Virus record (IMG/VR): IMGVR_UViG_3300022923_001281 | Strand: one strand, 5' to 3' | DNA length: 64,000 nt | Source: an uncultured virus (IMG/VR IMGVR_UViG_3300022923_001281) | Taxonomy: Duplodnaviria > Heunggongvirae > Uroviricota > Caudoviricetes | Shown: one piece after another, positions 1-64,000 of the stretch | How positions within the stretch are numbered: position 1 is the stretch's first letter | How the letters are laid out: the number at the start of each line of letters is the position of its first letter | Translations under genes and position numbers: made by a program | The notes under the pieces: model-generated | Told to the model about the DNA's origin: nothing | The model's database searches: none | What the model saw: only the letters and a program-made list of their open reading frames with translations

Positions 1-220
1 CCTTGCTCTCATGTTTTAACAAAAGAGCATTAACTTCGTCTGATTTCATAAGCCAGCCGTTTTCGTTTACAATAAAAACATCACCTGGTTTGTAAAGAAC
101 AGTTTCTTTACCGCCGGTTTTCTTTCCATCTTTAGTCCAGCCCATAACTTCTCCAAGCCAGTCGCCCTTGACTCTGAAGTGAGGTCCTGCTTGTTCTATC
201 ACATAGTCCATCCAAATCAT
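1..220 (-). CDS. hypothetical protein, runs off the window start (MIWMDYVIEQAGPHFRVKGDW...)
   Basis: Open minus-strand frame from ATG at 220, overlapping the stop of 217..474; translated by eye. Confidence 0.6.
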   Translation of the reverse strand, partial: MIWMDYVIEQAGPHFRVKGDWLGEVMGWTKDGKKTGGKETVLYKPGDVFIVNENGWLMKSDEVNALLLKHESK

Positions 221-474
221 ATTGCTTTCTCCGAGTGTTTGAGAATAAAATGTGTGGCTTCTTTTGATTCAGGAAGTATGACACTTATATCGCATTTACA
301 ATAGATATCATCTGGCAACGTTCTACTACCGCTACGTGTTAGCTTCCATTCCCAATTATTTTCTTCTATTGTTTTGTAAACATCTGTGCCAACTTCACGT
401 TGGATCCACATCTGTTCCATATGTGTTTCTTTGTGCGTCCATTTATATTCACAACTGCCTAAATATAGTTCCAT
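217..474 (-). CDS. hypothetical protein
   Basis: 85-aa ORF downstream of a minus-strand TAAATA at 484-489. Confidence 0.6.
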   Translation of the reverse strand: MELYLGSCEYKWTHKETHMEQMWIQREVGTDVYKTIEENNWEWKLTRSGSRTLPDDIYCKCDISVILPESKEATHFILKHSEKAI

Positions 475-607
475 AAAGATACTTATTTAGATTTTGAATT
501 CTCGCAATCACATTTGACACATACATCATTTATACATTCTTTACAGTCTGGAGCGTAACAATGACACTTATGCCCACAACTTTTACAAGTTCTAGGCGCT
601 CCTTTCA

Positions 608-820
608 TTATGTCAATGCCTCTAGTAGTTCTTGTTTTAGATATTCTTTGCCTTTTAAAAACTCTTTGATATGGTCGTTGTTTTCTTTTGTATCCAACGG
701 CATAGCTGTGCCTACCATTTCTGTGTCAGCTGGTAGTATGTCAGCTATCGTCATCCCCTTTTCGAACATCATCATTCCCTCCTGTGCTATTAGACTGGAC
801 ATTACCAGTTTTGTATTCAT
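608..820 (-). CDS. hypothetical protein
   Basis: 70-aa ORF in a minus-strand gene run; real start may be a downstream Met. Confidence 0.5.
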   Translation of the reverse strand: MNTKLVMSSLIAQEGMMMFEKGMTIADILPADTEMVGTAMPLDTKENNDHIKEFLKGKEYLKQELLEALT

Positions 821-1088
821 CCACCAGGCGTTGTAATTCGTCCTGTCTCTGTGGATTTAATTTTGCTCTGTATTCCAAAACCATTGACAGTTTTTGATTA
901 AGTCTAATCATGTCATTATCTAACATGCGAACACGATCGACTAGTTTTATTAGAGTACCCATTGTCTCACCAATTACTGGATCAATAGTTTCAGTTACCC
1001 ATTTCCATATAAAATAGATAAAGTAACCCATGCCCATTGCGGCAATAATTGGAAATCCATATTCGCTTACAGCAGCCGCAATATCCAT
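741..1088 (-). CDS. small membrane protein (YvrJ-like / holin-like)
   Basis: N-terminal GFPI motif + TM helix + coiled coil; paralog of 1267..1557. Confidence 0.6.
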   Translation of the reverse strand: MDIAAAVSEYGFPIIAAMGMGYFIYFIWKWVTETIDPVIGETMGTLIKLVDRVRMLDNDMIRLNQKLSMVLEYRAKLNPQRQDELQRLVDEYKTGNVQSNSTGGNDDVRKGDDDS

Positions 1089-1283
1089 TTATTCTCCAAA
1101 CATGTCCATAAGTTCAGGGCCAAAGTTACCAGCAGCCCATCCAAGAGCTACTATTGCTACCACGCCCATTACTAACCATTTCATTTTGAAATCGTCTACA
1201 TCCATTCTTAGTGCTACTAGTTCATTTCCTAGTATTCTCACACTTACTTCTAGTTTACCTTTATCATCAGTCGCGTCTGGCAT
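1089..1283 (-). CDS. small single-TM membrane protein
   Basis: Hydrophobic WLVMGVVAIVALGWAAG; abuts its neighbours. Confidence 0.6.
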   Translation of the reverse strand: MPDATDDKGKLEVSVRILGNELVALRMDVDDFKMKWLVMGVVAIVALGWAAGNFGPELMDMFGE

Positions 1284-1545
1284 CTTCTTTTCCTTCGTTT
1301 GCTGCTAACCTATCTACATTAGGTCTAACGTTCAAAGTATAACTTAACAACGCATCAATCTTAATAAGATCGTTGTTCATAGTTTGAACTCTATTATCTA
1401 ATTGTCCTATGATATTTTTTAGAGTTGTAACTCCTCCGGTTACACCTGCTAGAATAAATTTCAATGTAAGGAAAACAAAACCGCCTGCTGCTAAGGCTCC
1501 TGCTATCGGAAAGCCTACATCCCCTACTAAAGTTAAAAAATCCAT
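1267..1545 (-). CDS. small membrane protein (YvrJ-like / holin-like)
   Basis: MDFLTLVGDVGFPIAGAL...; GAGGG SD-like sequence upstream; shares GFPI and RV..NDxI motifs with 741..1088. Confidence 0.65.
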   Translation of the reverse strand: MDFLTLVGDVGFPIAGALAAGGFVFLTLKFILAGVTGGVTTLKNIIGQLDNRVQTMNNDLIKIDALLSYTLNVRPNVDRLAANEGKEDARRD

Positions 1546-1580
1546 GTGCGCCCTCACGCTCTGCTACAAACATATTTAGC

Positions 1581-1609
1581 TTGACAAACAAATAAAATGG
1601 CTATATAAT
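1581..1609 (+). promoter_or_regulatory. sigma70-type early promoter
   Basis: Perfect TTGACA-N17-TATAAT; divergent from a minus-strand TAAATA at ~1573-1578. Confidence 0.85.
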
Positions 1610-1629
1610 AAGTATTATTGGAGGAAAAA

Positions 1630-2307
1630 ATGGCTACTACAGAAGAAAAACAAGAACTAGTTGAAGATCTTAAAGGTCCTAGATATTACACAATACGCAT
1701 TAGAGGTTACGGTTGCGAATGTGGTTATCTTTCATTAACTAAAGATCAATACGATTATTGGAATAAACTAAACGAAGATGATACAAACTTAGTTGCTAGT
1801 TATTTTTTAGATCCTGATGATTTTGATGAAGTAGTAATTCCCGATGGTTCTGCTTTTTTGTATGACGAAGAAGGAGAATACAACCAAATGTGGTATGATT
1901 GTGACAAATTAGTCGAACATCAATATGGTGTTGATTTCAGCAGTGCTATTATAGATATAGACGAAGTTGCTGGTCCTGATTGGGGTGATGCTGTAATAAA
2001 AGAAGTTGTAAGCGAAGATTTACCTGAGTGGACTGAAAATAATAGTATTCCTGTAGATATGGAAGTTACTGAAGCAGATGAACCTGAATATACTGTACAG
2101 ATTTTTAATGCTGAGAAAGGCACGTTTTTTGATGGTATAATTGAAACTACAGGAGAATTTGATCCAAAACAATTAAAAATTTATACTATGGAATATTGGA
2201 ACGGTGATGACACTCTAACTAGTGTTACCTATAAAGGTGAGGAAGTTGACAACAATGGCGGCGATACAATGAGCAAAGGTTCTAGTGTGTATTTTTGGAG
2301 AAACTAA
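1630..2307 (+). CDS. acidic hypothetical phage protein
   Basis: GGAGG SD then ATG at 1630; very D/E-rich. Confidence 0.8.
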   Translation: MATTEEKQELVEDLKGPRYYTIRIRGYGCECGYLSLTKDQYDYWNKLNEDDTNLVASYFLDPDDFDEVVIPDGSAFLYDEEGEYNQMWYDCDKLVEHQYGVDFSSAIIDIDEVAGPDWGDAVIKEVVSEDLPEWTENNSIPVDMEVTEADEPEYTVQIFNAEKGTFFDGIIETTGEFDPKQLKIYTMEYWNGDDTLTSVTYKGEEVDNNGGDTMSKGSSVYFWRN

Positions 2308-2489
2308 TGAAGTGGAAGGTTGTTACACAAAACGATCATTATATTGTAGAAAGCAATAGTAGTAAGGATGCTGTTGCTATTGTAGTAGATAAACACAAAG
2401 ATAAGTCTACAATTAAATCTGTGACAATTGAACCAAAAAATATAATTGGAAAGACACGTAGACTATGGAGAAATACATTTGGTAAATAA
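2307..2489 (+). CDS. hypothetical protein
   Basis: TAATG-coupled start. Confidence 0.55.
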   Translation: MKWKVVTQNDHYIVESNSSKDAVAIVVDKHKDKSTIKSVTIEPKNIIGKTRRLWRNTFGK

Positions 2490-2667
2490 TTATGAATATA
2501 AAGTAGAAGACATATTTGAAGATATCGAAGGTGATGATAAAAATGTGTTGATGAACATCCCTCCTGAAATTAGAGAACAGTTGGGGTGGAAAGAAGGCGA
2601 TGTGCTTAGTGTTAAAATAGAGAAAGGAATCATCGTTTTAGAAAAAAAAGAGAATGACGAAAAATAA
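2446..2667 (+). CDS. AbrB/MazE/SpoVT-like DNA-binding protein
   Basis: IPPEIREQLGWKEGDVLSV signature; start uncertain. Confidence 0.7.
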   Translation: MERHVDYGEIHLVNNYEYKVEDIFEDIEGDDKNVLMNIPPEIREQLGWKEGDVLSVKIEKGIIVLEKKENDEK

Positions 2668-2872
2668 AGATATTATAGAAGTAGAAGGCGACATAATAGA
2701 TGTGTTGCCTAACCAAACATTTAAAGTCCGATTAGACAATGAACATTTAGTGGTATGTTATACAGGCGGAAAGATGCGCCAGTTTAAGATAAGACTAGTC
2801 GCTGGAGATAGAGTAAGGATAGAAATGACTCCTTATGATCTAGAAAAAGGACGTATCACACGCAGATTATAG
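2654..2872 (+). CDS. infA: translation initiation factor IF-1
   Basis: IEVEG..LPN..F.V.LDN, GKMR..IR...GDRV.IEM.PYDL.KGRI..R. Confidence 0.95.
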   Translation: MTKNKDIIEVEGDIIDVLPNQTFKVRLDNEHLVVCYTGGKMRQFKIRLVAGDRVRIEMTPYDLEKGRITRRL

Positions 2873-2873
2873 G

Positions 2874-2901
2874 TTGACAATATGCTAGTTTATGCTATTA
2901 T
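2874..2901 (+). promoter_or_regulatory. sigma70-type promoter (extended -10)
   Basis: TTGACA-N16-TATTAT with upstream TG. Confidence 0.65.
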
Positions 2902-2928
2902 ATAGTTATAGGCAGCACAGAGGCAACA

Positions 2929-3327
2929 ATGATATACGTTCAAGGCGGCACAAAAGCTCAAAAAATGTATGCTTACAGCATGGCTGAATTTGTTTGTAAC
3001 AAATTCAATATAAATCCTGACATTGAAATAAGTTTTAGACGTTTGACAAACGATCGTAGTCTTGGTGGTTGTATTCAAGTTGACAATGGCGAATATGAAA
3101 TTGATATTAAACGCAGTCTCCGTTTGCGTGATATGCTTACAACTCTAGCACACGAATTAGTACATGTTAAACAGTACGAGCTAGGGCAACTAAAACAAGA
3201 AAGCGAAAATGAATTTGATTACTGGGATAAACCTAGTGAAATTGAAGCACATGGCAGAGAAACAGGATTGTTTGTAACATGGGCAGAACAAAACAAACTA
3301 GCACATAAGAAATGGACACAGATATGA
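2929..3327 (+). CDS. zincin-like metallopeptidase
   Basis: LAHELVHVKQ (HExxH) and downstream P.EIEA motif. Confidence 0.75.
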   Translation: MIYVQGGTKAQKMYAYSMAEFVCNKFNINPDIEISFRRLTNDRSLGGCIQVDNGEYEIDIKRSLRLRDMLTTLAHELVHVKQYELGQLKQESENEFDYWDKPSEIEAHGRETGLFVTWAEQNKLAHKKWTQI

Positions 3328-4010
3328 GTACTCAATTGTATAATGCTGGTATCGAAATATTAGCAATGGGCTATTATAAAAATGAAAATGCTCGCAGTGG
3401 CGACTACAATCCTGGGCATGAGGATGCTGTTGCTAGTGTGTTAGACACACATGGATTCAAAGGATATACACAAAACGATTTTCCAAACCTTCAACGTTCT
3501 CATTTGAAGCAATGGTGGGAAAGTGATTTTATTGATGACACAGGATTAGCGTTAGCACTAATAGAACTACCAGCAGGCAGTTATGTTCTACAGCCAGGTG
3601 GTACCCAAAGTTTTCCAGACATTCTTGTACGTGATTTTTGTGGAAGATTTGTAGCATTAGAATGTAAAAGCGGCAAAGGTACACATCCTATGTGGAACGA
3701 TAGCACACCTAAGCCAGGAGCAGCTTATATAATGAGTAGTGGTAAACTTAATCAAACTACTTTGTTTATGGGCGAAGATGTAATTACACCTGAACAGCAA
3801 AAAATTATTAACGAAGGCTTAATACAATTACAACAACTTGCTGATAATATTAGTAGTCAAGTAAAAGAACTTGACAAACACAACAGAGGCTTTATAATTA
3901 GTAGTCGTAAACAGTTTTTTCAACAAGGTGGTAAAGAAAAGACTAATTATTTTACACACAATAGTAGACAACAGTGTGAACAAAATGTATTGGAGTTTTT
4001 GAGTGCTTAA
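3324..4010 (+). CDS. putative PD-(D/E)xK restriction endonuclease
   Basis: QSFPDILV...ALECKS catalytic motif; overlaps the methyltransferase gene. Confidence 0.65.
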   Translation: MSTQLYNAGIEILAMGYYKNENARSGDYNPGHEDAVASVLDTHGFKGYTQNDFPNLQRSHLKQWWESDFIDDTGLALALIELPAGSYVLQPGGTQSFPDILVRDFCGRFVALECKSGKGTHPMWNDSTPKPGAAYIMSSGKLNQTTLFMGEDVITPEQQKIINEGLIQLQQLADNISSQVKELDKHNRGFIISSRKQFFQQGGKEKTNYFTHNSRQQCEQNVLEFLSA

Positions 4011-4926
4011 ACCTGTAAATGAAAATTTACACACAGTAACTATAAAAGACATAGAAGATCACAAGTTAATCACAGACGATGAACTCAATAGAGATCTTAA
4101 GAATCTAAAAAGATTTACCGCAGAAGAAAATGCTAACAACTTCTACGGTAATCCTTTCTTATATCATTTCCAATTTAAAAACTTGTTAAAATGTCGTAGA
4201 GATAAAGGTAAAACTATCTACGACATTCACAACGATAGCGAAGCGTGGAATAAACTTATAGACAGTACACGTAAACGTAATCGTGGAGGCAGAACACCAG
4301 CAGGTAATGTATATGAGTGTTTTAGAATAAACTTAGGCAGTATTGTAATGTTTAAGAGTACAACAGCCAAGTATCTTTATAAAAAATATAATGTTAAACA
4401 TGTATTAGATCCAACCGCCGGCTGGGGTGGCAGACTGTTGGGTGCTTGGGCATTGGATATTGATTATACAGGAATAGACACAAACACAGAAATGCGTGAT
4501 GCGTATAATTATATGATACAATATCTCGACAACTACAGCGACTTTGGTAATAGTTTGATACAGGAGCAACGTAACTCAACACAGCGTATGATATGGCAAA
4601 GTTGCTTAGATGTAGATTTTAGTGCTATAGATTATGATTTTGTGCTTACATCTCCGCCTTATGTAAACTTAGAAATATACGAGCATATGACGCCTTGGGA
4701 ACAAGACGAAGACTTTTATGTGAACTTTTTTATTCCACTTTGGCAAAAGTGTGTAAATAATATTAAAACAGGAGGCAATGTGTGCTTTAATATTTCTCCT
4801 AAAATGTATGATGATGCTATAAAGCATGGATTAACACCTTGTGACGATGAAGAAGACTTGTTACAGCAACTAGGACAACAAAAGGGCAAAAAGAAACAAG
4901 ATAAAATTTATATTTGGAAATGTTAG
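4003..4926 (+). CDS. DNA amino-methyltransferase (N4-C/N6-A)
   Basis: VLDPTAGWGG (SAM-binding motif I) and LTSPPY (motif IV). Confidence 0.85.
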   Translation: MLKPVNENLHTVTIKDIEDHKLITDDELNRDLKNLKRFTAEENANNFYGNPFLYHFQFKNLLKCRRDKGKTIYDIHNDSEAWNKLIDSTRKRNRGGRTPAGNVYECFRINLGSIVMFKSTTAKYLYKKYNVKHVLDPTAGWGGRLLGAWALDIDYTGIDTNTEMRDAYNYMIQYLDNYSDFGNSLIQEQRNSTQRMIWQSCLDVDFSAIDYDFVLTSPPYVNLEIYEHMTPWEQDEDFYVNFFIPLWQKCVNNIKTGGNVCFNISPKMYDDAIKHGLTPCDDEEDLLQQLGQQKGKKKQDKIYIWKC

Positions 4927-4927
4927 G

Positions 4928-4956
4928 TTGACAATAGACTCTAGTCCTGCTATATT
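4928..4956 (+). promoter_or_regulatory. sigma70-type promoter (extended -10)
   Basis: TTGACA-N17-TATATT, TGc before the -10. Confidence 0.75.
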
Positions 4957-5002
4957 AAGTTATAGAAAATTGTTACCAAAGATAAAGGCACTGGTGAAGG
5001 CA

Positions 5003-5686
5003 ATGACATCTTATAAAACTGAACATCTTATTGAACTTGCTTATGCGGCATATCGTGTTAACAACGGTTATGAAAAGCAAACTCGTCGTTACAGCGAAGG
5101 ACAACCTACAACTTTTAGCAATAAAGAACTGATCGCATTCACAGCTCACGGTGAATGGAAACCAGAAGATTTTGTTCCTCTCACTATTAAGGAAGAAGAT
5201 CGTAAGGCAGCTAAAGAAGGCGAAAAGCATATGCGCCGCTATACAATGTTAGCGTTAGGCGACCTGCCGCAGTTTGAATCAGATTTATTTGCTGCCTATA
5301 GCAGTGACGAAACTAACATTGGTAGAGTAGGATTAATTGCCTACTTACCAGCGTTTGTTGATAGAGAACTAGCAAACAAAGAATATAAATTACGTTTGAA
5401 AACAGAGTTCTCAGAAAGTAAACACCTCAAAGGAGATAGGCTTGAGCCTACTGAGGTAGAAATATTGAAGGTCATTACATTAAACAGTGACTGGATAACG
5501 GAACCAGCATTTATGCACTTTGGTGCTATTGGTAAAGACTTGGTGTGCTTTACTGTAAAAAATAAATATGCTGTAGGAGATACGTATGACATTGTCGCAC
5601 GTATAAAAGGGGAGGATCTCGAGCGTGATTCAAATACACCAATGACACGCTTAAATTATGTAAAGCTCAGAAAACAGGAGATCTAA
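5003..5686 (+). CDS. hypothetical phage protein (possible C-terminal OB fold)
   Basis: ATG at 5003 after GAAGG; the TTG at 4928 is part of the promoter. Confidence 0.7.
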   Translation: MTSYKTEHLIELAYAAYRVNNGYEKQTRRYSEGQPTTFSNKELIAFTAHGEWKPEDFVPLTIKEEDRKAAKEGEKHMRRYTMLALGDLPQFESDLFAAYSSDETNIGRVGLIAYLPAFVDRELANKEYKLRLKTEFSESKHLKGDRLEPTEVEILKVITLNSDWITEPAFMHFGAIGKDLVCFTVKNKYAVGDTYDIVARIKGEDLERDSNTPMTRLNYVKLRKQEI

Positions 5687-5687
5687 T

Positions 5688-5933
5688 ATGAATCGAGTTA
5701 CAAAAAAATTCTTAGGCAAAGTATTGCCTCCATTTGGTATCATGGGTTATGTAATGGTTGTAATGACCTTAAGCACTATGGCACCAACACTAGCATTACA
5801 AATTGGTATTCCAATTGTATTTTTACTAGTGCCACTTTTTGGTTACATGTTCTATGAATCATGGAAAGATGCTAAACGTGAAGTGGAATGGGAAGATAGA
5901 GACTTACTAAGGGACATTGAAAGTAATGTTTAA
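5688..5933 (+). CDS. two-TM membrane protein
   Basis: AGGAG SD; two hydrophobic helices. Confidence 0.7.
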   Translation: MNRVTKKFLGKVLPPFGIMGYVMVVMTLSTMAPTLALQIGIPIVFLLVPLFGYMFYESWKDAKREVEWEDRDLLRDIESNV

Positions 5934-7139
5934 TTACTACAATATTTGGTTAGTTGATGCCGATGGACGCAAAATTAAGCACATCGACACAGTCAAATGT
6001 CTAAGCAAAAGCACTGCGGAACAGCAGTGCTTTATGCGCTATGGTTCTGCGAGTAAATACAGTGGATGGGGCAGAGACAACTTTAAGGCAGAAGTAGCAT
6101 GAATATGATGATGTGGATAGGGCTCACGTATATAGCAGGTTCTTATGCGGGATTTTTATTAGGACGTGGTAAACTTGAAGACGCAATTGATTTAACTATT
6201 GATTCATTGATTAACAATGGTTTTTTGCGGCACAAAAAAAATAAAGATGGCGAAGTAGAAATTATGAAGTGGAATGAAAATGAGTCATGATTATCTAGGT
6301 ATTGAAGATACTTTAGACGAAGACGATTATGCTGTAGTTATTGGAAAAGACGGCAGTCTAAAAGGACTGTACATTCCAACGACAGATGAAGAAGCTGAAG
6401 TTCCAGAATCAGTTTGTTATTTTCTTAAAAAATACTGGGGTATCGATGCTAATGACCCAGAAACATTTCCAACGATACATTGATGACACCTATAGAAATA
6501 TTTGAATACAAGTTACGTTGGAAACCTGGCTATGTTGTAAGGTTACACAGTGATGTAGTAGACAAGGGCAAAACTTGGTGTCGTAGAAATTTACAAAGAC
6601 ATCAGTGGAGTATGACAGATTGGACAGGACCATACGAACATACTTTTCACTTTGAGGATAAAACAGCAGGGCAAAACTTTGAAATAGAGATGGCCCCGTA
6701 TGCGAACCAAGAATCTGTCTGAACAACAAATTTACGAAATGGGTAAGGCATGGAATGACGCCATCGAAGGCAATCCACTACCTTTTATTACTAACGAAGA
6801 GCTAGAATCTAAATATCCAAAGCTAAAACGTTTGGGAGATAAGTACCGTAGTGAATTAGAAAAATATAGAATATGGGAAGAACTTAAATGACATCTACAA
6901 GAACTGAAGCTATCGCACTACTAATTGATTTAGCTAACCAGATGGAAATCCAAGATAATATAGATTGGGGATTATTAAACATCAAAGAAGCTGATGCGTA
7001 TGAACTTATGGCTAACAGTGTAGTTGATCAATTTAATAGTGTAAATCCTGAATATCACCACACAGTGATGATGGCTACTATTGTAAAATTGCTTGTAGAA
7101 AATTTTGTGTTAAATCTTAGGATAAGAGGCCAAGGATGA
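5917..7139 (+). CDS. run of six small coupled hypothetical ORFs (5917-6102, 6099-6290, 6274-6483, 6480-6722, 6700-6891, 6888-7139)
   Basis: Overlapping starts/stops and gap-free tiling. Confidence 0.6.
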
Positions 7140-7666
7140 TACACAAAGGACATATCAAACCCTCTTGGGATATCGAAGAGTTCAAATCTTTAGACTACAA
7201 GTTTGACACTCACAAAGACAATGACTTACTCAACGAGTTTGCCAGTGTTGGGCATAGTAAAATGTATATGACATTATACAATTACTTCCAGCCAAATCCT
7301 TTACCGCCAGTGGTGTTTGATTATATTGTTCCGCAGTTTGAAATTACTAATGTTAGTGTAGCAATCAACTTGTTTACACCTGGACAATATCTACCGCTAC
7401 ACGGAGATTTATACGGCAAGTATAAAACATTTCACGGATTGAAAAATCAAAACATTAGACGCTTTGTTGTAATGCTAGAAGACAGTGTGCCAGGACAAAT
7501 CTCGCAAGTGTGTGATCAAACATATGGCAAATGGCGTGCTGGTGATTGGTTTGGTTGGGACAATGATGATCCACATGCTGTATACAACTTCAGCACCGTA
7601 TGGCGCTATGGTATACAAATCACTGGTGTGCCTAAAGAAGAACAAATGGATTTAAATTTAGGTTGA
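7136..7666 (+). CDS. 2OG-Fe(II) oxygenase / cupin-fold protein
   Basis: PGQYLPLHGD (HxD) ... W..GDWFGW...PH..N; paralog at 63574. Confidence 0.75.
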   Translation: MIHKGHIKPSWDIEEFKSLDYKFDTHKDNDLLNEFASVGHSKMYMTLYNYFQPNPLPPVVFDYIVPQFEITNVSVAINLFTPGQYLPLHGDLYGKYKTFHGLKNQNIRRFVVMLEDSVPGQISQVCDQTYGKWRAGDWFGWDNDDPHAVYNFSTVWRYGIQITGVPKEEQMDLNLG

Positions 7667-7693
7667 CAAATACCAAATTTGCTGTTATAAATA
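7663..7693 (+). promoter_or_regulatory. overlapping sigma70 promoter and T4-type late promoter
   Basis: TTGACA 7663-7668, N17, TATAAATA 7686-7693. Confidence 0.65.
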
Positions 7694-7721
7694 ATGTGTA
7701 TTAACATCTAAGGATAGGCAA

Positions 7722-8222
7722 ATGAAAAGGTCACTTTCTACAGTAGCAGCCCTCGCACTAATGGCTACCACAGCATCAGCTGAAACAAGGTATGCTACTA
7801 TTACAAATATTAAAACTAATTATCAGGAAATTACAACCAACCAACCAGTAAACATCTGTAGCGATGTTGAAGTGCCAATCTATGGCAACACTGGCGGAGG
7901 CGCATCAGGTGGTGATGTGCTAACTGGTATGATTATTGGTGGTTTGCTAGGCAAAGGTGCTACAGGCAAAGACAATGGCGCTGCCGCAGGTGCTGTAATT
8001 GGCGGCATTATCGCTGCTGATCAGAATAAAGGACAACGTGTAATCACAGGTTACAGAGTCGAACGCCAATGTAGACAAGAAAATCGTTACACCACACAAC
8101 GTCAAGTCAAAAACTATCGTATCACATACGAATGGGATGGTGTGCGAGCAAGTAGTTATACCTACAATAGATATAACGTAGGTGATCGTATTCCAGTTTC
8201 AGTGAGCATTGTAGCACAATGA
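7722..8222 (+). CDS. secreted glycine-zipper 2TM (YcfJ-like) protein
   Basis: Signal peptide; GMIIGGLLG...GAAAGAVIGG zipper; conserved Cys pair. Confidence 0.8.
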   Translation: MKRSLSTVAALALMATTASAETRYATITNIKTNYQEITTNQPVNICSDVEVPIYGNTGGGASGGDVLTGMIIGGLLGKGATGKDNGAAAGAVIGGIIAADQNKGQRVITGYRVERQCRQENRYTTQRQVKNYRITYEWDGVRASSYTYNRYNVGDRIPVSVSIVAQ

Positions 8223-8440
8223 GTGGATACAAAATTGATGAGGTAATAGGTTTACTATACCAAATCAATCTGCGTCTAAAGCGTATCGAAGACCATATGG
8301 AACTTGACGAGCAGGAACTAGAAGACATTCTTAAACAATTAGATGAAGAATTATCTACACCTCCTGCTCAAACCAAACCTAAGTTGACTGTGGTCAAAGA
8401 TGAACCTGATGATAACGTGTTTGAGTTTATACCTCGGTGA
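8219..8440 (+). CDS. hypothetical protein
   Basis: ATGA-coupled; its stop codon lies inside the 5' end of tRNA-Ser. Confidence 0.6.
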   Translation: MSGYKIDEVIGLLYQINLRLKRIEDHMELDEQELEDILKQLDEELSTPPAQTKPKLTVVKDEPDDNVFEFIPR

Positions 8441-8525
8441 CGTGGCTGAGTGGTCGAAAGCACCTCCCTGCTAAGGAGGCGTACCTTAACGGGTACCCAG
8501 GGTTCGAATCCCTGCGTCACCGCCA
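8436..8525 (+). tRNA. tRNA-Ser(GCT)
   Basis: GGTGACG/CGTCACC acceptor, CCTCC-CT-GCT-AA-GGAGG anticodon arm, long variable arm, GGTTCGAATCC, encoded CCA. Confidence 0.95.
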
Positions 8526-8542
8526 GTATAAATACTCGTGTT

Positions 8543-8618
8543 GCCCCTATAGCTCAGCTGGTAGAGCAACTGATTTGTAATCAGTAGGTCCGCGGTTCGA
8601 GTCCGTGTGGGGGCACCA
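8543..8618 (+). tRNA. tRNA-Thr(TGT)
   Basis: Canonical 76-nt cloverleaf, CTGA-TT-TGT-AA-TCAG, encoded CCA; TATAAATA at 8527-8534 upstream. Confidence 0.95.
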
Positions 8619-8630
8619 TTAGGAGGACAA

Positions 8631-9227
8631 ATGTCATTATATATCAATCGTACTGCTACTCAAAAAGGATTAACCTTTGTCCACATTCCAAAGTGTGCTG
8701 GGTCTAGCATAAAATATGCTTTGAAAGAAGCATTTCCTGAAGCAGTTGATACAAATTTTCATCACAACATTGGAAACAAAAATTTAAAAACATACTGGTC
8801 GTTTGCTGTGTTTAGAGACCCAATACAACGTGCTCTAAGTATGTATAACGAAGTATTTAACGTTTTATCAAGTCGTCCAAAAACATTAGAAAAAATTACA
8901 AAACTTTCAGCAAACGATATATACGACAATATTACGTTTGATATATTTGTACAACAATGGTTTAATCAATCAATAAATGGTATTAAACCTAGCAAAGAAC
9001 AGGTAAGATACATTAGCAATGACAGTGGAATAGTAGTAGATAAAGTTATTCCGTTTCATAAACTTACTGAACAATGGGCTGAAATTGAGGATTTTTGTAA
9101 AAAAGACATTCCTCTGCCAAAATTACGTGTTGGAAAATTTAAAACAATCAAAATGGAAGATACAACAAAGACTATACTTGAACAGTACTATGCTAAAGAT
9201 ATTCAATACTGGAACACAATAAAATAA
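8631..9227 (+). CDS. sulfotransferase family protein
   Basis: FVHIPKCAGSS (5'-PSB loop), FRDPIQRALS (3'-PB), C-terminal YYAKD; AGGAGG SD. Confidence 0.85.
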   Translation: MSLYINRTATQKGLTFVHIPKCAGSSIKYALKEAFPEAVDTNFHHNIGNKNLKTYWSFAVFRDPIQRALSMYNEVFNVLSSRPKTLEKITKLSANDIYDNITFDIFVQQWFNQSINGIKPSKEQVRYISNDSGIVVDKVIPFHKLTEQWAEIEDFCKKDIPLPKLRVGKFKTIKMEDTTKTILEQYYAKDIQYWNTIK

Positions 9228-9230
9228 CTT

Positions 9231-10733
9231 ATGCGGCACATCATAATATTCAATCAAAGTATAATGGGAAGAAGAAGCAGCGGAGCATACAAGGCTGCGG
9301 AAAGTTTTCGTGACCGTGGATTTGATACAGAAATTGTAGAATTTTTAGAACATTGGAACTTTGAAGATTTAAAAAGTTATCTAAGAAAAATAATTCATCA
9401 CGATACTGTTGGTTTTGGATTTAGTTATACATGGATGACTAGCGGTAAAGTCAGAGAACTTACAAGTTGGCTACAAAATAATTATCCAGGTAGAAAATAC
9501 TTTGCTGGAGGCCAACAACCTTTTCAAGAATACGAAGGATTCGAATTAGTTTGTACAGGATTTTTTGAAAAGGCTGCTGATGATATCATCGATTATCTTT
9601 TTAATGATAAAAAAGAACCGCCAAAACACAAAATGATACACAACGGTAGAACTATGTTGATAAATGGTGATACTGACTATCCGTCTCATAGTATGCCAGA
9701 CTTGACTGTGCGTTACTCTTACAGTGATTATATATCACCACATGAAGCACTGACAATTGAGTTAAGTCGTGGTTGTAGGTTTAAATGTAAATATTGTAGC
9801 TATGCTTTTTTAGGATTGAAAAACAGCACATACAGAAACAAAGAAAATGTAAAAGCAGAATTAATTTACAACTACGAAACCTATGGAACTAAAAATTACA
9901 TTATAGCTGACCCTACTGTAAACGATGACGATGACAAGTTACGCATGTTGGGAGAGGTAGTATCGGAGTTACCCTTTGTGCCTAATTTTTCAGCATTTGT
10001 TAGAGTTGATTTAGTTGTAGTTAGACCTTACCAAATGGAACTAATGGCAAAGGCACGTATTTGGGCACATTTTTATGGTGTCGAAACCTTTCATCCAGCA
10101 GCAGCTAAAGCAGTTGGTAAAGGCATGCCGCCACAAAAAATAAAAAAATGTCTAAAAGATATGCGTAAATATTTTTTAGATCATCTTGGATTGTATAGAG
10201 GAACAATAGGATTAATTGCTGGATTACCAGGGGAAGATAAAAAAAGTTGGCAAACCACACAGCGTTGGATGAAAAAACATTGGAAAACAGAATCATGGCA
10301 TTGGTGGCCTTTAGATATAACAGATGATAGCGACAACGATAATATCAACAGCTTGTTCAGTCGTAATCCAGAAAAGTACGGTTATCGTCCTATGAAAGAC
10401 AAAAATAAAATAGATCTTATCAAACATCAGTTTTCTCAATTTGGTAAACTTACACATCATAAAGTAGACGATGAATACTTTTTTTGGCAAAATGATACCA
10501 CTGATTTCTACGAAGCAGTCTACTGGTGTAGTGAAATGTTCCAACCTGAAAATATTTTTACCTATGATGGAAATTTTTACTTAATGAATAGATTAAGTAG
10601 TGTTGATAAGTTACAAGATGCTTTAAAATTAAAACTTAACATATGGGATGGCAAAACAATAGATACATCTACAGATCCTGAATCTCATACAATTTATGTA
10701 AAACGCAAGATAGAAAGCAAGCATAACCAATGA
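9231..10733 (+). CDS. B12-binding-type radical SAM protein
   Basis: SRGCRFKCKYC (CxxxCxxC), GVETF, IAGLPGE. Confidence 0.85.
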   Translation: MRHIIIFNQSIMGRRSSGAYKAAESFRDRGFDTEIVEFLEHWNFEDLKSYLRKIIHHDTVGFGFSYTWMTSGKVRELTSWLQNNYPGRKYFAGGQQPFQEYEGFELVCTGFFEKAADDIIDYLFNDKKEPPKHKMIHNGRTMLINGDTDYPSHSMPDLTVRYSYSDYISPHEALTIELSRGCRFKCKYCSYAFLGLKNSTYRNKENVKAELIYNYETYGTKNYIIADPTVNDDDDKLRMLGEVVSELPFVPNFSAFVRVDLVVVRPYQMELMAKARIWAHFYGVETFHPAAAKAVGKGMPPQKIKKCLKDMRKYFLDHLGLYRGTIGLIAGLPGEDKKSWQTTQRWMKKHWKTESWHWWPLDITDDSDNDNINSLFSRNPEKYGYRPMKDKNKIDLIKHQFSQFGKLTHHKVDDEYFFWQNDTTDFYEAVYWCSEMFQPENIFTYDGNFYLMNRLSSVDKLQDALKLKLNIWDGKTIDTSTDPESHTIYVKRKIESKHNQ

Positions 10734-11515
10734 GAGTTGATCAAAAAACAAACATGTTTCAATTAGCTTGCTACATAGGCGGACCATTGGTGTTGATTTT
10801 TAACTTCAACGCAGCATACTTATTTGGTTCGTGGTTATTTTCATGGATAGTAGTACATGTTGGAATCAGTATGGGATTACACCGTTGTTTTTCACACAAA
10901 TCTTGGGAACCAAAAAATAAGTTTATTCTTGTGGTGTTACATTTCTTGTCTGTAATTAACACAGTTGGTCCTAGTATTCCGTGGACTGCTACACATAGAG
11001 TACATCACAAATATTCAGACACTGATAAAGATCCGCACTGTATTAAAGATTCTACTGTATGGCAAAAATTTAAATTATGGCATAATTTTGTTCCTTATCA
11101 TCATGTAAGTCCAAGGATAGTGATTGATTTACTAAGAGATCCGTATCATAAATTTTTTAACAAGTATTATTTTCATATGTTAGTTGGCTGGGGACTGTTA
11201 TTATTTGCTATTAGTCCTGACCTGTTTATGTATGGATATCTAGTAAGCACAATGTTTTGTTTACATACCATATCGTGGATTACAGTAGGTGCCCATATGT
11301 TTGGCCATAAAGATACTGACACACACGATGATTCTAAAAACACATTTATTATGGGGTTATACTCTTGGGGAGAAGGCTGGCACAACAATCATCATGCGGC
11401 GCCATGGAGTTATGCGTTTGGATGGAACCGTAAGCAACCTGACTTTGGCAAATGGTTGATTGAAAAATTAGCAAAACCTGATTCGCTTAAAGGTGTGAAT
11501 TATTATGATAAATGA
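10730..11515 (+). CDS. membrane fatty-acid desaturase (delta-9 type)
   Basis: His boxes HRCFSH, HRVHH and GEGWHNNHH; TM segments. Confidence 0.92.
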   Translation: MRVDQKTNMFQLACYIGGPLVLIFNFNAAYLFGSWLFSWIVVHVGISMGLHRCFSHKSWEPKNKFILVVLHFLSVINTVGPSIPWTATHRVHHKYSDTDKDPHCIKDSTVWQKFKLWHNFVPYHHVSPRIVIDLLRDPYHKFFNKYYFHMLVGWGLLLFAISPDLFMYGYLVSTMFCLHTISWITVGAHMFGHKDTDTHDDSKNTFIMGLYSWGEGWHNNHHAAPWSYAFGWNRKQPDFGKWLIEKLAKPDSLKGVNYYDK

Positions 11516-12149
11516 AATTGTATCTTCGGGTAGAGTAAGATTACATGTATTTGATCATGACAATGTTGAATTTGAAAAAGTAAGACAACAGTGCCTACAA
11601 GAAGATAATTGGCTACGTGAAAATTACACAAAAGATCGTTGTGTAATTGAAGATCACAAATTGTTTTGGATCGCTTACTTAGACGACAAACTTTGGCATT
11701 TCAGCGGTTTGCTTGAATTATCTCCACATGTAGCTAGAATACTCAACAGAACTTATATGTTTCCTGAATGGCGTAGTCCAAGACAAATTACATATCATCA
11801 TGATCAACTAGCTAACCATGTAATTCCATTGGTAGAACAAGTGTTAGGCTTTGAATATGATTTACTGTTTTTCAGTATGCAAAGACGCAAGCGTGGATAT
11901 CAAATTGAAAAACAACCTTGGTGGGAAAATGTTAAACGTAGTTGGATGAGCGTCACAGACAAATGGCAATCGTTTGATGATGGGCTAGTTAGAATATATC
12001 CAGACGAACAAGAAAGTTGTTATCAAAATGTGATTTATAAAAGCAATGGATATACATTAAAGGACTGGGGTCCGCGAATTATTACATATAATGAATATAT
12101 AGAAAAATTTTACAAAAAAGATGAAGATTTTTTTGTTTCTTGGCAATAA
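11505..12149 (+). CDS. hypothetical protein (possible GNAT-like fold)
   Basis: 214-aa coupled ORF; ARILNRTYMFPEWR resembles a GNAT motif A region. Confidence 0.55.
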   Translation: MINEIVSSGRVRLHVFDHDNVEFEKVRQQCLQEDNWLRENYTKDRCVIEDHKLFWIAYLDDKLWHFSGLLELSPHVARILNRTYMFPEWRSPRQITYHHDQLANHVIPLVEQVLGFEYDLLFFSMQRRKRGYQIEKQPWWENVKRSWMSVTDKWQSFDDGLVRIYPDEQESCYQNVIYKSNGYTLKDWGPRIITYNEYIEKFYKKDEDFFVSWQ

Positions 12150-12154
12150 AATGG

Positions 12155-12183
12155 TTGACAACGGTGTAATAGTTTGCTATATT
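12155..12183 (+). promoter_or_regulatory. sigma70-type promoter (extended -10) upstream of the structured RNA
   Basis: TTGACA-N17-TATATT with TGc. Confidence 0.8.
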
Positions 12184-12210
12184 ATAAACATAACAAAGAC
12201 GACGGTCCTA

Positions 12211-12402
12211 GTTAGATAGTGCAAGGAAACGATGCTTACCCAGGCATTAACTTGACTCACACGCTGTGGTGGCGCTGTAAGACTTTGGAGACAAAGCATT
12301 GCAGAAAAAGTAGGATTAACCATTCTATTGTGAGGTTCCGTGTTGTTTTGAGCCTGATGGGGCATAACGCGGTTGTTGGTAATCAGTAGTCCAACCTATC
12401 AC
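12211..12402 (+). ncRNA. large structured ncRNA, possibly manA-motif-like
   Basis: Helices seen: GATAG/CTATC, ATGCTT/AGGCAT, CTCACA/TGTGAG, CTGTAA/TTGCAG capped by CTTTG-GAGA-CAAAG, CCGTGTTGT/ATAACGCGG, GTTGG/CCAAC; no credible ORF; higher GC than flanks. Confidence 0.7.
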
Positions 12403-12403
12403 A

Positions 12404-12411
12404 TATAAATA
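12404..12411 (+). promoter_or_regulatory. T4-type late promoter TATAAATA
   Basis: Exact T4 late consensus just before the leader-peptide SD. Confidence 0.6.
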
Positions 12412-12429
12412 CAACGAAGGAATTTTAAC

Positions 12430-12492
12430 ATGTTCAAGACTAACACAATATGTATAATATGTTGGCCACCAGGAGATTGGGGTATGTCTTGA
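12430..12492 (+). CDS. putative attenuator leader peptide MFKTNTICIICWPPGDWGMS
   Basis: GAAGGA SD at 12416-12421, ATG 12430, TGA 12490-12492, followed by an intrinsic terminator. Confidence 0.65.
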   Translation: MFKTNTICIICWPPGDWGMS

Positions 12493-12520
12493 CATGACTT
12501 TATAAAAAAGTTATTTCAAC

Positions 12521-12555
12521 AGCCCCTAGCATTAAATTTGTTAGGGGCTTTTTTT
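12521..12555 (+). terminator. intrinsic terminator / attenuator
   Basis: AGCCCCTAGCA/TGTTAGGGGCT 11-bp stem followed by a T tract. Confidence 0.85.
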
Positions 12556-12557
12556 AT

Positions 12558-12633
12558 AACTACACTACACCTTACTGCAATAAGGTGTCGTTGCAGAGAC
12601 AGAGGCCTCGAAAGGGCTAAAGATAGTGTAGTT
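12558..12633 (+). ncRNA. compact multi-stem RNA with kissing loops, function unknown
   Basis: AACTACACTA/TAGTGTAGTT closing stem; CACCTTA-CTGCAA-TAAGGTG hairpin whose loop is complementary to TTGCAG (12591-12596); GCCTC-GAAA-GGGC hairpin. Confidence 0.6.
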
Positions 12634-12650
12634 TTAAAAAAAGTTTTTAA

Positions 12651-12735
12651 GCAGGTGCGCTACAGTCGGAGAGGTAGGCTGGTCTCCAAAACCAGTGCGT
12701 TAGCTGAGCGAGTTCGAATCTCGCCACCTGTGCCA
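12651..12735 (+). tRNA. tRNA-Trp(CCA), atypical long variable arm
   Basis: GCAGGTG/CACCTGT acceptor, CTGGT-CT-CCA-AA-ACCAG, 12-nt variable region, GCGAG-TTCGAAT-CTCGC, G73, CCA end. Confidence 0.85.
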
Positions 12736-12737
12736 AT

Positions 12738-12815
12738 CGGGGCTTGGGAAAGTCTGGTCAATCCGCCTGTTTTGGGAACAGGAAATCGCTGGTTCGAATC
12801 CAGCAGCCCCGACCA
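12738..12815 (+). tRNA. tRNA-Pro(TGG)
   Basis: CGGGGCT/AGCCCCG acceptor, CCTGT-TT-TGG-GA-ACAGG, encoded CCA. Confidence 0.93.
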
Positions 12816-12821
12816 AATAAT

Positions 12822-12896
12822 GCGCTTGTAGTTCAGTGGTAGAACCGTCCGCTCATAACGGATCAGTCGGGAGTTCGAATCTCTCCGGGCGCACCA
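12822..12896 (+). tRNA. tRNA with CAT anticodon (elongator Met or lysidine-type Ile2)
   Basis: G1-C72 paired and no GGG/CCC anticodon stem, so not an initiator; TCCG-CT-CAT-AA-CGGA; encoded CCA. Confidence 0.9.
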
Positions 12897-12918
12897 TATT
12901 TCCTTAATAAATATTGGC

Positions 12919-13071
12919 ATGTTCAAAGCAACCAAAGAAACTATTTGGCATCTCACATGTATAAAATGTAAAAACTGGTTCACATATGCTACAATGGAAA
13001 AAATGTGTATAGACAGGTACACGTTTCATTGTCCACATTGTGGATCAAAGGGTAAAGTTACTCCGGAGTGA
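12919..13071 (+). CDS. 50-aa zinc-ribbon protein (not in ORF track)
   Basis: MFKATKETIWHLTCIKCKNW...HCPHCGSKG; two CxxC pairs; TAAATA 5 nt upstream of the ATG. Confidence 0.7.
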   Translation: MFKATKETIWHLTCIKCKNWFTYATMEKMCIDRYTFHCPHCGSKGKVTPE

Positions 13072-13073
13072 TA

Positions 13074-14279
13074 ATGTCAAAATGTATTGTACCATGGACG
13101 CAAATTGAAATTTGCGCTACAGGATTCTGCCGCCCGTGTGCTGAATATGGAACTGATTTAAAATGGGATGACGGTAAACGAATAGATTTTAATGATAAAA
13201 ATACAACTTTAGATAAAGTTCTTAAATCAAACGACTATAAAACTTTACGTGATCAATTTAGAAATAATGAAAAACCAGAGGGCTGTAGAAAGTGCTGGAA
13301 ACTTGAAGAACAAGGATTGAAAAGTAGAAGACAGCGAGAACTAGAAGCGCATGAACAACATCTTGATTTAATCTCTACAGATGAAACAAAAATAGTTTTG
13401 TTTGACATAAAGCTAGGTAACCATTGTAATTTAAAATGTAATATTTGTAACAGCGAATACAGCAAGAAATGGGAAAAAGATGAAATGGATTGGTATGGAC
13501 AAGTCATCAATCCAAGTTACGGAAAAGACTGGTTAAGCAATCCACAGCATTGGCAGGATATAAAGAAACAATGTGACAGTTTAGAAGTTTTATATCTTAG
13601 CGGCGGCGAACCCTTTCTTACTAAACATAATGACGAACTTCTTACACACCTAATTGATATAGGTAGAGCGAAGGATGTTTGGATCAAATATCATACCAAC
13701 GGAACCTATAAACTTACTGAAAAACTTATAAATCAATTTAAGCAATTCAAACGTATACAATTGATGTACAGCATTGATGATATAGGTAGGCGTTATGAAT
13801 ATCAAAGACCTCCGGCTAAATGGCATCGGGTAGAATCAAATTTTATACATGCGTTAGAACATGGTTTTATTGATACAAAAATTTGTTATACAGTGAGTTT
13901 GTTTAATAGTCTTAGCGGACAAGAGATGGAAACGTGGTGTGCTAGTGTTGGTTTTAATTTAGATAACCTAGAAGTAAATTTTGCTAGAGATCCTATACAC
14001 TATGATTTAAGTATGCTCGGCGACGAACAAAAAACTATGTTACTAAACAAACTAGGACATGGTAAAATTGATACTGAAGTATCAAAATACATTAAAAGTT
14101 CACATCAACCCACATTTGATGAGACTGGATGGCCAGTAAAATCAAAAAAAGAACTTGACAACTTGCGTAAGTATGTTATAAGTAAGGTAGACAGTAAGAG
14201 CAACATGTCTCTTATGGATGTCAGTCCTGAAATAGAAAAAGTGGTAAATTATGATGAAAACTTGTGTATTACAACGTAA
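13074..14279 (+). CDS. radical SAM protein with N-terminal SPASM/twitch-like Cys cluster
   Basis: CNLKCNIC, SGGEPFL, YHTNGT; N-terminal C..PW...CRPC...GCRKCW. Confidence 0.85.
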   Translation: MSKCIVPWTQIEICATGFCRPCAEYGTDLKWDDGKRIDFNDKNTTLDKVLKSNDYKTLRDQFRNNEKPEGCRKCWKLEEQGLKSRRQRELEAHEQHLDLISTDETKIVLFDIKLGNHCNLKCNICNSEYSKKWEKDEMDWYGQVINPSYGKDWLSNPQHWQDIKKQCDSLEVLYLSGGEPFLTKHNDELLTHLIDIGRAKDVWIKYHTNGTYKLTEKLINQFKQFKRIQLMYSIDDIGRRYEYQRPPAKWHRVESNFIHALEHGFIDTKICYTVSLFNSLSGQEMETWCASVGFNLDNLEVNFARDPIHYDLSMLGDEQKTMLLNKLGHGKIDTEVSKYIKSSHQPTFDETGWPVKSKKELDNLRKYVISKVDSKSNMSLMDVSPEIEKVVNYDENLCITT

Positions 14280-14672
14280 CGAACGTTCCATTACTGTAGA
14301 TTTAACAACAAATGGCGCTGTATTCAACGAATACGAAATGTTAGATTTTGAAACATCTAAAGAGTTTCATGATAAAACTAAAGCAGAACAATATTTTTTG
14401 GGTTTGAAAATTAAAGGATTCAAAGAGGCACTTGCGTCATGAAGATCTACGATCTCACAGCAGAACAATGCAAAATGCTTGATCAAATGTGGCAATGTGA
14501 TAGTGCTGAAGAAATCTATGATTTTTTTCAATCACTTGACAAAGACAAATATCTCATGGCGTTGACACTTCATGAACTGATGCTACAAGAACTCCAAGAG
14601 CAGGATGAAGATCCAAGCAACAACGTTACACAGGCACGTAATATGTTGTATGATATAGGTGTTAAATGCTAG
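14251..14672 (+). CDS. two small hypothetical ORFs (14251-14442, 14439-14672)
   Basis: Coupled ORFs; possible internal promoter TTGACA at 14155. Confidence 0.55.
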
Positions 14673-14986
14673 ATGATCACGCAGCAAATCTGTTTAAGAA
14701 AAATATAAACATGATGGTGCCATGGTATCTCATGGCATCATACGCATATTACGAACAAGATGATGCTATCTTATCAGATGGCTTCTTTGACGACATGGGC
14801 AAAACCATGTTGGCAGTTTGGGATGACATTGAACACTTCCATAAAGAACATATCACTTTAGACGATTTGAAAGCAGGCACTTTCTTAGGAAAGTATCCAA
14901 GTCGTGTCAAAGATGGACTGGCAAGTTTACGTGAAGCATACTACACAAAAAGCGGAACAGTCAGAAAAAAGCCCCATATCAAGTAA
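14666..14986 (+). CDS. stand-alone protein resembling the NAD-dependent DNA ligase N-terminal (Ia) subdomain
   Basis: ASYAYYEQDDAILSDGFFD resembles the LigA YY..D.P.ISD..YD motif. Confidence 0.6.
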   Translation: MLDDHAANLFKKNINMMVPWYLMASYAYYEQDDAILSDGFFDDMGKTMLAVWDDIEHFHKEHITLDDLKAGTFLGKYPSRVKDGLASLREAYYTKSGTVRKKPHIK

Positions 14987-15024
14987 CTTTGATAAAACAA
15001 TAATATATAGTTACAGGAGGTAAC

Positions 15025-16203
15025 ATGGCAAAAGGTGTAGTTAAACGTAAAAAACCAAGAGCAGCACGTAAGGCAAACGAATGGGAACTGATCAAAGAAG
15101 ACTGGCCTTGGCAAAAAGCTCAATACTATATCCATTATGAAATTGACAGTAAACAATGGTTAGTAAAAGTAAAAGATTATATAAAAGCAAACTATGATAA
15201 AAAAGTAGTTAGTGCTATTAATAGACTTCCGGATTGGAAAGTAGGCGGCAAAAGTCATTATGCTACAGCAGCACATTTTGAAACACATTGGCCGGACAAA
15301 GTTATTGAAGGATACAAGGGCGCATTAAATCGCTGGATACTAGGGTTGGCAGAAGAAGGTGCCAAAATAGTAGAAGAAAAGAAAGCAGAAGAAAAAACCA
15401 AAAAGAATGTGTATGTGCCAAGCATACAAGAACGTATCCGCGAGCAAGCAATTGATGTTTGCGAAGACATAGACACATGGTTAGATGGTTTTATCACTGA
15501 CAAGAAAAACTTTGATCCTAAGGGATTTGACTTTGCTAAACATTTTGCCAAGCACAAAGTAACACAAGCACATGCTAGAAAAATAATTGGTTTTTATGCT
15601 GGCGAACTTGAGGAAGCAAGGGTAATACAAAAGCTGCCAACGCCTGGTGAAATCAATCGTTGTAAGGACGAGTTTGAAAAAGACCAATTACAGCAGCTAC
15701 GCGAAGGCTACAGCCACCTTACTAAAAAGGACGCTAAAGCATACTTGACAGCATTAGAGCTGCTACACGGCGCTTGTAGCGTGGTTATAGACGCTGCTAA
15801 AGCAACACGTAAGCCACGCAAGAAAGTAGCGCCTAGCAAAGAGAAATTGGTAGCCAAAGTCAAGTATTGTGAAAAAGATGATAAGCTACAATTGGTTAGT
15901 GTTAATCCGTTAGAACTGGTTGGCGCTACAGAAGTTTGGGTATACAATATCAAGACACGCAAACTAGGCAAATACATCGCAGATGAAGCTGCTACAATAC
16001 AAGTAAAAGGCACTACACTTTTATATTACAATGAAAAAACCAGCATCCAAAAAACCCTACGCAAACCTGCCGAAACACTCAAAGAGTTCAAACAAGCGGG
16101 CAAGGTCCAATTGCGTAAATTTATGGATAACATTAAAACAACTGATATAAAACTAAACGGTAGGCTAAACGCAGACACAATTATTCTAAAGGCAACACAA
16201 TGA
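15025..16203 (+). CDS. conserved hypothetical myophage protein
   Basis: AGGAGG SD; 392 aa; C-terminal VWVYNIKTRKLG...KTLRKP...NGRLN. Confidence 0.75.
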   Translation: MAKGVVKRKKPRAARKANEWELIKEDWPWQKAQYYIHYEIDSKQWLVKVKDYIKANYDKKVVSAINRLPDWKVGGKSHYATAAHFETHWPDKVIEGYKGALNRWILGLAEEGAKIVEEKKAEEKTKKNVYVPSIQERIREQAIDVCEDIDTWLDGFITDKKNFDPKGFDFAKHFAKHKVTQAHARKIIGFYAGELEEARVIQKLPTPGEINRCKDEFEKDQLQQLREGYSHLTKKDAKAYLTALELLHGACSVVIDAAKATRKPRKKVAPSKEKLVAKVKYCEKDDKLQLVSVNPLELVGATEVWVYNIKTRKLGKYIADEAATIQVKGTTLLYYNEKTSIQKTLRKPAETLKEFKQAGKVQLRKFMDNIKTTDIKLNGRLNADTIILKATQ

Positions 16204-16535
16204 ACAAGGTAGCAGATACTGTGGCAGCTCTAAAGGGCATCCCCACACGAGAAGAATTACAAAAACTATTAGTTGAAGAAGTGGTTTACATTACGTTTAA
16301 GAAACTGGATGGTGCTGAACGTAGAATGCAAAGCACACTAATACCAAGCATGTTACCGCCAGCACAACGAGATGACAAACTTAGTCAAACCAAAATACGC
16401 AATCTAGAAGAAAAGGTATTTGTGGTTTGGTGTGTGGATCGCAGTGCTTGGCGCAGTTTCCGCTATGACAGAGTTACAGCAGTAGAAGTAGATCATATGT
16501 ATGGCAATGGAACTGAAGACACTGCCAATTATTAA
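16200..16535 (+). CDS. WYL-like SH3 beta-barrel protein
   Basis: ITFKKLDG..R.M..TL...WRSFRYDRV. Confidence 0.7.
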   Translation: MNKVADTVAALKGIPTREELQKLLVEEVVYITFKKLDGAERRMQSTLIPSMLPPAQRDDKLSQTKIRNLEEKVFVVWCVDRSAWRSFRYDRVTAVEVDHMYGNGTEDTANY

Positions 16536-16575
16536 CTCTGTATATTAAGCAATATGTTAGCGCAATAAATACTGT

Positions 16576-16890
16576 ATGAAAAATATTACACTTGAAGCAT
16601 TGGAGCGTCAAGTATTGTTATGGAATCGAGCAGCAATACTGGCGCCCATTTTTTTTACTGGCTTGCTTATGGTCGCTTGGCTACTGAGTTTTTGTAGCAC
16701 ACAAACACTGTTCTTCATTGCTTGTGGATTGTATTTCCTCACAGCAGTTATTTGGTGGTGGTGGACAATGAAAAGTATCCATATGTTGGTAAAGATTTTG
16801 TCTAGCACAAACAAGGGTATAAAAGAAGTTAGTGTAGAACTTAAAAATATTCGAGAAGAACTAAAGGTTGACAACCAATCTGATAACTAG
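16576..16890 (+). CDS. two-TM membrane protein (holin-like), apparently leaderless
   Basis: Two TM helices + coiled coil; TAAATA 4 nt before the ATG. Confidence 0.65.
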   Translation: MKNITLEALERQVLLWNRAAILAPIFFTGLLMVAWLLSFCSTQTLFFIACGLYFLTAVIWWWWTMKSIHMLVKILSSTNKGIKEVSVELKNIREELKVDNQSDN

Positions 16891-16896
16891 TATTAT
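16868..16896 (+). promoter_or_regulatory. sigma70-type promoter for queD
   Basis: TTGACA-N17-TATTAT. Confidence 0.75.
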
Positions 16897-16903
16897 AAAA
16901 CTA

Positions 16904-16962
16904 AGAGGACTAATGTGTTCGCCCCTCTATAAACATTCCGCACACTCCAGTAGCCAAGGAGT
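16904..16962 (+). promoter_or_regulatory. candidate riboswitch (preQ1-I-like H-type pseudoknot + anti-SD hairpin)
   Basis: AGAGG/CCTCT stem, A-rich ATAAA linker, loop TGTGT pairing with GCACA, ACTCC/GGAGT covering the SD. Confidence 0.5.
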
Positions 16963-16967
16963 ATAAT

Positions 16968-17417
16968 ATGAGTTACTACAGTACAAAAACATACGGGCAC
17001 AACATAGGATTGAGTGCTTGCTTTAGACAACCTAAAGCACATAGCCATTGTAAATTTTTACATGGATACAGTTTACAATTTAAATTTACATTTGCGGCAA
17101 GTGAATTAGACGAACGAAACTGGGTCGTAGACTTTGGCGGATTAAAACCACTCAAAGCATGGCTTGAAGATACATTTGATCACAAGGTTGTGCTAGATGC
17201 GGATGATCCATTTATGTATCATTTTGAAACACTTGCGCAAGCAAAACTTGCTGAGCTTACAATCCTAGATGGCGTAGGCGTAGAGAAGTTTGCTTATCAT
17301 GCTTGGAAGTTTGCTAACGATCTTGTTAAAGAAATGACAGACGGACGTTGCTGGTGCGAGTCTTGTGAATGTGCAGAGCATGGAGCCAATAGTGCCATCT
17401 ACAAAGCATTGGACTGA
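16968..17417 (+). CDS. queD: 6-carboxy-5,6,7,8-tetrahydropterin synthase (QueD/PTPS)
   Basis: HSHCKFLHGYS, WVVDFGGLK, TFDHK, E.FA motifs. Confidence 0.9.
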   Translation: MSYYSTKTYGHNIGLSACFRQPKAHSHCKFLHGYSLQFKFTFAASELDERNWVVDFGGLKPLKAWLEDTFDHKVVLDADDPFMYHFETLAQAKLAELTILDGVGVEKFAYHAWKFANDLVKEMTDGRCWCESCECAEHGANSAIYKALD

Positions 17418-18225
17418 ATCCAAAGAAGTACGCAGGGCAAGAAAGGCACTAGAAAAAGCTAAAAAAGCAGAAGAAGAATCTAGTGCTAAACCTGTTGTAG
17501 AAAAAATTCTAAATAAAAAAACCAATAATAGACACATAGTATGCCTTAAATGGGGCGATAAGTATACGTATGATTATGTTAACAAATTACATAATATGTG
17601 TAAAAGGCATGCTCAAGAAGACTTTGAGTTTCATTGTTTTACAGAAAATGCCACAGGTATACAAAAAGGCATAAAAATCCATAATTTGCCTAAAATTAAA
17701 AAACTACAAGGTTGGTGGTTCAAACCTTGGTTCTTTAGCAATGAACTCCCATTCACCGGCACACTTTTGTTTCTTGATTTAGATATAGTAATATGTAATA
17801 ATATTGACAGATTTTTTAATTACAAACCCGAAAAAGATTTTCTAATCATTAGAGACTTTAATAGATCAATAAGAAGTAATTGGGACAGAGTAAATAGTAG
17901 TGTGTTTAGACTTACGGTGGGTAGCAGAGCACATCAATGGGATAATTTTTTAAGTCAAAAAGATGATACTATAAGACGTATGCCAGGAGATCAAGATTGG
18001 ATGTATAGAAATACAAAACCATATTGGTATTGGCCAGACGAATGGGTAAGAAGTTACAAATGGGAAATGCGTGACAGGCGTGATCTAGAACTTAAAAACG
18101 GAGTTAGGCAATTCAAAACAATTGGCTATCCAACAGTAGAAAAAGAACAGAGTATAGCTGTGTTTCATGGTAAACCTAATCCAGCAGACTGTAAAGACCC
18201 ATGGGTGTTAGAAAATTGGCAATGA
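17365..18225 (+). CDS. GT-A fold glycosyltransferase
   Basis: CLKWGDKY, GWWFK, LFLDLD (DxD), NSSV, GDQDW, VFHGKPNP; exact start uncertain. Confidence 0.8.
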   Translation: MNVQSMEPIVPSTKHWTESKEVRRARKALEKAKKAEEESSAKPVVEKILNKKTNNRHIVCLKWGDKYTYDYVNKLHNMCKRHAQEDFEFHCFTENATGIQKGIKIHNLPKIKKLQGWWFKPWFFSNELPFTGTLLFLDLDIVICNNIDRFFNYKPEKDFLIIRDFNRSIRSNWDRVNSSVFRLTVGSRAHQWDNFLSQKDDTIRRMPGDQDWMYRNTKPYWYWPDEWVRSYKWEMRDRRDLELKNGVRQFKTIGYPTVEKEQSIAVFHGKPNPADCKDPWVLENWQ

Positions 18226-18300
18226 ATCGTTTAAAAGATTTTAAACTATGGTATAGACATCTTAGAAAAGAAGGTAAACGCATGTACGGAGACAATCAGG

Positions 18301-18329
18301 TTGACATAGCATGGTATGCCAAGTATAAT
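18301..18329 (+). promoter_or_regulatory. sigma70-type promoter upstream of uvsE
   Basis: Perfect TTGACA-N17-TATAAT inside the small ORF 18201..18398. Confidence 0.75.
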
Positions 18330-18394
18330 GTAATTAATTGTGCTTTATGGGCATGGTATAATAGTAAGCACAACACATTGGATGGAAAATATAA

Positions 18395-19492
18395 ATGATG
18401 AATGATTTGAAATTTACCAACGCAGGAGATTTTCTAAAATCGCAGCAAAGACGTATTGGATTTGCTTGTAAATATCTACACCCTGATCAAACACAGAAGA
18501 ATAAAGTGCTCGAAGAATTACAGCGTCCACTTACAGAAAAGTGTACAACAGTCGCTTGGCTAAATAGACAGAGTAGAGACGTTGCTGAACAAAGGCTGTG
18601 GGACATTATGGAACACAACGCAGCAGCAGCGAAAAGGTTAGTAGAATATGTGGGAAGCCTTCCTGAACATCTTCGTATGGTCCGACTGGGTAGCAATCAG
18701 CTTCCTTGTGCTACCGAGCCTAGCTGGCGCTATTTTTGGTCTCGTCCAGATGTGGTGGCGTACTGTGAGAAGCACTACGCAAAAGTCGGTGACGCAGCCA
18801 GACGCTTGGATGTTAGGCTCTCAATGCACCCAGGACAATTTACAGTCCTTGCTTCGGATAACGAAGAAATTGTAGAACGGAGCATAGAAGAATTTGAATA
18901 TCACGCCACTCTCATCAGGTATATGGGCTACGGTAAGAAGTTCCAAGACTTTAAGAACAACGTCCACATCTCCGGCCGCAAAGGTCCCCAAGGTATCAAA
19001 GACGTCCTCCCAAGACTATCGCCAGAAGCAAGAAATACTATCACGATCGAAAACGACGAAAACAAATGGGGTCTCGAGGCTAGCCTAGAACTTGCTGATG
19101 ATGTTCCACTGGTGTTAGATATACATCACCACTGGGTAAACACAGGAGAATACATTGAACCAGATGATGACAGAATTTACCGTATTATCGATAGTTGGCG
19201 TGGTGTGCGTCCTGCTATGCATTACAGCCTTTGCCGTCCGGAGTACCTTGAAGGACATAGATCTAATGTTAGACCAGATATGGAAAAACTTTTAGAAGCA
19301 GGCTTCAAAAAACAAAAACTTAGAGCACACTCAGATTACTGCCATAATGATGCGTGTAACGACTGGGCATTAGAACACTGGGAATGGGCTGACATTATGG
19401 TCGAAGCTAAGATGAAAAACTTGGCAAGTAGACAACTACTACAAAGATATTATATGAACAAGGATCCGTTTGCTGGCAAACTAGCAGCATAA
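18395..19492 (+). CDS. uvsE: UV damage repair endonuclease
   Basis: RIGFAC, RLSMHPGQFTVLAS, IENDE, LVLDIHHH, HYS, AHSDY, DIMVEAKMK. Confidence 0.92.
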   Translation: MMNDLKFTNAGDFLKSQQRRIGFACKYLHPDQTQKNKVLEELQRPLTEKCTTVAWLNRQSRDVAEQRLWDIMEHNAAAAKRLVEYVGSLPEHLRMVRLGSNQLPCATEPSWRYFWSRPDVVAYCEKHYAKVGDAARRLDVRLSMHPGQFTVLASDNEEIVERSIEEFEYHATLIRYMGYGKKFQDFKNNVHISGRKGPQGIKDVLPRLSPEARNTITIENDENKWGLEASLELADDVPLVLDIHHHWVNTGEYIEPDDDRIYRIIDSWRGVRPAMHYSLCRPEYLEGHRSNVRPDMEKLLEAGFKKQKLRAHSDYCHNDACNDWALEHWEWADIMVEAKMKNLASRQLLQRYYMNKDPFAGKLAA

Positions 19493-20091
19493 TGTTTTTA
19501 AATGACACGCAAAAAATAGTAATATCAGTGCCTATGAAATGCGGTACTGAAACTTTTGCTGAAATATTTAAACATGACAAAAATTGGATTGACATTTATA
19601 AAAATAAAACTTTAGATGATATTGAATTATCAGGATTAGATAAAACTTTAAAAGTTTTTGAACTTACAGATAGAAATTTAAATAATTATACTCATTATGT
19701 AATTGTTAGACATCCAGTACAATGGATTGTAAGTGGTTTTAGATTCTTACAATCATTCAAACAAAATAGGAAATTATTCAAATACCATACTGATTTCTAC
19801 AAGCATTTAAAAGATGTAAAAAAAGAACGTGATTTGAATGTTACTGTGTTTAACTTATTTTGGAGCGATCATTGTAGTGTAATGCCCGATCGTTACTGTA
19901 ACGAAAATGCGCTACCAAGACAAATTGAAAACTTGGATGCTTTTTTAAATGAATTAAACATAGATACAGAAATTCCTATATTAAACAAAACAGGATCTCA
20001 TATTCCATACCCTGATATAAATATTCGATGTAGAACATTACTACAAGACATATGTAAGGATTACTGTCAACAATATGGTTACACTTTTTAA
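19492..20091 (+). CDS. sulfotransferase-like protein
   Basis: VPMKCGTET, VRHPVQWIVSG. Confidence 0.65.
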   Translation: MFLNDTQKIVISVPMKCGTETFAEIFKHDKNWIDIYKNKTLDDIELSGLDKTLKVFELTDRNLNNYTHYVIVRHPVQWIVSGFRFLQSFKQNRKLFKYHTDFYKHLKDVKKERDLNVTVFNLFWSDHCSVMPDRYCNENALPRQIENLDAFLNELNIDTEIPILNKTGSHIPYPDINIRCRTLLQDICKDYCQQYGYTF

Positions 20092-20746
20092 TTTAAAAAG
20101 AGGCATTGGAATAATAGGTCCATGTAAAAGTGGCAGCAGTAGTCTACAACGTAATGGTATGAATGGCAACTATTTAGATTTAGGATGGGCTCAAGGACCT
20201 GAATCAAGAGCGTTCCAGAGAAAAAGTCTTAATCACATCGAATTTAAACCTAAAGTACAAGACCTTCAGTGGTATATTTTATCACGTAACCCTGTTCACT
20301 GGTATATGAGTGGACGATATATGGTAATGACTACTAGAAAAGATGTACATCTATTTTCAGCCGAGGTCCGTTATATAAATTTAGTTGACTTTTTTAAACA
20401 TGTACAAGAGTGGACACTAGAAAAAATATCAGTAAATAGTAAAGTTGAATACCAAAATAATTTTATTACTCATTGTGTTATGAGTCCTTATCAAATAAAA
20501 AAGTCAATTGTAAATAATACCAAAAAACTTAGTACTATAAATATTGAAAATAAAAATCAAAGATATCTAATTACAAAATTAATAAGTGGCAATTTTCCTC
20601 ATGTGAACAAAACATCATTCAAAAATAAAGAAATTATTTGTGATAAAAGTGCCGATATTTTAAAAGACCTTTGTAAAGATTGGGCAAGCGCAGAAGGATA
20701 TAATATTGAAGAATCAATTGAGAATTGGAACATAAATACAGCATGA
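20075..20746 (+). CDS. sulfotransferase-like protein (divergent)
   Basis: GPCKSGSSS, SRNPVHWYMSG. Confidence 0.55.
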   Translation: MVTLFNLKRGIGIIGPCKSGSSSLQRNGMNGNYLDLGWAQGPESRAFQRKSLNHIEFKPKVQDLQWYILSRNPVHWYMSGRYMVMTTRKDVHLFSAEVRYINLVDFFKHVQEWTLEKISVNSKVEYQNNFITHCVMSPYQIKKSIVNNTKKLSTINIENKNQRYLITKLISGNFPHVNKTSFKNKEIICDKSADILKDLCKDWASAEGYNIEESIENWNINTA

Positions 20747-20994
20747 GAAGTAGTAAATTTATAAGATCAATGTATGCTCGAACAACACCTAGTGTATCTG
20801 AAAAAAATCCTAACAGAGTTTTAGGAGGATTAAAAGGACACGGTGCTGATCATTATAGTGTATTAGGTGAAGATGGCACACAACGTGAAGTGCCTACTAG
20901 AGCGTATGTCCAAGGTTTAGAAGAAAAAATTAGAGCGCAGGATACACGTATATTAACTCTAGAGAAAAAAGTAAGGAAATTTAGCAATGATTAA
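20743..20994 (+). CDS. hypothetical protein, apparently leaderless late gene
   Basis: TAAATA at 20733-20738, ATG at 20743; C-terminal coiled coil. Confidence 0.65.
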   Translation: MRSSKFIRSMYARTTPSVSEKNPNRVLGGLKGHGADHYSVLGEDGTQREVPTRAYVQGLEEKIRAQDTRILTLEKKVRKFSND

Positions 20995-21151
20995 AAAATG
21001 GATTGATGCTCGATTAAAAGAACGAACCTCATGGGACGGAGCAGCACTTATTGCGCTCGGACTTATGGTTTTATTTTTAGCACCACTAGCAAAGATTGCG
21101 GCAGGTCTTGCGATAGCATATGGAATTTGGACTATCTGGAAACAGGACTAA
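20987..21151 (+). CDS. 54-aa membrane protein (not in ORF track)
   Basis: MIKKWIDARLKERTSWDGAALIALGLMVLFLAPLAKIAAGLAIAYGIWTIWKQD; AAGGA SD. Confidence 0.7.
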   Translation: MIKKWIDARLKERTSWDGAALIALGLMVLFLAPLAKIAAGLAIAYGIWTIWKQD

Positions 21152-21631
21152 ATGAAATTACAACAGCGTATTGTAATAAAAGCCAACGATATGGTGGATT
21201 GTTGGCGAACTGAGAATAGCGGACAATGTAGCACTTGTTATCGTAATTGGCATGACAAAGGAAAAAGTTTTGAGGAAAGTTTAAAAACTATACCTGAAGA
21301 TGATTTGAGTATTTTGTTAGAAATGTTTACCGATATTGAACACGAAGTTTATTCTGATCCAAACAAAATACAAGAAGTATATGGAGATTCTTGGAACTTG
21401 CCTTCGGGAGAAAAAACCAGTGACAAAAGCCGGATGCCTAGGACTATTGTAATTATAGAAAACAATGTTCCAAACGCTGTGATTGCTGGTAGAGTTATTT
21501 TTGCTGGAAACGTTTTAGGACATTCATCTGGTGTATTATTGCGAGATAAAATCATAGTCGGTTTGAGCTATAAAGACAGAGGCGGCAAAGAACCAAAAGA
21601 TGTAGACAAACATGTTTGGTGGGAAGAGTGA
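21152..21631 (+). CDS. hypothetical protein
   Basis: 159-aa ORF abutting its neighbours. Confidence 0.65.
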   Translation: MKLQQRIVIKANDMVDCWRTENSGQCSTCYRNWHDKGKSFEESLKTIPEDDLSILLEMFTDIEHEVYSDPNKIQEVYGDSWNLPSGEKTSDKSRMPRTIVIIENNVPNAVIAGRVIFAGNVLGHSSGVLLRDKIIVGLSYKDRGGKEPKDVDKHVWWEE

Positions 21632-22176
21632 TATTTTACAGCAAGCAAAGAAATTTATCTGTAGTAACTATAGCAAAAAATGGTAGTGAAACAATTATCA
21701 AATCTATACGTGATGATTTTACCCAAGTCAAAAATCCTAAAAACAAACAATTAGTAATCATTAGAGATCCATTATCTAGATGGATTAGTGGCATAGTAGA
21801 ACAAAGTTTGTACGGTCCGCACGTTAAAGGATTACGATCAATTGAGTCAATGCTCAAAAGTTGTGCTATAAAAGTTTTTCAAAATAATGTAGCACATGAA
21901 GATTACCATACAGAACCTCAAGTTAGTTTCTTGTACGATTTGCCAACAATATATTATTATATGACACCAACAGTTTTTGAGGATATTAATCGTGATCATA
22001 ACATATTTAAAGGCATTACACATTTACATACTAGCACAGAAGGCAAAAGATTAGAATATACACAAGCATTAAAGAACTGGGTAGTAGCCAATCAAAAAGC
22101 AGTTGATGATTGGGCAAAAGTTGTATATCAAGACGATTACAATCTTATAGAAAATTCACATTTTGTTAATAGGTAA
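21616..22176 (+). CDS. sulfotransferase-like protein
   Basis: IAKNGSET, IRDPLSRWISG, HTEPQ, C-terminal YQDD. Confidence 0.65.
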   Translation: MVGRVIFYSKQRNLSVVTIAKNGSETIIKSIRDDFTQVKNPKNKQLVIIRDPLSRWISGIVEQSLYGPHVKGLRSIESMLKSCAIKVFQNNVAHEDYHTEPQVSFLYDLPTIYYYMTPTVFEDINRDHNIFKGITHLHTSTEGKRLEYTQALKNWVVANQKAVDDWAKVVYQDDYNLIENSHFVNR

Positions 22177-22443
22177 TGTACTACTGGCTTTAAGTTGCCA
22201 GACTTTTCGTTTGTCTACACCTTTTTGTTGAGCAAACTTTTTAGCATCACAGTTTTCACAAACATGAAAATAGTTATTTGTAAGTCTTTTAGGATCCATG
22301 GAACCACGTTCTCTTGTGAATTCAATATCGCAGCTATCACAACGTAAAACTACCATTGTTTTTTTACGACAATAACCGTGTTGATTGCCAAGTTTACTAC
22401 GGCGCATGTGCCAAGTATCAATTAAAAATTCTTTTATAAACAT
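22156..22443 (-). CDS. zinc-finger protein, apparently leaderless late gene
   Basis: CDSC...HVCENC; minus-strand TAAATA 5 nt before the ATG. Confidence 0.75.
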   Translation of the reverse strand: MFIKEFLIDTWHMRRSKLGNQHGYCRKKTMVVLRCDSCDIEFTRERGSMDPKRLTNNYFHVCENCDAKKFAQQKGVDKRKVWQLKASSTLPINKM

Positions 22444-22499
22444 AACTATATTTACATTAAGATTATAAAAAGTAACGATAAATATTAGAAAGGAACACT

Positions 22500-22862
22500 A
22501 TGAGCATACTAACTTTAACTCCAGCAGCAGAAAAACAAATAGATCTTTTATGCGAAGAGAACGAAGCCTATGGCATTACTCTTAACATCAAAGGCGGTGG
22601 TTGTGCTGGATTTGAGTACGAATGGGGTACTATTGCTAATCCAACAGACCTAGAAAAAGATGATGAAGTAGTTAAAACAGCAAACGGATGTGCGTTTGTT
22701 GTTGGCGCACATAGTTTAATGTTTTTAATCGGTACTGAAGTAGACTATGTTAAAAGTCTAGTTGGTGCTAACTTTGAAATTAACAATCCAAACGCACACA
22801 GTAGTTGTGGTTGCGGAGTAAGTGTTAATTTTGATATGGATAATTTAGTACCACAATTTTAA
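22500..22862 (+). CDS. iscA: A-type Fe-S cluster carrier (IscA/SufA/HesB family)
   Basis: GGGCAGFEY and NPNA.SSCGCGVS. Confidence 0.9.
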   Translation: MSILTLTPAAEKQIDLLCEENEAYGITLNIKGGGCAGFEYEWGTIANPTDLEKDDEVVKTANGCAFVVGAHSLMFLIGTEVDYVKSLVGANFEINNPNAHSSCGCGVSVNFDMDNLVPQF

Positions 22863-22874
22863 AGGAAATAAAAG

Positions 22875-25800
22875 ATGGCAAAGCAAGAAGTTGATATTGG
22901 CGTAGAGGGTAATGATGGCACAGGCGACAGTATCCGTGAAAGTTTCAAAAAGGTAAACGAAAACTTTACCGAATTATATGCTATTTTTGGACTTGGTGGT
23001 CAAATTAGTATTACTGATCTAAATGATACACCAGCATCTACTACTGGTGAAGCAGGCAAAGTTCTATTAGTAAATCAAGCAGGAACCGGCATAGATTTTT
23101 ACGAACTGGTAAGTGATGCTGGAAATTCAGATCCTAATGACGGGCAAAACACAGTAGCATTTAGTGTTGATGGCAACAAATTAAAAATTAGTGTTATTAA
23201 CGTTAATATTGAATCTGATCCTGCTCCGATCTTAAGTAATCCTTTAAAAATGGGTGCTGCTCTAGCCTATGGTGAAACCACTTATGATAAAGTTATAGTT
23301 GACAGTGAAAGACAAACACTCATTGATAACTGGAATCTAGTACACGAACCAGACGTTGAGATTGATAGGATGATTGCTCCTACTGGATTAAACCAAAGAC
23401 AATTTATTGAAAAAAACACCCCTGGCATGGGTCCAAGAGTAGCAGACATGCCAACAGACGCATCTGGCTATACAAAAACTATTGCTAGTTATAATGTAGC
23501 CGGAAGAGTAAATATGCCAGCACACGGCTTTACAGAAGCTGTGACAGGCAGCAGATGGAAATACAGTTCTGATACTACAGACGCTACCAACTTGGTTACT
23601 GACCAATTTTATTATGTAAGAAGAGAAAATGCTGATCAATTAACACTTCACCCAACAGCAGCAGATGCTTTAGATAACACAAACCAAATTGTGCCAAGCG
23701 GAGGCACTGGTGTACAATCTCTAATAGATGCATCATATAACGATACCTTAGAAGGATTTTGGACAGAAGATGCTATCCTTCCAAGAAAAGAAATAGTTCG
23801 TAGAACTGGCGATACTATGACAGGTGCTCTAACATTACATGATCATCCTGCTCCATTGGCAGGTGCCGGCACTCCAAACACTGCTGATGACTTACAAGCA
23901 GCTACAAAGTATTACGTAGACAGCCAACAATATACACTTAGCGAAAATGTCTATGTAAGCACAAAAGGTGACGATGCACAAACACAAACACCTCCAGGTA
24001 GAGAAGGACGTAGTGAAACTTATGCTTATAGAACTATAGCAGCGGCATGTGCTAGAGCAGCTCGATTACAAGAAGCAGCAGATATTGATGTAGGACCTTA
24101 TGTACAAACATTAACATTCACTGATGGTACAGGTACTAACAACGGCTACGTTGATAACTTTTCAAATATTGGATATACAGCAGTTAGTGCTGAAGTAACA
24201 ACAGTAGCAAATACTATCGCATCAAACCGTCAGACAGTTATTGACGATACAATAGCAGCTATTGCTACAACTTATCCAGATTTTGTTTATAATGAAGCAA
24301 CTTGTAGACGAGACTTAGGTTTAATTTTTGATAGTATTAGACTGGATATTCTAGCAAGTACTGTAAGTATCAAGCATAATTTTTTAACTAGATATGCTGG
24401 ATTAAGATATTATGCTAATGCTAGTGGCGAAATTGCTATCGCTCAAGGAGCAGGCGGACAATACGCACAAACTAGATTTGCTATTGTAACAGCACAGATT
24501 GCTATGTTAGCTTTGATTAACACAGCACTAGGAGGCAGTGCTACAGGTAACCAATGGTATCTTGCTACTGATGCTAGGTTTGATGATATTTTAGCTATGA
24601 TAGACACAACTACATCAGATGTTGCTATTGTAGAAGCAAGTAATGATTATCAACTGTATATCTATAGTGGATCTAACAAATTTTTAACGCAAGCAGGTGA
24701 CCCAGCAAATGGCGCTGATGCTAATATTGATATTTTTCCAGGTAAAATTGTTAGAGGTAAGAAAAGTGGAGCAGTTGGTGTAATCAACAATTATACCCGA
24801 GGTGCTGACACAGTAGGCACTCCTACATATGATACATTATCACTTAAACTACTTTTACCAATTGAATTTATTGATGAAGAAGAAATTGAATATGGTGCCT
24901 TTGTTAAAAAATCACAAATTAGTGTTAGAATCGAATCAGGTACATATGAAGAACAATTGCCTATTAAACTACCTGCGAACGTTAGTATCAAAGGTGACGA
25001 ATTTAGACGAGTAATTATACGTCCAGCACCTGGTCCAAGTTTAAGTGAAGCTGCTAATATATATTTTTACAGAGACGCTACAATTGACGGCTTAACAACC
25101 GCAACAGCAGGTGAGGCTTATGTTAGTGATCTTACACTAGCAACAGAAGGTTACTTTGGTCGACATTATTTGACAGATCCTACTAGTCCTATGAATATTA
25201 GTACTTTTGCGGCGTCTAACCCAGGAAACTTTAACCAAGCAGCAGATTTAATTAGACTTAATAGACAATTTATTATTGACAGGACTATTAGCTTTATTAC
25301 TACAACTTATCCTTCGTTAGTTTACGACGAAGACAAGTGTCGTAGAGATACAGGTTATATTGTAGATGGCATTATTAAAGACTTGATCAAAGGTGGTCGT
25401 GTCAATAGTGCTGTAAATCAAAAATCGTATGCCGCAAATGTTGTACCTGGTCAAGAAACTGAAACAGAAGCAGCTATTAATAACATCGCTGTTATTATAA
25501 CAAGTGTACTAGCACAAACAGCATACGCCGGAGCCGGTGGTGATACTGGTAGAGTAACAAACAGCAGTCTAACAGCAGAAGCAGCAGCAAATACAAATGC
25601 TGGCGAGTTGGTAAGTTTTGTTTCTTATGCCTTTAACGGATCTTATAATCCAGCACTTGATAATAATGAAATGGACATGTTCCTATGTAACGATAACACA
25701 ATTATTAGAAACGTTACAGCACAACGACAAGGTGGCTTTATGATGGTTCTTGATCCAGAAGGATCAATTTTAACTAGATCACCGTATGCCCAAACATGTT

Positions 25801-28800
25801 CTAGTTTTTCTAGAAGCACAAATGAAAAAGCATTTAGAGGTGGTATGTTTATTGATGGCTATGTTTACAACATGCCAATGACAGTCATCCAAAATGGTAA
25901 TACAGATCCATTTAGAATACAAGTTGAAGCGCCAAGCACAAGTGGATTAGGTATTAGAAAACCACTAGTTCCGTGTAGTTTCTTTGAGTATGGTAGACGC
26001 TATCAAGTTAATGCCATTGTTGATTATGTGCCGAATAATGGTAGTGGAGTAGCAACTGCCACACTTGTTTTAGATCCAAGAGCAAATAGTGGCAACGGTT
26101 TAGACGACGATATGGATTCAGCAGGCGGTCCAGTTCCAATCATCCTTCAAGGTGCTGGTAACAAATCTATGTTGGCAAACGACTACACACAAATTAACGA
26201 TCTAGGATATGGTGTTATTGCTAACAATAATGCACTAACAGAACTTGTTAGTGTGTTTACATATTATGCTCATACTGGATATTTGTCTAGAAACGGGTCA
26301 CAGATTCGATCACTAACAGGTAATAACAGTTATGGTAATTTTGGTATGGTTGCCGAAGGTAGCGATCCAGATGAAGTAGCAAGAGATGTTACTTTAGCAC
26401 AAGACTTAACACAACCAGTAAAAATGTTTGTTGTTGATCAAGAAGTTGAAATCACAGGTAATTCCAATGGTATTGCTAGAAACGATGTACTTAGACAATA
26501 CAATACAACGACTGACAATATTGCTAGGGCTACAGTAATCTTCAACGACGATAATAGTACAAATAGTACGATTAGTGTAAACAGATACATTGATTTCCAA
26601 ACATCATATGAATATACATTTAATGCTACAGACGAAATAACTGTAAACTCACCTACAAACGGCACCTCCTTGTTATCTGGTACTAGATATGTCATTGGTA
26701 CTATTGACGGATCAGACTGGACAACAGTAGGCGCAGCAAGTAATACTGTAGGATTAGCATTCACAGCAAATGCTACAAATGCTGGCGGCACAGGTGTTGC
26801 GTATCAAAGTTTTGGAGTTCCAGTTTCTGTAAATAACGTTGGCTTAGGAGGAACCAAGAACCAAGCAAGAGCATTCATTTACGATTGTACAGTTCTTCCG
26901 TTGAACGCATCTCAACTAGAAATACACCATGACGATCCTGATGAAACTTTCCAGCCATACGAAGTTATTAACGTAAGTGATACTGGAACAGTTATTCCAG
27001 TAGATTATACTGATACAACATTAGCAGATGATCTTGGATCAACATCAGATTTTGCGAACAAAGTATGGAGATTAGAATTTACATCTGGTACTGGCGGCGC
27101 AGTATCAACCGAAAGCACTGGTCTTCAGTTTAATGTAAACCATGCTCAAATGGCTGTTATGACAAGCCAACAAAACTTATTTGTAAATGGTATTAGTAGC
27201 GATGTTGTCACAAGACCTTCTACTGCTTTGATTTTTGATGAACAAGAAATTGTTACCTATAGAACATTAGCATTTGAAAACCTAATTACTCCAGGCTATC
27301 CAGCAGTAGGATCTCAGACCCGTATTACAATTGATGATAATTTTGATTATGTAGATCTAGTAGTATCAAACGATTTTGCTGGACAAGCACCTGGTACTTA
27401 TAGTTTAAGTGGCGGCACTACATTAGGTGATACACAAGGTGATCAACACATTGCTGTATCAACTGTATTAAGTGCTAATGATACAGCAAGGCTTAACAGT
27501 AGTGATATTGATATGATTTTTTCTTGGAAAGGTAAAGTACATGTCATTACAAATTATCAAGTTGTAACAGATAGTGGTTCGGGCACACAATTTGGTATCA
27601 TAAGTTTTACAGACAAATATAGTATTCACGATAGTTATGTAGGAAGCGGTATTGCTGGTCAGGTAAGTGGCCCAACTGGTGATAACATTACTTTACAAGT
27701 AGGTTTACAAGAAGCCGAATCGGGTAATGTTACTGTAAATATTAGTACATGTCGTGCTACATCACATGACTTCTTGGATATTGGTACAGGCGGATACAAC
27801 ACCAGTAACTATCCTGATAGAGTTTTTGGCGGTCCTGTACAACAACCAGTAACTGATGAACAAAGTATCGATAGTGAAGGCTTTGCCAGCAAGGCACAAG
27901 TACAAGAACGTACTAGAGGAAGGGTGTTCTTTGCGTCAACCGACCAAGATGGTTTCTTCCGTGTTGGTAGATTCTTTACAGTTGACCAAGGTACTGGTAG
28001 AATTACATTTAACGCAGCACTTGTTCTAACAAACATTGATGGTATTGGCTTCAAACGAGGTGTGCGTGTCAACGAATTTAGTGCTGATGATACATTTACA
28101 AATGCTACAGCAGATTCTGTACCAGTTGAAACAGCAGTTGAAGGTTATATCGACAGACGTTTGGGTATGGATCGAAATGGTACAGCACTAGCAGGTGCTC
28201 AAATCATACCTCAAGGTACTGGTGGTTTCTTAGCATTAAGCGGCACAGTTCCAATGGCAGGCGACCTACGCATGGGCGGACAGCAAATTAATGACCTTGC
28301 TACACCAACTAGCGGAAGTGACGCAGCAACAAAAGCATATGTAGACGCAGGAGACGAAGCATATGATACACTTGAGGAACTTGAAGACACTAATATCGAT
28401 GATGAACAGGCTTTAGCAGATAACCAATTCTTGGTATATGATGCTACATTGTCAAAATGGACCAACGCAGCATATGATACAAATGTGGGCAACAGTGATT
28501 TTGTTGTAACATACAACGAAAGCAGTAATGTTCTAGAAGGTCAAATTACAGCAGGTGCTATTGTAAACGCTGACATTGCTGCTGGTGCTAACATTGCTCA
28601 AAGTAAATTAGCGTTGGCTTTTGCTTCTGCTGCCGCAGATGCTGCTACTGCTGTTGAAGGTATAGCCAGTTTTGATAGTGCTAACTTTGAAGTAGATGGA
28701 GACGGATTTGTAGGCATTAAAGACAGTGGTATTAGTAATGATGATCTTGCGGGTAGTATTGCCAACGGTAAACTTGCCAACAGCAATATTAATATTTCAG

Positions 28801-29729
28801 ATGGCGGTTCAGCAACATCATTATCACTAGGCGATACACTTACTATTCAAGGTACAGGAAGTGAAATTGATGTTTCAAATAGTAGTAACACAATTACAAT
28901 TGGATTGCCAAACATTATAACTGCTGATCTAAACGGTGACGTTTACTCCTCAAATGGAACTAGTAAAGTATTAGAAGCTGGAAGTGATGGAACTGATGCT
29001 ACATTTACCGGTAACGTTACTGGTGATGTAAGTGGCAATGCTGGCACTGCCGATCAAGTATTGACTGTAAGAAATTCTGGTAACACAACACAATATTTAA
29101 CGTTTGTTAATAGTAACAACGCCACAGGTGCGTATGAATCTTTGCGTACTGATGCTGGTATAACTTACAATCCAAGCACTAATGCTATGGTTACTGGAGG
29201 AGCATTGACTATTGACGGAAACTTCCTAGGTGCTACAAATACAAGTGGTAATACTACAGGCGACAACGCTACTAGTATAGGAAGTAGCACAAGACGCTTC
29301 AACACAGTGTACGCTACTACATTCAACGGTGTAGCAACTGAAGCATTGTACGCTGACTTAGCTGAAAACTATAAAGGCGATGCTGTATACGAACCTGGAA
29401 CAGTATTAGTATTTGGCGGTAATGAAGAAGTTACTACTACTGATGTTAAAGGTGATAGAAGAGTAGCTGGTGTTGTAACCACAAATCCAGCACACATCAT
29501 GAATAGCGCATTAAAAGGTGAACATGTTGTTGGTGTAGCACTACAAGGTAGAGTTCCTACGAAAGTGCTTGGTCGGGTAGAAAAAGGAGACTTGCTAGTA
29601 ACCAGTGCTCGACCGGGAGTAGCTATAGTAGACAATGATCCTAAAATTGGTACTATTATTGGTAAAGCTCTTGAAAGTAAAACTGATGATGGCTACGGCA
29701 CAATTGAAGTTGTAGTAGGGAGAGTATAA
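22875..29729 (+). CDS. very large tail fibre/baseplate structural protein
   Basis: N-terminal GNDGTGDSIRESFKKVNENF (T4 gp9/gp10-type start); MTGAL.L and AATKxYVD repeats; C-terminal ADLAENY...GRVP.KV.G...KGDLLV...IGKALE chaperone-like domain. Confidence 0.85.
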   Translation: MAKQEVDIGVEGNDGTGDSIRESFKKVNENFTELYAIFGLGGQISITDLNDTPASTTGEAGKVLLVNQAGTGIDFYELVSDAGNSDPNDGQNTVAFSVDGNKLKISVINVNIESDPAPILSNPLKMGAALAYGETTYDKVIVDSERQTLIDNWNLVHEPDVEIDRMIAPTGLNQRQFIEKNTPGMGPRVADMPTDASGYTKTIASYNVAGRVNMPAHGFTEAVTGSRWKYSSDTTDATNLVTDQFYYVRRENADQLTLHPTAADALDNTNQIVPSGGTGVQSLIDASYNDTLEGFWTEDAILPRKEIVRRTGDTMTGALTLHDHPAPLAGAGTPNTADDLQAATKYYVDSQQYTLSENVYVSTKGDDAQTQTPPGREGRSETYAYRTIAAACARAARLQEAADIDVGPYVQTLTFTDGTGTNNGYVDNFSNIGYTAVSAEVTTVANTIASNRQTVIDDTIAAIATTYPDFVYNEATCRRDLGLIFDSIRLDILASTVSIKHNFLTRYAGLRYYANASGEIAIAQGAGGQYAQTRFAIVTAQIAMLALINTALGGSATGNQWYLATDARFDDILAMIDTTTSDVAIVEASNDYQLYIYSGSNKFLTQAGDPANGADANIDIFPGKIVRGKKSGAVGVINNYTRGADTVGTPTYDTLSLKLLLPIEFIDEEEIEYGAFVKKSQISVRIESGTYEEQLPIKLPANVSIKGDEFRRVIIRPAPGPSLSEAANIYFYRDATIDGLTTATAGEAYVSDLTLATEGYFGRHYLTDPTSPMNISTFAASNPGNFNQAADLIRLNRQFIIDRTISFITTTYPSLVYDEDKCRRDTGYIVDGIIKDLIKGGRVNSAVNQKSYAANVVPGQETETEAAINNIAVIITSVLAQTAYAGAGGDTGRVTNSSLTAEAAANTNAGELVSFVSYAFNGSYNPALDNNEMDMFLCNDNTIIRNVTAQRQGGFMMVLDPEGSILTRSPYAQTCSSFSRSTNEKAFRGGMFIDGYVYNMPMTVIQNGNTDPFRIQVEAPSTSGLGIRKPLVPCSFFEYGRRYQVNAIVDYVPNNGSGVATATLVLDPRANSGNGLDDDMDSAGGPVPIILQGAGNKSMLANDYTQINDLGYGVIANNNALTELVSVFTYYAHTGYLSRNGSQIRSLTGNNSYGNFGMVAEGSDPDEVARDVTLAQDLTQPVKMFVVDQEVEITGNSNGIARNDVLRQYNTTTDNIARATVIFNDDNSTNSTISVNRYIDFQTSYEYTFNATDEITVNSPTNGTSLLSGTRYVIGTIDGSDWTTVGAASNTVGLAFTANATNAGGTGVAYQSFGVPVSVNNVGLGGTKNQARAFIYDCTVLPLNASQLEIHHDDPDETFQPYEVINVSDTGTVIPVDYTDTTLADDLGSTSDFANKVWRLEFTSGTGGAVSTESTGLQFNVNHAQMAVMTSQQNLFVNGISSDVVTRPSTALIFDEQEIVTYRTLAFENLITPGYPAVGSQTRITIDDNFDYVDLVVSNDFAGQAPGTYSLSGGTTLGDTQGDQHIAVSTVLSANDTARLNSSDIDMIFSWKGKVHVITNYQVVTDSGSGTQFGIISFTDKYSIHDSYVGSGIAGQVSGPTGDNITLQVGLQEAESGNVTVNISTCRATSHDFLDIGTGGYNTSNYPDRVFGGPVQQPVTDEQSIDSEGFASKAQVQERTRGRVFFASTDQDGFFRVGRFFTVDQGTGRITFNAALVLTNIDGIGFKRGVRVNEFSADDTFTNATADSVPVETAVEGYIDRRLGMDRNGTALAGAQIIPQGTGGFLALSGTVPMAGDLRMGGQQINDLATPTSGSDAATKAYVDAGDEAYDTLEELEDTNIDDEQALADNQFLVYDATLSKWTNAAYDTNVGNSDFVVTYNESSNVLEGQITAGAIVNADIAAGANIAQSKLALAFASAAADAATAVEGIASFDSANFEVDGDGFVGIKDSGISNDDLAGSIANGKLANSNINISDGGSATSLSLGDTLTIQGTGSEIDVSNSSNTITIGLPNIITADLNGDVYSSNGTSKVLEAGSDGTDATFTGNVTGDVSGNAGTADQVLTVRNSGNTTQYLTFVNSNNATGAYESLRTDAGITYNPSTNAMVTGGALTIDGNFLGATNTSGNTTGDNATSIGSSTRRFNTVYATTFNGVATEALYADLAENYKGDAVYEPGTVLVFGGNEEVTTTDVKGDRRVAGVVTTNPAHIMNSALKGEHVVGVALQGRVPTKVLGRVEKGDLLVTSARPGVAIVDNDPKIGTIIGKALESKTDDGYGTIEVVVGRV

Positions 29730-30076
29730 TGGCACAGAAAACTATAAACACTGGCACACAAGAAAACAGTGGAGACGGAGATCCAATACGTATAGCGTTT
29801 GATAAGGTAAATGAAAACTTTACTGAACTATATAATGATATTGATAATGTGAGCCAGTCTGGTATTATACAAAACCAAGAATATGAAATTGACATTAATG
29901 GTAGTGTAACATCGGCAACAAGCACTTTGTTGGTAGACGGAGTCAATGGTGTTATACCTGGAGCCAATATTACTGGTGTGATACCAGGTTACATTAGTTT
30001 AGTTACTTTACAAACTGAAGTAGCAGCAAGCACAGATTTTGCTGACTTTCAAGCAAGAATAGCAGCATTAACATAA
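29729..30076 (+). CDS. virion structural protein (gp9/gp10-like N-terminus)
   Basis: GDGDPIRIAFDKVNENFTELY. Confidence 0.75.
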   Translation: MAQKTINTGTQENSGDGDPIRIAFDKVNENFTELYNDIDNVSQSGIIQNQEYEIDINGSVTSATSTLLVDGVNGVIPGANITGVIPGYISLVTLQTEVAASTDFADFQARIAALT

Positions 30077-30108
30077 TGCTAAATATATAAAAGAACAGGA
30101 CGTATAAC

Positions 30109-31749
30109 ATGGCAAGTAGATTTCCACTCATATTAGATGAAACAAATAACCAGTTAAGAGAACTGCCAGTAGGTGACGATCTTGATCTAACTGGTAACAA
30201 TCTAACTGGACTGTCAACATTATCAACCACAGGTGGAATAACAGCAGGCGGAACTATAAACGGGGCTTTAATTACAGCAACCAACGCTACAGTAAGTGGC
30301 AATGTAGAAGCATTGACCTATACAGTAGGTGGCACAAACTTACTTGAATCAATTGATTTTGCTGACATCCAAAATGCTCCTACTATTCCTACAGATGTTA
30401 ATCAGCTAGGAGATGTTGACGAATTACTAGGTGGCGGATTTAGTGGCGACTATAACGATTTAACAAATTTGCCAAGCATTCCAACTGATATACAAGACTT
30501 GACTGATAATAATAGTTTGATTCCTGATGATATAAATGATCTTACAGACGTAGATGGATTGCTAAGTTCAGGTGGAGCGTTTCAAACATTATCTGATACA
30601 TTCCAATTTGCTAATAACGCAAACAAATTAGTAATAGTGTCAGCAGATGAGCAATCACTTGCGCCTATTACTATACAAACAGTGCTAGACAATATTAGTT
30701 CAGCACAGATAACAGGTGCGTTAGGATTCACTCCATATGATGATTCAAATCCAGACGGGTATATAAATGATAGTCAAGGAGTAGTTCAAGCATTAGGATT
30801 TGCTCCATACGATGACGCTAACCCTGCAGGATATATAAGCACAGTTACAGAAGCAGCAGTAACTGGCGCACTAGGATTCACACCTTACAATAATACTAAC
30901 CCAGATGGATATATTAATAATGCCGCAGGTGTTATCAATGCCCTTGGATATACACCTTATGATGGTGCTAATAATTCCGAAGGATTCCTAACTGCTGAAG
31001 CAGATAACTTGGATAGTGTTGTAGAAAGAAATGATACTACTACAAGATCAATAAACACAGGAGCAGTAACTTCTACTGGCGCACTTACTGGTACTAACTT
31101 AGTAATGAGCAGTGGAGGCATAAATTTTAACCATAGTAATGCTGTAACTATAGATTCAGCAAGTGGCAACACAATTACACTTGGTAGCAACGGCGGTGCT
31201 GGAGTTGTTTTAGATTCGCCAACTTTCGTACAAATTAACAGAGAACTCCGCCCTAGTGGCACAGTAGGTTTAGGAAATGCTAGTAACTTCTTTAATAGTG
31301 CGTTTATTACTGATCTTACACTAAACACAATTAGTAGCACAAATACAGCATTAAGTTTGTCAACTACAGGCGCAAATAGTGTACTAACTTTAGACGCACA
31401 ATCAGGTGTTAGAATAGGTCCTAATGCTGATTATGTAGAATTACCATCAGGAACAACTGCCACTCGTCCATCTAGTCCTAACGTTGGCTCATTTATGTAT
31501 AATACTGACGTCGGACGCTACTTTGAGATTTATGATCCAAACAGATTCTTCGTTAACAGTGGAGGCAGTGGATATAATCAAGGCGGCTGGATGCAAGTTT
31601 TTGTACCTTACGGAGGTACACCGGGATTAACAGATACATACAGAGGCATGTTAGCTGTAGCAGATGGTAGCTCATGGGATCCAACTGGGAATGGTGACGA
31701 AGCACTGATGTGTTTTCTAAACGATGCTTGGGTAACAGTAGCATTTTAA
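30109..31749 (+). CDS. tail fibre-like protein with tandem repeats
   Basis: ALG(F/Y)xPY repeats, DLTD repeats, LPSGTTATRP motif. Confidence 0.75.
   Translation: MASRFPLILDETNNQLRELPVGDDLDLTGNNLTGLSTLSTTGGITAGGTINGALITATNATVSGNVEALTYTVGGTNLLESIDFADIQNAPTIPTDVNQLGDVDELLGGGFSGDYNDLTNLPSIPTDIQDLTDNNSLIPDDINDLTDVDGLLSSGGAFQTLSDTFQFANNANKLVIVSADEQSLAPITIQTVLDNISSAQITGALGFTPYDDSNPDGYINDSQGVVQALGFAPYDDANPAGYISTVTEAAVTGALGFTPYNNTNPDGYINNAAGVINALGYTPYDGANNSEGFLTAEADNLDSVVERNDTTTRSINTGAVTSTGALTGTNLVMSSGGINFNHSNAVTIDSASGNTITLGSNGGAGVVLDSPTFVQINRELRPSGTVGLGNASNFFNSAFITDLTLNTISSTNTALSLSTTGANSVLTLDAQSGVRIGPNADYVELPSGTTATRPSSPNVGSFMYNTDVGRYFEIYDPNRFFVNSGGSGYNQGGWMQVFVPYGGTPGLTDTYRGMLAVADGSSWDPTGNGDEALMCFLNDAWVTVAF
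30709..30990 (+). repeat. four ~20-aa tandem coding repeats (ALG[FY][TA]PY[DN]x.NP.GYI)
   Basis: Seen in the translation; DNA degenerate at third codon positions. Confidence 0.8.
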
Positions 31750-31758
31750 GGGGCAATA

Positions 31759-32505
31759 ATGGCAATACAAACAATAAACATAGGATCAGCAGCAAATGAC
31801 GGAACAGGGGATGATTTACGTGAAGCCTTTGTTAAGGTAAATGCTAATTTTAGTGAATTAGATTTAGTTGCGGTACAGACAGCACAAAACGTAGGATCAA
31901 GCGGCGGACAAGTGTTCAAAGAACAAGTAAGTAACACTATGAGCTTTAGACGTATCGTGGGTGGCTCTAATATTAATATAACAGAGTTAGATAACACGCT
32001 AGTTGTAGATGGTACTGTACCAGATCAAAGTTACAGTGTTGTTGCTGACAACGGTTCTATATTACTAGGAAATGGCCAAAGTTTTGCTATATATGGCGGC
32101 GAAGGTGTAACAACTAGTTCTGATAATAACGCTAGTCCTAATCCACAAATTATAATTGATGCTAGTTTAGAAAACGATTTGAGTCCAGTTCTAGCAGCAT
32201 CCTTAGATGCTAATAGTCAAAACATAACTGGTGTGAATAATTTATCAAGCACCAGTAGCTTGACTGGAACACTTTCTGTATCTACTACAGGAACTATAGG
32301 TACACTTATTCCTACTAATATTAAAACCAGTGGTACTGAAAGTGTTAACTATGAAAACAACTTGGGTAGATTTCTTACATGGGATTTAGGAGATATTGGA
32401 GGAGCATACGAGGGGGCTTTACAGTTTATTATAGGAAATCAAGATGTTGATCTTGGTACCTTTACTTCCCCATCGCAAGGAGAGATCGATCTTGGGAGCA
32501 TATAA
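31759..32505 (+). CDS. baseplate wedge/tail protein (gp9/gp10-like N-terminus)
   Basis: INIGSAANDGTGDDLREAFVKVNANF. Confidence 0.8.
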   Translation: MAIQTINIGSAANDGTGDDLREAFVKVNANFSELDLVAVQTAQNVGSSGGQVFKEQVSNTMSFRRIVGGSNINITELDNTLVVDGTVPDQSYSVVADNGSILLGNGQSFAIYGGEGVTTSSDNNASPNPQIIIDASLENDLSPVLAASLDANSQNITGVNNLSSTSSLTGTLSVSTTGTIGTLIPTNIKTSGTESVNYENNLGRFLTWDLGDIGGAYEGALQFIIGNQDVDLGTFTSPSQGEIDLGSI

Positions 32506-35500
32506 ATGGCACTACCACAATGGACAGTAAATAACGGCCATAACTTTGGCACGTTTGCCGAAAGAGCTACGCAAAATATACCTCTTCCTTTACAAAGTAC
32601 AGAAGGTGTTACTACAGCATTAATAAGTGGTAAGTTACCAACTGGTATGCGTATAGAAGATAATGCTGTTAAAGGCACACCAAACTTTCTTGCTGAAATA
32701 ACAACTTTTGCCTTTGTAGTTAGAGCTACCTCAGCTGATGGTATAGCTGATAGAACTTTAAAAATTACAATAGATGGTTATGATGAGCCGCAATGGATTA
32801 CAGAACCAGGATTGTTACCAGTAGGTAATAATAAAACTTATTTTATATTAGATAGTTCCCCAGTTGATTTTCAATTAGAAGTGTTAGATGATGACACACA
32901 GGTTGGAGAAGTGTTAGAATACTTTTTAGGAACAGATAGCACAGCATCTGGTACATTACCTCCTGGCTTAACAATGTCTAAAAGTGGCAGAATTACTGGT
33001 ATTATAGATCCTATACGTGCCTTAGACATTAATGAAATCAAACTGGGATACGATGCGGGCAGATATGGCATAACATTTGATTGGGGTGCTAGGTCTGATG
33101 ATACTATTGAAAGTTATTACTATGGTGATATAGAATTAACTAATTTAGATTTGGTGCGTCCTCCACGTAAACTTAATAGGAAATATGATTTTGTTGTTAC
33201 TGTTACAGATGGCACAGCATTTAGTAGCAGACAGTTTACAATATATGTTATTACAGATGAATTTACTCGTGCTGACAATACTATCATGCAAGTAGGGACT
33301 AATGTGTTTGTAAGTGACATGACATTTGAAAGAGTGCCTATTTGGGTTACTCCAAGTGATCTTGGGCAGCGTAGAGCAAATAACTACCAAACAATATATT
33401 TGAATATTATTGACCAGCCTACCGTATCAGGTGCTATTCGTTATGATTTACAGCAAAGAAATCCTGGTGTTTATAAACTTACTGCTACAAATGAAATAAC
33501 CACAGGTTATTATGACTTAACAGGAGTACTTCCATTTTTTCCTGTAGCCAATAGAGGACCAAATAGCACTTTACAGGATGGTACACCTAATCCTATCACA
33601 GTAGATGAATTTACAATAATTACACCAGAGAGTGTAAGTGAACTACCTCCTGGGTTAGGACTAGATCCAAACACTGGTGAAGTTGCTGGTATTATTCCGT
33701 ATCAACCTGCTGTAAGTAGAGATTATAAATTTAGTGTCAATGCTTTACGCTTTAACGAAGACACAGGATTAGTTACTGTATTTGGAACATTTATTGAAGA
33801 TACATTATCAGGCACTTCTAGTATAAAAATAGCAAAACTTTCTACGGATTTGACTGATGGAATAGACGATTTAGCAGCGTTAGTAAATCAGCAAATAGAA
33901 TTAAATGGCAGAAACTATACAATTACGAGTGTAAATGATACCAATGTAGATTTTGATTTACTACAAATAAGTCCAAATTTACAACCTTTATACAAATACA
34001 ATCCACTTACAGTAGCAGAATCAGCACAGTCAACAGATTATTTTTATGTTGATACTTTAAATACTACCGATGTATTATTTTATAACGAACGTGAATTAAA
34101 TTATAGTAATACAGAGAAATACATAATTAAAAACGCAGCAGCATATGTAAAATACACTGTAGAAACAACAATTGATAATAATTTAGAACTTAAAACAGAT
34201 ATTGCTCGTCCAGATAGTAGTGCTGAATCAATGTTAGACACACTTAATGACTTTTTAGCAGTAGGAGATTTACCTGCCTATATTACTGCTACTACAGGAA
34301 TAAACGGAATATACAAACTGTTAATGTATGTGCCAGAAAATAGCAATACAACCAATACCTCTTATATCAAAAATTTATTCCACACAGACGATAGTGTTGA
34401 AATTACAGCTACAAAGTTAGCAAACTATACTCGTATTGGACTAGATGTTCCATTACAAAGAGTTTTGAATGTTGGAAATACAATCAGCCTTGGTGCTTCA
34501 AAAGCAGATAGTTTTAGTAAAAGTTTTACTCAAGATGAAAGTAATATTGTTGAAAAAATCAAAACATTTGATTTAAAGTTAATTGGTGAAATAGATAGCG
34601 TATTAAGTTGGACATCTAATAGTAACTTAGGAACTATACAACCTAACTTACAAAGCACGTTTGCTGTTGAAGCTAAAAGTACATACGCCGGGGCAAATTT
34701 ATCTTATTCTTTAGCAAGTGGTAGATTGCCATTTGGAATGTTATTAAGTCGTAATGGGGAAATAGTTGGCAAATTTCCTAGTATAGGTACAGTTGAGAAT
34801 CCAGGACTTACAAAATATGATTCTGATAACACAACGTTCGATGGCTTAACAACAACTAATGATAGAACTTTTAAATTTACTGTGTTGGCAAAAGACAGAT
34901 TTGCGTACACTAGTATTTTACAAGAATTTACTATTACTATATCAACTGATGATACTAGACTATATAGTAATCTATATGTACAACCTTTATTACCAAAAAC
35001 ACAAAGAGAAATATTTACAACTTTTATTAATGATCCTAATGTTTTTGATCCAGAAGTTTTATATAGACCAAGTGATCCAGAATTTGGTGTACAAAAAGAA
35101 CTTAGAAGTTTAATTTTTGCTGGAATAGAAACAAATTCTGTATCAGCATTTGGTGCTGCTAGTGTAAAAGGCGTAAAAAGAAAACAATATTACTTTGGTG
35201 ACATAAAAACAGCAGTCGCAAAACAACCTGGAACAAATAATTCTGTATACGAAGTTGTATATATTGATTTAATAGATCCGGCTTTGCCTAAGAGTGGTAA
35301 AACTGCTGATTTCTTTTTCCAAAAAAATAGAAGCAAACGTATTACAGTAGACAGTATTGAAGTGGAACCAATTGATGACACATTTGGTGGAGGCGCTGGT
35401 GGTGTTGATTTAAGTATTCTTAAAAAAGATGGGACTACATTTAAATTAGACCTTAGCAATCAATCTCTAAGAGTAGTTAAAAGAGGCGGCGGTATTGTAA

Positions 35501-35997
35501 ATATTTCAGCTGTAAACACAATAAGTATATCAACTAGAGCAGGACCAGTAAGCATTGCCATTTCAAGTGTTGTAACTACAGACGGCCTAGAAGAAACTTG
35601 GAGACTCCGTCCTGATTGGACAACAATAAAAGTTGATAGTGATGCCGTACAGGTCAGCGAAGAAGAAGATAGAAAAAACTATATCTCGAATATAGAAAAA
35701 ATGAGAAAAAACATTAACTCTATGGGTACTACTAGTAAAGCATTTTTACCTTTATGGATGCAGACAGCACAAGGCAATGATTTACAAGAACTAGGTTATA
35801 CTTTTGCTATTCCGTTGGCATATGTTAAACCTGGCAATGGAGAACAAATTAGAAGAAATGTTTTAAATTATATTACAACCACAGGTTTTGATATTAAACA
35901 AATTGATTATGATATAGATCGGTATATTGTAAATTCAGTGACTGATGATTCTCTAGAACATTATATAATGTTCGGAAACTATCAATTTAACAATTGA
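32506..35997 (+). CDS. large Ig-domain structural (baseplate) protein
   Basis: Repeated SG.LPxG(L/M)....G.I.G 'putative Ig' motifs. Confidence 0.75.
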   Translation: MALPQWTVNNGHNFGTFAERATQNIPLPLQSTEGVTTALISGKLPTGMRIEDNAVKGTPNFLAEITTFAFVVRATSADGIADRTLKITIDGYDEPQWITEPGLLPVGNNKTYFILDSSPVDFQLEVLDDDTQVGEVLEYFLGTDSTASGTLPPGLTMSKSGRITGIIDPIRALDINEIKLGYDAGRYGITFDWGARSDDTIESYYYGDIELTNLDLVRPPRKLNRKYDFVVTVTDGTAFSSRQFTIYVITDEFTRADNTIMQVGTNVFVSDMTFERVPIWVTPSDLGQRRANNYQTIYLNIIDQPTVSGAIRYDLQQRNPGVYKLTATNEITTGYYDLTGVLPFFPVANRGPNSTLQDGTPNPITVDEFTIITPESVSELPPGLGLDPNTGEVAGIIPYQPAVSRDYKFSVNALRFNEDTGLVTVFGTFIEDTLSGTSSIKIAKLSTDLTDGIDDLAALVNQQIELNGRNYTITSVNDTNVDFDLLQISPNLQPLYKYNPLTVAESAQSTDYFYVDTLNTTDVLFYNERELNYSNTEKYIIKNAAAYVKYTVETTIDNNLELKTDIARPDSSAESMLDTLNDFLAVGDLPAYITATTGINGIYKLLMYVPENSNTTNTSYIKNLFHTDDSVEITATKLANYTRIGLDVPLQRVLNVGNTISLGASKADSFSKSFTQDESNIVEKIKTFDLKLIGEIDSVLSWTSNSNLGTIQPNLQSTFAVEAKSTYAGANLSYSLASGRLPFGMLLSRNGEIVGKFPSIGTVENPGLTKYDSDNTTFDGLTTTNDRTFKFTVLAKDRFAYTSILQEFTITISTDDTRLYSNLYVQPLLPKTQREIFTTFINDPNVFDPEVLYRPSDPEFGVQKELRSLIFAGIETNSVSAFGAASVKGVKRKQYYFGDIKTAVAKQPGTNNSVYEVVYIDLIDPALPKSGKTADFFFQKNRSKRITVDSIEVEPIDDTFGGGAGGVDLSILKKDGTTFKLDLSNQSLRVVKRGGGIVNISAVNTISISTRAGPVSIAISSVVTTDGLEETWRLRPDWTTIKVDSDAVQVSEEEDRKNYISNIEKMRKNINSMGTTSKAFLPLWMQTAQGNDLQELGYTFAIPLAYVKPGNGEQIRRNVLNYITTTGFDIKQIDYDIDRYIVNSVTDDSLEHYIMFGNYQFNN

Positions 35998-36026
35998 AAC
36001 CGATAAATAGTTAGAAGGAATTAACA

Positions 36027-36641
36027 ATGGCAAGCGCAATAGATGTAACAAATATAGACGAAAATTATCCAATCGCTGGAATAGACAATGATAGTCAAGG
36101 CTTCCGTGATAATTTTACAGTTATTAAAACAAACTTAACTACAGCAGGACAAGAAATTAGCACGTTACAAACTAATCGTGCTAGAACAGATGCTGATAAT
36201 AATCATGTTGGCAATAAAATTATTGATGCTGAGTTTGATGCGACAACTAAGTTAACATCACAATTTGCTGATACAACAAATACGTACACAGCAGATTTTG
36301 GCGTGGGTATGGTACATAGTGTAACACTTACAAATCCAGCAGGAACTCCTACTGTTAGTTTTCAAGGTTGGCCTAGTAACGGTAGATATGCTGAAATGCG
36401 TTTGTTTTTAACCATTACAAAATCAGTTCCTGTTGATACTACTTGTACGTTAAATGCTACTAGTTATAAAGTTTATGGCGATTTGATTCCTACAGGTCCA
36501 ACTGCAAGTGATGGTGCTGCTAATTTCTTTAGTAGTAACAACTTTACTCATCCATGTGACGGGTCAACTGTTGTAATAGATATTTTTACATTTGATTTTG
36601 GTAGCACACTTTATTTCAAATATATAGGCACGTTTGCTTAA
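36027..36641 (+). CDS. virion structural protein
   Basis: GATAAATA late promoter + GAAGGA SD; IDENYPIAG.DNDSQGFRDNF N-terminus. Confidence 0.7.
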   Translation: MASAIDVTNIDENYPIAGIDNDSQGFRDNFTVIKTNLTTAGQEISTLQTNRARTDADNNHVGNKIIDAEFDATTKLTSQFADTTNTYTADFGVGMVHSVTLTNPAGTPTVSFQGWPSNGRYAEMRLFLTITKSVPVDTTCTLNATSYKVYGDLIPTGPTASDGAANFFSSNNFTHPCDGSTVVIDIFTFDFGSTLYFKYIGTFA

Positions 36642-36868
36642 TGCATCCAATAAGAGATTTTACCGATCTTTCTGATCAAGAGTTAGAAAAAAAATTAGTA
36701 AAATTAAATAATACTTATTTTATGACTGATTCTGATTATGTAAGACAACAAATGATTCTATTAATTGATAGTATGAAACTAGAATTAGACGACAGAAGAC
36801 GCTCAAATATAAAAACAGTAAAGCAAGACCCTGAAAGTCCTCTTGACGATTTAATAAATATATCGTAA
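36641..36868 (+). CDS. hypothetical protein
   Basis: TAATG-coupled 75-aa ORF. Confidence 0.65.
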   Translation: MHPIRDFTDLSDQELEKKLVKLNNTYFMTDSDYVRQQMILLIDSMKLELDDRRRSNIKTVKQDPESPLDDLINIS

Positions 36869-36877
36869 AATACACGT

Positions 36878-37402
36878 ATGCTTATGAAAACAGATAAACT
36901 CGGTATCCCGCGATTTTCTAACCGTAATTTAATCGATATGATCTATAGTGGTCATGCGGATAAAGTTCATGTGGTATTGTGCGATACAAACGACGATGTA
37001 GACAAATTCAATGCCGCTATGGAAGAACAAGGCTTTGACAAACTACAAAAATATATCCCATTAGATGTAGATCAAAAGACTTTTGACGGTGTATGTCAAA
37101 GTGAATGGTTTATGCCTGATGAATACAAAGAACTAGATGTTGTTGCACATTTGTACAGTTTATGCGAAGGCGATGACAAACGTTTCCACAGAGTAAATGA
37201 AGAACTAGCAGAGTTCCAACGTAGAGAAATGTTTGATTTGTTGCGTTATATGATTTATCTTGTAGATTTTATGCGTGAGAACGACATTGTGTGGGGTGTA
37301 GGACGTGGATCAAGTGTAGCAAGTTACGTGTTGTACTTAATTGGTGTACACAGAATTGACAGTGTCAAGTATGATTTAGACTGGCGTGAATTCCTAAGAT
37401 GA
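36878..37402 (+). CDS. stand-alone fragment of DNA polymerase III alpha (DnaE family)
   Basis: RVNEEL..F, GVGRGSSVASYVLYLIGVHRID...YDL...EFL; preceded by TTGACG-N17-TAAAAT. Confidence 0.8.
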   Translation: MLMKTDKLGIPRFSNRNLIDMIYSGHADKVHVVLCDTNDDVDKFNAAMEEQGFDKLQKYIPLDVDQKTFDGVCQSEWFMPDEYKELDVVAHLYSLCEGDDKRFHRVNEELAEFQRREMFDLLRYMIYLVDFMRENDIVWGVGRGSSVASYVLYLIGVHRIDSVKYDLDWREFLR

Positions 37403-39267
37403 AAAACGTGTATCTTATACAGGTAAGCGATGCTTATGGGCCTAATAAATTTCTGCCTCTTAGCATTGCCTATCAATGGTGTTATGCTGACACCTTTGAT
37501 TACACTTTAAAAGATACACTAATAGAAAAAATAGATCCTAGTACATATGTTCAAGGTATGGATAATCCTTTTTTAGTTGCTATGAGCAGTTACATATGGA
37601 ATTGGGAATATAATAAACAACTCGCAACATTAATAAAACAAGCCTATCCAGATTGTACTATTATTACTGGCGGCCCACAAATTAGCAAACATGATCCAAA
37701 ATTTTTTACAAAGTATAGTATGTTTGACGCTGTGGTACATGGCGAAGGCGAGGAAGCATTCAAAAGTATATTAGCAGGTGAAGATTGGAATAGCATACCT
37801 AATGTACAAACACCTACAAAGATGCCCAAACCCGCACAACGTAGAATGGACATAAGTGATATTCCAAGTCCTATACTAGAAGGTTTTTATGAACCTATTA
37901 TGGCAAAGTATCCAAAGGATACACTATGGCAAGTTACGTGGGAAAGTTTGCGTGGTTGCCCATATCATTGTGCTTTTTGTGATATAGGTGACAGTTATTG
38001 GAATAAACTTACACTCTTTGATATTGAACGTGTAAAGTCTGAAATAGAATGGATGGGCAAAAACAAAATAGAGTATGTTAGCGTGTGTGATAGTAACTGG
38101 GGGTTACTACAAAGAGATGTTGAACTTACTGATTATGTGTTACAAACCAAACAAAAATATGGTTATCCAAAATGGTTTGATGCTACATGGGCAAAGAACA
38201 ATGTAGAACGTAATTTTGAAATAGCTATGATGAATAAAAGATCGCCGGTAAACATTTTTAAAGGCGTTACTTTTGCTATGCAAAGTTTTAATGATCCAAC
38301 GTTATCAGCAAGTGAGCGTTTTAACATTGATGAAACAAAAGTACAAGAATATCTTGTAAAATACAATGATGCTGATATTCCTACATATAGTGAACTGATA
38401 TGGCCAATGCCAGAAGAAACCTATAATAGTTTACGTAATGGTATACAAACATTAATTGATTTAGGCCAAGATAGTTTTTTAATGATACATCCACTAGTTA
38501 TCACTGACAATGCTACAATGGGTAACCCTAATTATCAAAAGAAATACGGAATAGATACAAAAACTGTTCCACTAGATACTTATTATTTGAGTACTGACGA
38601 TCTTGAAAACTATATTGTTGAATACACAGGTGCTGTATATAGCACAAAGACTGCTAAATGGAATGAAGTATTACAAGGATTTATGTTTAGTTGGATAAGC
38701 ATTTTAATGTATTACTACGGTTGGGGGCACTATCTTGCCAAATACATGACAACTAGAGGTATCAAAGAAACAGACTTTTTTGAAGATATGTTACAATGGA
38801 TCGTTGACAATCCTGACACTTTATTGTATAATGAGTATAATATCACACAGCAGCACCATATCGATACATATCATAATCAAAAGTTTTGGGGTAGAAAAGT
38901 AAGAGGTGAAAATGATATTTACTGGGAATATAAAGGAGCAAGTAGTTTAGTACTACATGACAACAAAGATATTTTACAAAGTGAATTAATAAAATTTTTA
39001 CAAGATTGCTATAGTTTAGATAATGCCGAAGACATTGTAGATTTAAATTTAAGCATGACAAGAGATAAAAACAAAGATTATCCATATGTAAAGAAAGTAA
39101 ATAGAAGTGTATCACAGGATATGTTAGGTATAAATAGTGATGAATTACTAATTGATCATCACGATAAAGAAACTCCTGACGATTATTGGTGGTACCATAA
39201 AGCATATCATTGGGATAGAAAAAGTCGTTACTGGAGATGTAACGTAAAACCAGTGATAAGTAATTAA
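37399..39267 (+). CDS. B12-binding radical SAM protein
   Basis: SSYIWN, ITGGPQ, HGEGE, LRGCPYHCAFC, CDSNWG. Confidence 0.88.
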   Translation: MKNVYLIQVSDAYGPNKFLPLSIAYQWCYADTFDYTLKDTLIEKIDPSTYVQGMDNPFLVAMSSYIWNWEYNKQLATLIKQAYPDCTIITGGPQISKHDPKFFTKYSMFDAVVHGEGEEAFKSILAGEDWNSIPNVQTPTKMPKPAQRRMDISDIPSPILEGFYEPIMAKYPKDTLWQVTWESLRGCPYHCAFCDIGDSYWNKLTLFDIERVKSEIEWMGKNKIEYVSVCDSNWGLLQRDVELTDYVLQTKQKYGYPKWFDATWAKNNVERNFEIAMMNKRSPVNIFKGVTFAMQSFNDPTLSASERFNIDETKVQEYLVKYNDADIPTYSELIWPMPEETYNSLRNGIQTLIDLGQDSFLMIHPLVITDNATMGNPNYQKKYGIDTKTVPLDTYYLSTDDLENYIVEYTGAVYSTKTAKWNEVLQGFMFSWISILMYYYGWGHYLAKYMTTRGIKETDFFEDMLQWIVDNPDTLLYNEYNITQQHHIDTYHNQKFWGRKVRGENDIYWEYKGASSLVLHDNKDILQSELIKFLQDCYSLDNAEDIVDLNLSMTRDKNKDYPYVKKVNRSVSQDMLGINSDELLIDHHDKETPDDYWWYHKAYHWDRKSRYWRCNVKPVISN

Positions 39268-39281
39268 AATAGGAGATAAAC

Positions 39282-39659
39282 ATGGCACAAAATCAAGGTC
39301 GAAAAATATATCGCACCGCTAGAGGAAAGCAAGTTGACCTTGATCTATTGATTAGTCGCAACGAACTAACACCTGCTGTTGGTAACGCTAGAGTAAATGC
39401 TCGAGGAGACGAATTAAGTCCTCAAGGCGAAATCATTAGAAAAAGGGAAGACGTGCTTAAAGACTACTATCAAGCATCACGAGGTATGAAACACGAAGAT
39501 GCTGTACCTGTAGCGCAACCGCAGGATGAACCGGCGCCTGAGGTTAAAGAAGCGCCAAAGAAACCCGCACCAAAGCCTAAAACAGAACAAAAAACTGTAA
39601 AAGAAGATGATGCGTGGATCGAAGACGAAGACGGTAACTTTATTAGAAAAGGTGAATAA
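39282..39659 (+). CDS. conserved hypothetical phage protein
   Basis: AGGAG SD; YRTARGK.VD...AVGNARVNARGD. Confidence 0.75.
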   Translation: MAQNQGRKIYRTARGKQVDLDLLISRNELTPAVGNARVNARGDELSPQGEIIRKREDVLKDYYQASRGMKHEDAVPVAQPQDEPAPEVKEAPKKPAPKPKTEQKTVKEDDAWIEDEDGNFIRKGE

Positions 39660-40015
39660 TGGCTATTAACTTGAATACTATTAACGGAACTCTAACTCCT
39701 GTTGGCAGTAGAGTGATTGTAAAAAACATGTATTTTGGAGAACAAAAAACCAAGTCTGGTTTAATTATTTCTGACGATAACGGCACATCACGTGGCATTT
39801 ATCCACGTTGGGGTCAAGTACATGCTAAAGGCCCAGATAATGAAGAACCGTATGCTATCAATGACTGGGTACTTATCGAACATGGACGCTGGACACGTAG
39901 CGTAAAAATCGACGAAGGCGAAGGTGAAGTAGAATTAAGAATGATCGACGAAGAAAATGTGTTGATGTGGAGTGATACAAAACCTGAAGACGTTCATATG
40001 GCAGCAGAGGTTTAA
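39659..40015 (+). CDS. GroES/Cpn10-like co-chaperonin
   Basis: P...RVIV...EQKTKSGLII...G.V.A.GP. Confidence 0.75.
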   Translation: MAINLNTINGTLTPVGSRVIVKNMYFGEQKTKSGLIISDDNGTSRGIYPRWGQVHAKGPDNEEPYAINDWVLIEHGRWTRSVKIDEGEGEVELRMIDEENVLMWSDTKPEDVHMAAEV

Positions 40016-40369
40016 ATGACTAATCCATTTACAGATATTGAACGCTTTGGCTCAGCGTGTGATCAAGAGCCATCAGAAGCAAACTATAAAATGTATCTTG
40101 ATTTGATCCGTGAAGAAACGGATGAACTAGAAGAAGCTATCCTAGATAACGACAAAGTAGAACAGTTAGACGCACTAGTAGACATTCTAGTTGTTACTAT
40201 GGGTGCTATTCGTGCCGCAGGCTGGGACGGAGAAGGTGCTTGGCGTGAAGTAATGAACACAAACTTTGCTAAGATTGATCCAGACACAGGCAAAGTGCGC
40301 AAACGTGAAGACGGCAAGGTACTGAAGCCAGAAGGCTGGAAGGCTCCAGAACTTGGACAATTCATTTAA
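40016..40369 (+). CDS. MazG-like NTP pyrophosphohydrolase
   Basis: LIREE..EL...DALVDILVV, N..K...REDGKVLKP.GW. Confidence 0.85.
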   Translation: MTNPFTDIERFGSACDQEPSEANYKMYLDLIREETDELEEAILDNDKVEQLDALVDILVVTMGAIRAAGWDGEGAWREVMNTNFAKIDPDTGKVRKREDGKVLKPEGWKAPELGQFI

Positions 40370-40541
40370 AAACTTTGAATGGTACGACATTCCTGTTGTA
40401 CTGTTTTTTTCTAACCTCCTAGGCAATTTAGCTTTTGCTACTTTGTTCGGCGGCGGATTTATTACAGGTATAATGCTTGTTTTTACCTGGGAAGGTTGGA
40501 AACTTTACGAAAAATTTCGTGCGAAATCAGTTGACAACTAA
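40353..40541 (+). CDS. small membrane protein
   Basis: Two hydrophobic segments. Confidence 0.55.
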   Translation: MDNSFKNFEWYDIPVVLFFSNLLGNLAFATLFGGGFITGIMLVFTWEGWKLYEKFRAKSVDN

Positions 40542-40559
40542 TACAATTAATGTTATATT
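40531..40559 (+). promoter_or_regulatory. sigma70-type promoter (extended -10)
   Basis: TTGACA-N17-TATATT with TG. Confidence 0.75.
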
Positions 40560-40583
40560 AAGATATAACAAAGAGGCGCACCG

Positions 40584-40781
40584 ATGGCTAAGTATGGACC
40601 TAAAGTATATCCAAGCGATACTATCAATACCAAAAAGCACTGGGCAGTAGGCACTGTATGGTCTGCTCTTGGTAGTAAGGGCAATGAATATCAAATAGAA
40701 ATGAAAGACACGGGCTTTAGTTGTGACTGTCCTGCTTTTAAAAAGTGTAAACACATTAAACATATAGAGGAATTATTTTAA
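40584..40781 (+). CDS. SWIM zinc-finger protein
   Basis: GSKG..Y...FSCDCPAFKKCKHI. Confidence 0.8.
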   Translation: MAKYGPKVYPSDTINTKKHWAVGTVWSALGSKGNEYQIEMKDTGFSCDCPAFKKCKHIKHIEELF

Positions 40782-41308
40782 TGGCTGTACATGCTATGAT
40801 TGACTTGGAAACACTTGATGTAACTCCACAAGCAACTGTTTTAACTGTAGGAGGTGTAAAGTTTGATCCTAATTCAGATGCGGAACCGCATAGTGAGTTT
40901 TACTTTAAACTTGATTTGGAGGCACAAAATAGTCGCAAAATAAATGATAGCACTATTGCTTGGTGGGGACAACAAGATCCTAAAGTTCAACAAGAAGCAT
41001 TCAGTGAAGATGATAGAACACATCCAACAGTATTTTTAGACCATTTACCTAAATGGATGGTAGGTGTAGATGTTCTTTGGGGACACGGCTATGGCTTTGA
41101 TATCACTATTATTGAAGATATGCTACGGCACCTAGGAAAACCTATTCCGTGGCAGTTTTGGCAAGTCCGAGATTCACGTACATTGTTTGCGTGTTGTAAA
41201 ATAGACCCTCGTAAAGCAATGCAAAGTGATTTACATAATGCTTTAGCCGATAGCTACTTTCAAGCCAAAGGTGTACAAATAGCATATAAGGAATTAGGAA
41301 TTATATGA
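40781..41308 (+). CDS. DEDDh 3'-5' exonuclease
   Basis: MIDLETL, G.GFD, RDSRT, HNALAD. Confidence 0.88.
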   Translation: MAVHAMIDLETLDVTPQATVLTVGGVKFDPNSDAEPHSEFYFKLDLEAQNSRKINDSTIAWWGQQDPKVQQEAFSEDDRTHPTVFLDHLPKWMVGVDVLWGHGYGFDITIIEDMLRHLGKPIPWQFWQVRDSRTLFACCKIDPRKAMQSDLHNALADSYFQAKGVQIAYKELGII

Positions 41309-41847
41309 TTATAGACAAACCTTGGAAACATGAAGTCATTGATGATTTTTTAGAACAAGAAGACTTTGATTTCTTATCAACTGTTGATATGATTACGCCC
41401 GTAGACGGTGGGATGGAGTTGAGCAAAAATCAGATTTGGAGAGACGGACAACTAAATTCTAGTTTTCCATACGATTTCTTAAAACGATTTGAAAAAAGAT
41501 ATTTTAAAAAATGTATTGATATCTTAGAACAACACGCTCCGGATAAGGTTGATAGTGTAAAATATATGGAATTGAATGTTGTTGTCACAGGCAAAACTTT
41601 TGTATTTCCTGTTCATCCTGATTCTGAAGATAAACTATTAAGTTGTGTAATCTATTTACAGCCAGAAGAAAACATTGGTACTATTTTGTATGACGCAGAA
41701 GATGGCGATCCTGTGGCAACTTGCGAATGGAAACAAAATCGTTGTATGATTTTTTCACGTAGTAATCAAACATGGCACAGTTATAAAAGTGATGGCAAAA
41801 GCGAAAGACGAACGTTAGTTTTAAACTTGAGAGGAGAATATGAATAG
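41305..41847 (+). CDS. 2OG-Fe(II) oxygenase
   Basis: VIDDFL, HPD..K, VIYL, WKQNR..F, TWHSY, R.TL. Confidence 0.8.
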   Translation: MIIDKPWKHEVIDDFLEQEDFDFLSTVDMITPVDGGMELSKNQIWRDGQLNSSFPYDFLKRFEKRYFKKCIDILEQHAPDKVDSVKYMELNVVVTGKTFVFPVHPDSEDKLLSCVIYLQPEENIGTILYDAEDGDPVATCEWKQNRCMIFSRSNQTWHSYKSDGKSERRTLVLNLRGEYE

Positions 41848-42115
41848 CCCTATTAATACACTACAACAGTTGATGTGTATCACAATGGAAGAGTGCGGTG
41901 AACTTACACAACGCTGTAGTAAAATAATGCGCAAGTATGAAACTTTAGACTTGATCGAAGAAGAACAACGTGTTAAACTAGTAGAAGAACTAGGTGATGT
42001 ATTTTGTATGATGGAACTAATGGTTGAACACAATATCACAGACTGGATCGAATTACAAGATCGAGCAGACGTAAAATTAGAAAAACTTAAAAAGTGGAGC
42101 ACACTTGTAGAATGA
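41840..42115 (+). CDS. MazG-like pyrophosphatase
   Basis: ITMEECGEL...EELGDV. Confidence 0.75.
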   Translation: MNSPINTLQQLMCITMEECGELTQRCSKIMRKYETLDLIEEEQRVKLVEELGDVFCMMELMVEHNITDWIELQDRADVKLEKLKKWSTLVE

Positions 42116-43026
42116 AAGAACTATGGGTAGAAAAATATCGTCCAAAAACAGTGGACGGTTATGTATTTAGAGATGACGCACAAAGAAAACAGATTACTAC
42201 GTGGATTAAAGATAAAACTATTCCACATTTGCTCTTCAGTGGTAACGCTGGAATTGGCAAAACTACTCTTGCTAGGTTGCTTTTTAATGAGCTTGATGTT
42301 AATGACTTAGACATATTAGAAATAAACGCAAGTCGCACAAATAGTGTAGATGATGTGCGTGACAAAATTGTTAATTTTGTCCAGATGATCCCGTTTGGTG
42401 CTTTTAAGGTAGTATTATTAGATGAGGCAGATTACTTATCTCCAAACGCTCAAGCAGCGTTACGTGGTGTTATGGAAGAGTATCATAGCACAGCACGTTT
42501 TATTCTTACTTGTAATTATCCTAACAGGATTATTCCGGCTATTCATAGCAGGTGCCAAGGTTTCCATATTGCCAAAATCGATCAAACTGAATTTACTGCT
42601 AGGGTCGCTCAGATTCTCATCAATGAAGGTATCACTCCTGATTTGGAGACACTCGATACATATGTTAAAGCAACGTATCCAGACTTGAGAAAATGTATCA
42701 ATATGGTACAGATGAATTCAGTTGACGGTAAACTTGTTAGCCCACAAGAAGGTGACACAGGTGAAAGTGACTGGAAACTGGATATGGTAGAACTGTTTAA
42801 AGCAGGCAAGATTCACGATGCTAGAAAGTTATTGTGTGGCACTGTACGAGCAGAAGAAATGGAAGAGATTTACCGTTGGCTTTATGACAACATTGAATTG
42901 TTCGGAACAGACGAACAACAAGACAAAGCAGTGCTAATTATTAAACAAGGCTTAGTTGATCATACATTGGTTGTAGATCCAGAAATTAACTTAGCCGCAA
43001 CGTTGATAAGACTAGGACAACTTTAG
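42112..43026 (+). CDS. clamp loader ATPase subunit (RFC small subunit / T4 gp44-like)
   Basis: LWVEKYRP, GNAGIGKTT, EINAS, LDEAD, SRC motif. Confidence 0.92.
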   Translation: MKELWVEKYRPKTVDGYVFRDDAQRKQITTWIKDKTIPHLLFSGNAGIGKTTLARLLFNELDVNDLDILEINASRTNSVDDVRDKIVNFVQMIPFGAFKVVLLDEADYLSPNAQAALRGVMEEYHSTARFILTCNYPNRIIPAIHSRCQGFHIAKIDQTEFTARVAQILINEGITPDLETLDTYVKATYPDLRKCINMVQMNSVDGKLVSPQEGDTGESDWKLDMVELFKAGKIHDARKLLCGTVRAEEMEEIYRWLYDNIELFGTDEQQDKAVLIIKQGLVDHTLVVDPEINLAATLIRLGQL

Positions 43027-44075
43027 TGCTTTACATAATATTTGGGTATCAAACTACGGTGCTTGACCCTAATGGAGAAATAGTAGAAGAGTTTGATGAC
43101 TATAGATCAGACGGTGTAAACTTTTTAAAAGACAAGTGTGGAACAAATCTAGTTGTTCAATTTGGTTTAATTGAAAACACTGCCAAAGTAAGAAAAATAT
43201 TACAAAACCTTTTTTCTGGACAAAAAGTTGATTGGTTTGCTTTTGAACCTATCTATATGTTACAAAAAGATCCTGAAGATGAATTTAGAGATTACGCAGG
43301 CGAATTTGAATTTGATTTTTGTGACGAGTACGAATTTATTTCAACTTTAAATTTTAATGTAAAATTTTACGTACCAAACAAAGGTATGGAAAATTTTTGT
43401 AAAGATACTTATTATCTTGATCCTTACTTATGGTATGAAACCAGTAGATTATCTAAAGAACAAACTTCTTACACTACAAATATAGAAAACAGTTTCTTTT
43501 GTCCTAATTATAAAGACAAAATACATAGACGAGTTTTAGCAAGTTATTTGTATTCTAAATATCCTAGTACAAGCAAAGTTAGTTATTATTTTAATGATAA
43601 TAATTTTACAAATAAAGAACTTGATATTAAGGATAATAAAAATCTTATTAATAACCTTCCATTAGCACTAGCATACGACAATGGTGATCTTTTACATCAT
43701 CATATGGAAAACCTATACAGAGAAAGTTTTTGTACAATCATTACTGAAACTTTCTTTGAAAGTAACTTTGCTAATTTTAGTGAAAAAACTTTGGATCCTA
43801 TTTTATATGGAAGACCATTTGTATTAGCTGCTCCTCCTTATACTTTAAAACTTATACAGGATCTTGGTTTCAAAACTTTTTCTAAGTGGTGGGACGAAAG
43901 TTATGATACCGAACTTGACAACAATAAAAGATTAGCAAAATTAAAAATTGTTATAGACAATATTGCTAACCTAAACTATAATAAAACTCTTGATGAGATG
44001 TATGATGTCTTAATACACAATCAAAAAAATATAGCAACGCTTGAAGGGAAATTTGATGACTTATATCGTAAATGA
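43026..44075 (+). CDS. hypothetical protein (possible glycosyltransferase-like C-terminus)
   Basis: IITET...FSEKT..PI..GRPF...GFKTF..WWDESYD. Confidence 0.6.
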
Positions 44076-44397
44076 CGCATGTATAAAATGTAAACATATG
44101 GATTGCGTCGAAGTTTGTCCAGTGGATTGTTTTTATGAAGGCGAAAACATGTTAGTAATCAAACCAGACGAATGTATTGATTGCGGAGTATGTGAACCCG
44201 AATGTCCTGCTGATGCTATTTTACCTGATACTGTAGACGGAGCAGAACAATGGGTAGAGTTCAATGATAAGTATGCTAGTATTTGGCCAAACATTACAGT
44301 TATGCGACAAGAAGATGTGCCACCTGATGCCGAAGATTGGCAAGGAGTCGAAGGCAAAATGAAATACTTTTCAGAGGAACCCGGACGTGGAGACTAA
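44056..44397 (+). CDS. fdxA: 7Fe/8Fe ferredoxin, FdxA type
   Basis: [49 protein letters not shown]. Confidence 0.92.
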
Positions 44398-44543
44398 ATT
44401 GATAAATGATCTTGTACGAATTGATGTTCTAGAAGAAGAAATTAAATATTATAAATCATTAGTACAAGAACAAGACACAGGATTTATTTACACCACAATT
44501 TCTTTTTTAGAAAGCAGAATAGAAAATATAAAAGGCAATCACA

Positions 44544-45245
44544 ATGAATGGCCTTTTAGATAAATTTGATTTAGCTCTTACAACAGATATTGATAGACTA
44601 CCAGAAGATCGCAGACTTTATGAAATAGATAGCTATGATTGGTTGTCTGCTTATCCTGCACATTGGAACCCTATTAGTTTAAGATTACGTTTACTTTTTG
44701 AAGAATTATGGCCAGGCAATGGACCAGAAGAACTTCTTGATACTACAGAATGGAAAATCAAAAATGTACCAAATGCCAATGGATACAAAACTATACTTTC
44801 TGTCTATTTCTTATTACAAGAACAATATTTAGAAGATCCAATTACTATAAATTATTTGAAAAGACCAGCAACTGATCCGCAAATAATGATAGAGCCTGGA
44901 AAATTACGTGTTGATATGTTGCCTTACATGCCAAATCACAAAATACGTATTGCTACATTTGGGCTAGGGGATTATCTACCTAAAGAAAATCTAATTTCAT
45001 TTGACAATCTTGTTGATTTAGGATATTATGTAAGAACAGGTTTCGCACAACCCGAAAACGATGTATACCTTAAAGGTATATATAAATCGCACGATGTTGT
45101 ATCTTATTGGACTAAATGCCAACAACAAGGCATTGTAATCAAGTACAATAAAAAAGGTATGTATATCAACGATAAACGAATAGTTAAACGTAAGAACGAT
45201 GGCTCTTACTTGTTAGACGCACCATTACTATATAAAGGAAAATAA
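44544..45245 (+). CDS. hypothetical protein
   Basis: 233-aa ORF. Confidence 0.65.
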   Translation: MNGLLDKFDLALTTDIDRLPEDRRLYEIDSYDWLSAYPAHWNPISLRLRLLFEELWPGNGPEELLDTTEWKIKNVPNANGYKTILSVYFLLQEQYLEDPITINYLKRPATDPQIMIEPGKLRVDMLPYMPNHKIRIATFGLGDYLPKENLISFDNLVDLGYYVRTGFAQPENDVYLKGIYKSHDVVSYWTKCQQQGIVIKYNKKGMYINDKRIVKRKNDGSYLLDAPLLYKGK

Positions 45246-45926
45246 ATGATTAGATTAGTAAGTTACACAAAACCAACCGCAGAATTTGTAAATGAAGGTA
45301 TTCAAGATAATAATCTTCTAGACCTTGTAGCGTTTTGTGCTAGAGTAAGCAATCCAGCTAATCAAATGAACAGCGAAACAAGTGAGAAACTTGTAAAGTA
45401 TTTAATAAAACACGCACACTGGAGCCCGCTAGAAATGGTCAACGTGTGTATGGAGATTGATACTACACGTGATATTGCGCATCAGATTGTTCGACATCGT
45501 AGTTTTGCTTTTCAAGAGTTTAGTCAGCGTTATGCTAATCCAGAAGAAATGGGAGATCAGTTTGTAACTCGTGAAGCAAGATTACAAGATCCTAAAAATC
45601 GTCAGAATAGTATTGATACTACAGACATTGAACTACAACAGCAATGGGAAGGTTATCAGCAAACTGTGATCAATGCGGCAAAAGCAGCATACAACTGGGC
45701 TATTGACAATGGTATTGCTAAAGAACAAGCTCGTGCTGTTCTACCAGAAGGCAATACGAAAACACGTTTATATATGAATGGAACTTTGCGTAGTTGGATA
45801 CATTATATTGAGCTAAGAGGTGCTAATGGAACACAAAAAGAACACATGGAAATCGCTTGGGAGTGTGCTAAGGTCATCGCAGAGATATTTCCTCTCGCAA
45901 AGGAACTCAATGCCGCAAACATTTGA
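45246..45926 (+). CDS. thyX: flavin-dependent thymidylate synthase
   Basis: HWSPLE, QIVRHRSF.FQEFSQRY, AKEQARAVLP, TQKEH. Confidence 0.95.
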   Translation: MIRLVSYTKPTAEFVNEGIQDNNLLDLVAFCARVSNPANQMNSETSEKLVKYLIKHAHWSPLEMVNVCMEIDTTRDIAHQIVRHRSFAFQEFSQRYANPEEMGDQFVTREARLQDPKNRQNSIDTTDIELQQQWEGYQQTVINAAKAAYNWAIDNGIAKEQARAVLPEGNTKTRLYMNGTLRSWIHYIELRGANGTQKEHMEIAWECAKVIAEIFPLAKELNAANI

Positions 45927-46188
45927 ACCTGCTTTAGAATGGAATGAAGACTACGCATGGTGGCCTGTGCGTAGTAGTTGGAGTAAAAAGCGTATTTGGT
46001 TAAAGAAGTTCTGGAGAGGTAAAATTTACTATGATGTAATGGGTAGGCCACCAGTAAAGGGTAATTGTTGGGAGATTATTTACAGCGAAAATGAATACTT
46101 GTTATATCTAATGCGCAAGGAAGAATCCAACGACCATGTCCCTGTATTTAAGAGTGTAAGGGGGAACAATGCCCCCCGTACTATATAA
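45910..46188 (+). CDS. hypothetical protein
   Basis: AAGGA SD, ATG at 45910. Confidence 0.55.
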   Translation: MPQTFEPALEWNEDYAWWPVRSSWSKKRIWLKKFWRGKIYYDVMGRPPVKGNCWEIIYSENEYLLYLMRKEESNDHVPVFKSVRGNNAPRTI

Positions 46189-46190
46189 AG

Positions 46191-46919
46191 TTAAGCGTCT
46201 CCGTATACTTCTAAAACTTGTGTCACCGCTTCATGTCTTTCAATGTCCTTGTGATGGAAGTTTATTGCACTAATACGTGTTGCTTTTGATTGTTTCAACT
46301 GGTTAGAAAAATCGATTAATCCATTATCTTTTAATCTATCAGCCTGTGCTAAATCTCCTGTTACTGCCATTTTACTATTTTCACCAATACGTGTAAGCAA
46401 CATCTTCATTTGATTAGGTGTTGCGTTTTGCATTTCATCAGCAATAATAAAACTATTCTTAAACGTTCGACCACGCATGTATGCTAAAGGTGATATTTCT
46501 ATCACGCCCTCTTTTATCATACTTTCAATTTCGTTTGCGTAAAAATATTCACGAAACACATCAAATATTGGTCGTGTCCATGGTGCCATTTTTTCTTCTA
46601 GTGTGCCAGGTAGAAAACCTAAGTCTTCATCAGCACTAACGGCTGGTCTAGTTACAACTATGCGTTCTACTTCACCATCTAAAAATGCTTTAACAGCAAC
46701 TTGACACGCTATCATAGTTTTACCAGTTCCAGCTGGACCTATCCCGAAGACTATGTCTTTATCCCGGTTCATTAGTTCTAGTATATATTTTTCTTGACTA
46801 CGATTGCGTGGTAGTATTTTTACTTGTCGTGATTTTTGTGGTAGGAAGTTTGATAATTTTACAACATTGTTGTGATTGCTTGTGATGTGTGCTTGCCTTT
46901 TGGCTCTAGCTTTACCCAT
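46191..46919 (-). CDS. phoH: PhoH-family ATPase
   Basis: GPAGTGKT, GFLPGT, PLAYMRGRT, DEMQN, LTRIG, GDL.Q.D; AGGAGG SD before ATG at 46919. Confidence 0.95.
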   Translation of the reverse strand: MGKARAKRQAHITSNHNNVVKLSNFLPQKSRQVKILPRNRSQEKYILELMNRDKDIVFGIGPAGTGKTMIACQVAVKAFLDGEVERIVVTRPAVSADEDLGFLPGTLEEKMAPWTRPIFDVFREYFYANEIESMIKEGVIEISPLAYMRGRTFKNSFIIADEMQNATPNQMKMLLTRIGENSKMAVTGDLAQADRLKDNGLIDFSNQLKQSKATRISAINFHHKDIERHEAVTQVLEVYGDA

Positions 46920-47052
46920 TAAGGTCCTCCTATTGTACACAGGGGTATTAGCAGGTTCCCCTGCAATGGTATTTAGTCAAAGAGGTATATTTAAATCTGC
47001 GTATATTGGTTAGCCAATACGATAAATAAGTATGTAAGTTTAAGGACGTACC

Positions 47053-47580
47053 ATGAGTATACTAGATGAATTAGATGTAATCAAAAACATAGAAAGCATA
47101 TATGAAAGCAATAGTGCTTTTAATGTTCTAAAAGATTTTGAAAGAGTTCTTGACGAACTCGATATCTATGTTTATAAAAATTGGGAAGATGGTGAATTAG
47201 CAGAAGGCCCAAAAATTGATCGGCATTGGGTAACAGCTAAATTCTTTTGGCCAAGAGAAAATATGCCAGATCCAATGGGTGGAAAGCGTTTGCTTGATTA
47301 CGATTGTAAAATAGGATACCAAAAAGGTAGCATGTTACGTCCAAGAAAAATCATGACTCCAGACGATATTCGTCCTGGTACCAAAAAAGGCAAAATGGAC
47401 AGACATCCTATTTGGATTGTAGAAGTTACAATGCCAAAGAAATTACTTGCTGACCTTTACGGCGCAAGTTTTGAAGATTTAGATGTACAAGATGAAACTG
47501 GGCAAGTAGACGCTGCTCCACAACAAACACCTCAAGACACACCTGAGTTAGAAGATACAGAAGTAGGCGGAGAAGTATAA
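47053..47580 (+). CDS. conserved hypothetical late protein
   Basis: GATAAATA upstream; LKDFERVLDELD.YV..NW..GEL..GP...MPDP.GG. Confidence 0.75.
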   Translation: MSILDELDVIKNIESIYESNSAFNVLKDFERVLDELDIYVYKNWEDGELAEGPKIDRHWVTAKFFWPRENMPDPMGGKRLLDYDCKIGYQKGSMLRPRKIMTPDDIRPGTKKGKMDRHPIWIVEVTMPKKLLADLYGASFEDLDVQDETGQVDAAPQQTPQDTPELEDTEVGGEV

Positions 47581-48293
47581 TGGGATTACGACCTAATGAT
47601 TTAAAAGATCTAGTAAAAAATGTTTTTGAAGTAGATAGTTACCAGAGCAAAATGGGCAGTGATAAAGATATTGTTGTATTAAGTTTTACAGTGCTTGAAA
47701 AACCTGCTGCTGATGACCTTGTTCAATTTATCGAAAGTGGCTATAATTTTGTTTTAGATGCTGACGCTACAAGCGGTGAACAAAGTGATGGATACTACAG
47801 AGTATATGTAGAAATGGAACGTGATCAAAAAATTCCTGAACAAATTATGGAAATAGTAGATGGCGTACAAAAGCTAACAGGTAAAAAGTTAGGCTATAGA
47901 TATTATAAAGCATTTGAACCACATCCTGCTTCGTATGAAAGTTTAGCAGAAACAATTCCTTTAGATGACGAATCGTACGAAAAAACAGTAAATGAAAACA
48001 ACATGAATAATTTTAAAAACTTTTTTACAAAAAGCTATGTAGATGATATTATGATGGAAGACGATGAGCTTATAATAAAAAAAGCATATGCTGATCCTAT
48101 TGGCTTTGTTGTCAAAGGATTTGGACCAACACATGAAGTCTTAGAAAATATCGAAGATAAAATAAACATGAACGACTACGCAGAAATAATGTTCCTAACA
48201 AAATATTGTGGTGATTATAATATTAGTAAATTTGGAAAAAAGACTTTAACATTTGAAAATGAAGGGCATATGCTAGTAGTAGAAAGAATATGA
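47580..48293 (+). CDS. conserved hypothetical late protein
   Basis: DSYQSKMG.D.DIVVLSF...A.DL..FIE.GY.FVLDAD. Confidence 0.75.
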   Translation: MGLRPNDLKDLVKNVFEVDSYQSKMGSDKDIVVLSFTVLEKPAADDLVQFIESGYNFVLDADATSGEQSDGYYRVYVEMERDQKIPEQIMEIVDGVQKLTGKKLGYRYYKAFEPHPASYESLAETIPLDDESYEKTVNENNMNNFKNFFTKSYVDDIMMEDDELIIKKAYADPIGFVVKGFGPTHEVLENIEDKINMNDYAEIMFLTKYCGDYNISKFGKKTLTFENEGHMLVVERI

Positions 48294-48457
48294 TACCATA
48301 TACTTACTGTCAAAACTGCGGAAGAACATCACATTGTGGAACCTCACAATATATGGCGTTGGAACGCACACCTGGAACACATGAGTCGCCAACTATAACA
48401 AAAACATGTAACACTTGCAGATGCGACCACTGCGCACCTAACAACAAGGAAACATAA
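48290..48457 (+). CDS. 55-aa Cys-rich protein (not in ORF track)
   Basis: MIPYTYCQNCGRTSHCG...CNTCRCDHC; ATGA-coupled. Confidence 0.65.
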   Translation: MIPYTYCQNCGRTSHCGTSQYMALERTPGTHESPTITKTCNTCRCDHCAPNNKET

Positions 48458-48459
48458 TT

Positions 48460-49314
48460 ATGGGTAAAGAACATTTTGATTTTGATTTTGAACCGTGGAT
48501 GGCAGAAGAACTCATTCACCGCAGCGATTGGAAAGATTGGTATGACGCTATGCTTGAAATCTTACCACTATGGGAAATTAATACTATTCCAAGAGTAGCA
48601 GGATTTATTGCTCAGTGTGGACACGAATCAGGAGGATTCCGTGTAATCACTGAAAATTTAAATTATAGTGCTAAAGCACTTAATACTATTTTTCCTAAGT
48701 ACTTCAAGAGAGCCGGAAGAGATGCTAATCTATATCACAGACAACCTGAAAAAATTGCTAATGTCATTTATGCGAACCGTATGGACAACGGAGACACAGA
48801 AAGCGGTGATGGCTGGAAGTTCCGCGGAGGCGGCCTTATTCAGCTTACTGGACGATACAACTATACAGAGTTCGCCGAAGATGTAGATATGACAGTTGAC
48901 GAAGCAGTTGATTATGTGCGTACCAAAAAAGGTGCGTTGGACAGTGCTTGCTGGTTCTGGGACGAAAACAACATCAACAAACACTGTGACAACATGGACA
49001 TTTTAAAAATGACCAAACGCATCAACGGTGGTACTATTGGTTTAGAAGATCGTAAAAAGCATTGGGCACATGCACTTGATGTGCTAGGTGGTGATTATGA
49101 AGAACCAGAAGTTGAATACGACTTAAACCAAGTATTAAGAAAAGGTTCAAGAGGACCGCTGGTAGCAGAGGTTCAAGAAAAACTTGGCATAGCACCAGCA
49201 GACGGTATCTTTGGACCAGGAACAGAAAGAGCAATCAAAAGTTGGCAGTCTAGTAAAGGTTTAGTAGCAGATGGTGTATTAGGACCTAAAACATTGGGAA
49301 AGCTCTTCGGGTAG
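48460..49314 (+). CDS. endolysin: glycoside hydrolase 19 + C-terminal peptidoglycan-binding domain
   Basis: AQCGHESG, ENLNYS, FRGGGLIQLTGRYNY, TKRINGG..GL.DR; DGIFGPGT / DGVLGPKT. Confidence 0.9.
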   Translation: MGKEHFDFDFEPWMAEELIHRSDWKDWYDAMLEILPLWEINTIPRVAGFIAQCGHESGGFRVITENLNYSAKALNTIFPKYFKRAGRDANLYHRQPEKIANVIYANRMDNGDTESGDGWKFRGGGLIQLTGRYNYTEFAEDVDMTVDEAVDYVRTKKGALDSACWFWDENNINKHCDNMDILKMTKRINGGTIGLEDRKKHWAHALDVLGGDYEEPEVEYDLNQVLRKGSRGPLVAEVQEKLGIAPADGIFGPGTERAIKSWQSSKGLVADGVLGPKTLGKLFG

Positions 49315-49319
49315 GTGGT

Positions 49320-49808
49320 ATGGGCGCTAAATTAGCAATAGTTATGTTTATGTTATTGTTAGGTGTCGGTGGTATTGGCTACTGGTATTATAACGATACA
49401 CAAGAACGCTTGGCTATTCTTACATCTAATAATGCTAAACTAAACACAGCAGTAGAACTTAATGAACAAACTATTAGTTCACTAGAAAATGACTATGAGA
49501 AAGCTTCTAGTGAACTTGCTAGTTTAAACGAAGCATACATTGCTATACGCAGGCAGAACCAAAGACTTGCTGATAAGCTACAGGAAATAGATTTAACGGC
49601 AGCAGCAATAGCAAATGCTGAAGGTATAGAACGTGCTGTAAACAGAGGCACTGAAAATGCTGGTAGATGTTTTGAACTTCTATCGGGGGCAGAACTGAAT
49701 GACAAAGAAAGGAACGCTGAAAATGGCATCGCTTTTAACAAAGAGTGTCCTTGGCTTTACGATACTTATAAGTCTCGCGGCCTGCTCAACCAAACCACAG
49801 CAGATTGA
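49320..49808 (+). CDS. i-spanin (Rz-like)
   Basis: N-terminal TM + long coiled coil directly after the endolysin. Confidence 0.75.
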   Translation: MGAKLAIVMFMLLLGVGGIGYWYYNDTQERLAILTSNNAKLNTAVELNEQTISSLENDYEKASSELASLNEAYIAIRRQNQRLADKLQEIDLTAAAIANAEGIERAVNRGTENAGRCFELLSGAELNDKERNAENGIAFNKECPWLYDTYKSRGLLNQTTAD

Positions 49809-50115
49809 TATATCTACTAGTCCAGTAGAAAAACCTACCCTTACCTTACCTCCTGTTGACGAACTTAACATGCGTAATGTAGAATGGATTGTGCTTAACG
49901 AAGGCAATGTAGATTCCGTAATAGACAAACTACAAACCGAAGGCAAGGCATTTGCTTTGTATGCGTTAACAGGTGAAGGCTACGGCAATTTAGGTTTAAA
50001 CTTTTCAGACATACGAGCTTTAGTACAACAGCAGCAAGCAATCATAGCAGCATATGAAGGCTACTACAAAGAGGCAGAAGAAGCACTTGATAAAGCAGTT
50101 ATTGTGGACGAGTAG
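49723..50115 (+). CDS. o-spanin (Rz1-like lipoprotein)
   Basis: Signal peptide with LAAC lipobox; Pro-rich; overlaps the 3' end of the i-spanin in another frame. Confidence 0.75.
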   Translation: MASLLTKSVLGFTILISLAACSTKPQQIDISTSPVEKPTLTLPPVDELNMRNVEWIVLNEGNVDSVIDKLQTEGKAFALYALTGEGYGNLGLNFSDIRALVQQQQAIIAAYEGYYKEAEEALDKAVIVDE

Positions 50116-50617
50116 TATACTTGTCGTTGCTGGTTGTAACAATGTACCCAAACCCGATCCAATTGTTTCAGCACAAACTTATATAGGACTAGAAGAACGG
50201 CAAGATCGTAGTGAAATACGTGAATTAGTTGGTGTAGATCCTGTACGTACAGAATGGTGTGCGGCATTTGTAAATGCTATATTAGAAATAGATGGCATAC
50301 CAGGTAGTGAAAGTGTAAGCGATGTTCCACTTATGGCTCGTAGTTTTCTCAATTGGGGCGAGCCAGTTCAACCTGAAGATATTCAACGTGGCGATATTGT
50401 AATCTTTCCTAGAGGAGACGAAGGATGGAAAGGTCATGTTGGATTTTTTATAGAAGAAAAAAACAAACGTTGGGTAATATTAGGCGGTAATCAACGAAAT
50501 GAAGTGCGGTATGATTTATATATACCTAACAGAGCAATAGGTATACGTAGAGCTAAATACACACATATAAAGAGGGGCAACAATGTGGGAAATGATCGAA
50601 AGGATGGCGACGGATAG
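50054..50617 (+). CDS. NlpC/P60-CHAP-type lipoprotein (TIGR02594-like)
   Basis: VAGC lipobox, WCAAFVN, ARSFL.WG, GHVGF, LGGNQ. Confidence 0.8.
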   Translation: MKATTKRQKKHLIKQLLWTSSILVVAGCNNVPKPDPIVSAQTYIGLEERQDRSEIRELVGVDPVRTEWCAAFVNAILEIDGIPGSESVSDVPLMARSFLNWGEPVQPEDIQRGDIVIFPRGDEGWKGHVGFFIEEKNKRWVILGGNQRNEVRYDLYIPNRAIGIRRAKYTHIKRGNNVGNDRKDGDG

Positions 50618-50879
50618 ACTGTGGATTTACACAGCAATCGGTGGCAGTGTGCTTGGTGCTATATTTGTAGCATACATTAGTACAACACGTATCGGTCTAT
50701 GGGGCTATGCCCAAGTAGATCGTGCTATTGACTATCTTGTAGAACGTTGGGGACTTACATGGCTAGAACAGCCTGAAGACGCATGGCGAAAAAAGTATCC
50801 AAAAATCACAGCAAAGATAGATGACTTAGAGGGCAGATTACAAAAATTGGAGGGTAAAAATGCCAAGAAAAAAACTTGA
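50583..50879 (+). CDS. membrane protein, holin/antiholin candidate
   Basis: Single TM; located in the lysis cluster. Confidence 0.6.
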   Translation: MWEMIERMATDRLWIYTAIGGSVLGAIFVAYISTTRIGLWGYAQVDRAIDYLVERWGLTWLEQPEDAWRKKYPKITAKIDDLEGRLQKLEGKNAKKKT

Positions 50880-51231
50880 AGACTTAGACGCAGCGCCAGC
50901 AGCAGAACCAAAGGCAGATGCTGAAGTTGTGGTTCCGGCAAGTAGCAGTGGTGCTACTAAAAAAGTAAAACTAGACTTAGAAGTAGATACAAGTGTAAAA
51001 GATCTAGGACCTAATCCTTTTGCTAAAATGATTCATTTGGCACGGGCTGTAGATGCTTGGAGAATTTTTCCACGTATCTTTATTACAACTTATATCTATT
51101 TGTTATATCAATGTGTAATGTGGTACATGGAGTTACCAAATCCTACACTAGAACAATCAGGGCTTATTAGTGTTGTTGTAGGTGCTGGAGCAGCATGGTT
51201 TGGACTTTACGCCGGAACTAGCAAGAAGTAG
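50860..51231 (+). CDS. two-TM membrane protein, holin candidate
   Basis: DAWRIFPR + 2 TM helices. Confidence 0.6.
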   Translation: MPRKKLEDLDAAPAAEPKADAEVVVPASSSGATKKVKLDLEVDTSVKDLGPNPFAKMIHLARAVDAWRIFPRIFITTYIYLLYQCVMWYMELPNPTLEQSGLISVVVGAGAAWFGLYAGTSKK

Positions 51232-51254
51232 ACACTTAGCAAATAAGTAATAGT

Positions 51255-52055
51255 ATGGACTATTACAGTATACTTGGTATAAACAAACAAGCTAATCAAG
51301 ATGAAATTAAAAAGGCTTATCGCAAACAGGCGATGGCCCATCATCCTGACCACGGCGGTGACAGTAGCAGGTTTGCTCAAATCAACGAAGCATACGAAAC
51401 ACTTAAAGATCCAAATAAAAGACAAGAATATGACAATCCTCAAGTTAGGATGAATGTTAATTCTTCTAATTTAGATGACATTATGAATGCGTTTTTTGGA
51501 CAACGTCAACAACGGCCACAAGTAAACAGAGATATAAAAATTTCTATTACCATTGACTTAGAAGATGTTGCTGTTGGTAGAGATGTTTTAGCAACTTATA
51601 AACTATCAAATGGAATGGAAAGTAGTGCTAGTATAAAAATACAACCAGGTATTGAACATGGACAAGCATTAAGGTTTAGAGGGTTAGGAGATGCTACAGA
51701 TCCAAGACGCCCGCGAGGAGACTTAATAGTACTAGTTAAAATTAGACCACATACCAGATTCAAAAGAGATGGTAAAAATCTTTATACTAATATAAAAATA
51801 AGTGTGTTTGATTTAATGTTAGGCACAGATGTTATTGTTGAAAAAATTGGAGGCGGCCCTTTACGAGTTAATATACCAAAAGGCACACAACCGTCACAAG
51901 TTTTAAGTGTAGCTGGATACGGTTTACCCGATCCTAGAACTGGACGTACAGGACATATGTATGTAAACATACATGGTGTTCTACCAAAAATTGACGACCC
52001 TGAAATGGAAAGAAGGATAAAAATCTTAAATGATGAACTTAGTACTCGCACCTAA
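51255..52055 (+). CDS. dnaJ: DnaJ-class chaperone (J domain + C-terminal domain, no Zn finger)
   Basis: DYYSILG, HHPD (HPD motif), GDL.V, IPKGTQ. Confidence 0.9.
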   Translation: MDYYSILGINKQANQDEIKKAYRKQAMAHHPDHGGDSSRFAQINEAYETLKDPNKRQEYDNPQVRMNVNSSNLDDIMNAFFGQRQQRPQVNRDIKISITIDLEDVAVGRDVLATYKLSNGMESSASIKIQPGIEHGQALRFRGLGDATDPRRPRGDLIVLVKIRPHTRFKRDGKNLYTNIKISVFDLMLGTDVIVEKIGGGPLRVNIPKGTQPSQVLSVAGYGLPDPRTGRTGHMYVNIHGVLPKIDDPEMERRIKILNDELSTRT

Positions 52056-52569
52056 TACAATGCTGGAGAATCCAGTTAAAGTATATGATTTAGAACAAAT
52101 ACATCCTGCGCCAATTGCGTTGGATATGATTGATGTAATGAAAAAATATGGAGGTGTTGGCATCAGTGCTAACCAAGTAGGGTTTAATGGGCAGATATTT
52201 GTGATGAAAACTATATTAAATAAGAAGTATGGTGATCCTATGGTTGTTATTAATCCGCAAATACAAGGTATTAGCAAAGAAACAGAATTAGGACCCGAAG
52301 GATGTCTTAGTCACCCTGGTTTGATATTGCGAGTAAAACGACCAATTAGTACTATTGTGTCATTTCTTACCTTGACAAATGACTATAAAGATGTTATAAC
52401 TGTAGAGATGAAGTTGGATGATATTGATGCTAGAATCTTTTTACATGAATATGATCATCTACATGGCATTCAATATATAGATAGAGTGAGTCGTCTTAAG
52501 GTCAAACGAGCTGAAGAAAAAAGACTTAAAGATATTAAGAAAGCATTAAAAAATGGTAGAACCAAGTAG
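52030..52569 (+). CDS. def: peptide deformylase
   Basis: GVGISANQVG, EGCLS, HEYDHL.G. Confidence 0.93.
   Translation: MMNLVLAPNTMLENPVKVYDLEQIHPAPIALDMIDVMKKYGGVGISANQVGFNGQIFVMKTILNKKYGDPMVVINPQIQGISKETELGPEGCLSHPGLILRVKRPISTIVSFLTLTNDYKDVITVEMKLDDIDARIFLHEYDHLHGIQYIDRVSRLKVKRAEEKRLKDIKKALKNGRTK
52372..52400 (+). promoter_or_regulatory. internal sigma70-type promoter in def, upstream of clpA
   Basis: TTGACA-N17-TATAAC with TG. Confidence 0.55.
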
Positions 52570-54808
52570 CGAATTACAATTAGTATTTGACAAAGCAGTA
52601 GGAGATGCTAAAAAACTTTCTCATGAGTATGTTACCTTAGAACATCTTCTCTTTGGTATGTTGTGCGAAGAAAAGTTTTTTGATCATTTAACTGAATTTG
52701 GCATTGACACAGAACTACTAAAACATAATTTAGAAAATTATCTAAAAAGTAAATTAGAAAATATCAAAATTGATATGGAGACAGTATCAAAAAAATGGAA
52801 GCCTAAGAAAACACAGACAGTTGAACGTGTGCTTAATAGAGCTTTTGCGCAAGTTCTATTCCAAGGAAGAAATACTATTGACATACCTGATGTATTTTTA
52901 AGTATACTAGGTGAAAAGAAAAGTTATGCATATTTCTTAACAACACAAGTTGGTATCAACAAACAAGAATACCAAAACTATCTGAGTATCGAAATTGGTG
53001 AAAAGGAAGAAGAAGAACAAATACAAGAAAATGCTGGAGCAGCAAATCAAGCCTTGCGTCAATTCACTGAAGATCTAAATTTTCAAGTACGCAACGGAAA
53101 AATTGATCCAGTTATTGGAAGATTTGAAGAATTAGATGCTGTCGCACTAGCACTAGGTCGTCGTAGTAAAAGTAATGTGCTTATGGTAGGTGATCCAGGT
53201 GTTGGTAAAACTGCTATAGCCGAAGGTCTTGCTTGGAAAATTGAAAATGGACAAACACCTGAGTTCCTTAAAGAATACAATGTATATGCTTTAGATATTG
53301 GATCAATGTTAGCAGGATCAAAATACAGAGGTGACTTTGAAGAAAGATTTAAATTAGTTTTAGCTGGTTTACAGAAAAAAGGTAAAACTATTATGTTCAT
53401 TGACGAAGCACACATGATTTCAGGTGCTGGCGCAGGAGGCCAAGGTAGCAGTAACGACTTGGCTAATTTACTTAAACCAGCATTAGGTAAAGGCAACCTA
53501 AAAGTAGTTGCAAGCACAACTTGGGAGGAGTATAGAAAGTATTTTGAAAAAGATCGTGCCTTAATGAGAAGATTCCAGCGTGTAAGCATTGACGAACCAA
53601 GTGAAGAAACTACCATTGAAATTTTACACGGTATTAAAAAATATTACGAAGAGTTTCATAATGTTGAAATTACAGATGAAGCAATACAAGCAAGTGTTAA
53701 GTTGAGTGTAAAATATCAACCAGATAAGAAATTACCTGATAAAGCTATTGATTTAATAGATGTTGCTTGTAGTAGATTTAAAGTTAAAGATCAAACTGAT
53801 GATTTAATTATAAAAGAAGAAAATATTCAATTTGAACTTGCTAAAATGGTAAAAATACCTGAAGAACAAGTTGCGGAAAGAGAAACAGAAAATCTGGCAA
53901 ATCTTGAAAAGAATCTTCAAGGCAGTATATTTGGTCAAGACAAAGCAATTACAGCACTCGTTGACAAAATCCTAGTTGCCCAAGCTGGACTTAAACCTGA
54001 CAATAAACCAATTGGCTCGTTTGTGTTTATGGGTCCAACAGGTACAGGTAAAACAGAAACAGCAAAGCAATTGGCACATCATTTAGGTGTAGAACTTGTG
54101 CGGTTTGATATGAGTGAATACCAAGAGAAACACAGTGTTGCTAAATTTATTGGAGCACCTCCAGGTTATGTAGGATTTGAAGATGACGCTGGTCAGTTAA
54201 TTGTTAAATTACAAGAAAATCCTAACTGTGTGTTGTTGCTTGACGAAATTGAAAAAGCACACCCTGATGTTTCTGCTGTCTTACTACAACTTATGGACAA
54301 CGGTATGGTTACAGGCAGCAATGGTAAAGAAGCAGATGCTAGAAACTCAGTGCTTATATTGACAACTAACTTGGGCGCACAAGAAGCTGAAAAACACAAT
54401 ATTGGCTTTGGTCAAAAACTTGAAAAAGAATATGAAGATGAAAGTGTCAAAGAATTCTTTAAACCAGAATTTAGAAACAGACTTGATGCTGTAATTACAT
54501 TTGCTAAACTAGGTAAAGAAGTTATGCTTAAGATTGTTGGCAAATTCTTAAAAGAATTAAAAGATCAAGTCAAACAAAAAGATGTTGTAATAACTATTAC
54601 AGACGAAGCATTGGATTATCTAGTTGACAAAGGATTTAATCCTAAAATGGGCGCTAGACCTTTACAACGAGTTATTGACGAACAAATTAAGCGTCCTTTG
54701 AGTAGAGCTTTATTATTTGGAGATCTAAAAAATGGTGGCACAATTAATATTTTGTTTAAAGAAAAAATTGAGTTGGAAATAAATGCTAAAGTCTGTGAAG
54801 AAGTTTGA
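52553..54808 (+). CDS. clpA: ClpA-type ATP-dependent Clp ATPase
   Basis: Clp N domain (HEYVTLEHLL); two AAA modules (GDPGVGKT, GPTGTGKT); IGF loop; no ClpB M-domain; 751 aa. Confidence 0.9.
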   Translation: MVEPSSELQLVFDKAVGDAKKLSHEYVTLEHLLFGMLCEEKFFDHLTEFGIDTELLKHNLENYLKSKLENIKIDMETVSKKWKPKKTQTVERVLNRAFAQVLFQGRNTIDIPDVFLSILGEKKSYAYFLTTQVGINKQEYQNYLSIEIGEKEEEEQIQENAGAANQALRQFTEDLNFQVRNGKIDPVIGRFEELDAVALALGRRSKSNVLMVGDPGVGKTAIAEGLAWKIENGQTPEFLKEYNVYALDIGSMLAGSKYRGDFEERFKLVLAGLQKKGKTIMFIDEAHMISGAGAGGQGSSNDLANLLKPALGKGNLKVVASTTWEEYRKYFEKDRALMRRFQRVSIDEPSEETTIEILHGIKKYYEEFHNVEITDEAIQASVKLSVKYQPDKKLPDKAIDLIDVACSRFKVKDQTDDLIIKEENIQFELAKMVKIPEEQVAERETENLANLEKNLQGSIFGQDKAITALVDKILVAQAGLKPDNKPIGSFVFMGPTGTGKTETAKQLAHHLGVELVRFDMSEYQEKHSVAKFIGAPPGYVGFEDDAGQLIVKLQENPNCVLLLDEIEKAHPDVSAVLLQLMDNGMVTGSNGKEADARNSVLILTTNLGAQEAEKHNIGFGQKLEKEYEDESVKEFFKPEFRNRLDAVITFAKLGKEVMLKIVGKFLKELKDQVKQKDVVITITDEALDYLVDKGFNPKMGARPLQRVIDEQIKRPLSRALLFGDLKNGGTINILFKEKIELEINAKVCEEV

Positions 54809-55481
54809 AACTACTAAACTACATTATGGAAAATATCTATATAAAGTTACCATACGTTCTCCATTGGCTCATATATTTAGAACAGAATTACAACGAAAAG
54901 GCAATTTAGCATATGCTAGTTCAGAATTATTTCGATATGATCAACTTTACAAAGCTGGAAAGACACTTGTAAAAAAATCGTGGAGAAGTATAGACGTAGT
55001 TTCTGTAGAAGATTTTTTGTGTTGTCAAAAAATATATAGATTTTTAAAAAATTCTAGCGACTATCTTGTGCGCTGTGAATATAACACACTTAACATTTAT
55101 AGTAATAATAAATCATTTATTCAAAAATTTACCACACTTAATACATGTACAGAATATTACGAACCTGATCCTACAGCAATTAATTTTTTACAAAACAACA
55201 CTAATGTTATAGTAATTGATAAACCTACAAATTTTCCTATCAAAGTTACGTTTGGACGTAAGCAAGCTAAAAAAGAATTAGGAAAATGGTTAATAGCAAA
55301 TACTGATAAAGCAAGAGTAGGACCGGTTCTACTTGACAATTGTTTAGTAGAGGCAAGATGGATAAAAGGACAATATATTTTTATTAGAGATGAAAAAGTA
55401 TTGTTTATGATACAATTAATTTGTGGTGATAATATTAGCCGAATCGACAAATTAGTCTACAAAGAAGATATAGATAAATAA
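54783..55481 (+). CDS. hypothetical protein
   Basis: 232-aa ORF. Confidence 0.65.
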   Translation: MLKSVKKFETTKLHYGKYLYKVTIRSPLAHIFRTELQRKGNLAYASSELFRYDQLYKAGKTLVKKSWRSIDVVSVEDFLCCQKIYRFLKNSSDYLVRCEYNTLNIYSNNKSFIQKFTTLNTCTEYYEPDPTAINFLQNNTNVIVIDKPTNFPIKVTFGRKQAKKELGKWLIANTDKARVGPVLLDNCLVEARWIKGQYIFIRDEKVLFMIQLICGDNISRIDKLVYKEDIDK

Positions 55482-55507
55482 CATATAATAGAAACTAAGG
55501 AACACCA

Positions 55508-56062
55508 ATGGCTTATTTTGTACGTTTAGTAATGGAAAAACAAGAAGTTTCTCTAGATGAAAGTATCTTCGCAGAACAGCAGATTTATACAGAGAACGAT
55601 AACAGTTATATAGAAATCCCTTTAGCAAGAGAGTTAGACGAAAGTGAAGCAGATGAGTATGCTGGCAAATTAGCAAACTATATGTTTGAAATGGGCCATA
55701 CAGACTTTGACATCGAAATTATGGGCGAAGGCGATGTAATTGATGAAGAAACTTACGACGGTGACGAGTTTCATGAAGCATATGGTACTATGTGGTTCAA
55801 TGAGGACGACGAGCTCGACGAAGCAGAATATCAAGGTCGTAAAGTATCACTTGGTAAACCAATGCGTGGCGATGTAAAAAAGTTTAAAGTATATGTCAAA
55901 GATCCAAAGACTAAGAATGTTAAAAAAGTAAACTTTGGTGATCCTAATATGAAAATAAAAAAATCAAATCCAGCACGTAGAAGAAGTTTCCGTGCTAGAC
56001 ACAATTGCGACAATCCGGGTCCACGTACAAAAGCACGTTATTGGAGTTGTAGAAAATGGTAA
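55508..56062 (+). CDS. late protein: acidic N-terminal region + basic C-terminal domain
   Basis: GATAAATA + AAGGA; LDE|A junction; KKFKVYVK...FGDPNM...SFRARH.C...ARYWSC. Confidence 0.7.
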   Translation: MAYFVRLVMEKQEVSLDESIFAEQQIYTENDNSYIEIPLARELDESEADEYAGKLANYMFEMGHTDFDIEIMGEGDVIDEETYDGDEFHEAYGTMWFNEDDELDEAEYQGRKVSLGKPMRGDVKKFKVYVKDPKTKNVKKVNFGDPNMKIKKSNPARRRSFRARHNCDNPGPRTKARYWSCRKW

Positions 56063-56409
56063 TGATTAACGAAATCTTTGACAAGAAAGCAATCGAAGAT
56101 TTAAAAGTCGGTGATCAATTACCATTTGATATTATTGAAGACTTAAATGTTTTCATGAAAAATGATCCAATGTTTTACCGCAAGCAAACATATCCGGCAA
56201 TGTGTGCTGTACAAAAAGCAGTACAAAACGGCGGGAAATATAATAAAAAAGACCTACTACCTATGATTGATAAAGCAATTGAGTCTTACTGTACTGAATT
56301 CAAAATTCCAAAGCGTCCGGCAGACATGCTCACTGATGCTGAAAAAATGGAATGTGTATCAAGATTATTAAGAGGTGAGGTAGAGAATTTTCGTAACGGA
56401 GAATACTAA
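56056..56409 (+). CDS. hypothetical protein
   Basis: 117-aa coupled ORF. Confidence 0.65.
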   Translation: MVMINEIFDKKAIEDLKVGDQLPFDIIEDLNVFMKNDPMFYRKQTYPAMCAVQKAVQNGGKYNKKDLLPMIDKAIESYCTEFKIPKRPADMLTDAEKMECVSRLLRGEVENFRNGEY

Positions 56410-57497
56410 TGCGTTACAGCGAATTCAAGATACTCACTGAAGCCAAAGTAGGCAGAGAATATAATCATTTAGAAGATCTTGTTTTTATTGATGGTAGTGC
56501 GGGTGCTACTAAAGCAATCGATATTTTACGTAAACTTGGCAGCGATAGCGGAGACGTAGCTATAAAATGGGATGGTTATCCTACTATGTATTATGGTCGT
56601 GAACCTAATGGCGAATTTGTTTTAGTAGGTAAGAACGGTTGGAGTAAAGGACAAACTGCTAAATCTCCACAAGAACTTTACCAATTCATTACAAACACAG
56701 GTAAAGGCGAAGACTGGCGTGAAACATTTGGTAGAGATATGGCTGCTATATTCAGTATAATGGAAGCATCTACTCCAGTTGATTTTAGAGGATATGTTTA
56801 TGGAGACTTGTTATATCATCCTGGTAATCCTGTAGAGTCAACAGCAGAAGGAATAAATTTTACACCTAATTTAGTAACCTATACTGTAGATCCAAACAGT
56901 CAATTGGGTAAAAGAATTGAAAATAGTAAAGTAGGTGTAGTTGTACATACAAAGTATCCAGCATTTGGCGATCCTTCAGGCAAGCCAATTAAGGATGTAC
57001 AGGAATTAAACAGTAACGATGCTGTTGTCTTAGGACAAACATATGTTACACACCAGCCTACTATTGATACTTCTGAAGTAGACAATATAGAAAAATTTGC
57101 CAGCCAATATGGTCAAAGCATAGATAACTTTCTAGCACCAGTAGCAGGGTTAAGTGATATGAAAAATATAATTTACACTTATGTAAACCAAACTAGCAGA
57201 GCAGGTAATCTAAAAGGCTTAGAAAAAGGATTCTTTGATTGGTTAGCTGGCAGTAAAGTAAGTGCTAATAAACAAGCAAAAATAAATGATATGGCAAAGG
57301 CTAATCCTAATGCGTTACCTGCTGTGTTTAGCTTAGTTAAACAAATTATGAAAGCCAAGGATCATATTATTCAACAACTAGATGACGCTCCTTCAGATGT
57401 TAAACAAAGCACTAAAGGAGAAAAAGGCGGTGAAGGTTATGTGGCGCTAGGAAGCAAAACAAAATTAGTGCCAAGAACAAGGTGGACGCCGTCATGA
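56409..57497 (+). CDS. ATP-dependent ligase-like (covalent nucleotidyltransferase) protein
   Basis: KWDG (motif I), YGDLLY (III), GEGYV (IV), KLV (V). Confidence 0.6.
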   Translation: MRYSEFKILTEAKVGREYNHLEDLVFIDGSAGATKAIDILRKLGSDSGDVAIKWDGYPTMYYGREPNGEFVLVGKNGWSKGQTAKSPQELYQFITNTGKGEDWRETFGRDMAAIFSIMEASTPVDFRGYVYGDLLYHPGNPVESTAEGINFTPNLVTYTVDPNSQLGKRIENSKVGVVVHTKYPAFGDPSGKPIKDVQELNSNDAVVLGQTYVTHQPTIDTSEVDNIEKFASQYGQSIDNFLAPVAGLSDMKNIIYTYVNQTSRAGNLKGLEKGFFDWLAGSKVSANKQAKINDMAKANPNALPAVFSLVKQIMKAKDHIIQQLDDAPSDVKQSTKGEKGGEGYVALGSKTKLVPRTRWTPS

Positions 57498-59296
57498 AAT
57501 TCAAAGATATAACAGAAGCACCAAAAACAGCAGTTCTAGCATTTGGACGCATGAATCCACCTACAATAGGACATAAAAAATTAGCAGACAAAGTAGCAAG
57601 TTTACCTGGCGATCCTTTTATCTTTGTAAGTCAAAGTCAAAAGCCAAAAACAGATCCATTAAACTTTCCTGATAAACTAAAATATGCTAAAGCCAGTTTT
57701 CCAAATGTAACTGTAGGTAGTAGCGATGTAAAAACAATTATACAAGCGTTACAAAAAATAGAAAGCATAGGTTATGATAATATTATCTATGTTGCTGGCA
57801 GTGATAGAATACAAGACTTTACTACCTTGATTAACAAGTACAACGGCAAAGAATACAATTTTAACAAAATAGATGTTGTAAGTGCTGGCGAGCGTGATCC
57901 TGATGCTGAAGGTGCTGAAGGCATGAGTGCTAGTAAAATGCGAGCGGCCGCAGCAGCAGGTGACTTTGATAGTTTTAAACAAGGTGTTGCTAATCCAAAA
58001 ATTGCTCAACAAATGTTTACTGATGTAAGAAAAGGAATGGGCATCACAGAAATACTAGGCTTTGCTACTCGTACACCTAAACGCACAAGTATAAAAAAGA
58101 AACCTGAGAAGTTTGAACCAAGTGTACAAGATAGAATTGCTGCTCGAAGAAAAGCAGCAGCAAAGGGTGACAAAGATGCTTGGAAAAGTAAAAAAAAGGT
58201 TGACGAAGGTTACAAATTACAACTAGAGCGTGACACTGATATGATGGTATTACATATTGTTGATACTGAAACAGGCAGACGTACAGAAGTTCGTGGCAAG
58301 CTAGGCTATGAATCAGGCAACTATGATCCTAATGACAAATTACACATGCTACTAGATAAAATTGGCAAAAGTGCTGATATTTCGCAGCTAATGAATGGTG
58401 AGCCTGTAGGCATTAATCCAAAGCACCCACAAGGTGCTAGTGCTAAGGCTGCTACTGACAAAGCATATAATGAATCAGACGTGCCGTTGGGCAAGTATCT
58501 ATTCCATGTAACATATGCAAGCGGGTTAACAGGAATGTTAAGAGATGGTCACTTAGGTGAACCAGATGAATATTTTAGTATGACAGCAGATCCAAAATAT
58601 GTAGTGTCGGGCAATCCAGAAGTACAAATAGTCATCGATACTGCTCGTGTAAGCAAAATGGAAACATTTGAAAAGCATGTAGAAGATTGGGAAAGTACTC
58701 CAGGAGCAGGTGATTGGGCTAAAGGCGACGACGGTGATTTTGAAAGTGAGTACAGGGTAGAAGAAACGATACCTTGGAACTATGTAGTAGCAGTAAAAAT
58801 CCTAAAGTCTAAAGCAACACCAGAAATAATAGAACTAGCAAAAAAACGTGGTGTGAAACTAGTTGGCAAAGATAACAACGTAACTGAAAACGTTGCATAT
58901 AATGAAAGCACAGAGCTAGATAGTCTTAGAAAATTTGTTAGGTCTCAACGAGAAGCACCCGATCAAGTTCTTTATCAAATGATGATGGCGCCAGATACTT
59001 ATGGACACGCAGCATCAAACTTTGTAAGAAGTTGGTATGAGAAAACAAAAGAAGAAAATGGTTTAAATGATGTAGATTCAGCGTTAGAAATAATGGTTGA
59101 TCAACTTGGAATGAATGAAAACTTTGCTGATGGTAAAGTAAAAGGCAAAAGCAGACCAGGGCGTGTAAAGCGTTCAGGTGCTAGTTGTAATGGAAGTGTT
59201 ACAGCATTACGCAAAAGGGCTAAAAATAGTAGTGGTGAAAAAGCGAGGATGTATCATTGGTGCGCAAACATGAAGTCGGGCAAAAAGAAAAAATAG
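57494..59296 (+). CDS. multidomain protein: cytidylyltransferase-like (HxGH) domain + putative ADP-ribosyltransferase-like domain
   Basis: FGRMNPPTIGH, VAGSDR, MSASKMR; internal YLFHVT...YFSMT...ESEY. Confidence 0.7.
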   Translation: MKFKDITEAPKTAVLAFGRMNPPTIGHKKLADKVASLPGDPFIFVSQSQKPKTDPLNFPDKLKYAKASFPNVTVGSSDVKTIIQALQKIESIGYDNIIYVAGSDRIQDFTTLINKYNGKEYNFNKIDVVSAGERDPDAEGAEGMSASKMRAAAAAGDFDSFKQGVANPKIAQQMFTDVRKGMGITEILGFATRTPKRTSIKKKPEKFEPSVQDRIAARRKAAAKGDKDAWKSKKKVDEGYKLQLERDTDMMVLHIVDTETGRRTEVRGKLGYESGNYDPNDKLHMLLDKIGKSADISQLMNGEPVGINPKHPQGASAKAATDKAYNESDVPLGKYLFHVTYASGLTGMLRDGHLGEPDEYFSMTADPKYVVSGNPEVQIVIDTARVSKMETFEKHVEDWESTPGAGDWAKGDDGDFESEYRVEETIPWNYVVAVKILKSKATPEIIELAKKRGVKLVGKDNNVTENVAYNESTELDSLRKFVRSQREAPDQVLYQMMMAPDTYGHAASNFVRSWYEKTKEENGLNDVDSALEIMVDQLGMNENFADGKVKGKSRPGRVKRSGASCNGSVTALRKRAKNSSGEKARMYHWCANMKSGKKKK

Positions 59297-59472
59297 ACTG
59301 GGCAGTAGAATACCCAGACGGTTATAGCAGAACGTGGAGAGAACACGAAGACATGAGCATTGATGATATAGAATGGGCGCACTACATAGCCAAGTACAAA
59401 GAACACGAAGCAAATAGAACAAGCACAAACGAAAGAAACAAATACTGGAATGAATATAGAAGATCTAAATGA
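59257..59472 (+). CDS. hypothetical protein (start uncertain)
   Basis: 71-aa ORF overlapping the previous gene's end in the -1 frame. Confidence 0.5.
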   Translation: MVRKHEVGQKEKIDWAVEYPDGYSRTWREHEDMSIDDIEWAHYIAKYKEHEANRTSTNERNKYWNEYRRSK

Positions 59473-59713
59473 AGATGCTAGAATCGTAAAAAATGTTAAC
59501 ACTACCGCAGATGTTGATATTGATCAAATACCAGTGGAAGCAATTAAATTAGGCAACAAAGTCACAATAGACGGTGTGCCGCCATTTTTACGTGTAGATG
59601 GTAAACTAAAAGAACGGCGTTACACAGCGTATGAATGGAGTGTAATGGAGGGTGGACACAGTTTAGAAGAGCCAGAGGCAAAACCTAAACTGTTTGATTT
59701 CGATAAATACTAA
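59450..59713 (+). CDS. hypothetical late protein
   Basis: MNIEDLNE| start; WSVMEGGH. Confidence 0.65.
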   Translation: MNIEDLNEDARIVKNVNTTADVDIDQIPVEAIKLGNKVTIDGVPPFLRVDGKLKERRYTAYEWSVMEGGHSLEEPEAKPKLFDFDKY

Positions 59714-59714
59714 C

Positions 59715-59906
59715 ATGTTCATTAGAGAGACTTTTAAAAAAACACCATTTTTAATGTTTATGGCTGATTTACGTATCAGACAAAAATTTTATAGCCAAGC
59801 TATAAAAGTCCAAACCAGTGCTCGTAATGTAATTGAAGCACGTAAGCAAATTATGGCACAATATGGTCCAGAAACAAAAATTATCTCACTAAGGAGAATC
59901 AAATGA
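59715..59906 (+). CDS. hypothetical protein, apparently leaderless
   Basis: TAAATA at 59704-59709, ATG at 59715. Confidence 0.6.
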   Translation: MFIRETFKKTPFLMFMADLRIRQKFYSQAIKVQTSARNVIEARKQIMAQYGPETKIISLRRIK

Positions 59907-60466
59907 ATTTACGTGAGATTACAGGTGGAGGCAAAGATGCTCATCAAGCAAAAGGCAAAGATCCAATGCCTAAAGCAAAAGGTGGCAGAAAAAAACATCC
60001 TTTAAAGCATCAATTAGTAGGCGATAGTATAGAACATGAACTCGACGAAGCAGCACCTGTTATAGCCGCAGCTATATGGCTTATTAAATGGGCAGCAGTA
60101 CGTGGCGCATGGCCTGTATTAAAGTTTATACTAAAAAGATATGGCGGTAAATTAGCATTTGGCGCAGGAGCAGTAGCAGCAATTGATCAAGGATGGGATT
60201 GGGTAATTAGTAAAGTTGGCGAAGAGTATGCCCAGATGCTTATTGATAACAAATTTGAAATTGGAATGGCAGTAGCATTAATAATGGGTGCTGTAGCATT
60301 ACAAAAAATCTTTATGAAAAAGGGTGACGAAATTGTCGCTAAGTATCAAGAGTCAATTAACGAAATGACCAGTGCGGGCGGCATAGCAGCAGTAGCAATG
60401 CCAATGGGCACATTACAGCGTAGAGGCACAAAGCCAAAACGCAAAGCAAAAAAGAAGAACAGATAA
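59903..60466 (+). CDS. hypothetical late protein with hydrophobic helices
   Basis: AAGGAG SD; LDE|A and INE|M sites. Confidence 0.7.
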   Translation: MNLREITGGGKDAHQAKGKDPMPKAKGGRKKHPLKHQLVGDSIEHELDEAAPVIAAAIWLIKWAAVRGAWPVLKFILKRYGGKLAFGAGAVAAIDQGWDWVISKVGEEYAQMLIDNKFEIGMAVALIMGAVALQKIFMKKGDEIVAKYQESINEMTSAGGIAAVAMPMGTLQRRGTKPKRKAKKKNR

Positions 60467-60488
60467 ATAGTAGTAATCGGAGAATACT

Positions 60489-61322
60489 ATGACAACAGTA
60501 GATGAAAAATCAAAAGGTTTGTATTACAACGTAAACAAACGTAAGAAAGCAGGAACAAGTCGTCCAAAAAATCATCCTAAAGCGCCAAGCGCACAGGATT
60601 GGAAAGATGCTGCTAAAACAGCAAAAGAAGACAACCAAATGGGTATGGATCCAAAGCATAGAGAAATCGCTGGCTTAGGACGTAAAATGATCGACATGGC
60701 ATCTAAGATGACAGGTACAGATGATAATACACTTATGATGGCAAATGCTTTATCTCGTCTTGGCGACACACTTACAAACTTTGGTGCTAACTTTGGTCCA
60801 AAGAGCATGGAAGATGTTGTAAGAATTACAGGCATGGACAAACCAGTGATCTCCGCACTGATTAAAAAAGCCAAAAGCGACACAGGTTCTTCAACTAACC
60901 AAGCAGCAGAAGGCAACGAGTTTGCTAAAAAAGTTGCTGACTTAAAAGCAAAAGGTGCTAAACCAGGAACTAAGTTTAAAACATCAGACGGTCAAGAACA
61001 TGTACTTGAAGGTCTTGCTGATATGGCAGATATTGCCGAGCGTGATCACGAAGTACAAATGGCAAGAGCAGAGCTTTATAAGATTGCCAAGTATAGTATC
61101 AAACTACATGACATGATGAAAAGTATAAGCGAAGCTGAAGGTCTTGAAGGATGGATGCAGAGTAAAATTACTAAAGCAGCAGATTACTTAGGCAGTGTGT
61201 ATCATACTCTTGATTATGATCAATCACCAATTGCTACCGAATCACATAAGTTTACAATGTCAGAAAACGATGTCACTGCGTATAAAAATACATTAGCAGA
61301 AAAGATGTCAAAAAAAAAATAA
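60489..61322 (+). CDS. hypothetical multidomain late protein (probable -1 frameshift extension to 61462)
   Basis: GATAAATA + GGAG; DHEVQMAR.EL...LEGWMQSKITKA.DYL..V. Confidence 0.75.
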   Translation: MTTVDEKSKGLYYNVNKRKKAGTSRPKNHPKAPSAQDWKDAAKTAKEDNQMGMDPKHREIAGLGRKMIDMASKMTGTDDNTLMMANALSRLGDTLTNFGANFGPKSMEDVVRITGMDKPVISALIKKAKSDTGSSTNQAAEGNEFAKKVADLKAKGAKPGTKFKTSDGQEHVLEGLADMADIAERDHEVQMARAELYKIAKYSIKLHDMMKSISEAEGLEGWMQSKITKAADYLGSVYHTLDYDQSPIATESHKFTMSENDVTAYKNTLAEKMSKKK

Positions 61323-61458
61323 AGTCAGCCCATAAACACGCAGACAAGTTAAAGAAAGATAAAAAAGCAAAGTCTAGTATCACAAAATGGGCTAAAGACA
61401 AAGGAATGGATCCAGAAGGTGCTATGTACGCAATAGCAATGAATAGGGAGAAAAAGAA

Positions 61459-61623
61459 ATGAAAATATCTGAAGTAACCGATCACACTTGCGAAGAGTGC
61501 GGCAATGTAAGTTGGACCACATTAGACGAAGAAAAGAAAAAAGGTAGCCACGGAAAAGTATGCTGGAAAGGCTATCGTAGAGGAAAAGGCAATAGTTGCC
61601 ATAAGGTAAAAGGCGACGGCTAG
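61459..61623 (+). CDS. 54-aa protein with CxxC and CWKGY motifs (not in ORF track)
   Basis: MKISEVTDHTCEECGN...LDEEKKK...CWKGYRR...C; GGAG SD. Confidence 0.7.
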   Translation: MKISEVTDHTCEECGNVSWTTLDEEKKKGSHGKVCWKGYRRGKGNSCHKVKGDG

Positions 61624-62315
61624 TGTGCTTGTATAACGACGGTGTTATATTAGAAAAACAACTTTTTGACAAACAAACTATAAAAAATATAAAAGAAAGT
61701 GTTTCAGCATTAAAACCTGATCACGGGTTTGATCATAACCTTGAATTCACTGTTGATAAACCAAAAAACCTATACAGTCAATATTGTTCAGAAAACATAG
61801 ACGATAAAAGTTTTTCTATCCTAAATAATAAAATTAAAAAAATAGTAAACGACCACATAGAAGATGCTGTGCCTTTTGGTAATGGAAATGTAGTTGTACA
61901 AAATTCAGGATATAATGCTGTCATGCCACATCTTGATTGTCCTTACAGATTCACACAATACAATTATGAAAAAGATTTACTTGGCGTATTGGCATTTGTA
62001 CCTTTAGATAATTTTACCAAAGAAAACGGTGCTACAGGGTTTGTAAAAGGAAGTCATAAATTTCACTTGGATAATGTAAAATGTTATGAAGGTCATTATA
62101 ACGATTTTTATAATGACAACCATGAGCAAATTGAATGCAAGATTGGAGATGTAATTATTTGGAACGCAAAAATATTACATAGCGGCATGCCTAATCATAC
62201 TAAGTATTCAAGGGCTGGTATTGCTATAAATTATGTTAGCAATAGTATTATGGATAACCTATACAAAATTATGAATGAACAAAGTCATAGTGAGCAATAT
62301 AGAAATGACGTTTGA
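61623..62315 (+). CDS. phytanoyl-CoA dioxygenase-family 2OG-Fe(II) oxygenase
   Basis: PHLD, PLD.FT.ENGAT..V.GSH, GDV..W....LHSG..N. Confidence 0.85.
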   Translation: MCLYNDGVILEKQLFDKQTIKNIKESVSALKPDHGFDHNLEFTVDKPKNLYSQYCSENIDDKSFSILNNKIKKIVNDHIEDAVPFGNGNVVVQNSGYNAVMPHLDCPYRFTQYNYEKDLLGVLAFVPLDNFTKENGATGFVKGSHKFHLDNVKCYEGHYNDFYNDNHEQIECKIGDVIIWNAKILHSGMPNHTKYSRAGIAINYVSNSIMDNLYKIMNEQSHSEQYRNDV

Positions 62316-62808
62316 AGAAAACATACATAACTGGATAGAAAAATTCCTAAGTATACCTAACACGACTTTTAGTAATCTGCCTCCTTGTCCCTTTGCTAAA
62401 CAAGCAATGTTAGAAGACAAAATACAATGTGTTGAATTAAAGGCTATAGATCGACTTAGCATTGGTGAATATTTTATATGCGAATTAGAAAACTTTTCTT
62501 ATCATTGGCCTAGAAAAAAAGAAGTAGTAATATTAGGTTGCGACCCACAATTAATCACTAGCGAAGAATTATCTCGTGCTGTAGGACATGCTAACGATCA
62601 ATTTTTACATAACAGAGGATACATTGCGCTAGAGGATCATCCAGACGAAGAAGAAAAAGTTAATGAAGTAATTTTAAACAATGGCCAATATGCCATTGTA
62701 TTTTTACAGGATTCAAAAAAGTTAAATACAGCAAGAACAGCATTACAAAAACAAAATTATTATGTTAACTGGGATGCCGAATACTATGCTGATGTAACTG
62801 AAATATGA
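62305..62808 (+). CDS. hypothetical protein (DUF1415-like)
   Basis: LPPCPFAK and L.DHP motifs. Confidence 0.55.
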   Translation: MTFEENIHNWIEKFLSIPNTTFSNLPPCPFAKQAMLEDKIQCVELKAIDRLSIGEYFICELENFSYHWPRKKEVVILGCDPQLITSEELSRAVGHANDQFLHNRGYIALEDHPDEEEKVNEVILNNGQYAIVFLQDSKKLNTARTALQKQNYYVNWDAEYYADVTEI

Positions 62809-63242
62809 CAAGTAGAATCGATTTAACAAAAACAACATATAAAACAATTGATTTTAAATTGTTGTCTAGTAATGAATTTACAGAATGTGAACAAATATAC
62901 AAACAGTATATAAGATACAAAAACTTTGAAGAAATATATCCAATTTTTAGAGAAGACTGGGATCATTCTACAGTTTTTGGATATTACGACAACAACCAAT
63001 TAGTAGCATGGAGTGCTTATTATGTATATCCTAGTAAAAGCACAGCACATGCGGATCAATTTGCTTGGAACTACAAGAATCCTAAACTTAAATTAGGTTA
63101 CAAATCTTTGAGAAGTGAATGTGCCTATTTTAGAAATATAGGATTTAAATACCTAATACTCGGAGATCTATACAGTTACAAACAAGAGCTTAAAGGATTT
63201 GAAACAATAAATATAGATTCACCAGGCGCATTTGAGTCTTGA
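62805..63242 (+). CDS. aminoacyl-tRNA-protein transferase-like (ATE1/Bpt C-terminal GNAT domain)
   Basis: IY..Y, YY.N.QLVA, ..AWNY..PKLKLG..S...E, GFKYLILG....YK. Confidence 0.6.
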   Translation: MTSRIDLTKTTYKTIDFKLLSSNEFTECEQIYKQYIRYKNFEEIYPIFREDWDHSTVFGYYDNNQLVAWSAYYVYPSKSTAHADQFAWNYKNPKLKLGYKSLRSECAYFRNIGFKYLILGDLYSYKQELKGFETINIDSPGAFES

Positions 63243-63267
63243 CTTATTACATATAATAGTATATAAT
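63239..63267 (+). promoter_or_regulatory. sigma70-type promoter
   Basis: TTGACT-N17-TATAAT. Confidence 0.75.
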
Positions 63268-63291
63268 TAAATTAAAACAAAAGGAGCAAGT

Positions 63292-63555
63292 ATGAGTGAC
63301 AGAGTTTACGGCGCTGAAGAAAAAGCTAAACTAGAACGTCTAGTAAAAGAAGGTGTAACAGTATTACAAGAGATTGAAGATTTACAAGGCGGATTGAAAG
63401 AAACTGTGAAAGCAGTAGCAGAAGAACTTAACGTAAAACCTAGTCTTATTAATAAAGCAATTAAAGTTGCTCAAAAAAATGACTGGTCACGTCATCAAGA
63501 TGAATTTGAAGATCTTGAAACCATTGTTGCTACAACTGGATATGATAAAGACTAA
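63292..63555 (+). CDS. dsDNA-binding protein (T4 DsbA/GapR-like)
   Basis: Helical 87 aa: KL..L..EG..VL.EIEDL...LK...KA..EEL...P..I.KAIK. Confidence 0.65.
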   Translation: MSDRVYGAEEKAKLERLVKEGVTVLQEIEDLQGGLKETVKAVAEELNVKPSLINKAIKVAQKNDWSRHQDEFEDLETIVATTGYDKD

Positions 63556-63573
63556 GTACTTTAAGGAGTTTAC

Positions 63574-64000
63574 ATGAATCGAGGCAAAGTAGAACCAGTT
63601 TGGCAAGACCAAAGTTTTTATAATTTAGATTATGAAAGTCGCGGTGGTTATGGGCAAGATGAATACATCATGTATGGGCACGATCCATACAAAGTAATAA
63701 TTAACAATGATGTATATGTTGGCCCAATGTCTAAGATGCCAGACTTTAGTAGCAATGTGATTGAACAACTTCCAACTCATGATAGTTATAGTGTTGCTTT
63801 TTACAGAACACCACCAGGTAACATATTGCCAGTACATAAAGATATGTATTGTAATTATATGAAAATGAACAACATATCAGATGTTAACAAAATTACTAGA
63901 TACATTGTTTTCTTAGAAGATTCTAAACGTGGACATCTTTTTCAAATAGAAAAAGAAGTGTTAGCAGACTGGAAGCGTGGAGATTGGATTAGTTGGACAG
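63574..64000 (+). CDS. 2OG-Fe(II) oxygenase/cupin, runs off the window end
   Basis: AAGGAG SD, ATG 63574; PGNILPVHKD...RYIVFLED...W..GDW; paralog of 7136..7666. Confidence 0.75.
   Translation, partial: MNRGKVEPVWQDQSFYNLDYESRGGYGQDEYIMYGHDPYKVIINNDVYVGPMSKMPDFSSNVIEQLPTHDSYSVAFYRTPPGNILPVHKDMYCNYMKMNNISDVNKITRYIVFLEDSKRGHLFQIEKEVLADWKRGDWISWT

Follow-up and report, generated by a model that had tools for sequence, protein, structure and literature searches.

A divergent manA RNA with a third covarying loop contact in an uncultured phage, upstream of a probable Trp-sensing attenuator of a tRNA gene

The window, by which we mean the whole stretch of 64,000 nucleotides analysed here, carries at 12190-12402 on the plus strand a structured RNA that, judged from its sequence, is almost certainly manA. 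The family itself is known, and what is new is a divergent and movable form of it with a third covarying loop contact. We lean towards a reading in which this manA is an early, stand-alone RNA whose copies would pair with each other into an oligomeric scaffold or decoy, with a separate Trp attenuator downstream of it. An orphan “riboswitch candidate” since 2010, manA is bracketed by a promoter and a terminator in relatives of the window RNA, and this argues for an RNA gene in the subgroup to which the window RNA belongs.

Identity and setting of the RNA

The Rfam model of manA (RF01745) matches 12195-12405 on the plus strand over its full length (model positions 1-192), with 58.0 bits against a cut-off of 55.2 (E 3.5e-12), and the guess of manA made in the first-pass annotation is borne out by this match; covariation and metatranscriptome contigs support the same feature. 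The margin over the cut-off is only 2.8 bits. Seven of eight close but non-identical loci fall below the cut-off and one lies above it, and canonical cyanophage-type copies score 169-187 bits (20/20 tested). By these scores the window RNA is a member of a divergent manA subgroup, placed at the edge of the Rfam model. Other families that had been suggested for checking, raiA, GOLLD and ROOL, gave no match at cut-off in the window, nor any up to E 10 in 11900-13100. Pattern scans brought together 48 distinct full-length RNAs of the subgroup, 57-97% identical to the window RNA; a loose search pattern was rejected as mostly chance, a second manA hallmark being present in 1 of 120 loci.

All parts of the helix architecture required for manA are present, that is the 5' hairpin, the closing helix, P3, the four-way junction, P8 and P9. 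With manA as published (RF01745, Weinberg et al. 2010, PMC2864571) the window RNA shares the order of the helices, the GACG 5' hairpin, the GUGGUG and ACCA loops, the GGUA...UCC hairpin and both annotated pseudoknots (L5-L7 and L8-L9). It is 54% identical to one canonical copy, and differs from canonical manA in the purine-rich strand before P3, in an apical P8 stem that is reduced to a large loop, and in having L3-L8 as a third covarying contact, which is missing from the structure lines of 2010. It also differs in its context: typical manA precedes sugar, nucleotide, chaperone or photosynthesis genes as part of their 5' UTR, a setting on which the cis-regulatory label rests, whereas the window RNA is not so placed. 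Rfam classes the family as ‘Cis-reg’, and the accessible text of the 2010 paper describes a probable cis-regulatory RNA or riboswitch (PMC2864571); tRNA neighbours are occasional according to the accessible text of a further report (PMC10832533).

The region had been called free of open reading frames, which is not true to the letter. Frames of 56-62 aa do overlap the RNA on both strands; indels of 1 nt in relatives, however, speak against their being genes.

The window makes up the first 64 kb of a 116-kb virus record and has a G+C content of 36%. As the record is estimated to be 30% complete, the phage would be a jumbo phage. A clamp-loader and a tail-fibre match speak for a T4-like phage, as does the gp23 gene of a close relative; gp23 was looked for in the window phage's own partial record and is absent from it. 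BLAST of 12150-12650 against cultured phages gave no match, and the best cultured matches of one neighbouring protein are at 35% identity. There are five tRNA genes in the window. Genes of a metabolic type surround the block of manA and tRNA genes (8607-14279), with a QueE-like radical SAM match at 13068-14279 and, recognised by eye, a second radical-SAM-like ORF at 9231-10733 and a His-box desaturase-like ORF at 10730-11515; a QueD-like gene lies at 16968-17417. A 50-codon ORF with two Cys-x2-Cys motifs and no PHROG match stands 3' of the tRNA block (12919-13071), and a homolog of it is found upstream of the attenuator leader in locus L457.

Fold of the RNA

The first-pass annotation had proposed a structured RNA of at least seven helices, and nine helices are indeed seen, with covariation in relatives. 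Their 50 nested pairs are 98.5% paired in 20 RNAs of the window's architecture, and two-sided changes occur in 25 of the 50, a number reached by 0/500 shuffles; controls with slid partners were 34-45% paired. RNAalifold, as an independent prediction, gave 47 pairs, 22 of them with two-sided change. The folding energy of the single sequence, tried as proof of structure, is weak when taken alone and was not decisive (z -1.17 for the span of the earlier annotation, 12155-12402, and z -2.26 for 12190-12405).

All elements of the fold lie on the plus strand. It opens with P1 (12191..12214), the 5' hairpin with a GACG tetraloop and an inner stem at 12198-12207, which shows two-sided change in 3/3 pairs of P1. 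P2 (12215..12400), formed by GATAG at 12215-19 and CTATC at 12396-400, closes the main multiloop and is 100% paired, with two-sided change in 2/5 pairs; the helix had been noted before as a terminal pair, and it is there, but it is not terminal, the 5' hairpin at 12191-12214 preceding it. The hairpin P3 (12231..12248) carries in its loop L3 the letters CCCA (12239-42). It is followed by a four-way junction (12256..12334), in which P4 (12256-61/12329-34) is the CTCACA/TGTGAG helix that had been picked out from the single sequence and which covaries in relatives. Within the junction lie the P5 loop GUGGUG (12266-71), the P6 hairpin with the GAGA tetraloop (12288-91), likewise seen before and kept as GNRA in 20/20 RNAs, and the P7 loop UUAACCA (12316-22). 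P8 (12338..12372) has a large loop, with CUGAU (12354-58) in its 5' half and UGGG (12358-61) in its 3' half, and P9 (12375..12395) has AUCAG (12382-86) in its loop L9.

Contacts between loops

Two pseudoknots had been put forward. One of them, UGGU (12267-70) with ACCA (12319-22), is real and conserved; it is the known manA contact L5-L7, SS_cons_1 of the 2010 alignment, and changes on both sides, to UAGU/ACUA, in 13 of the 39 RNAs that are of the window's type, with the contact changed beside a G-U pair in 4 more of the 39. It shows no excess over permuted partners, because the loop letters vary little, and in the 39-RNA set the permutation figure is unreliable, since in 8 rows the wrong L7 segment was taken and 1 row lacks it. 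The other, TTACC/GGTAA (12236-40/12378-82), did not survive: it has no two-sided change, permuted partners do as well in 7663/10000 cases, at least 4 bp can form in only 12/39 RNAs, and the GG of the putative partner belongs to helix P9.

The contact L8-L9, CUGAU/AUCAG in the window RNA and SS_cons_2 of the 2010 alignment, has at least 4 bp in 37/39 RNAs and reads AGGAU/AUCCU, GUGG/UCAC and GGUA/UACC in relatives; matches of 4-6 bp are present in 53/53 canonical-type manA copies. L3-L8, that is CCCA (12239-42) with UGGG (12358-61), stands in neither pseudoknot line of 2010. It has at least 4 bp in 38/39 RNAs, with ACAUA/UAUGU, GCAGA/UCUGU and GUAGA/UCUAC in relatives. When partners were exchanged among distinct combinations, a procedure that is free of any alignment, the observed mean was reached by permuted partners in 0/10000 cases for L3-L8 and 19/10000 for L8-L9 across 48 RNAs, and in 5/10000 and 77/10000, respectively, across the 39 of the window's type. 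The control pairings L3-L9 and L3 with the 5' half of L8 gave no excess over permuted partners. Cells of the loop contacts with two-sided change number 34, against 15.3 when shuffled (0/500), in a fixed-column count that mis-registers 6 RNAs with a one-base shift, and it is the alignment-free tests that carry the point. Shuffles and permutations ignore relatedness, yet several different sets of letters arose. Registers are less clear in the distant clade with a GUGGUA loop, where GGUGA and the 5' half of L8 are both still open to L3 as partners.

The letters of the loops change freely while the match is kept, which argues that the loops address other manA copies and not an outside nucleic acid. 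Covariation as such cannot separate contacts within one molecule from contacts between molecules.

Promoter and RNA-library cover

A sigma70-type promoter (TTGACA-17-TG-TATATT, 12155..12183, plus strand) agrees with the consensus at 11/12 positions and would place the start of transcription near 12190. Of the 16 sites in 11000-15000 it scores highest, though their count is meaningless alone since 15.4 sites are expected there by chance. A site of at least 9/12 is kept at the same distance in 32/49 subgroup RNAs and absent in 17/49. The extended -10 promoter that the first-pass annotation gave to the RNA is borne out.

Twelve runs recorded as RNA contain part of 11900-13000, and those that are labelled are salt-marsh metatranscriptomes. 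In eight of these RNA runs, contigs lie on the manA body at a depth of 14-67 in five, low-depth pieces (2-4) are spread across the region in two, and run X14 has no contig on manA. The runs were chosen for containing the 11900-13000 stretch and contigs give no strand, ends or levels; the contigs show the presence of the manA stretch in RNA libraries and nothing more, and gaps in their cover were given no weight. Contigs in four runs start at 12210-12212, in the 3' strand of P1 and about 21 nt past the predicted start, and in two of the four a sequencing adapter is joined at this very place, which may be processing (removal of the 5' hairpin) or an effect of the libraries. RNA contigs in two runs continue beyond the end of manA to 12482 and 12491, inside the leader described below, and a discrete 3' end of manA is thus not apparent in the window phage.

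Arrangement of manA in relatives

All seven relatives at 92-97% identity have a promoter, a terminator starting 19-23 nt past P2, and no tRNA behind, which argues that manA is movable, stands alone and is probably not the leader of a tRNA transcript; one close relative is found just behind the gp23 capsid gene. The first-pass annotation had the RNA heading the tRNA locus. It does lie upstream of the tRNA genes, but three elements separate it from tRNA-Trp at 12651, namely a leader ORF, the terminator at 12521-12557 and another folded RNA, and the link is not a property of the RNA, as the seven closest relatives are tRNA-less and the tRNA module occurs without manA in 57/61 cases. We hold it very probable that manA is independent of the tRNA control. 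A literature search, covering few subscription papers, found none that calls manA a stand-alone gene.

The stand-alone arrangement is common, not universal, and other subgroup RNAs are promoterless and lie inside longer transcribed regions. A terminator follows within 90 nt in 23/46 subgroup RNAs, one of these being a false call on a tRNA arm. The count of a tRNA behind (1/49 subgroup RNAs) was made with a 300-nt clip that left out even the window's own tRNA-Trp. Among manA copies of the canonical type, a promoter-like site is present in 42/52, and in 30/53 the closing helix runs straight into a stretch of U.

The downstream module

Behind manA, all on the plus strand, stand TATAAATA (12404..12411), a ribosome-binding site (12416-21) and a 20-codon leader ORF (12430-12492) with Trp at codon 12 (12463-65, followed by Pro-Pro) and at codon 17. 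TATAAATA, which we liken to the T4 late promoter consensus, could be a T4-type late promoter or a remnant of a former promoter of the leader; the 116-kb record has 6 copies on the plus strand and 0 on the minus strand. A predicted antiterminator (12479..12526) would pair GGGGU (12479-83) with GCCCC (12522-26), enclosing a hairpin (12495-12513) that is invariant, and overlaps the start of an intrinsic terminator (12521..12557) with an 11-bp stem and a U run. Then follow an optional spacer RNA (12559..12632) and the genes for tRNA-Trp(CCA) at 12651-12735, tRNA-Pro(TGG) at 12738-12815 and a tRNA with a CAT anticodon at 12822-12896.

Homologous modules were found with a pattern that fixed the hairpin and the C run of the terminator only; its 107 viral matches gave 68 distinct modules, 63 of them with the terminator, and 61 complete ones after 5/68 terminator-less and 2 truncated modules were left out. 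The homologs come from related phages and are not independent trials. Trp is found at codon 10-12 in 61/61 leaders and in 0/61 for each other frame, among 46 distinct peptides, some leaders even changing frame after the Trp. The first gene behind is tRNA-Trp(CCA) in 59/61 according to ARAGORN, and by eye the remaining two have a tRNA-Trp as well, one that the program missed and one that is cut off. None of 33 cellular matches of the pattern has a tRNA. A second pattern, in which both runs were free, gave 151 distinct modules from viral and metagenome contigs, less 35 terminator-less and 12 truncated ones, i.e. 104 complete; Trp lies within the first 14 codons in 103/104, the exception having an earlier ATG in the same frame, tRNA-Trp comes first in 101/104, and the C run shows only C-to-U changes.

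From this anatomy and from folding, the module is probably a Trp-sensing, trpL-like attenuator that gates the tRNA-Trp gene. Host RNA polymerase would make a transcript of about 365 nt, running from manA through the leader as far as the terminator. Once at the stop codon of the leader, a ribosome would block the G run, and the terminator would form; a ribosome held at the Trp codon would leave the G run free to trap the C run of the terminator, and transcription would read through into tRNA-Trp. With the ribosome modelled at the Trp codon the C run is trapped by the G run in 59/61 modules, and with the ribosome at the stop in 0/61, as computed by masked folding, with an assumed mask length, before the 3' arm of the terminator is made. 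With no ribosome the C run is trapped in 59/61 (0.51 for the module of the window itself). At equilibrium the complete terminator is favoured in 61/61, and the switch must therefore be kinetic. The antiterminator is 95.7% paired and shows no covariation.

Attenuators of the trpL type have a short leader ORF with control codons and an overlapping antiterminator and terminator. The window module shares with them a leader ORF with a ribosome-binding site, a conserved control codon, a predicted antiterminator that overlaps an intrinsic terminator, and a spacing that suits the footprint of a stalled ribosome. It differs in being carried by a phage and in controlling a tRNA gene rather than biosynthetic enzymes, and it is no trp-operon leader. 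Whereas trpL has tandem Trp codons, in leaders of the window's type the control position is mostly taken by one Trp only (Trp-Trp in 1/61), and whereas trpL terminates when it is untranslated, modules of the window's type are predicted to read through. The ilvB uORF is another example of a ribosome-mediated attenuator (PMC11109978). The trpB motif (RF04312), described as a hairpin and terminator with a possible attenuator role, matches the leader and terminator weakly (26.4 bits and E 0.36, far below its cut-off of 59); it belongs to 5' UTRs of Firmicutes and Fusobacteria, and in the window it is probably the terminator alone that matches. Weak matches at 12417-12565 to this motif, L10 leader, Spot 42 and PyrR, all below cut-off, were set aside as terminator look-alikes.

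The attenuator bears on why phages carry tRNA genes and how these are dosed. If true, the coupling of a Trp codon to a tRNA-Trp gene would let tRNA supply feed back directly on the gene and would counter tRNA depletion, and of this our literature search found no description for any tRNA gene. The search, which covered few subscription papers, likewise found none on attenuation of phage tRNA genes.

The leader might also sense translation trouble, or the status of EF-P, by arrest at Trp-Pro-Pro and not the supply of charged tRNA-Trp. Trp-Pro is indeed present in 56/61 leaders and Trp-Pro-Pro in 45/61, WPPP is a known arrest peptide of E. coli according to the accessible text of PMC11669330, and in folding an untranslated leader reads through as well. 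Trp is, however, kept in 61/61 leaders and Pro-Pro is not, the first gene is tRNA-Trp, and Pro-Pro does not predict a tRNA-Pro (p = 1.0), whereas tRNA-Cys occurs only behind leaders that contain Cys (21/38 vs 0/9, p = 0.0025, uncorrected for relatedness). We find such an arrest unlikely as the signal, and prefer the sensing of Trp-tRNA supply. Among attenuator loci L416-L521, the Cys codon of the leaders linked to tRNA-Cys lies near the Trp.

The spacer RNA has no Rfam match and folds as a four-way junction with two complementary loops (CUGC/GCAG). In 17 RNAs its 23 pairs are 100% paired, with two-sided change in 5 of them and in none of the loop-contact columns counted; in the relative L442 both partners have changed where the loop contact has its edge, and L418 and L419 have a different insert instead of the spacer RNA, with the same closing stem.

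What manA may do

The statement that manA has no known function still holds in the biological sense. A 2026 preprint (bioRxiv 10.64898/2026.07.01.735769, Ren et al.) gives no biological function in its main text, which reports that five manA variants self-assemble into octamers, decamers or a 60-mer cage, of which the last two have pentamers as building blocks as seen by cryo-EM, with assemblies obtained in vitro at about 3 mg/mL RNA. As described there, variant A0F1 (60-mer) has intermolecular L5-L7' together with L8-L9', and variant pho34_A767 (decamer) has intermolecular L5-L7' and L3-L8' and an L6 GNRA contact. If the loops are numbered alike, candidates for all four interfaces are present in the window RNA. 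L8-L9' and L3-L8' occur in different variants in the main text of the preprint, whereas in the window RNA the one loop L8 matches both L9 and L3, and this double use predicts a set of interfaces that is not described there in one variant. The covarying loop pairs are thus natural variants for testing whether evolution conserves the RNA-only cages seen by cryo-EM.

In the reading that we favour, the promoter sequence of the host sigma70 type would drive manA early as a self-contained RNA, and L5-L7, L8-L9 and L3-L8 would pair between copies into closed, pentamer-based oligomers of RNA only, as the preprint suggests. We think it likely that the contacts form between copies in the cell. Such an oligomer could serve as a stable, multivalent scaffold or decoy for a partner that can only be guessed at, and this role, taken by itself, is speculative and rather unlikely. 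Only as a tentative proposal do we combine the two modules, in that a single early transcript might supply a self-specific cage, in which L8 clasps two loops, and an attenuator that senses a shortage of charged tRNA-Trp.

It could instead be that manA stands alone while its loop contacts are intramolecular, giving a compact monomer, for example one that binds a protein or resists nucleases, and that the cages are an effect of the test tube. Covariation fits either geometry, L5-L7 and L8-L9 were drawn as pseudoknots in the 2010 alignment, and the preprint, in the parts accessible, worked at high concentrations of RNA and has deposited models of the monomer for two variants. Against this, the same source resolved the contacts as intermolecular in two variants and found closed oligomers in all five, and P8 lies next to P9 but differs greatly from it in length, which would make their contact in cis awkward. 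We therefore judge an intramolecular arrangement to be unlikely, and keep to contacts between copies.

Less likely still is a cis-acting leader or riboswitch that controls read-through into the leader and the tRNA block. It would agree with the ‘Cis-reg’ class and the probable riboswitch of 2010, with the RNA contigs that cross from manA into the leader, and with the place of 18/53 canonical-type copies before one gene family, whose products start similarly (Ser/Phe-Ala-Leu-Lys-Lys). On the other hand, termination right after the RNA in the 7/7 closest relatives speaks against it, manA and the leader fold separately in the joint minimum-energy structure, and manA was not seen to pair alternatively with the terminator. 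manA precedes the attenuator in 4/61 modules, as different variants, which would suit a leader, but the attenuator does without it in the rest; 54/61 modules carry their own promoter-like site within 80 nt, and the two are in our view independent modules.

Phage phi29 has a prohead RNA ring, and the pentamer could by analogy be a part of virion assembly that binds the five-fold vertex of the capsid. The pentameric building block held by kissing loops, as in the accessible part of the preprint, and the relative of 97% identity about 0.4 kb behind gp23 would fit, but the conserved promoter is of the host sigma70 type and not a late type, and the manA module moves to unrelated places, the window locus included, so that such a role is very improbable. 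To our knowledge no RNA is required in packaging of the T4 type.

The T-box antiterminator bulge captures the NCCA 3' end of tRNA, and a similar capture by the UGGU loop, which would explain the tRNA neighbourhood and for which L5 is complementary to the ACCA end with tRNA genes 250 nt downstream, can hardly be right, since most relatives have no tRNA nearby, roughly half of the 39 RNAs have UAG in L5, with a matching change of L7 in 17, and UAGU cannot pair with CCA.

Some arrangements around manA in other phages may be recorded here. The canonical-type copies that precede one conserved gene (18/53, loci L136-L164) do so before a gene that may be gp32-like. In the close relatives L006 (1627-1699) and L011 (1622-1691) the manA terminator is followed by a TAAATA site with the Rfam freshwater-2 motif and then by a conserved gene, and in L324 (about 1000-1130) manA is cut after P6 and fused to a TAAATA/freshwater-2-like region, its 3' half apparently deleted. 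In the flanks of the GUGGUA-loop clade (L297, L305, L308, L313, L325, L334 and L405) the promoter is often missing and small hairpin modules recur, which suggests arrays of non-coding RNAs.

What the first reader, a model, noticed from the sequence alone, without database searches (positions are those of the whole stretch)
12404..12896. Leader-peptide attenuator that appears to sense the very tRNAs it controls
Seen: TATAAATA, then a GAAGGA SD, then a 20-codon ORF (ATG TTC AAG ACT AAC ACA ATA TGT ATA ATA TGT TGG CCA CCA GGA GAT TGG GGT ATG TCT TGA), then a strong intrinsic terminator (12521-12555), then tRNA-Trp(CCA), tRNA-Pro(TGG) and tRNA(CAT). The leader's core holds 3x ATA, 2x TGG and 2x CCA plus an internal ATG. 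These are the codons read by the three downstream tRNAs (ATA only if the CAT tRNA is lysidine-modified Ile2; ATG if it is Met). ACA matches the phage tRNA-Thr(TGT). Alternative pairings exist: CATGTTCAAGAC (12429-12440) with GTCTTGACATG (12486-12496), and TTGGGGT (12477-12483) with the terminator 5' arm GCCCCTAG as an antiterminator. Established: trp/his-type attenuation uses this geometry, and host anticodon nucleases deplete tRNAs during phage infection. Inference: ribosome stalling when host tRNAs are depleted or cleaved allows read-through, so the phage makes replacement tRNAs on demand. I know of no described phage tRNA operon regulated this way.
Basis: partly seen in the sequence, partly recalled or inferred. 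Interest (0 to 1): 0.9.

Follow-up and report, generated by a model that had tools for sequence, protein, structure and literature searches.

The report
Codon-matched attenuator gating phage tRNAs
An uncultured marine giant phage puts a tiny test gene and a switchable transcription stop in front of its spare tRNA genes, and across related phages the test gene's codons change with the tRNAs behind it, so the phage probably makes these tRNAs only when ribosomes struggle to read those codons.

Summary
Of 131 relatives recruited without using the ORF, 130 keep a short ORF with an in-frame TGG (shuffled: 9%), and 126 have tRNA-Trp first after the terminator. The leader folds into exclusive 1:2, 2:3 and 3:4 helices. 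A ribosome-footprint model switches from antiterminator to terminator just after the TGG. In 88 complete arrays, leader codons track downstream anticodons: ATA with an AUA-reading tRNA in 13 of 16, against 0 of 53 ATT/ATC leaders; Cys, Gln and Ser likewise. tRNAs upstream of the leader do not (19 of 144; null 19.7). The CAT tRNA is Ile2-like. Not supported: the second TGG, internal ATG, ACA-Thr link and a Pro signal. Against: windows were chosen post hoc, the strict tree test lacked power, 2:3 shows no covariation, nothing was measured, and the nuclease trigger is untested. This scan noted this family and analogous systems on other DNA before; ten searches of an open-access library found no paper. 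New variant of a known kind.

The parts
12155..12183 (+). sigma-70-type promoter (TTGACA, 17 nt, TG-extended TATATT); likely start of a manA-leader-tRNA transcript
   Evidence: 11 of 12 consensus; a similar promoter lies 23-37 nt upstream of the leader start in 109 of 113 distinct upstream sequences
12195..12405 (+). manA RNA (Rfam RF01745); an optional upstream neighbour, not part of the attenuator
   Evidence: 58 bits against gathering 55.2; a manA-like 3' motif precedes the leader in 2 of 88 loci (crude motif test)
12404..12411 (+). TATAAATA; possible second promoter element, role not shown
   Evidence: sequence; TAAATA in 97 and TATAAATA in 39 of 113 upstream sequences
12416..12421 (+). 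Shine-Dalgarno GAAGGA
   Evidence: AGGA or GGAG 4-18 nt before the start in 107 of 130 homologues
12430..12492 (+). leader ORF, 20 codons (MFKTNTICIICWPPGDWGMS)
   Evidence: ORF with in-frame TGG in 130 of 131 ORF-independent recruits; ATG/GTG starts and TGA/TAA stops interchange
12429..12440 (+). segment 1 (start region), pairs with 12486-12496: probable pause/protector helix
   Evidence: 91% of cells paired, 39 two-sided changes against 8.5 shuffled, 0 of 500 shuffles
12454..12468 (+). sensing codons ATA ATA TGT TGG CCA; TGG 12463-12465 is invariant and sits at the switch point
12479..12526 (+). antiterminator 2:3: GGGGU 12479-12483 with GCCCC 12522-12526, enclosing the stop codon and an inner hairpin 12494-12514
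   Evidence: -17.8 kcal/mol; 91% paired in 90 homologues but no covariation above shuffles
12521..12556 (+). intrinsic terminator 3:4 with U tract
   Evidence: z -5.5; 96% paired, 50 two-sided changes against 15
12560..12631 (+). optional structured spacer RNA (multi-stem; two loops are complementary, CUGCAA/UUGCAG); function unknown
   Evidence: z -2.8; 9 of 26 consensus pairs with two-sided changes in 12 sequences, one of them mis-cut; 45 of 126 homologues have a 70-100 nt gap, most of them this RNA or variants
12651..12735 (+). tRNA-Trp(CCA), with a long variable arm; always the first gene of the array
   Evidence: first gene in 126 of 131
12738..12815 (+). tRNA-Pro(TGG)
12822..12896 (+). 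tRNA with CAT anticodon, most likely tRNA-Ile2 (reads AUA after C34 modification), not Met
   Evidence: G1-C72, G3-C70, C4-G69, U12-A23, C29-G41, A73 read against passages of PMC1635315 and PMC9976931; occurs only with ATA leaders

Best explanation
A ribosome-mediated transcription attenuator that controls a phage tRNA array. Host RNA polymerase transcribes the leader, probably pausing at the 1:2 helix, and a ribosome follows. If the ribosome is slow at the invariant TGG or at the few codons before it (here ATA ATA TGT), segment 2 is free when GCCCC emerges, the 2:3 helix forms and transcription runs into tRNA-Trp, Pro and Ile2. If decoding is fast, the ribosome covers segment 2, the 3:4 terminator forms and the array stays off. 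Trp is the fixed sensor; the neighbouring codons are a variable second input matched to the other tRNAs of the array, at isoacceptor level. Once made, the tRNAs would speed the leader and shut the array: a negative feedback on tRNA supply. Shown by computation: anatomy, conservation, exclusive helices, switch position, codon-anticodon co-variation. Inferred: translation, pausing, read-through, feedback and the physiological trigger.
For: ORF plus in-frame TGG in 130 of 131, shuffled 9%; tRNA-Trp first in 126 of 131, the other five being one non-homologue and four with 52 nt or less downstream. TGG-to-GGGGU distance is 13, 16 or 19 nt in 118 of 130, i.e. steps of three. Footprint model: mean P(2:3) 0.98-1.0 with the A site at or before TGG, 0.79, 0.43, 0.15, 0.02 at W+1 to W+4 in 124 homologues; the edge moves one codon for 9 or 15 nt footprints. 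Covariation for 1:2 and 3:4. In 88 arrays, 132 of 155 non-Trp tRNAs have a cognate codon at W-4..W+3, against 93.7 +/- 3.4 shuffled; p 0.0003 also when shuffled only within clusters at four cut-offs. ATA leaders carry tRNA TAT or CAT in 13 of 16 (6 TAT only, 5 CAT only, 2 both), ATT/ATC leaders in 0 of 53. tRNA-Cys in 50 of 74 leaders with TGY beside W, 0 of 14 without. Negative control: tRNAs upstream of the leader match 19 of 144, null 19.7. The nearest cultured relatives (PA5oct group) use host RNA polymerase and TTGAC/TATAATA promoters (passages of PMC7318152).
Against: No expression or read-through measurement; RNA-run contigs were uninformative. The 2:3 helix has no covariation above shuffles (233 of 500), and its 3' side was partly fixed by my search patterns. 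At equilibrium the full window transcript always prefers 3:4, so read-through depends on folding kinetics. Untranslated RNA prefers 2:3 in 107 of 121 homologues, unlike classical super-attenuation. One Trp codon is fewer than the two or more of classical leaders and predicts low sensitivity (passages of PMC1183508). Codon windows were chosen after seeing the data. The tree was poorly resolved and the strict independent-pairs test had 4 pairs for ATA and was not significant. ATA is p 0.09 at the tightest cluster cut-off, and Gln and Ser are not significant at the two tightest. Pro and Arg show no signal, and many leaders hold codons (TGT in this window) whose tRNA is absent.
Confidence: 0.78

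Rival explanations
1. A plain Trp attenuator: only the TGG is sensed. The other codon-anticodon matches are carried along because leader core and array are adjacent and move as one block.
For: TGG is the only invariant codon and tRNA-Trp the only constant gene. Strict tree test not significant. Pro and Arg do not co-vary.
Against: ATA-positive leaders fall in 8 to 12 clusters at cut-offs 0.20 to 0.12 and pair with two different decoders (TAT, CAT) of differing sequence and array position. Close sisters differ in step: L281 TGT with tRNA-Cys, L234 GGT with tRNA-Gly and no Cys. Upstream tRNAs, also linked, show no match.
Confidence: 0.12
2. A general translation-stress or nascent-peptide sensor: the W-P-P or W-C-P motif slows the ribosome or arrests it with a drug or free Trp, and the array is induced by translation trouble of any kind.
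For: Pro follows W within two codons in most leaders. Any stall before W+1 gives antitermination in the model, and untranslated RNA mostly prefers 2:3. A bacterial tRNA array is induced by translational stress (abstract and passages of PMC8421152). Slow Pro-Pro and TnaC-type arrest are recalled, not checked.
Against: The peptide sequence varies widely around W, and synonymous ATA and ATT behave differently with respect to the array, which points to decoding and not to the peptide.
Confidence: 0.06
3. A terminated small non-coding RNA or small-protein gene; the tRNAs have their own promoter and the ORF is incidental.
For: The leader folds as a three-way junction (z -3.4). In the first relative seen all ORF changes were non-synonymous and kept pairs. 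A TTGACA hexamer overlaps the stop codon.
Against: Frame, SD and TGG are conserved far above shuffles. TTGACA is kept in 25 of 131 and has a -10-like partner in 5. No promoter found at 12380-12700. A gap of 10 nt or less to tRNA-Trp in 62 of 126. It does not explain the co-variation.
Confidence: 0.04

Closest known systems
Ribosome-mediated transcription attenuators of amino-acid operons (E. coli trp, his, leu, thr, ilvGMEDA, ilvBN, pheA; passages of PMC1183508)
   Same: Short leader ORF with control codons, exclusive I:II, II:III and III:IV helices, intrinsic terminator, switch set by ribosome position.
   Different: Controls tRNA genes, not enzymes; sits in a phage; one invariant Trp codon plus variable codons matched to isoacceptors of the array; segment 1 is the start region; no sequence family match (best Rfam hit trpB motif 26.4 bits against gathering 59); untranslated RNA mostly favours the antiterminator at equilibrium.
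Inducible tRNA L-array (trn operon) of Anabaena PCC 7120 (abstract and passages of PMC8421152)
   Same: Spare tRNA genes that are silent until translation is impaired.
   Different: The paper proposes promoter repression and does not use the word attenuation (0 occurrences); no codon-matched leader.
Phage tRNAs as a counter to host tRNA depletion (first third of PMC10264068)
   Same: Gives a motive for on-demand phage tRNAs.
   Different: The part read concerns nuclease-resistant sequences, not regulated expression; 'transcription' has 0 occurrences in the text.
T-box riboswitches (recalled; the review asked for was not held)
   Same: tRNA status controls a terminator/antiterminator switch; I recall T boxes before some tRNA genes in Firmicutes but could not verify it.
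   Different: T boxes bind tRNA directly without a ribosome; no T-box match in the window.
manA RNA motif, Rfam RF01745 (passages of PMC2864571)
   Same: The window carries a member directly upstream of the leader.
   Different: It is a neighbour in 2 of 88 loci; most manA-pattern hits precede other genes and have no tRNA nearby.

Membership tests
Ribosome-mediated transcription attenuators (trp/his type) | Short leader ORF with ribosome-binding site, conserved in frame | tested here: met
   130 of 131 ORFs; SD-like motif in 107 of 130; shuffles 32%
Ribosome-mediated transcription attenuators (trp/his type) | Control codons cognate to the product of the controlled genes | tested here: met
   invariant TGG with tRNA-Trp first; ATA, TGY, CAR, TCR track their tRNAs
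Ribosome-mediated transcription attenuators (trp/his type) | Two or more tandem control codons for the sensed amino acid | tested here: not met
   tandem TGG in 1 of 88 leaders; 15 have a second TGG at W+5, inside segment 2; tandem ATA in 13 of 88
Ribosome-mediated transcription attenuators (trp/his type) | Mutually exclusive 1:2, 2:3 and 3:4 helices ending in an intrinsic terminator | tested here: met
   1:2 and 3:4 covary; 2:3 is conserved and energetically comparable but without covariation
Ribosome-mediated transcription attenuators (trp/his type) | Stall at control codons leaves segment 2 free; progress to the stop covers it | tested here: met
   footprint model only, 124 homologues, three footprint sizes on 33
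Ribosome-mediated transcription attenuators (trp/his type) | Super-attenuation when the leader is not translated | tested here: inconclusive
   equilibrium folding favours 2:3 in 107 of 121, window 0.3-0.5; co-transcriptional trapping in 1:2 not modelled
Ribosome-mediated transcription attenuators (trp/his type) | Controlled genes are amino-acid biosynthesis or synthetase genes | tested here: not met
   controlled genes are tRNAs in all 96 complete arrays
Ribosome-mediated transcription attenuators (trp/his type) | Read-through measured to depend on translation and charged tRNA | not testable with these tools
   only assembled RNA contigs were available
Rfam trpB motif RF04312 and other Rfam leaders | Score at or above the gathering threshold | tested here: not met
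   trpB 26.4 bits against 59, E 0.27; other leader hits weaker
tRNA-Ile2 (CAT) | G3-C70 or other non-C3-G70 pair, C4-G69, U12-A23, C29-G41, A73; no C1-A72 mismatch | tested here: met
   read by eye; C5-G68 is absent in the window's tRNA
tRNA-Ile2 (CAT) | Lysidine-type modification of C34 | not testable with these tools
   needs tRNA analysis in the unknown host
manA RNA RF01745 (12195-12405) | Full-length match above gathering score | tested here: met
   58 bits against 55.2, model 1-192 of 192

The most novel reading that the evidence does not exclude
The leader is a re-programmable, isoacceptor-level tRNA gauge: each phage lineage rewrites the codons just before a fixed Trp codon to match the tRNAs it carries, and thereby detects host tRNA-destroying defences as they fire and answers with replacement tRNAs. 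The leader codons would then be a record of which tRNAs become limiting, or are cut, in the unknown host.
Probability: 0.3. Interest if true: 0.93.

Novelty: new variant of a known kind. Interest (0 to 1): 0.84.

Why it matters
Why phages carry tRNAs has been open for over 50 years (PMC10264068). A 130-nt switch whose input codons match its output tRNAs says which tRNAs the phage treats as conditionally scarce, separates them from an unmatched upstream set (Thr, Leu, Gly, Ser-GCT), and makes codon compensation versus defence-driven depletion testable with a simple reporter. It would also extend ribosome-mediated attenuation from amino-acid enzymes to feedback control of tRNA genes, and offer a compact codon-specific sensor.

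Tried and rejected
My first reading, a structured non-coding RNA with an incidental ORF, fell once many homologues were in hand. The manA 3' pattern found 56 loci, almost all before other genes. The 15-nt leader pattern gave 50 loci, mostly chance, with one new homologue. A scan meant as a prospective ATA test returned 26 loci: 2 chance hits, 23 with leaders already seen and 1 new leader, which has a CAT tRNA; it is not an independent test, and one ATA leader type (L284, L520, L523, L545) has only Trp and Cys. Among 34 truncated arrays listed, 5 of 5 tandem-ATA leaders show TAT or CAT and 0 of 29 others do, but these were seen before and are cut short. Prokaryote genomes: 0 hits with one pattern, and none of 54 hits of another matched the model. 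Cultured phages: no DNA match to the leader; the model found nothing in Paride, Atu_ph07 or XacN1; Paride has no tRNA-Trp. Gp23 search rang nowhere, controls included. RNA runs: one contig (12488-12646, run X1) spans the terminator, but depth is low, flanking genes are covered alike and DNA may contribute; no conclusion. The treekit independent-pairs test was underpowered (part of its output was cut). No whole genome is held. The host was not identified.

Full report
What is there. The window is part of a large phage genome: clamp loader, tail fibre, baseplate, endolysin and PhoH genes, nearest cultured relatives the PA5oct/Paride jumbo phages at 57% identity in the clamp loader. A related contig of 275 kb is rated 77% complete. 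No promoter-like site was found at 12380-12700.

Homologues. I first took the leader for a non-coding RNA, because the first relative showed only non-synonymous, pair-preserving changes. Wider scans overturned this. Of these, 130 have an ORF of 12 or more codons and all 130 hold an in-frame TGG; shuffles give 32% and 9%. The miss is a non-homologue. tRNA-Trp(CCA) is the first gene in 126; four others are cut within 52 nt. In the 113 ORFs called the first TGG is codon 10 to 13, starts are ATG or GTG and stops TGA, TAA or TAG. The distance from TGG to the GGGGU strand is 13, 16 or 19 nt in 118 of 130. These elements are relatives, not independent draws. All hits came from viral or metagenome contigs; none from prokaryote genomes or cultured phages. 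Each of five virus records searched has one copy.

Structure. On an alignment of 90 of 121 distinct elements, helix 1:2 (start region with the stop region) is 91% paired with 39 two-sided changes against 8.5 in shuffles, and terminator 3:4 is 96% paired with 50 against 15. Antiterminator 2:3 is 91% paired, 28-63% when slid, but shows no covariation above shuffles; its segments are nearly invariant, and part of that was fixed by my patterns. Median energies are -18.9, -20.1 and -16.9 kcal/mol for 1:2, 2:3 and 3:4. Blocking the RNA up to 12 nt past the A site and folding the transcript just after GCCCC emerges gives P(2:3) of 0.98-1.0 at or before TGG and 0.79, 0.43, 0.15, 0.02 at the next four codons (124 homologues). 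With 9 or 15 nt the edge moves by one codon (33 homologues). In the window a stall at the second TGG or the internal ATG gives P(2:3) near 0. Two results do not fit the textbook: the full window transcript prefers 3:4 at equilibrium, so read-through must be kinetic, and untranslated RNA prefers 2:3 in 107 of 121 homologues.

From 137 distinct elements over all scans I dropped 6 without a callable ORF and 35 with incomplete or missing arrays, and merged duplicates, leaving 88. ATA at W-3..W-1 goes with a TAT or CAT tRNA in 13 of 16, and 0 of 72 without; TGY beside W with tRNA-Cys in 50 of 74, 0 of 14 without; CAR with Gln in 9 of 25, 0 of 63; TCR with Ser(TGA) in 12 of 24, 2 of 64. Doubled Pro codons (p 0.5) and Arg (p 0.32) show nothing; any CCR gives 42 of 83 against 0 of 5 (p 0.057). 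Mismatched pairs of codon and tRNA were not significant (p 0.21-1), though ATA leaders have somewhat larger arrays (p 0.027). Overall 132 of 155 non-Trp array tRNAs have a cognate codon at W-4..W+3, against 93.7 +/- 3.4. The signal runs from W-8 to W+2, peaks at W-3 and W-2 (z about 9) and is absent from W+4 on, where the footprint model says a stall no longer helps; those later codons vary little, so power there is low. The match is at codon level: 53 leaders with ATT or ATC but no ATA have no TAT or CAT tRNA. tRNAs within 1.5 kb upstream, mostly Thr, Leu, Gly and Ser(GCT), match at chance level, 19 of 144 against 19.7.

Kinship control. Shuffling only within clusters keeps the global result (p 0.0003 at four cut-offs) and Cys (p 0.002 or less). 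ATA is p 0.09 at the tightest cut-off and 0.008 or less at the others; Gln and Ser are not significant at the two tightest. Nearest-neighbour pairs go 12 to 0 for ATA, 10 to 0 for Cys, 9 to 0 for Gln, 11 to 0 for Ser and 5 to 6 for Pro, but they are not strictly independent. On a tree from the codon-free parts the ATA trait changes 12 times and the tRNA trait 9 times, yet only 22 of 83 branches are well supported and the strict test had 4 pairs and was not significant. The windows were chosen after I had seen the table, and the scan meant as a fresh test gave one new leader.

The CAT tRNA. The window's tRNA has G3-C70, C4-G69, U12-A23, C29-G41 and A73 and no C1-A72 mismatch, which fits Ile2 by the passages read in PMC1635315 and PMC9976931. 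It interchanges with a TAT tRNA behind ATA leaders and does not track ATG.

Mechanism. The best reading is a ribosome-coupled attenuator with a fixed Trp input and variable inputs matched to the array, closing a negative feedback on tRNA supply. PA5oct uses host RNA polymerase and similar promoters (passages of PMC7318152), which would allow coupling; that this phage does so is inferred. What makes decoding slow in nature is open: cleavage by host defences, starvation, or rare host isoacceptors. Many array anticodons read A-ending codons, which fits codon compensation; Trp and Cys normally have a single decoder (established knowledge), which codon compensation does not explain. I put the attenuator at about 0.9 in some form, the multi-codon form at 0.78, and the defence trigger at about 0.3. 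RNA-run contigs could not test expression.

Literature and earlier notes. Ten full-text searches of an open-access library listed no paper on a leader-peptide attenuator before tRNA genes, judged from listings and abstract starts; most subscription journals are not covered. I read passages of PMC2864571, PMC9964418, PMC1183508, PMC1635315, PMC9976931, PMC7318152, the abstract and passages of PMC8421152, and the first third of PMC10264068. No supplements were read; those of PMC2864571 list manA contexts and may bear on this locus. T-box control of tRNA genes is recalled only. This scan has noted the same family on another genome (e1-6130539) and analogous systems elsewhere (336 notes share the search words); these are leads, not support.

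Verdict. Real, conserved, and most likely a new variant of ribosome-mediated attenuation applied to phage tRNA genes. Interest 0.84.

Noticed in passing
window 12195-12405: manA RNA directly behind a strong sigma-70 promoter and before the attenuator; in several other phage contigs manA is followed at once by its own terminator-like hairpin (L006, L007, L027, L050), which suggests a free-standing RNA and not a 5' cis-regulator.
   Followed up: partly
window 12560-12631: Optional 72-nt multi-stem RNA with complementary loops between terminator and tRNA-Trp; at least three variants share the closing stem, and two loci (L354, L449) have a tiny ORF-like insert in this place.
   Followed up: partly
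window 12651-12735: tRNA-Trp has a long variable arm and weak Rfam score (41.8 bits); homologous arrays use several unrelated tRNA-Trp scaffolds, so the first gene is swapped while its anticodon is kept.
   Followed up: no
L069 1064-1157 (-), L234, L273, L281: tRNAs with TAT anticodon and long variable arms (about 94 nt), of two different types; unusual for Ile tRNAs.
   Followed up: no
window 8436-8618: Second tRNA pair Ser(GCT), Thr(TGT) abutting a protein gene; across loci the upstream tRNA set (Thr 37, Leu 26, Gly 11, Ser-GCT 10) hardly overlaps the attenuated set, while ACA is the commonest non-Trp leader codon.
   Followed up: partly
L277, L451, L504: Divergent leader with tandem TGG TGG and an earlier stop, closer to classical trp leaders, on an otherwise typical terminator.
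   Followed up: partly
window 12919-13071: 50-aa Cys-rich (two CxxC) ORF right after the array; a homologue lies just before the leader promoter in L069. No PHROG match.
   Followed up: no
window 8607-14279: Cluster of metabolic-type genes around the array: sulfotransferase-like, radical SAM, and others without PHROG match.
   Followed up: no
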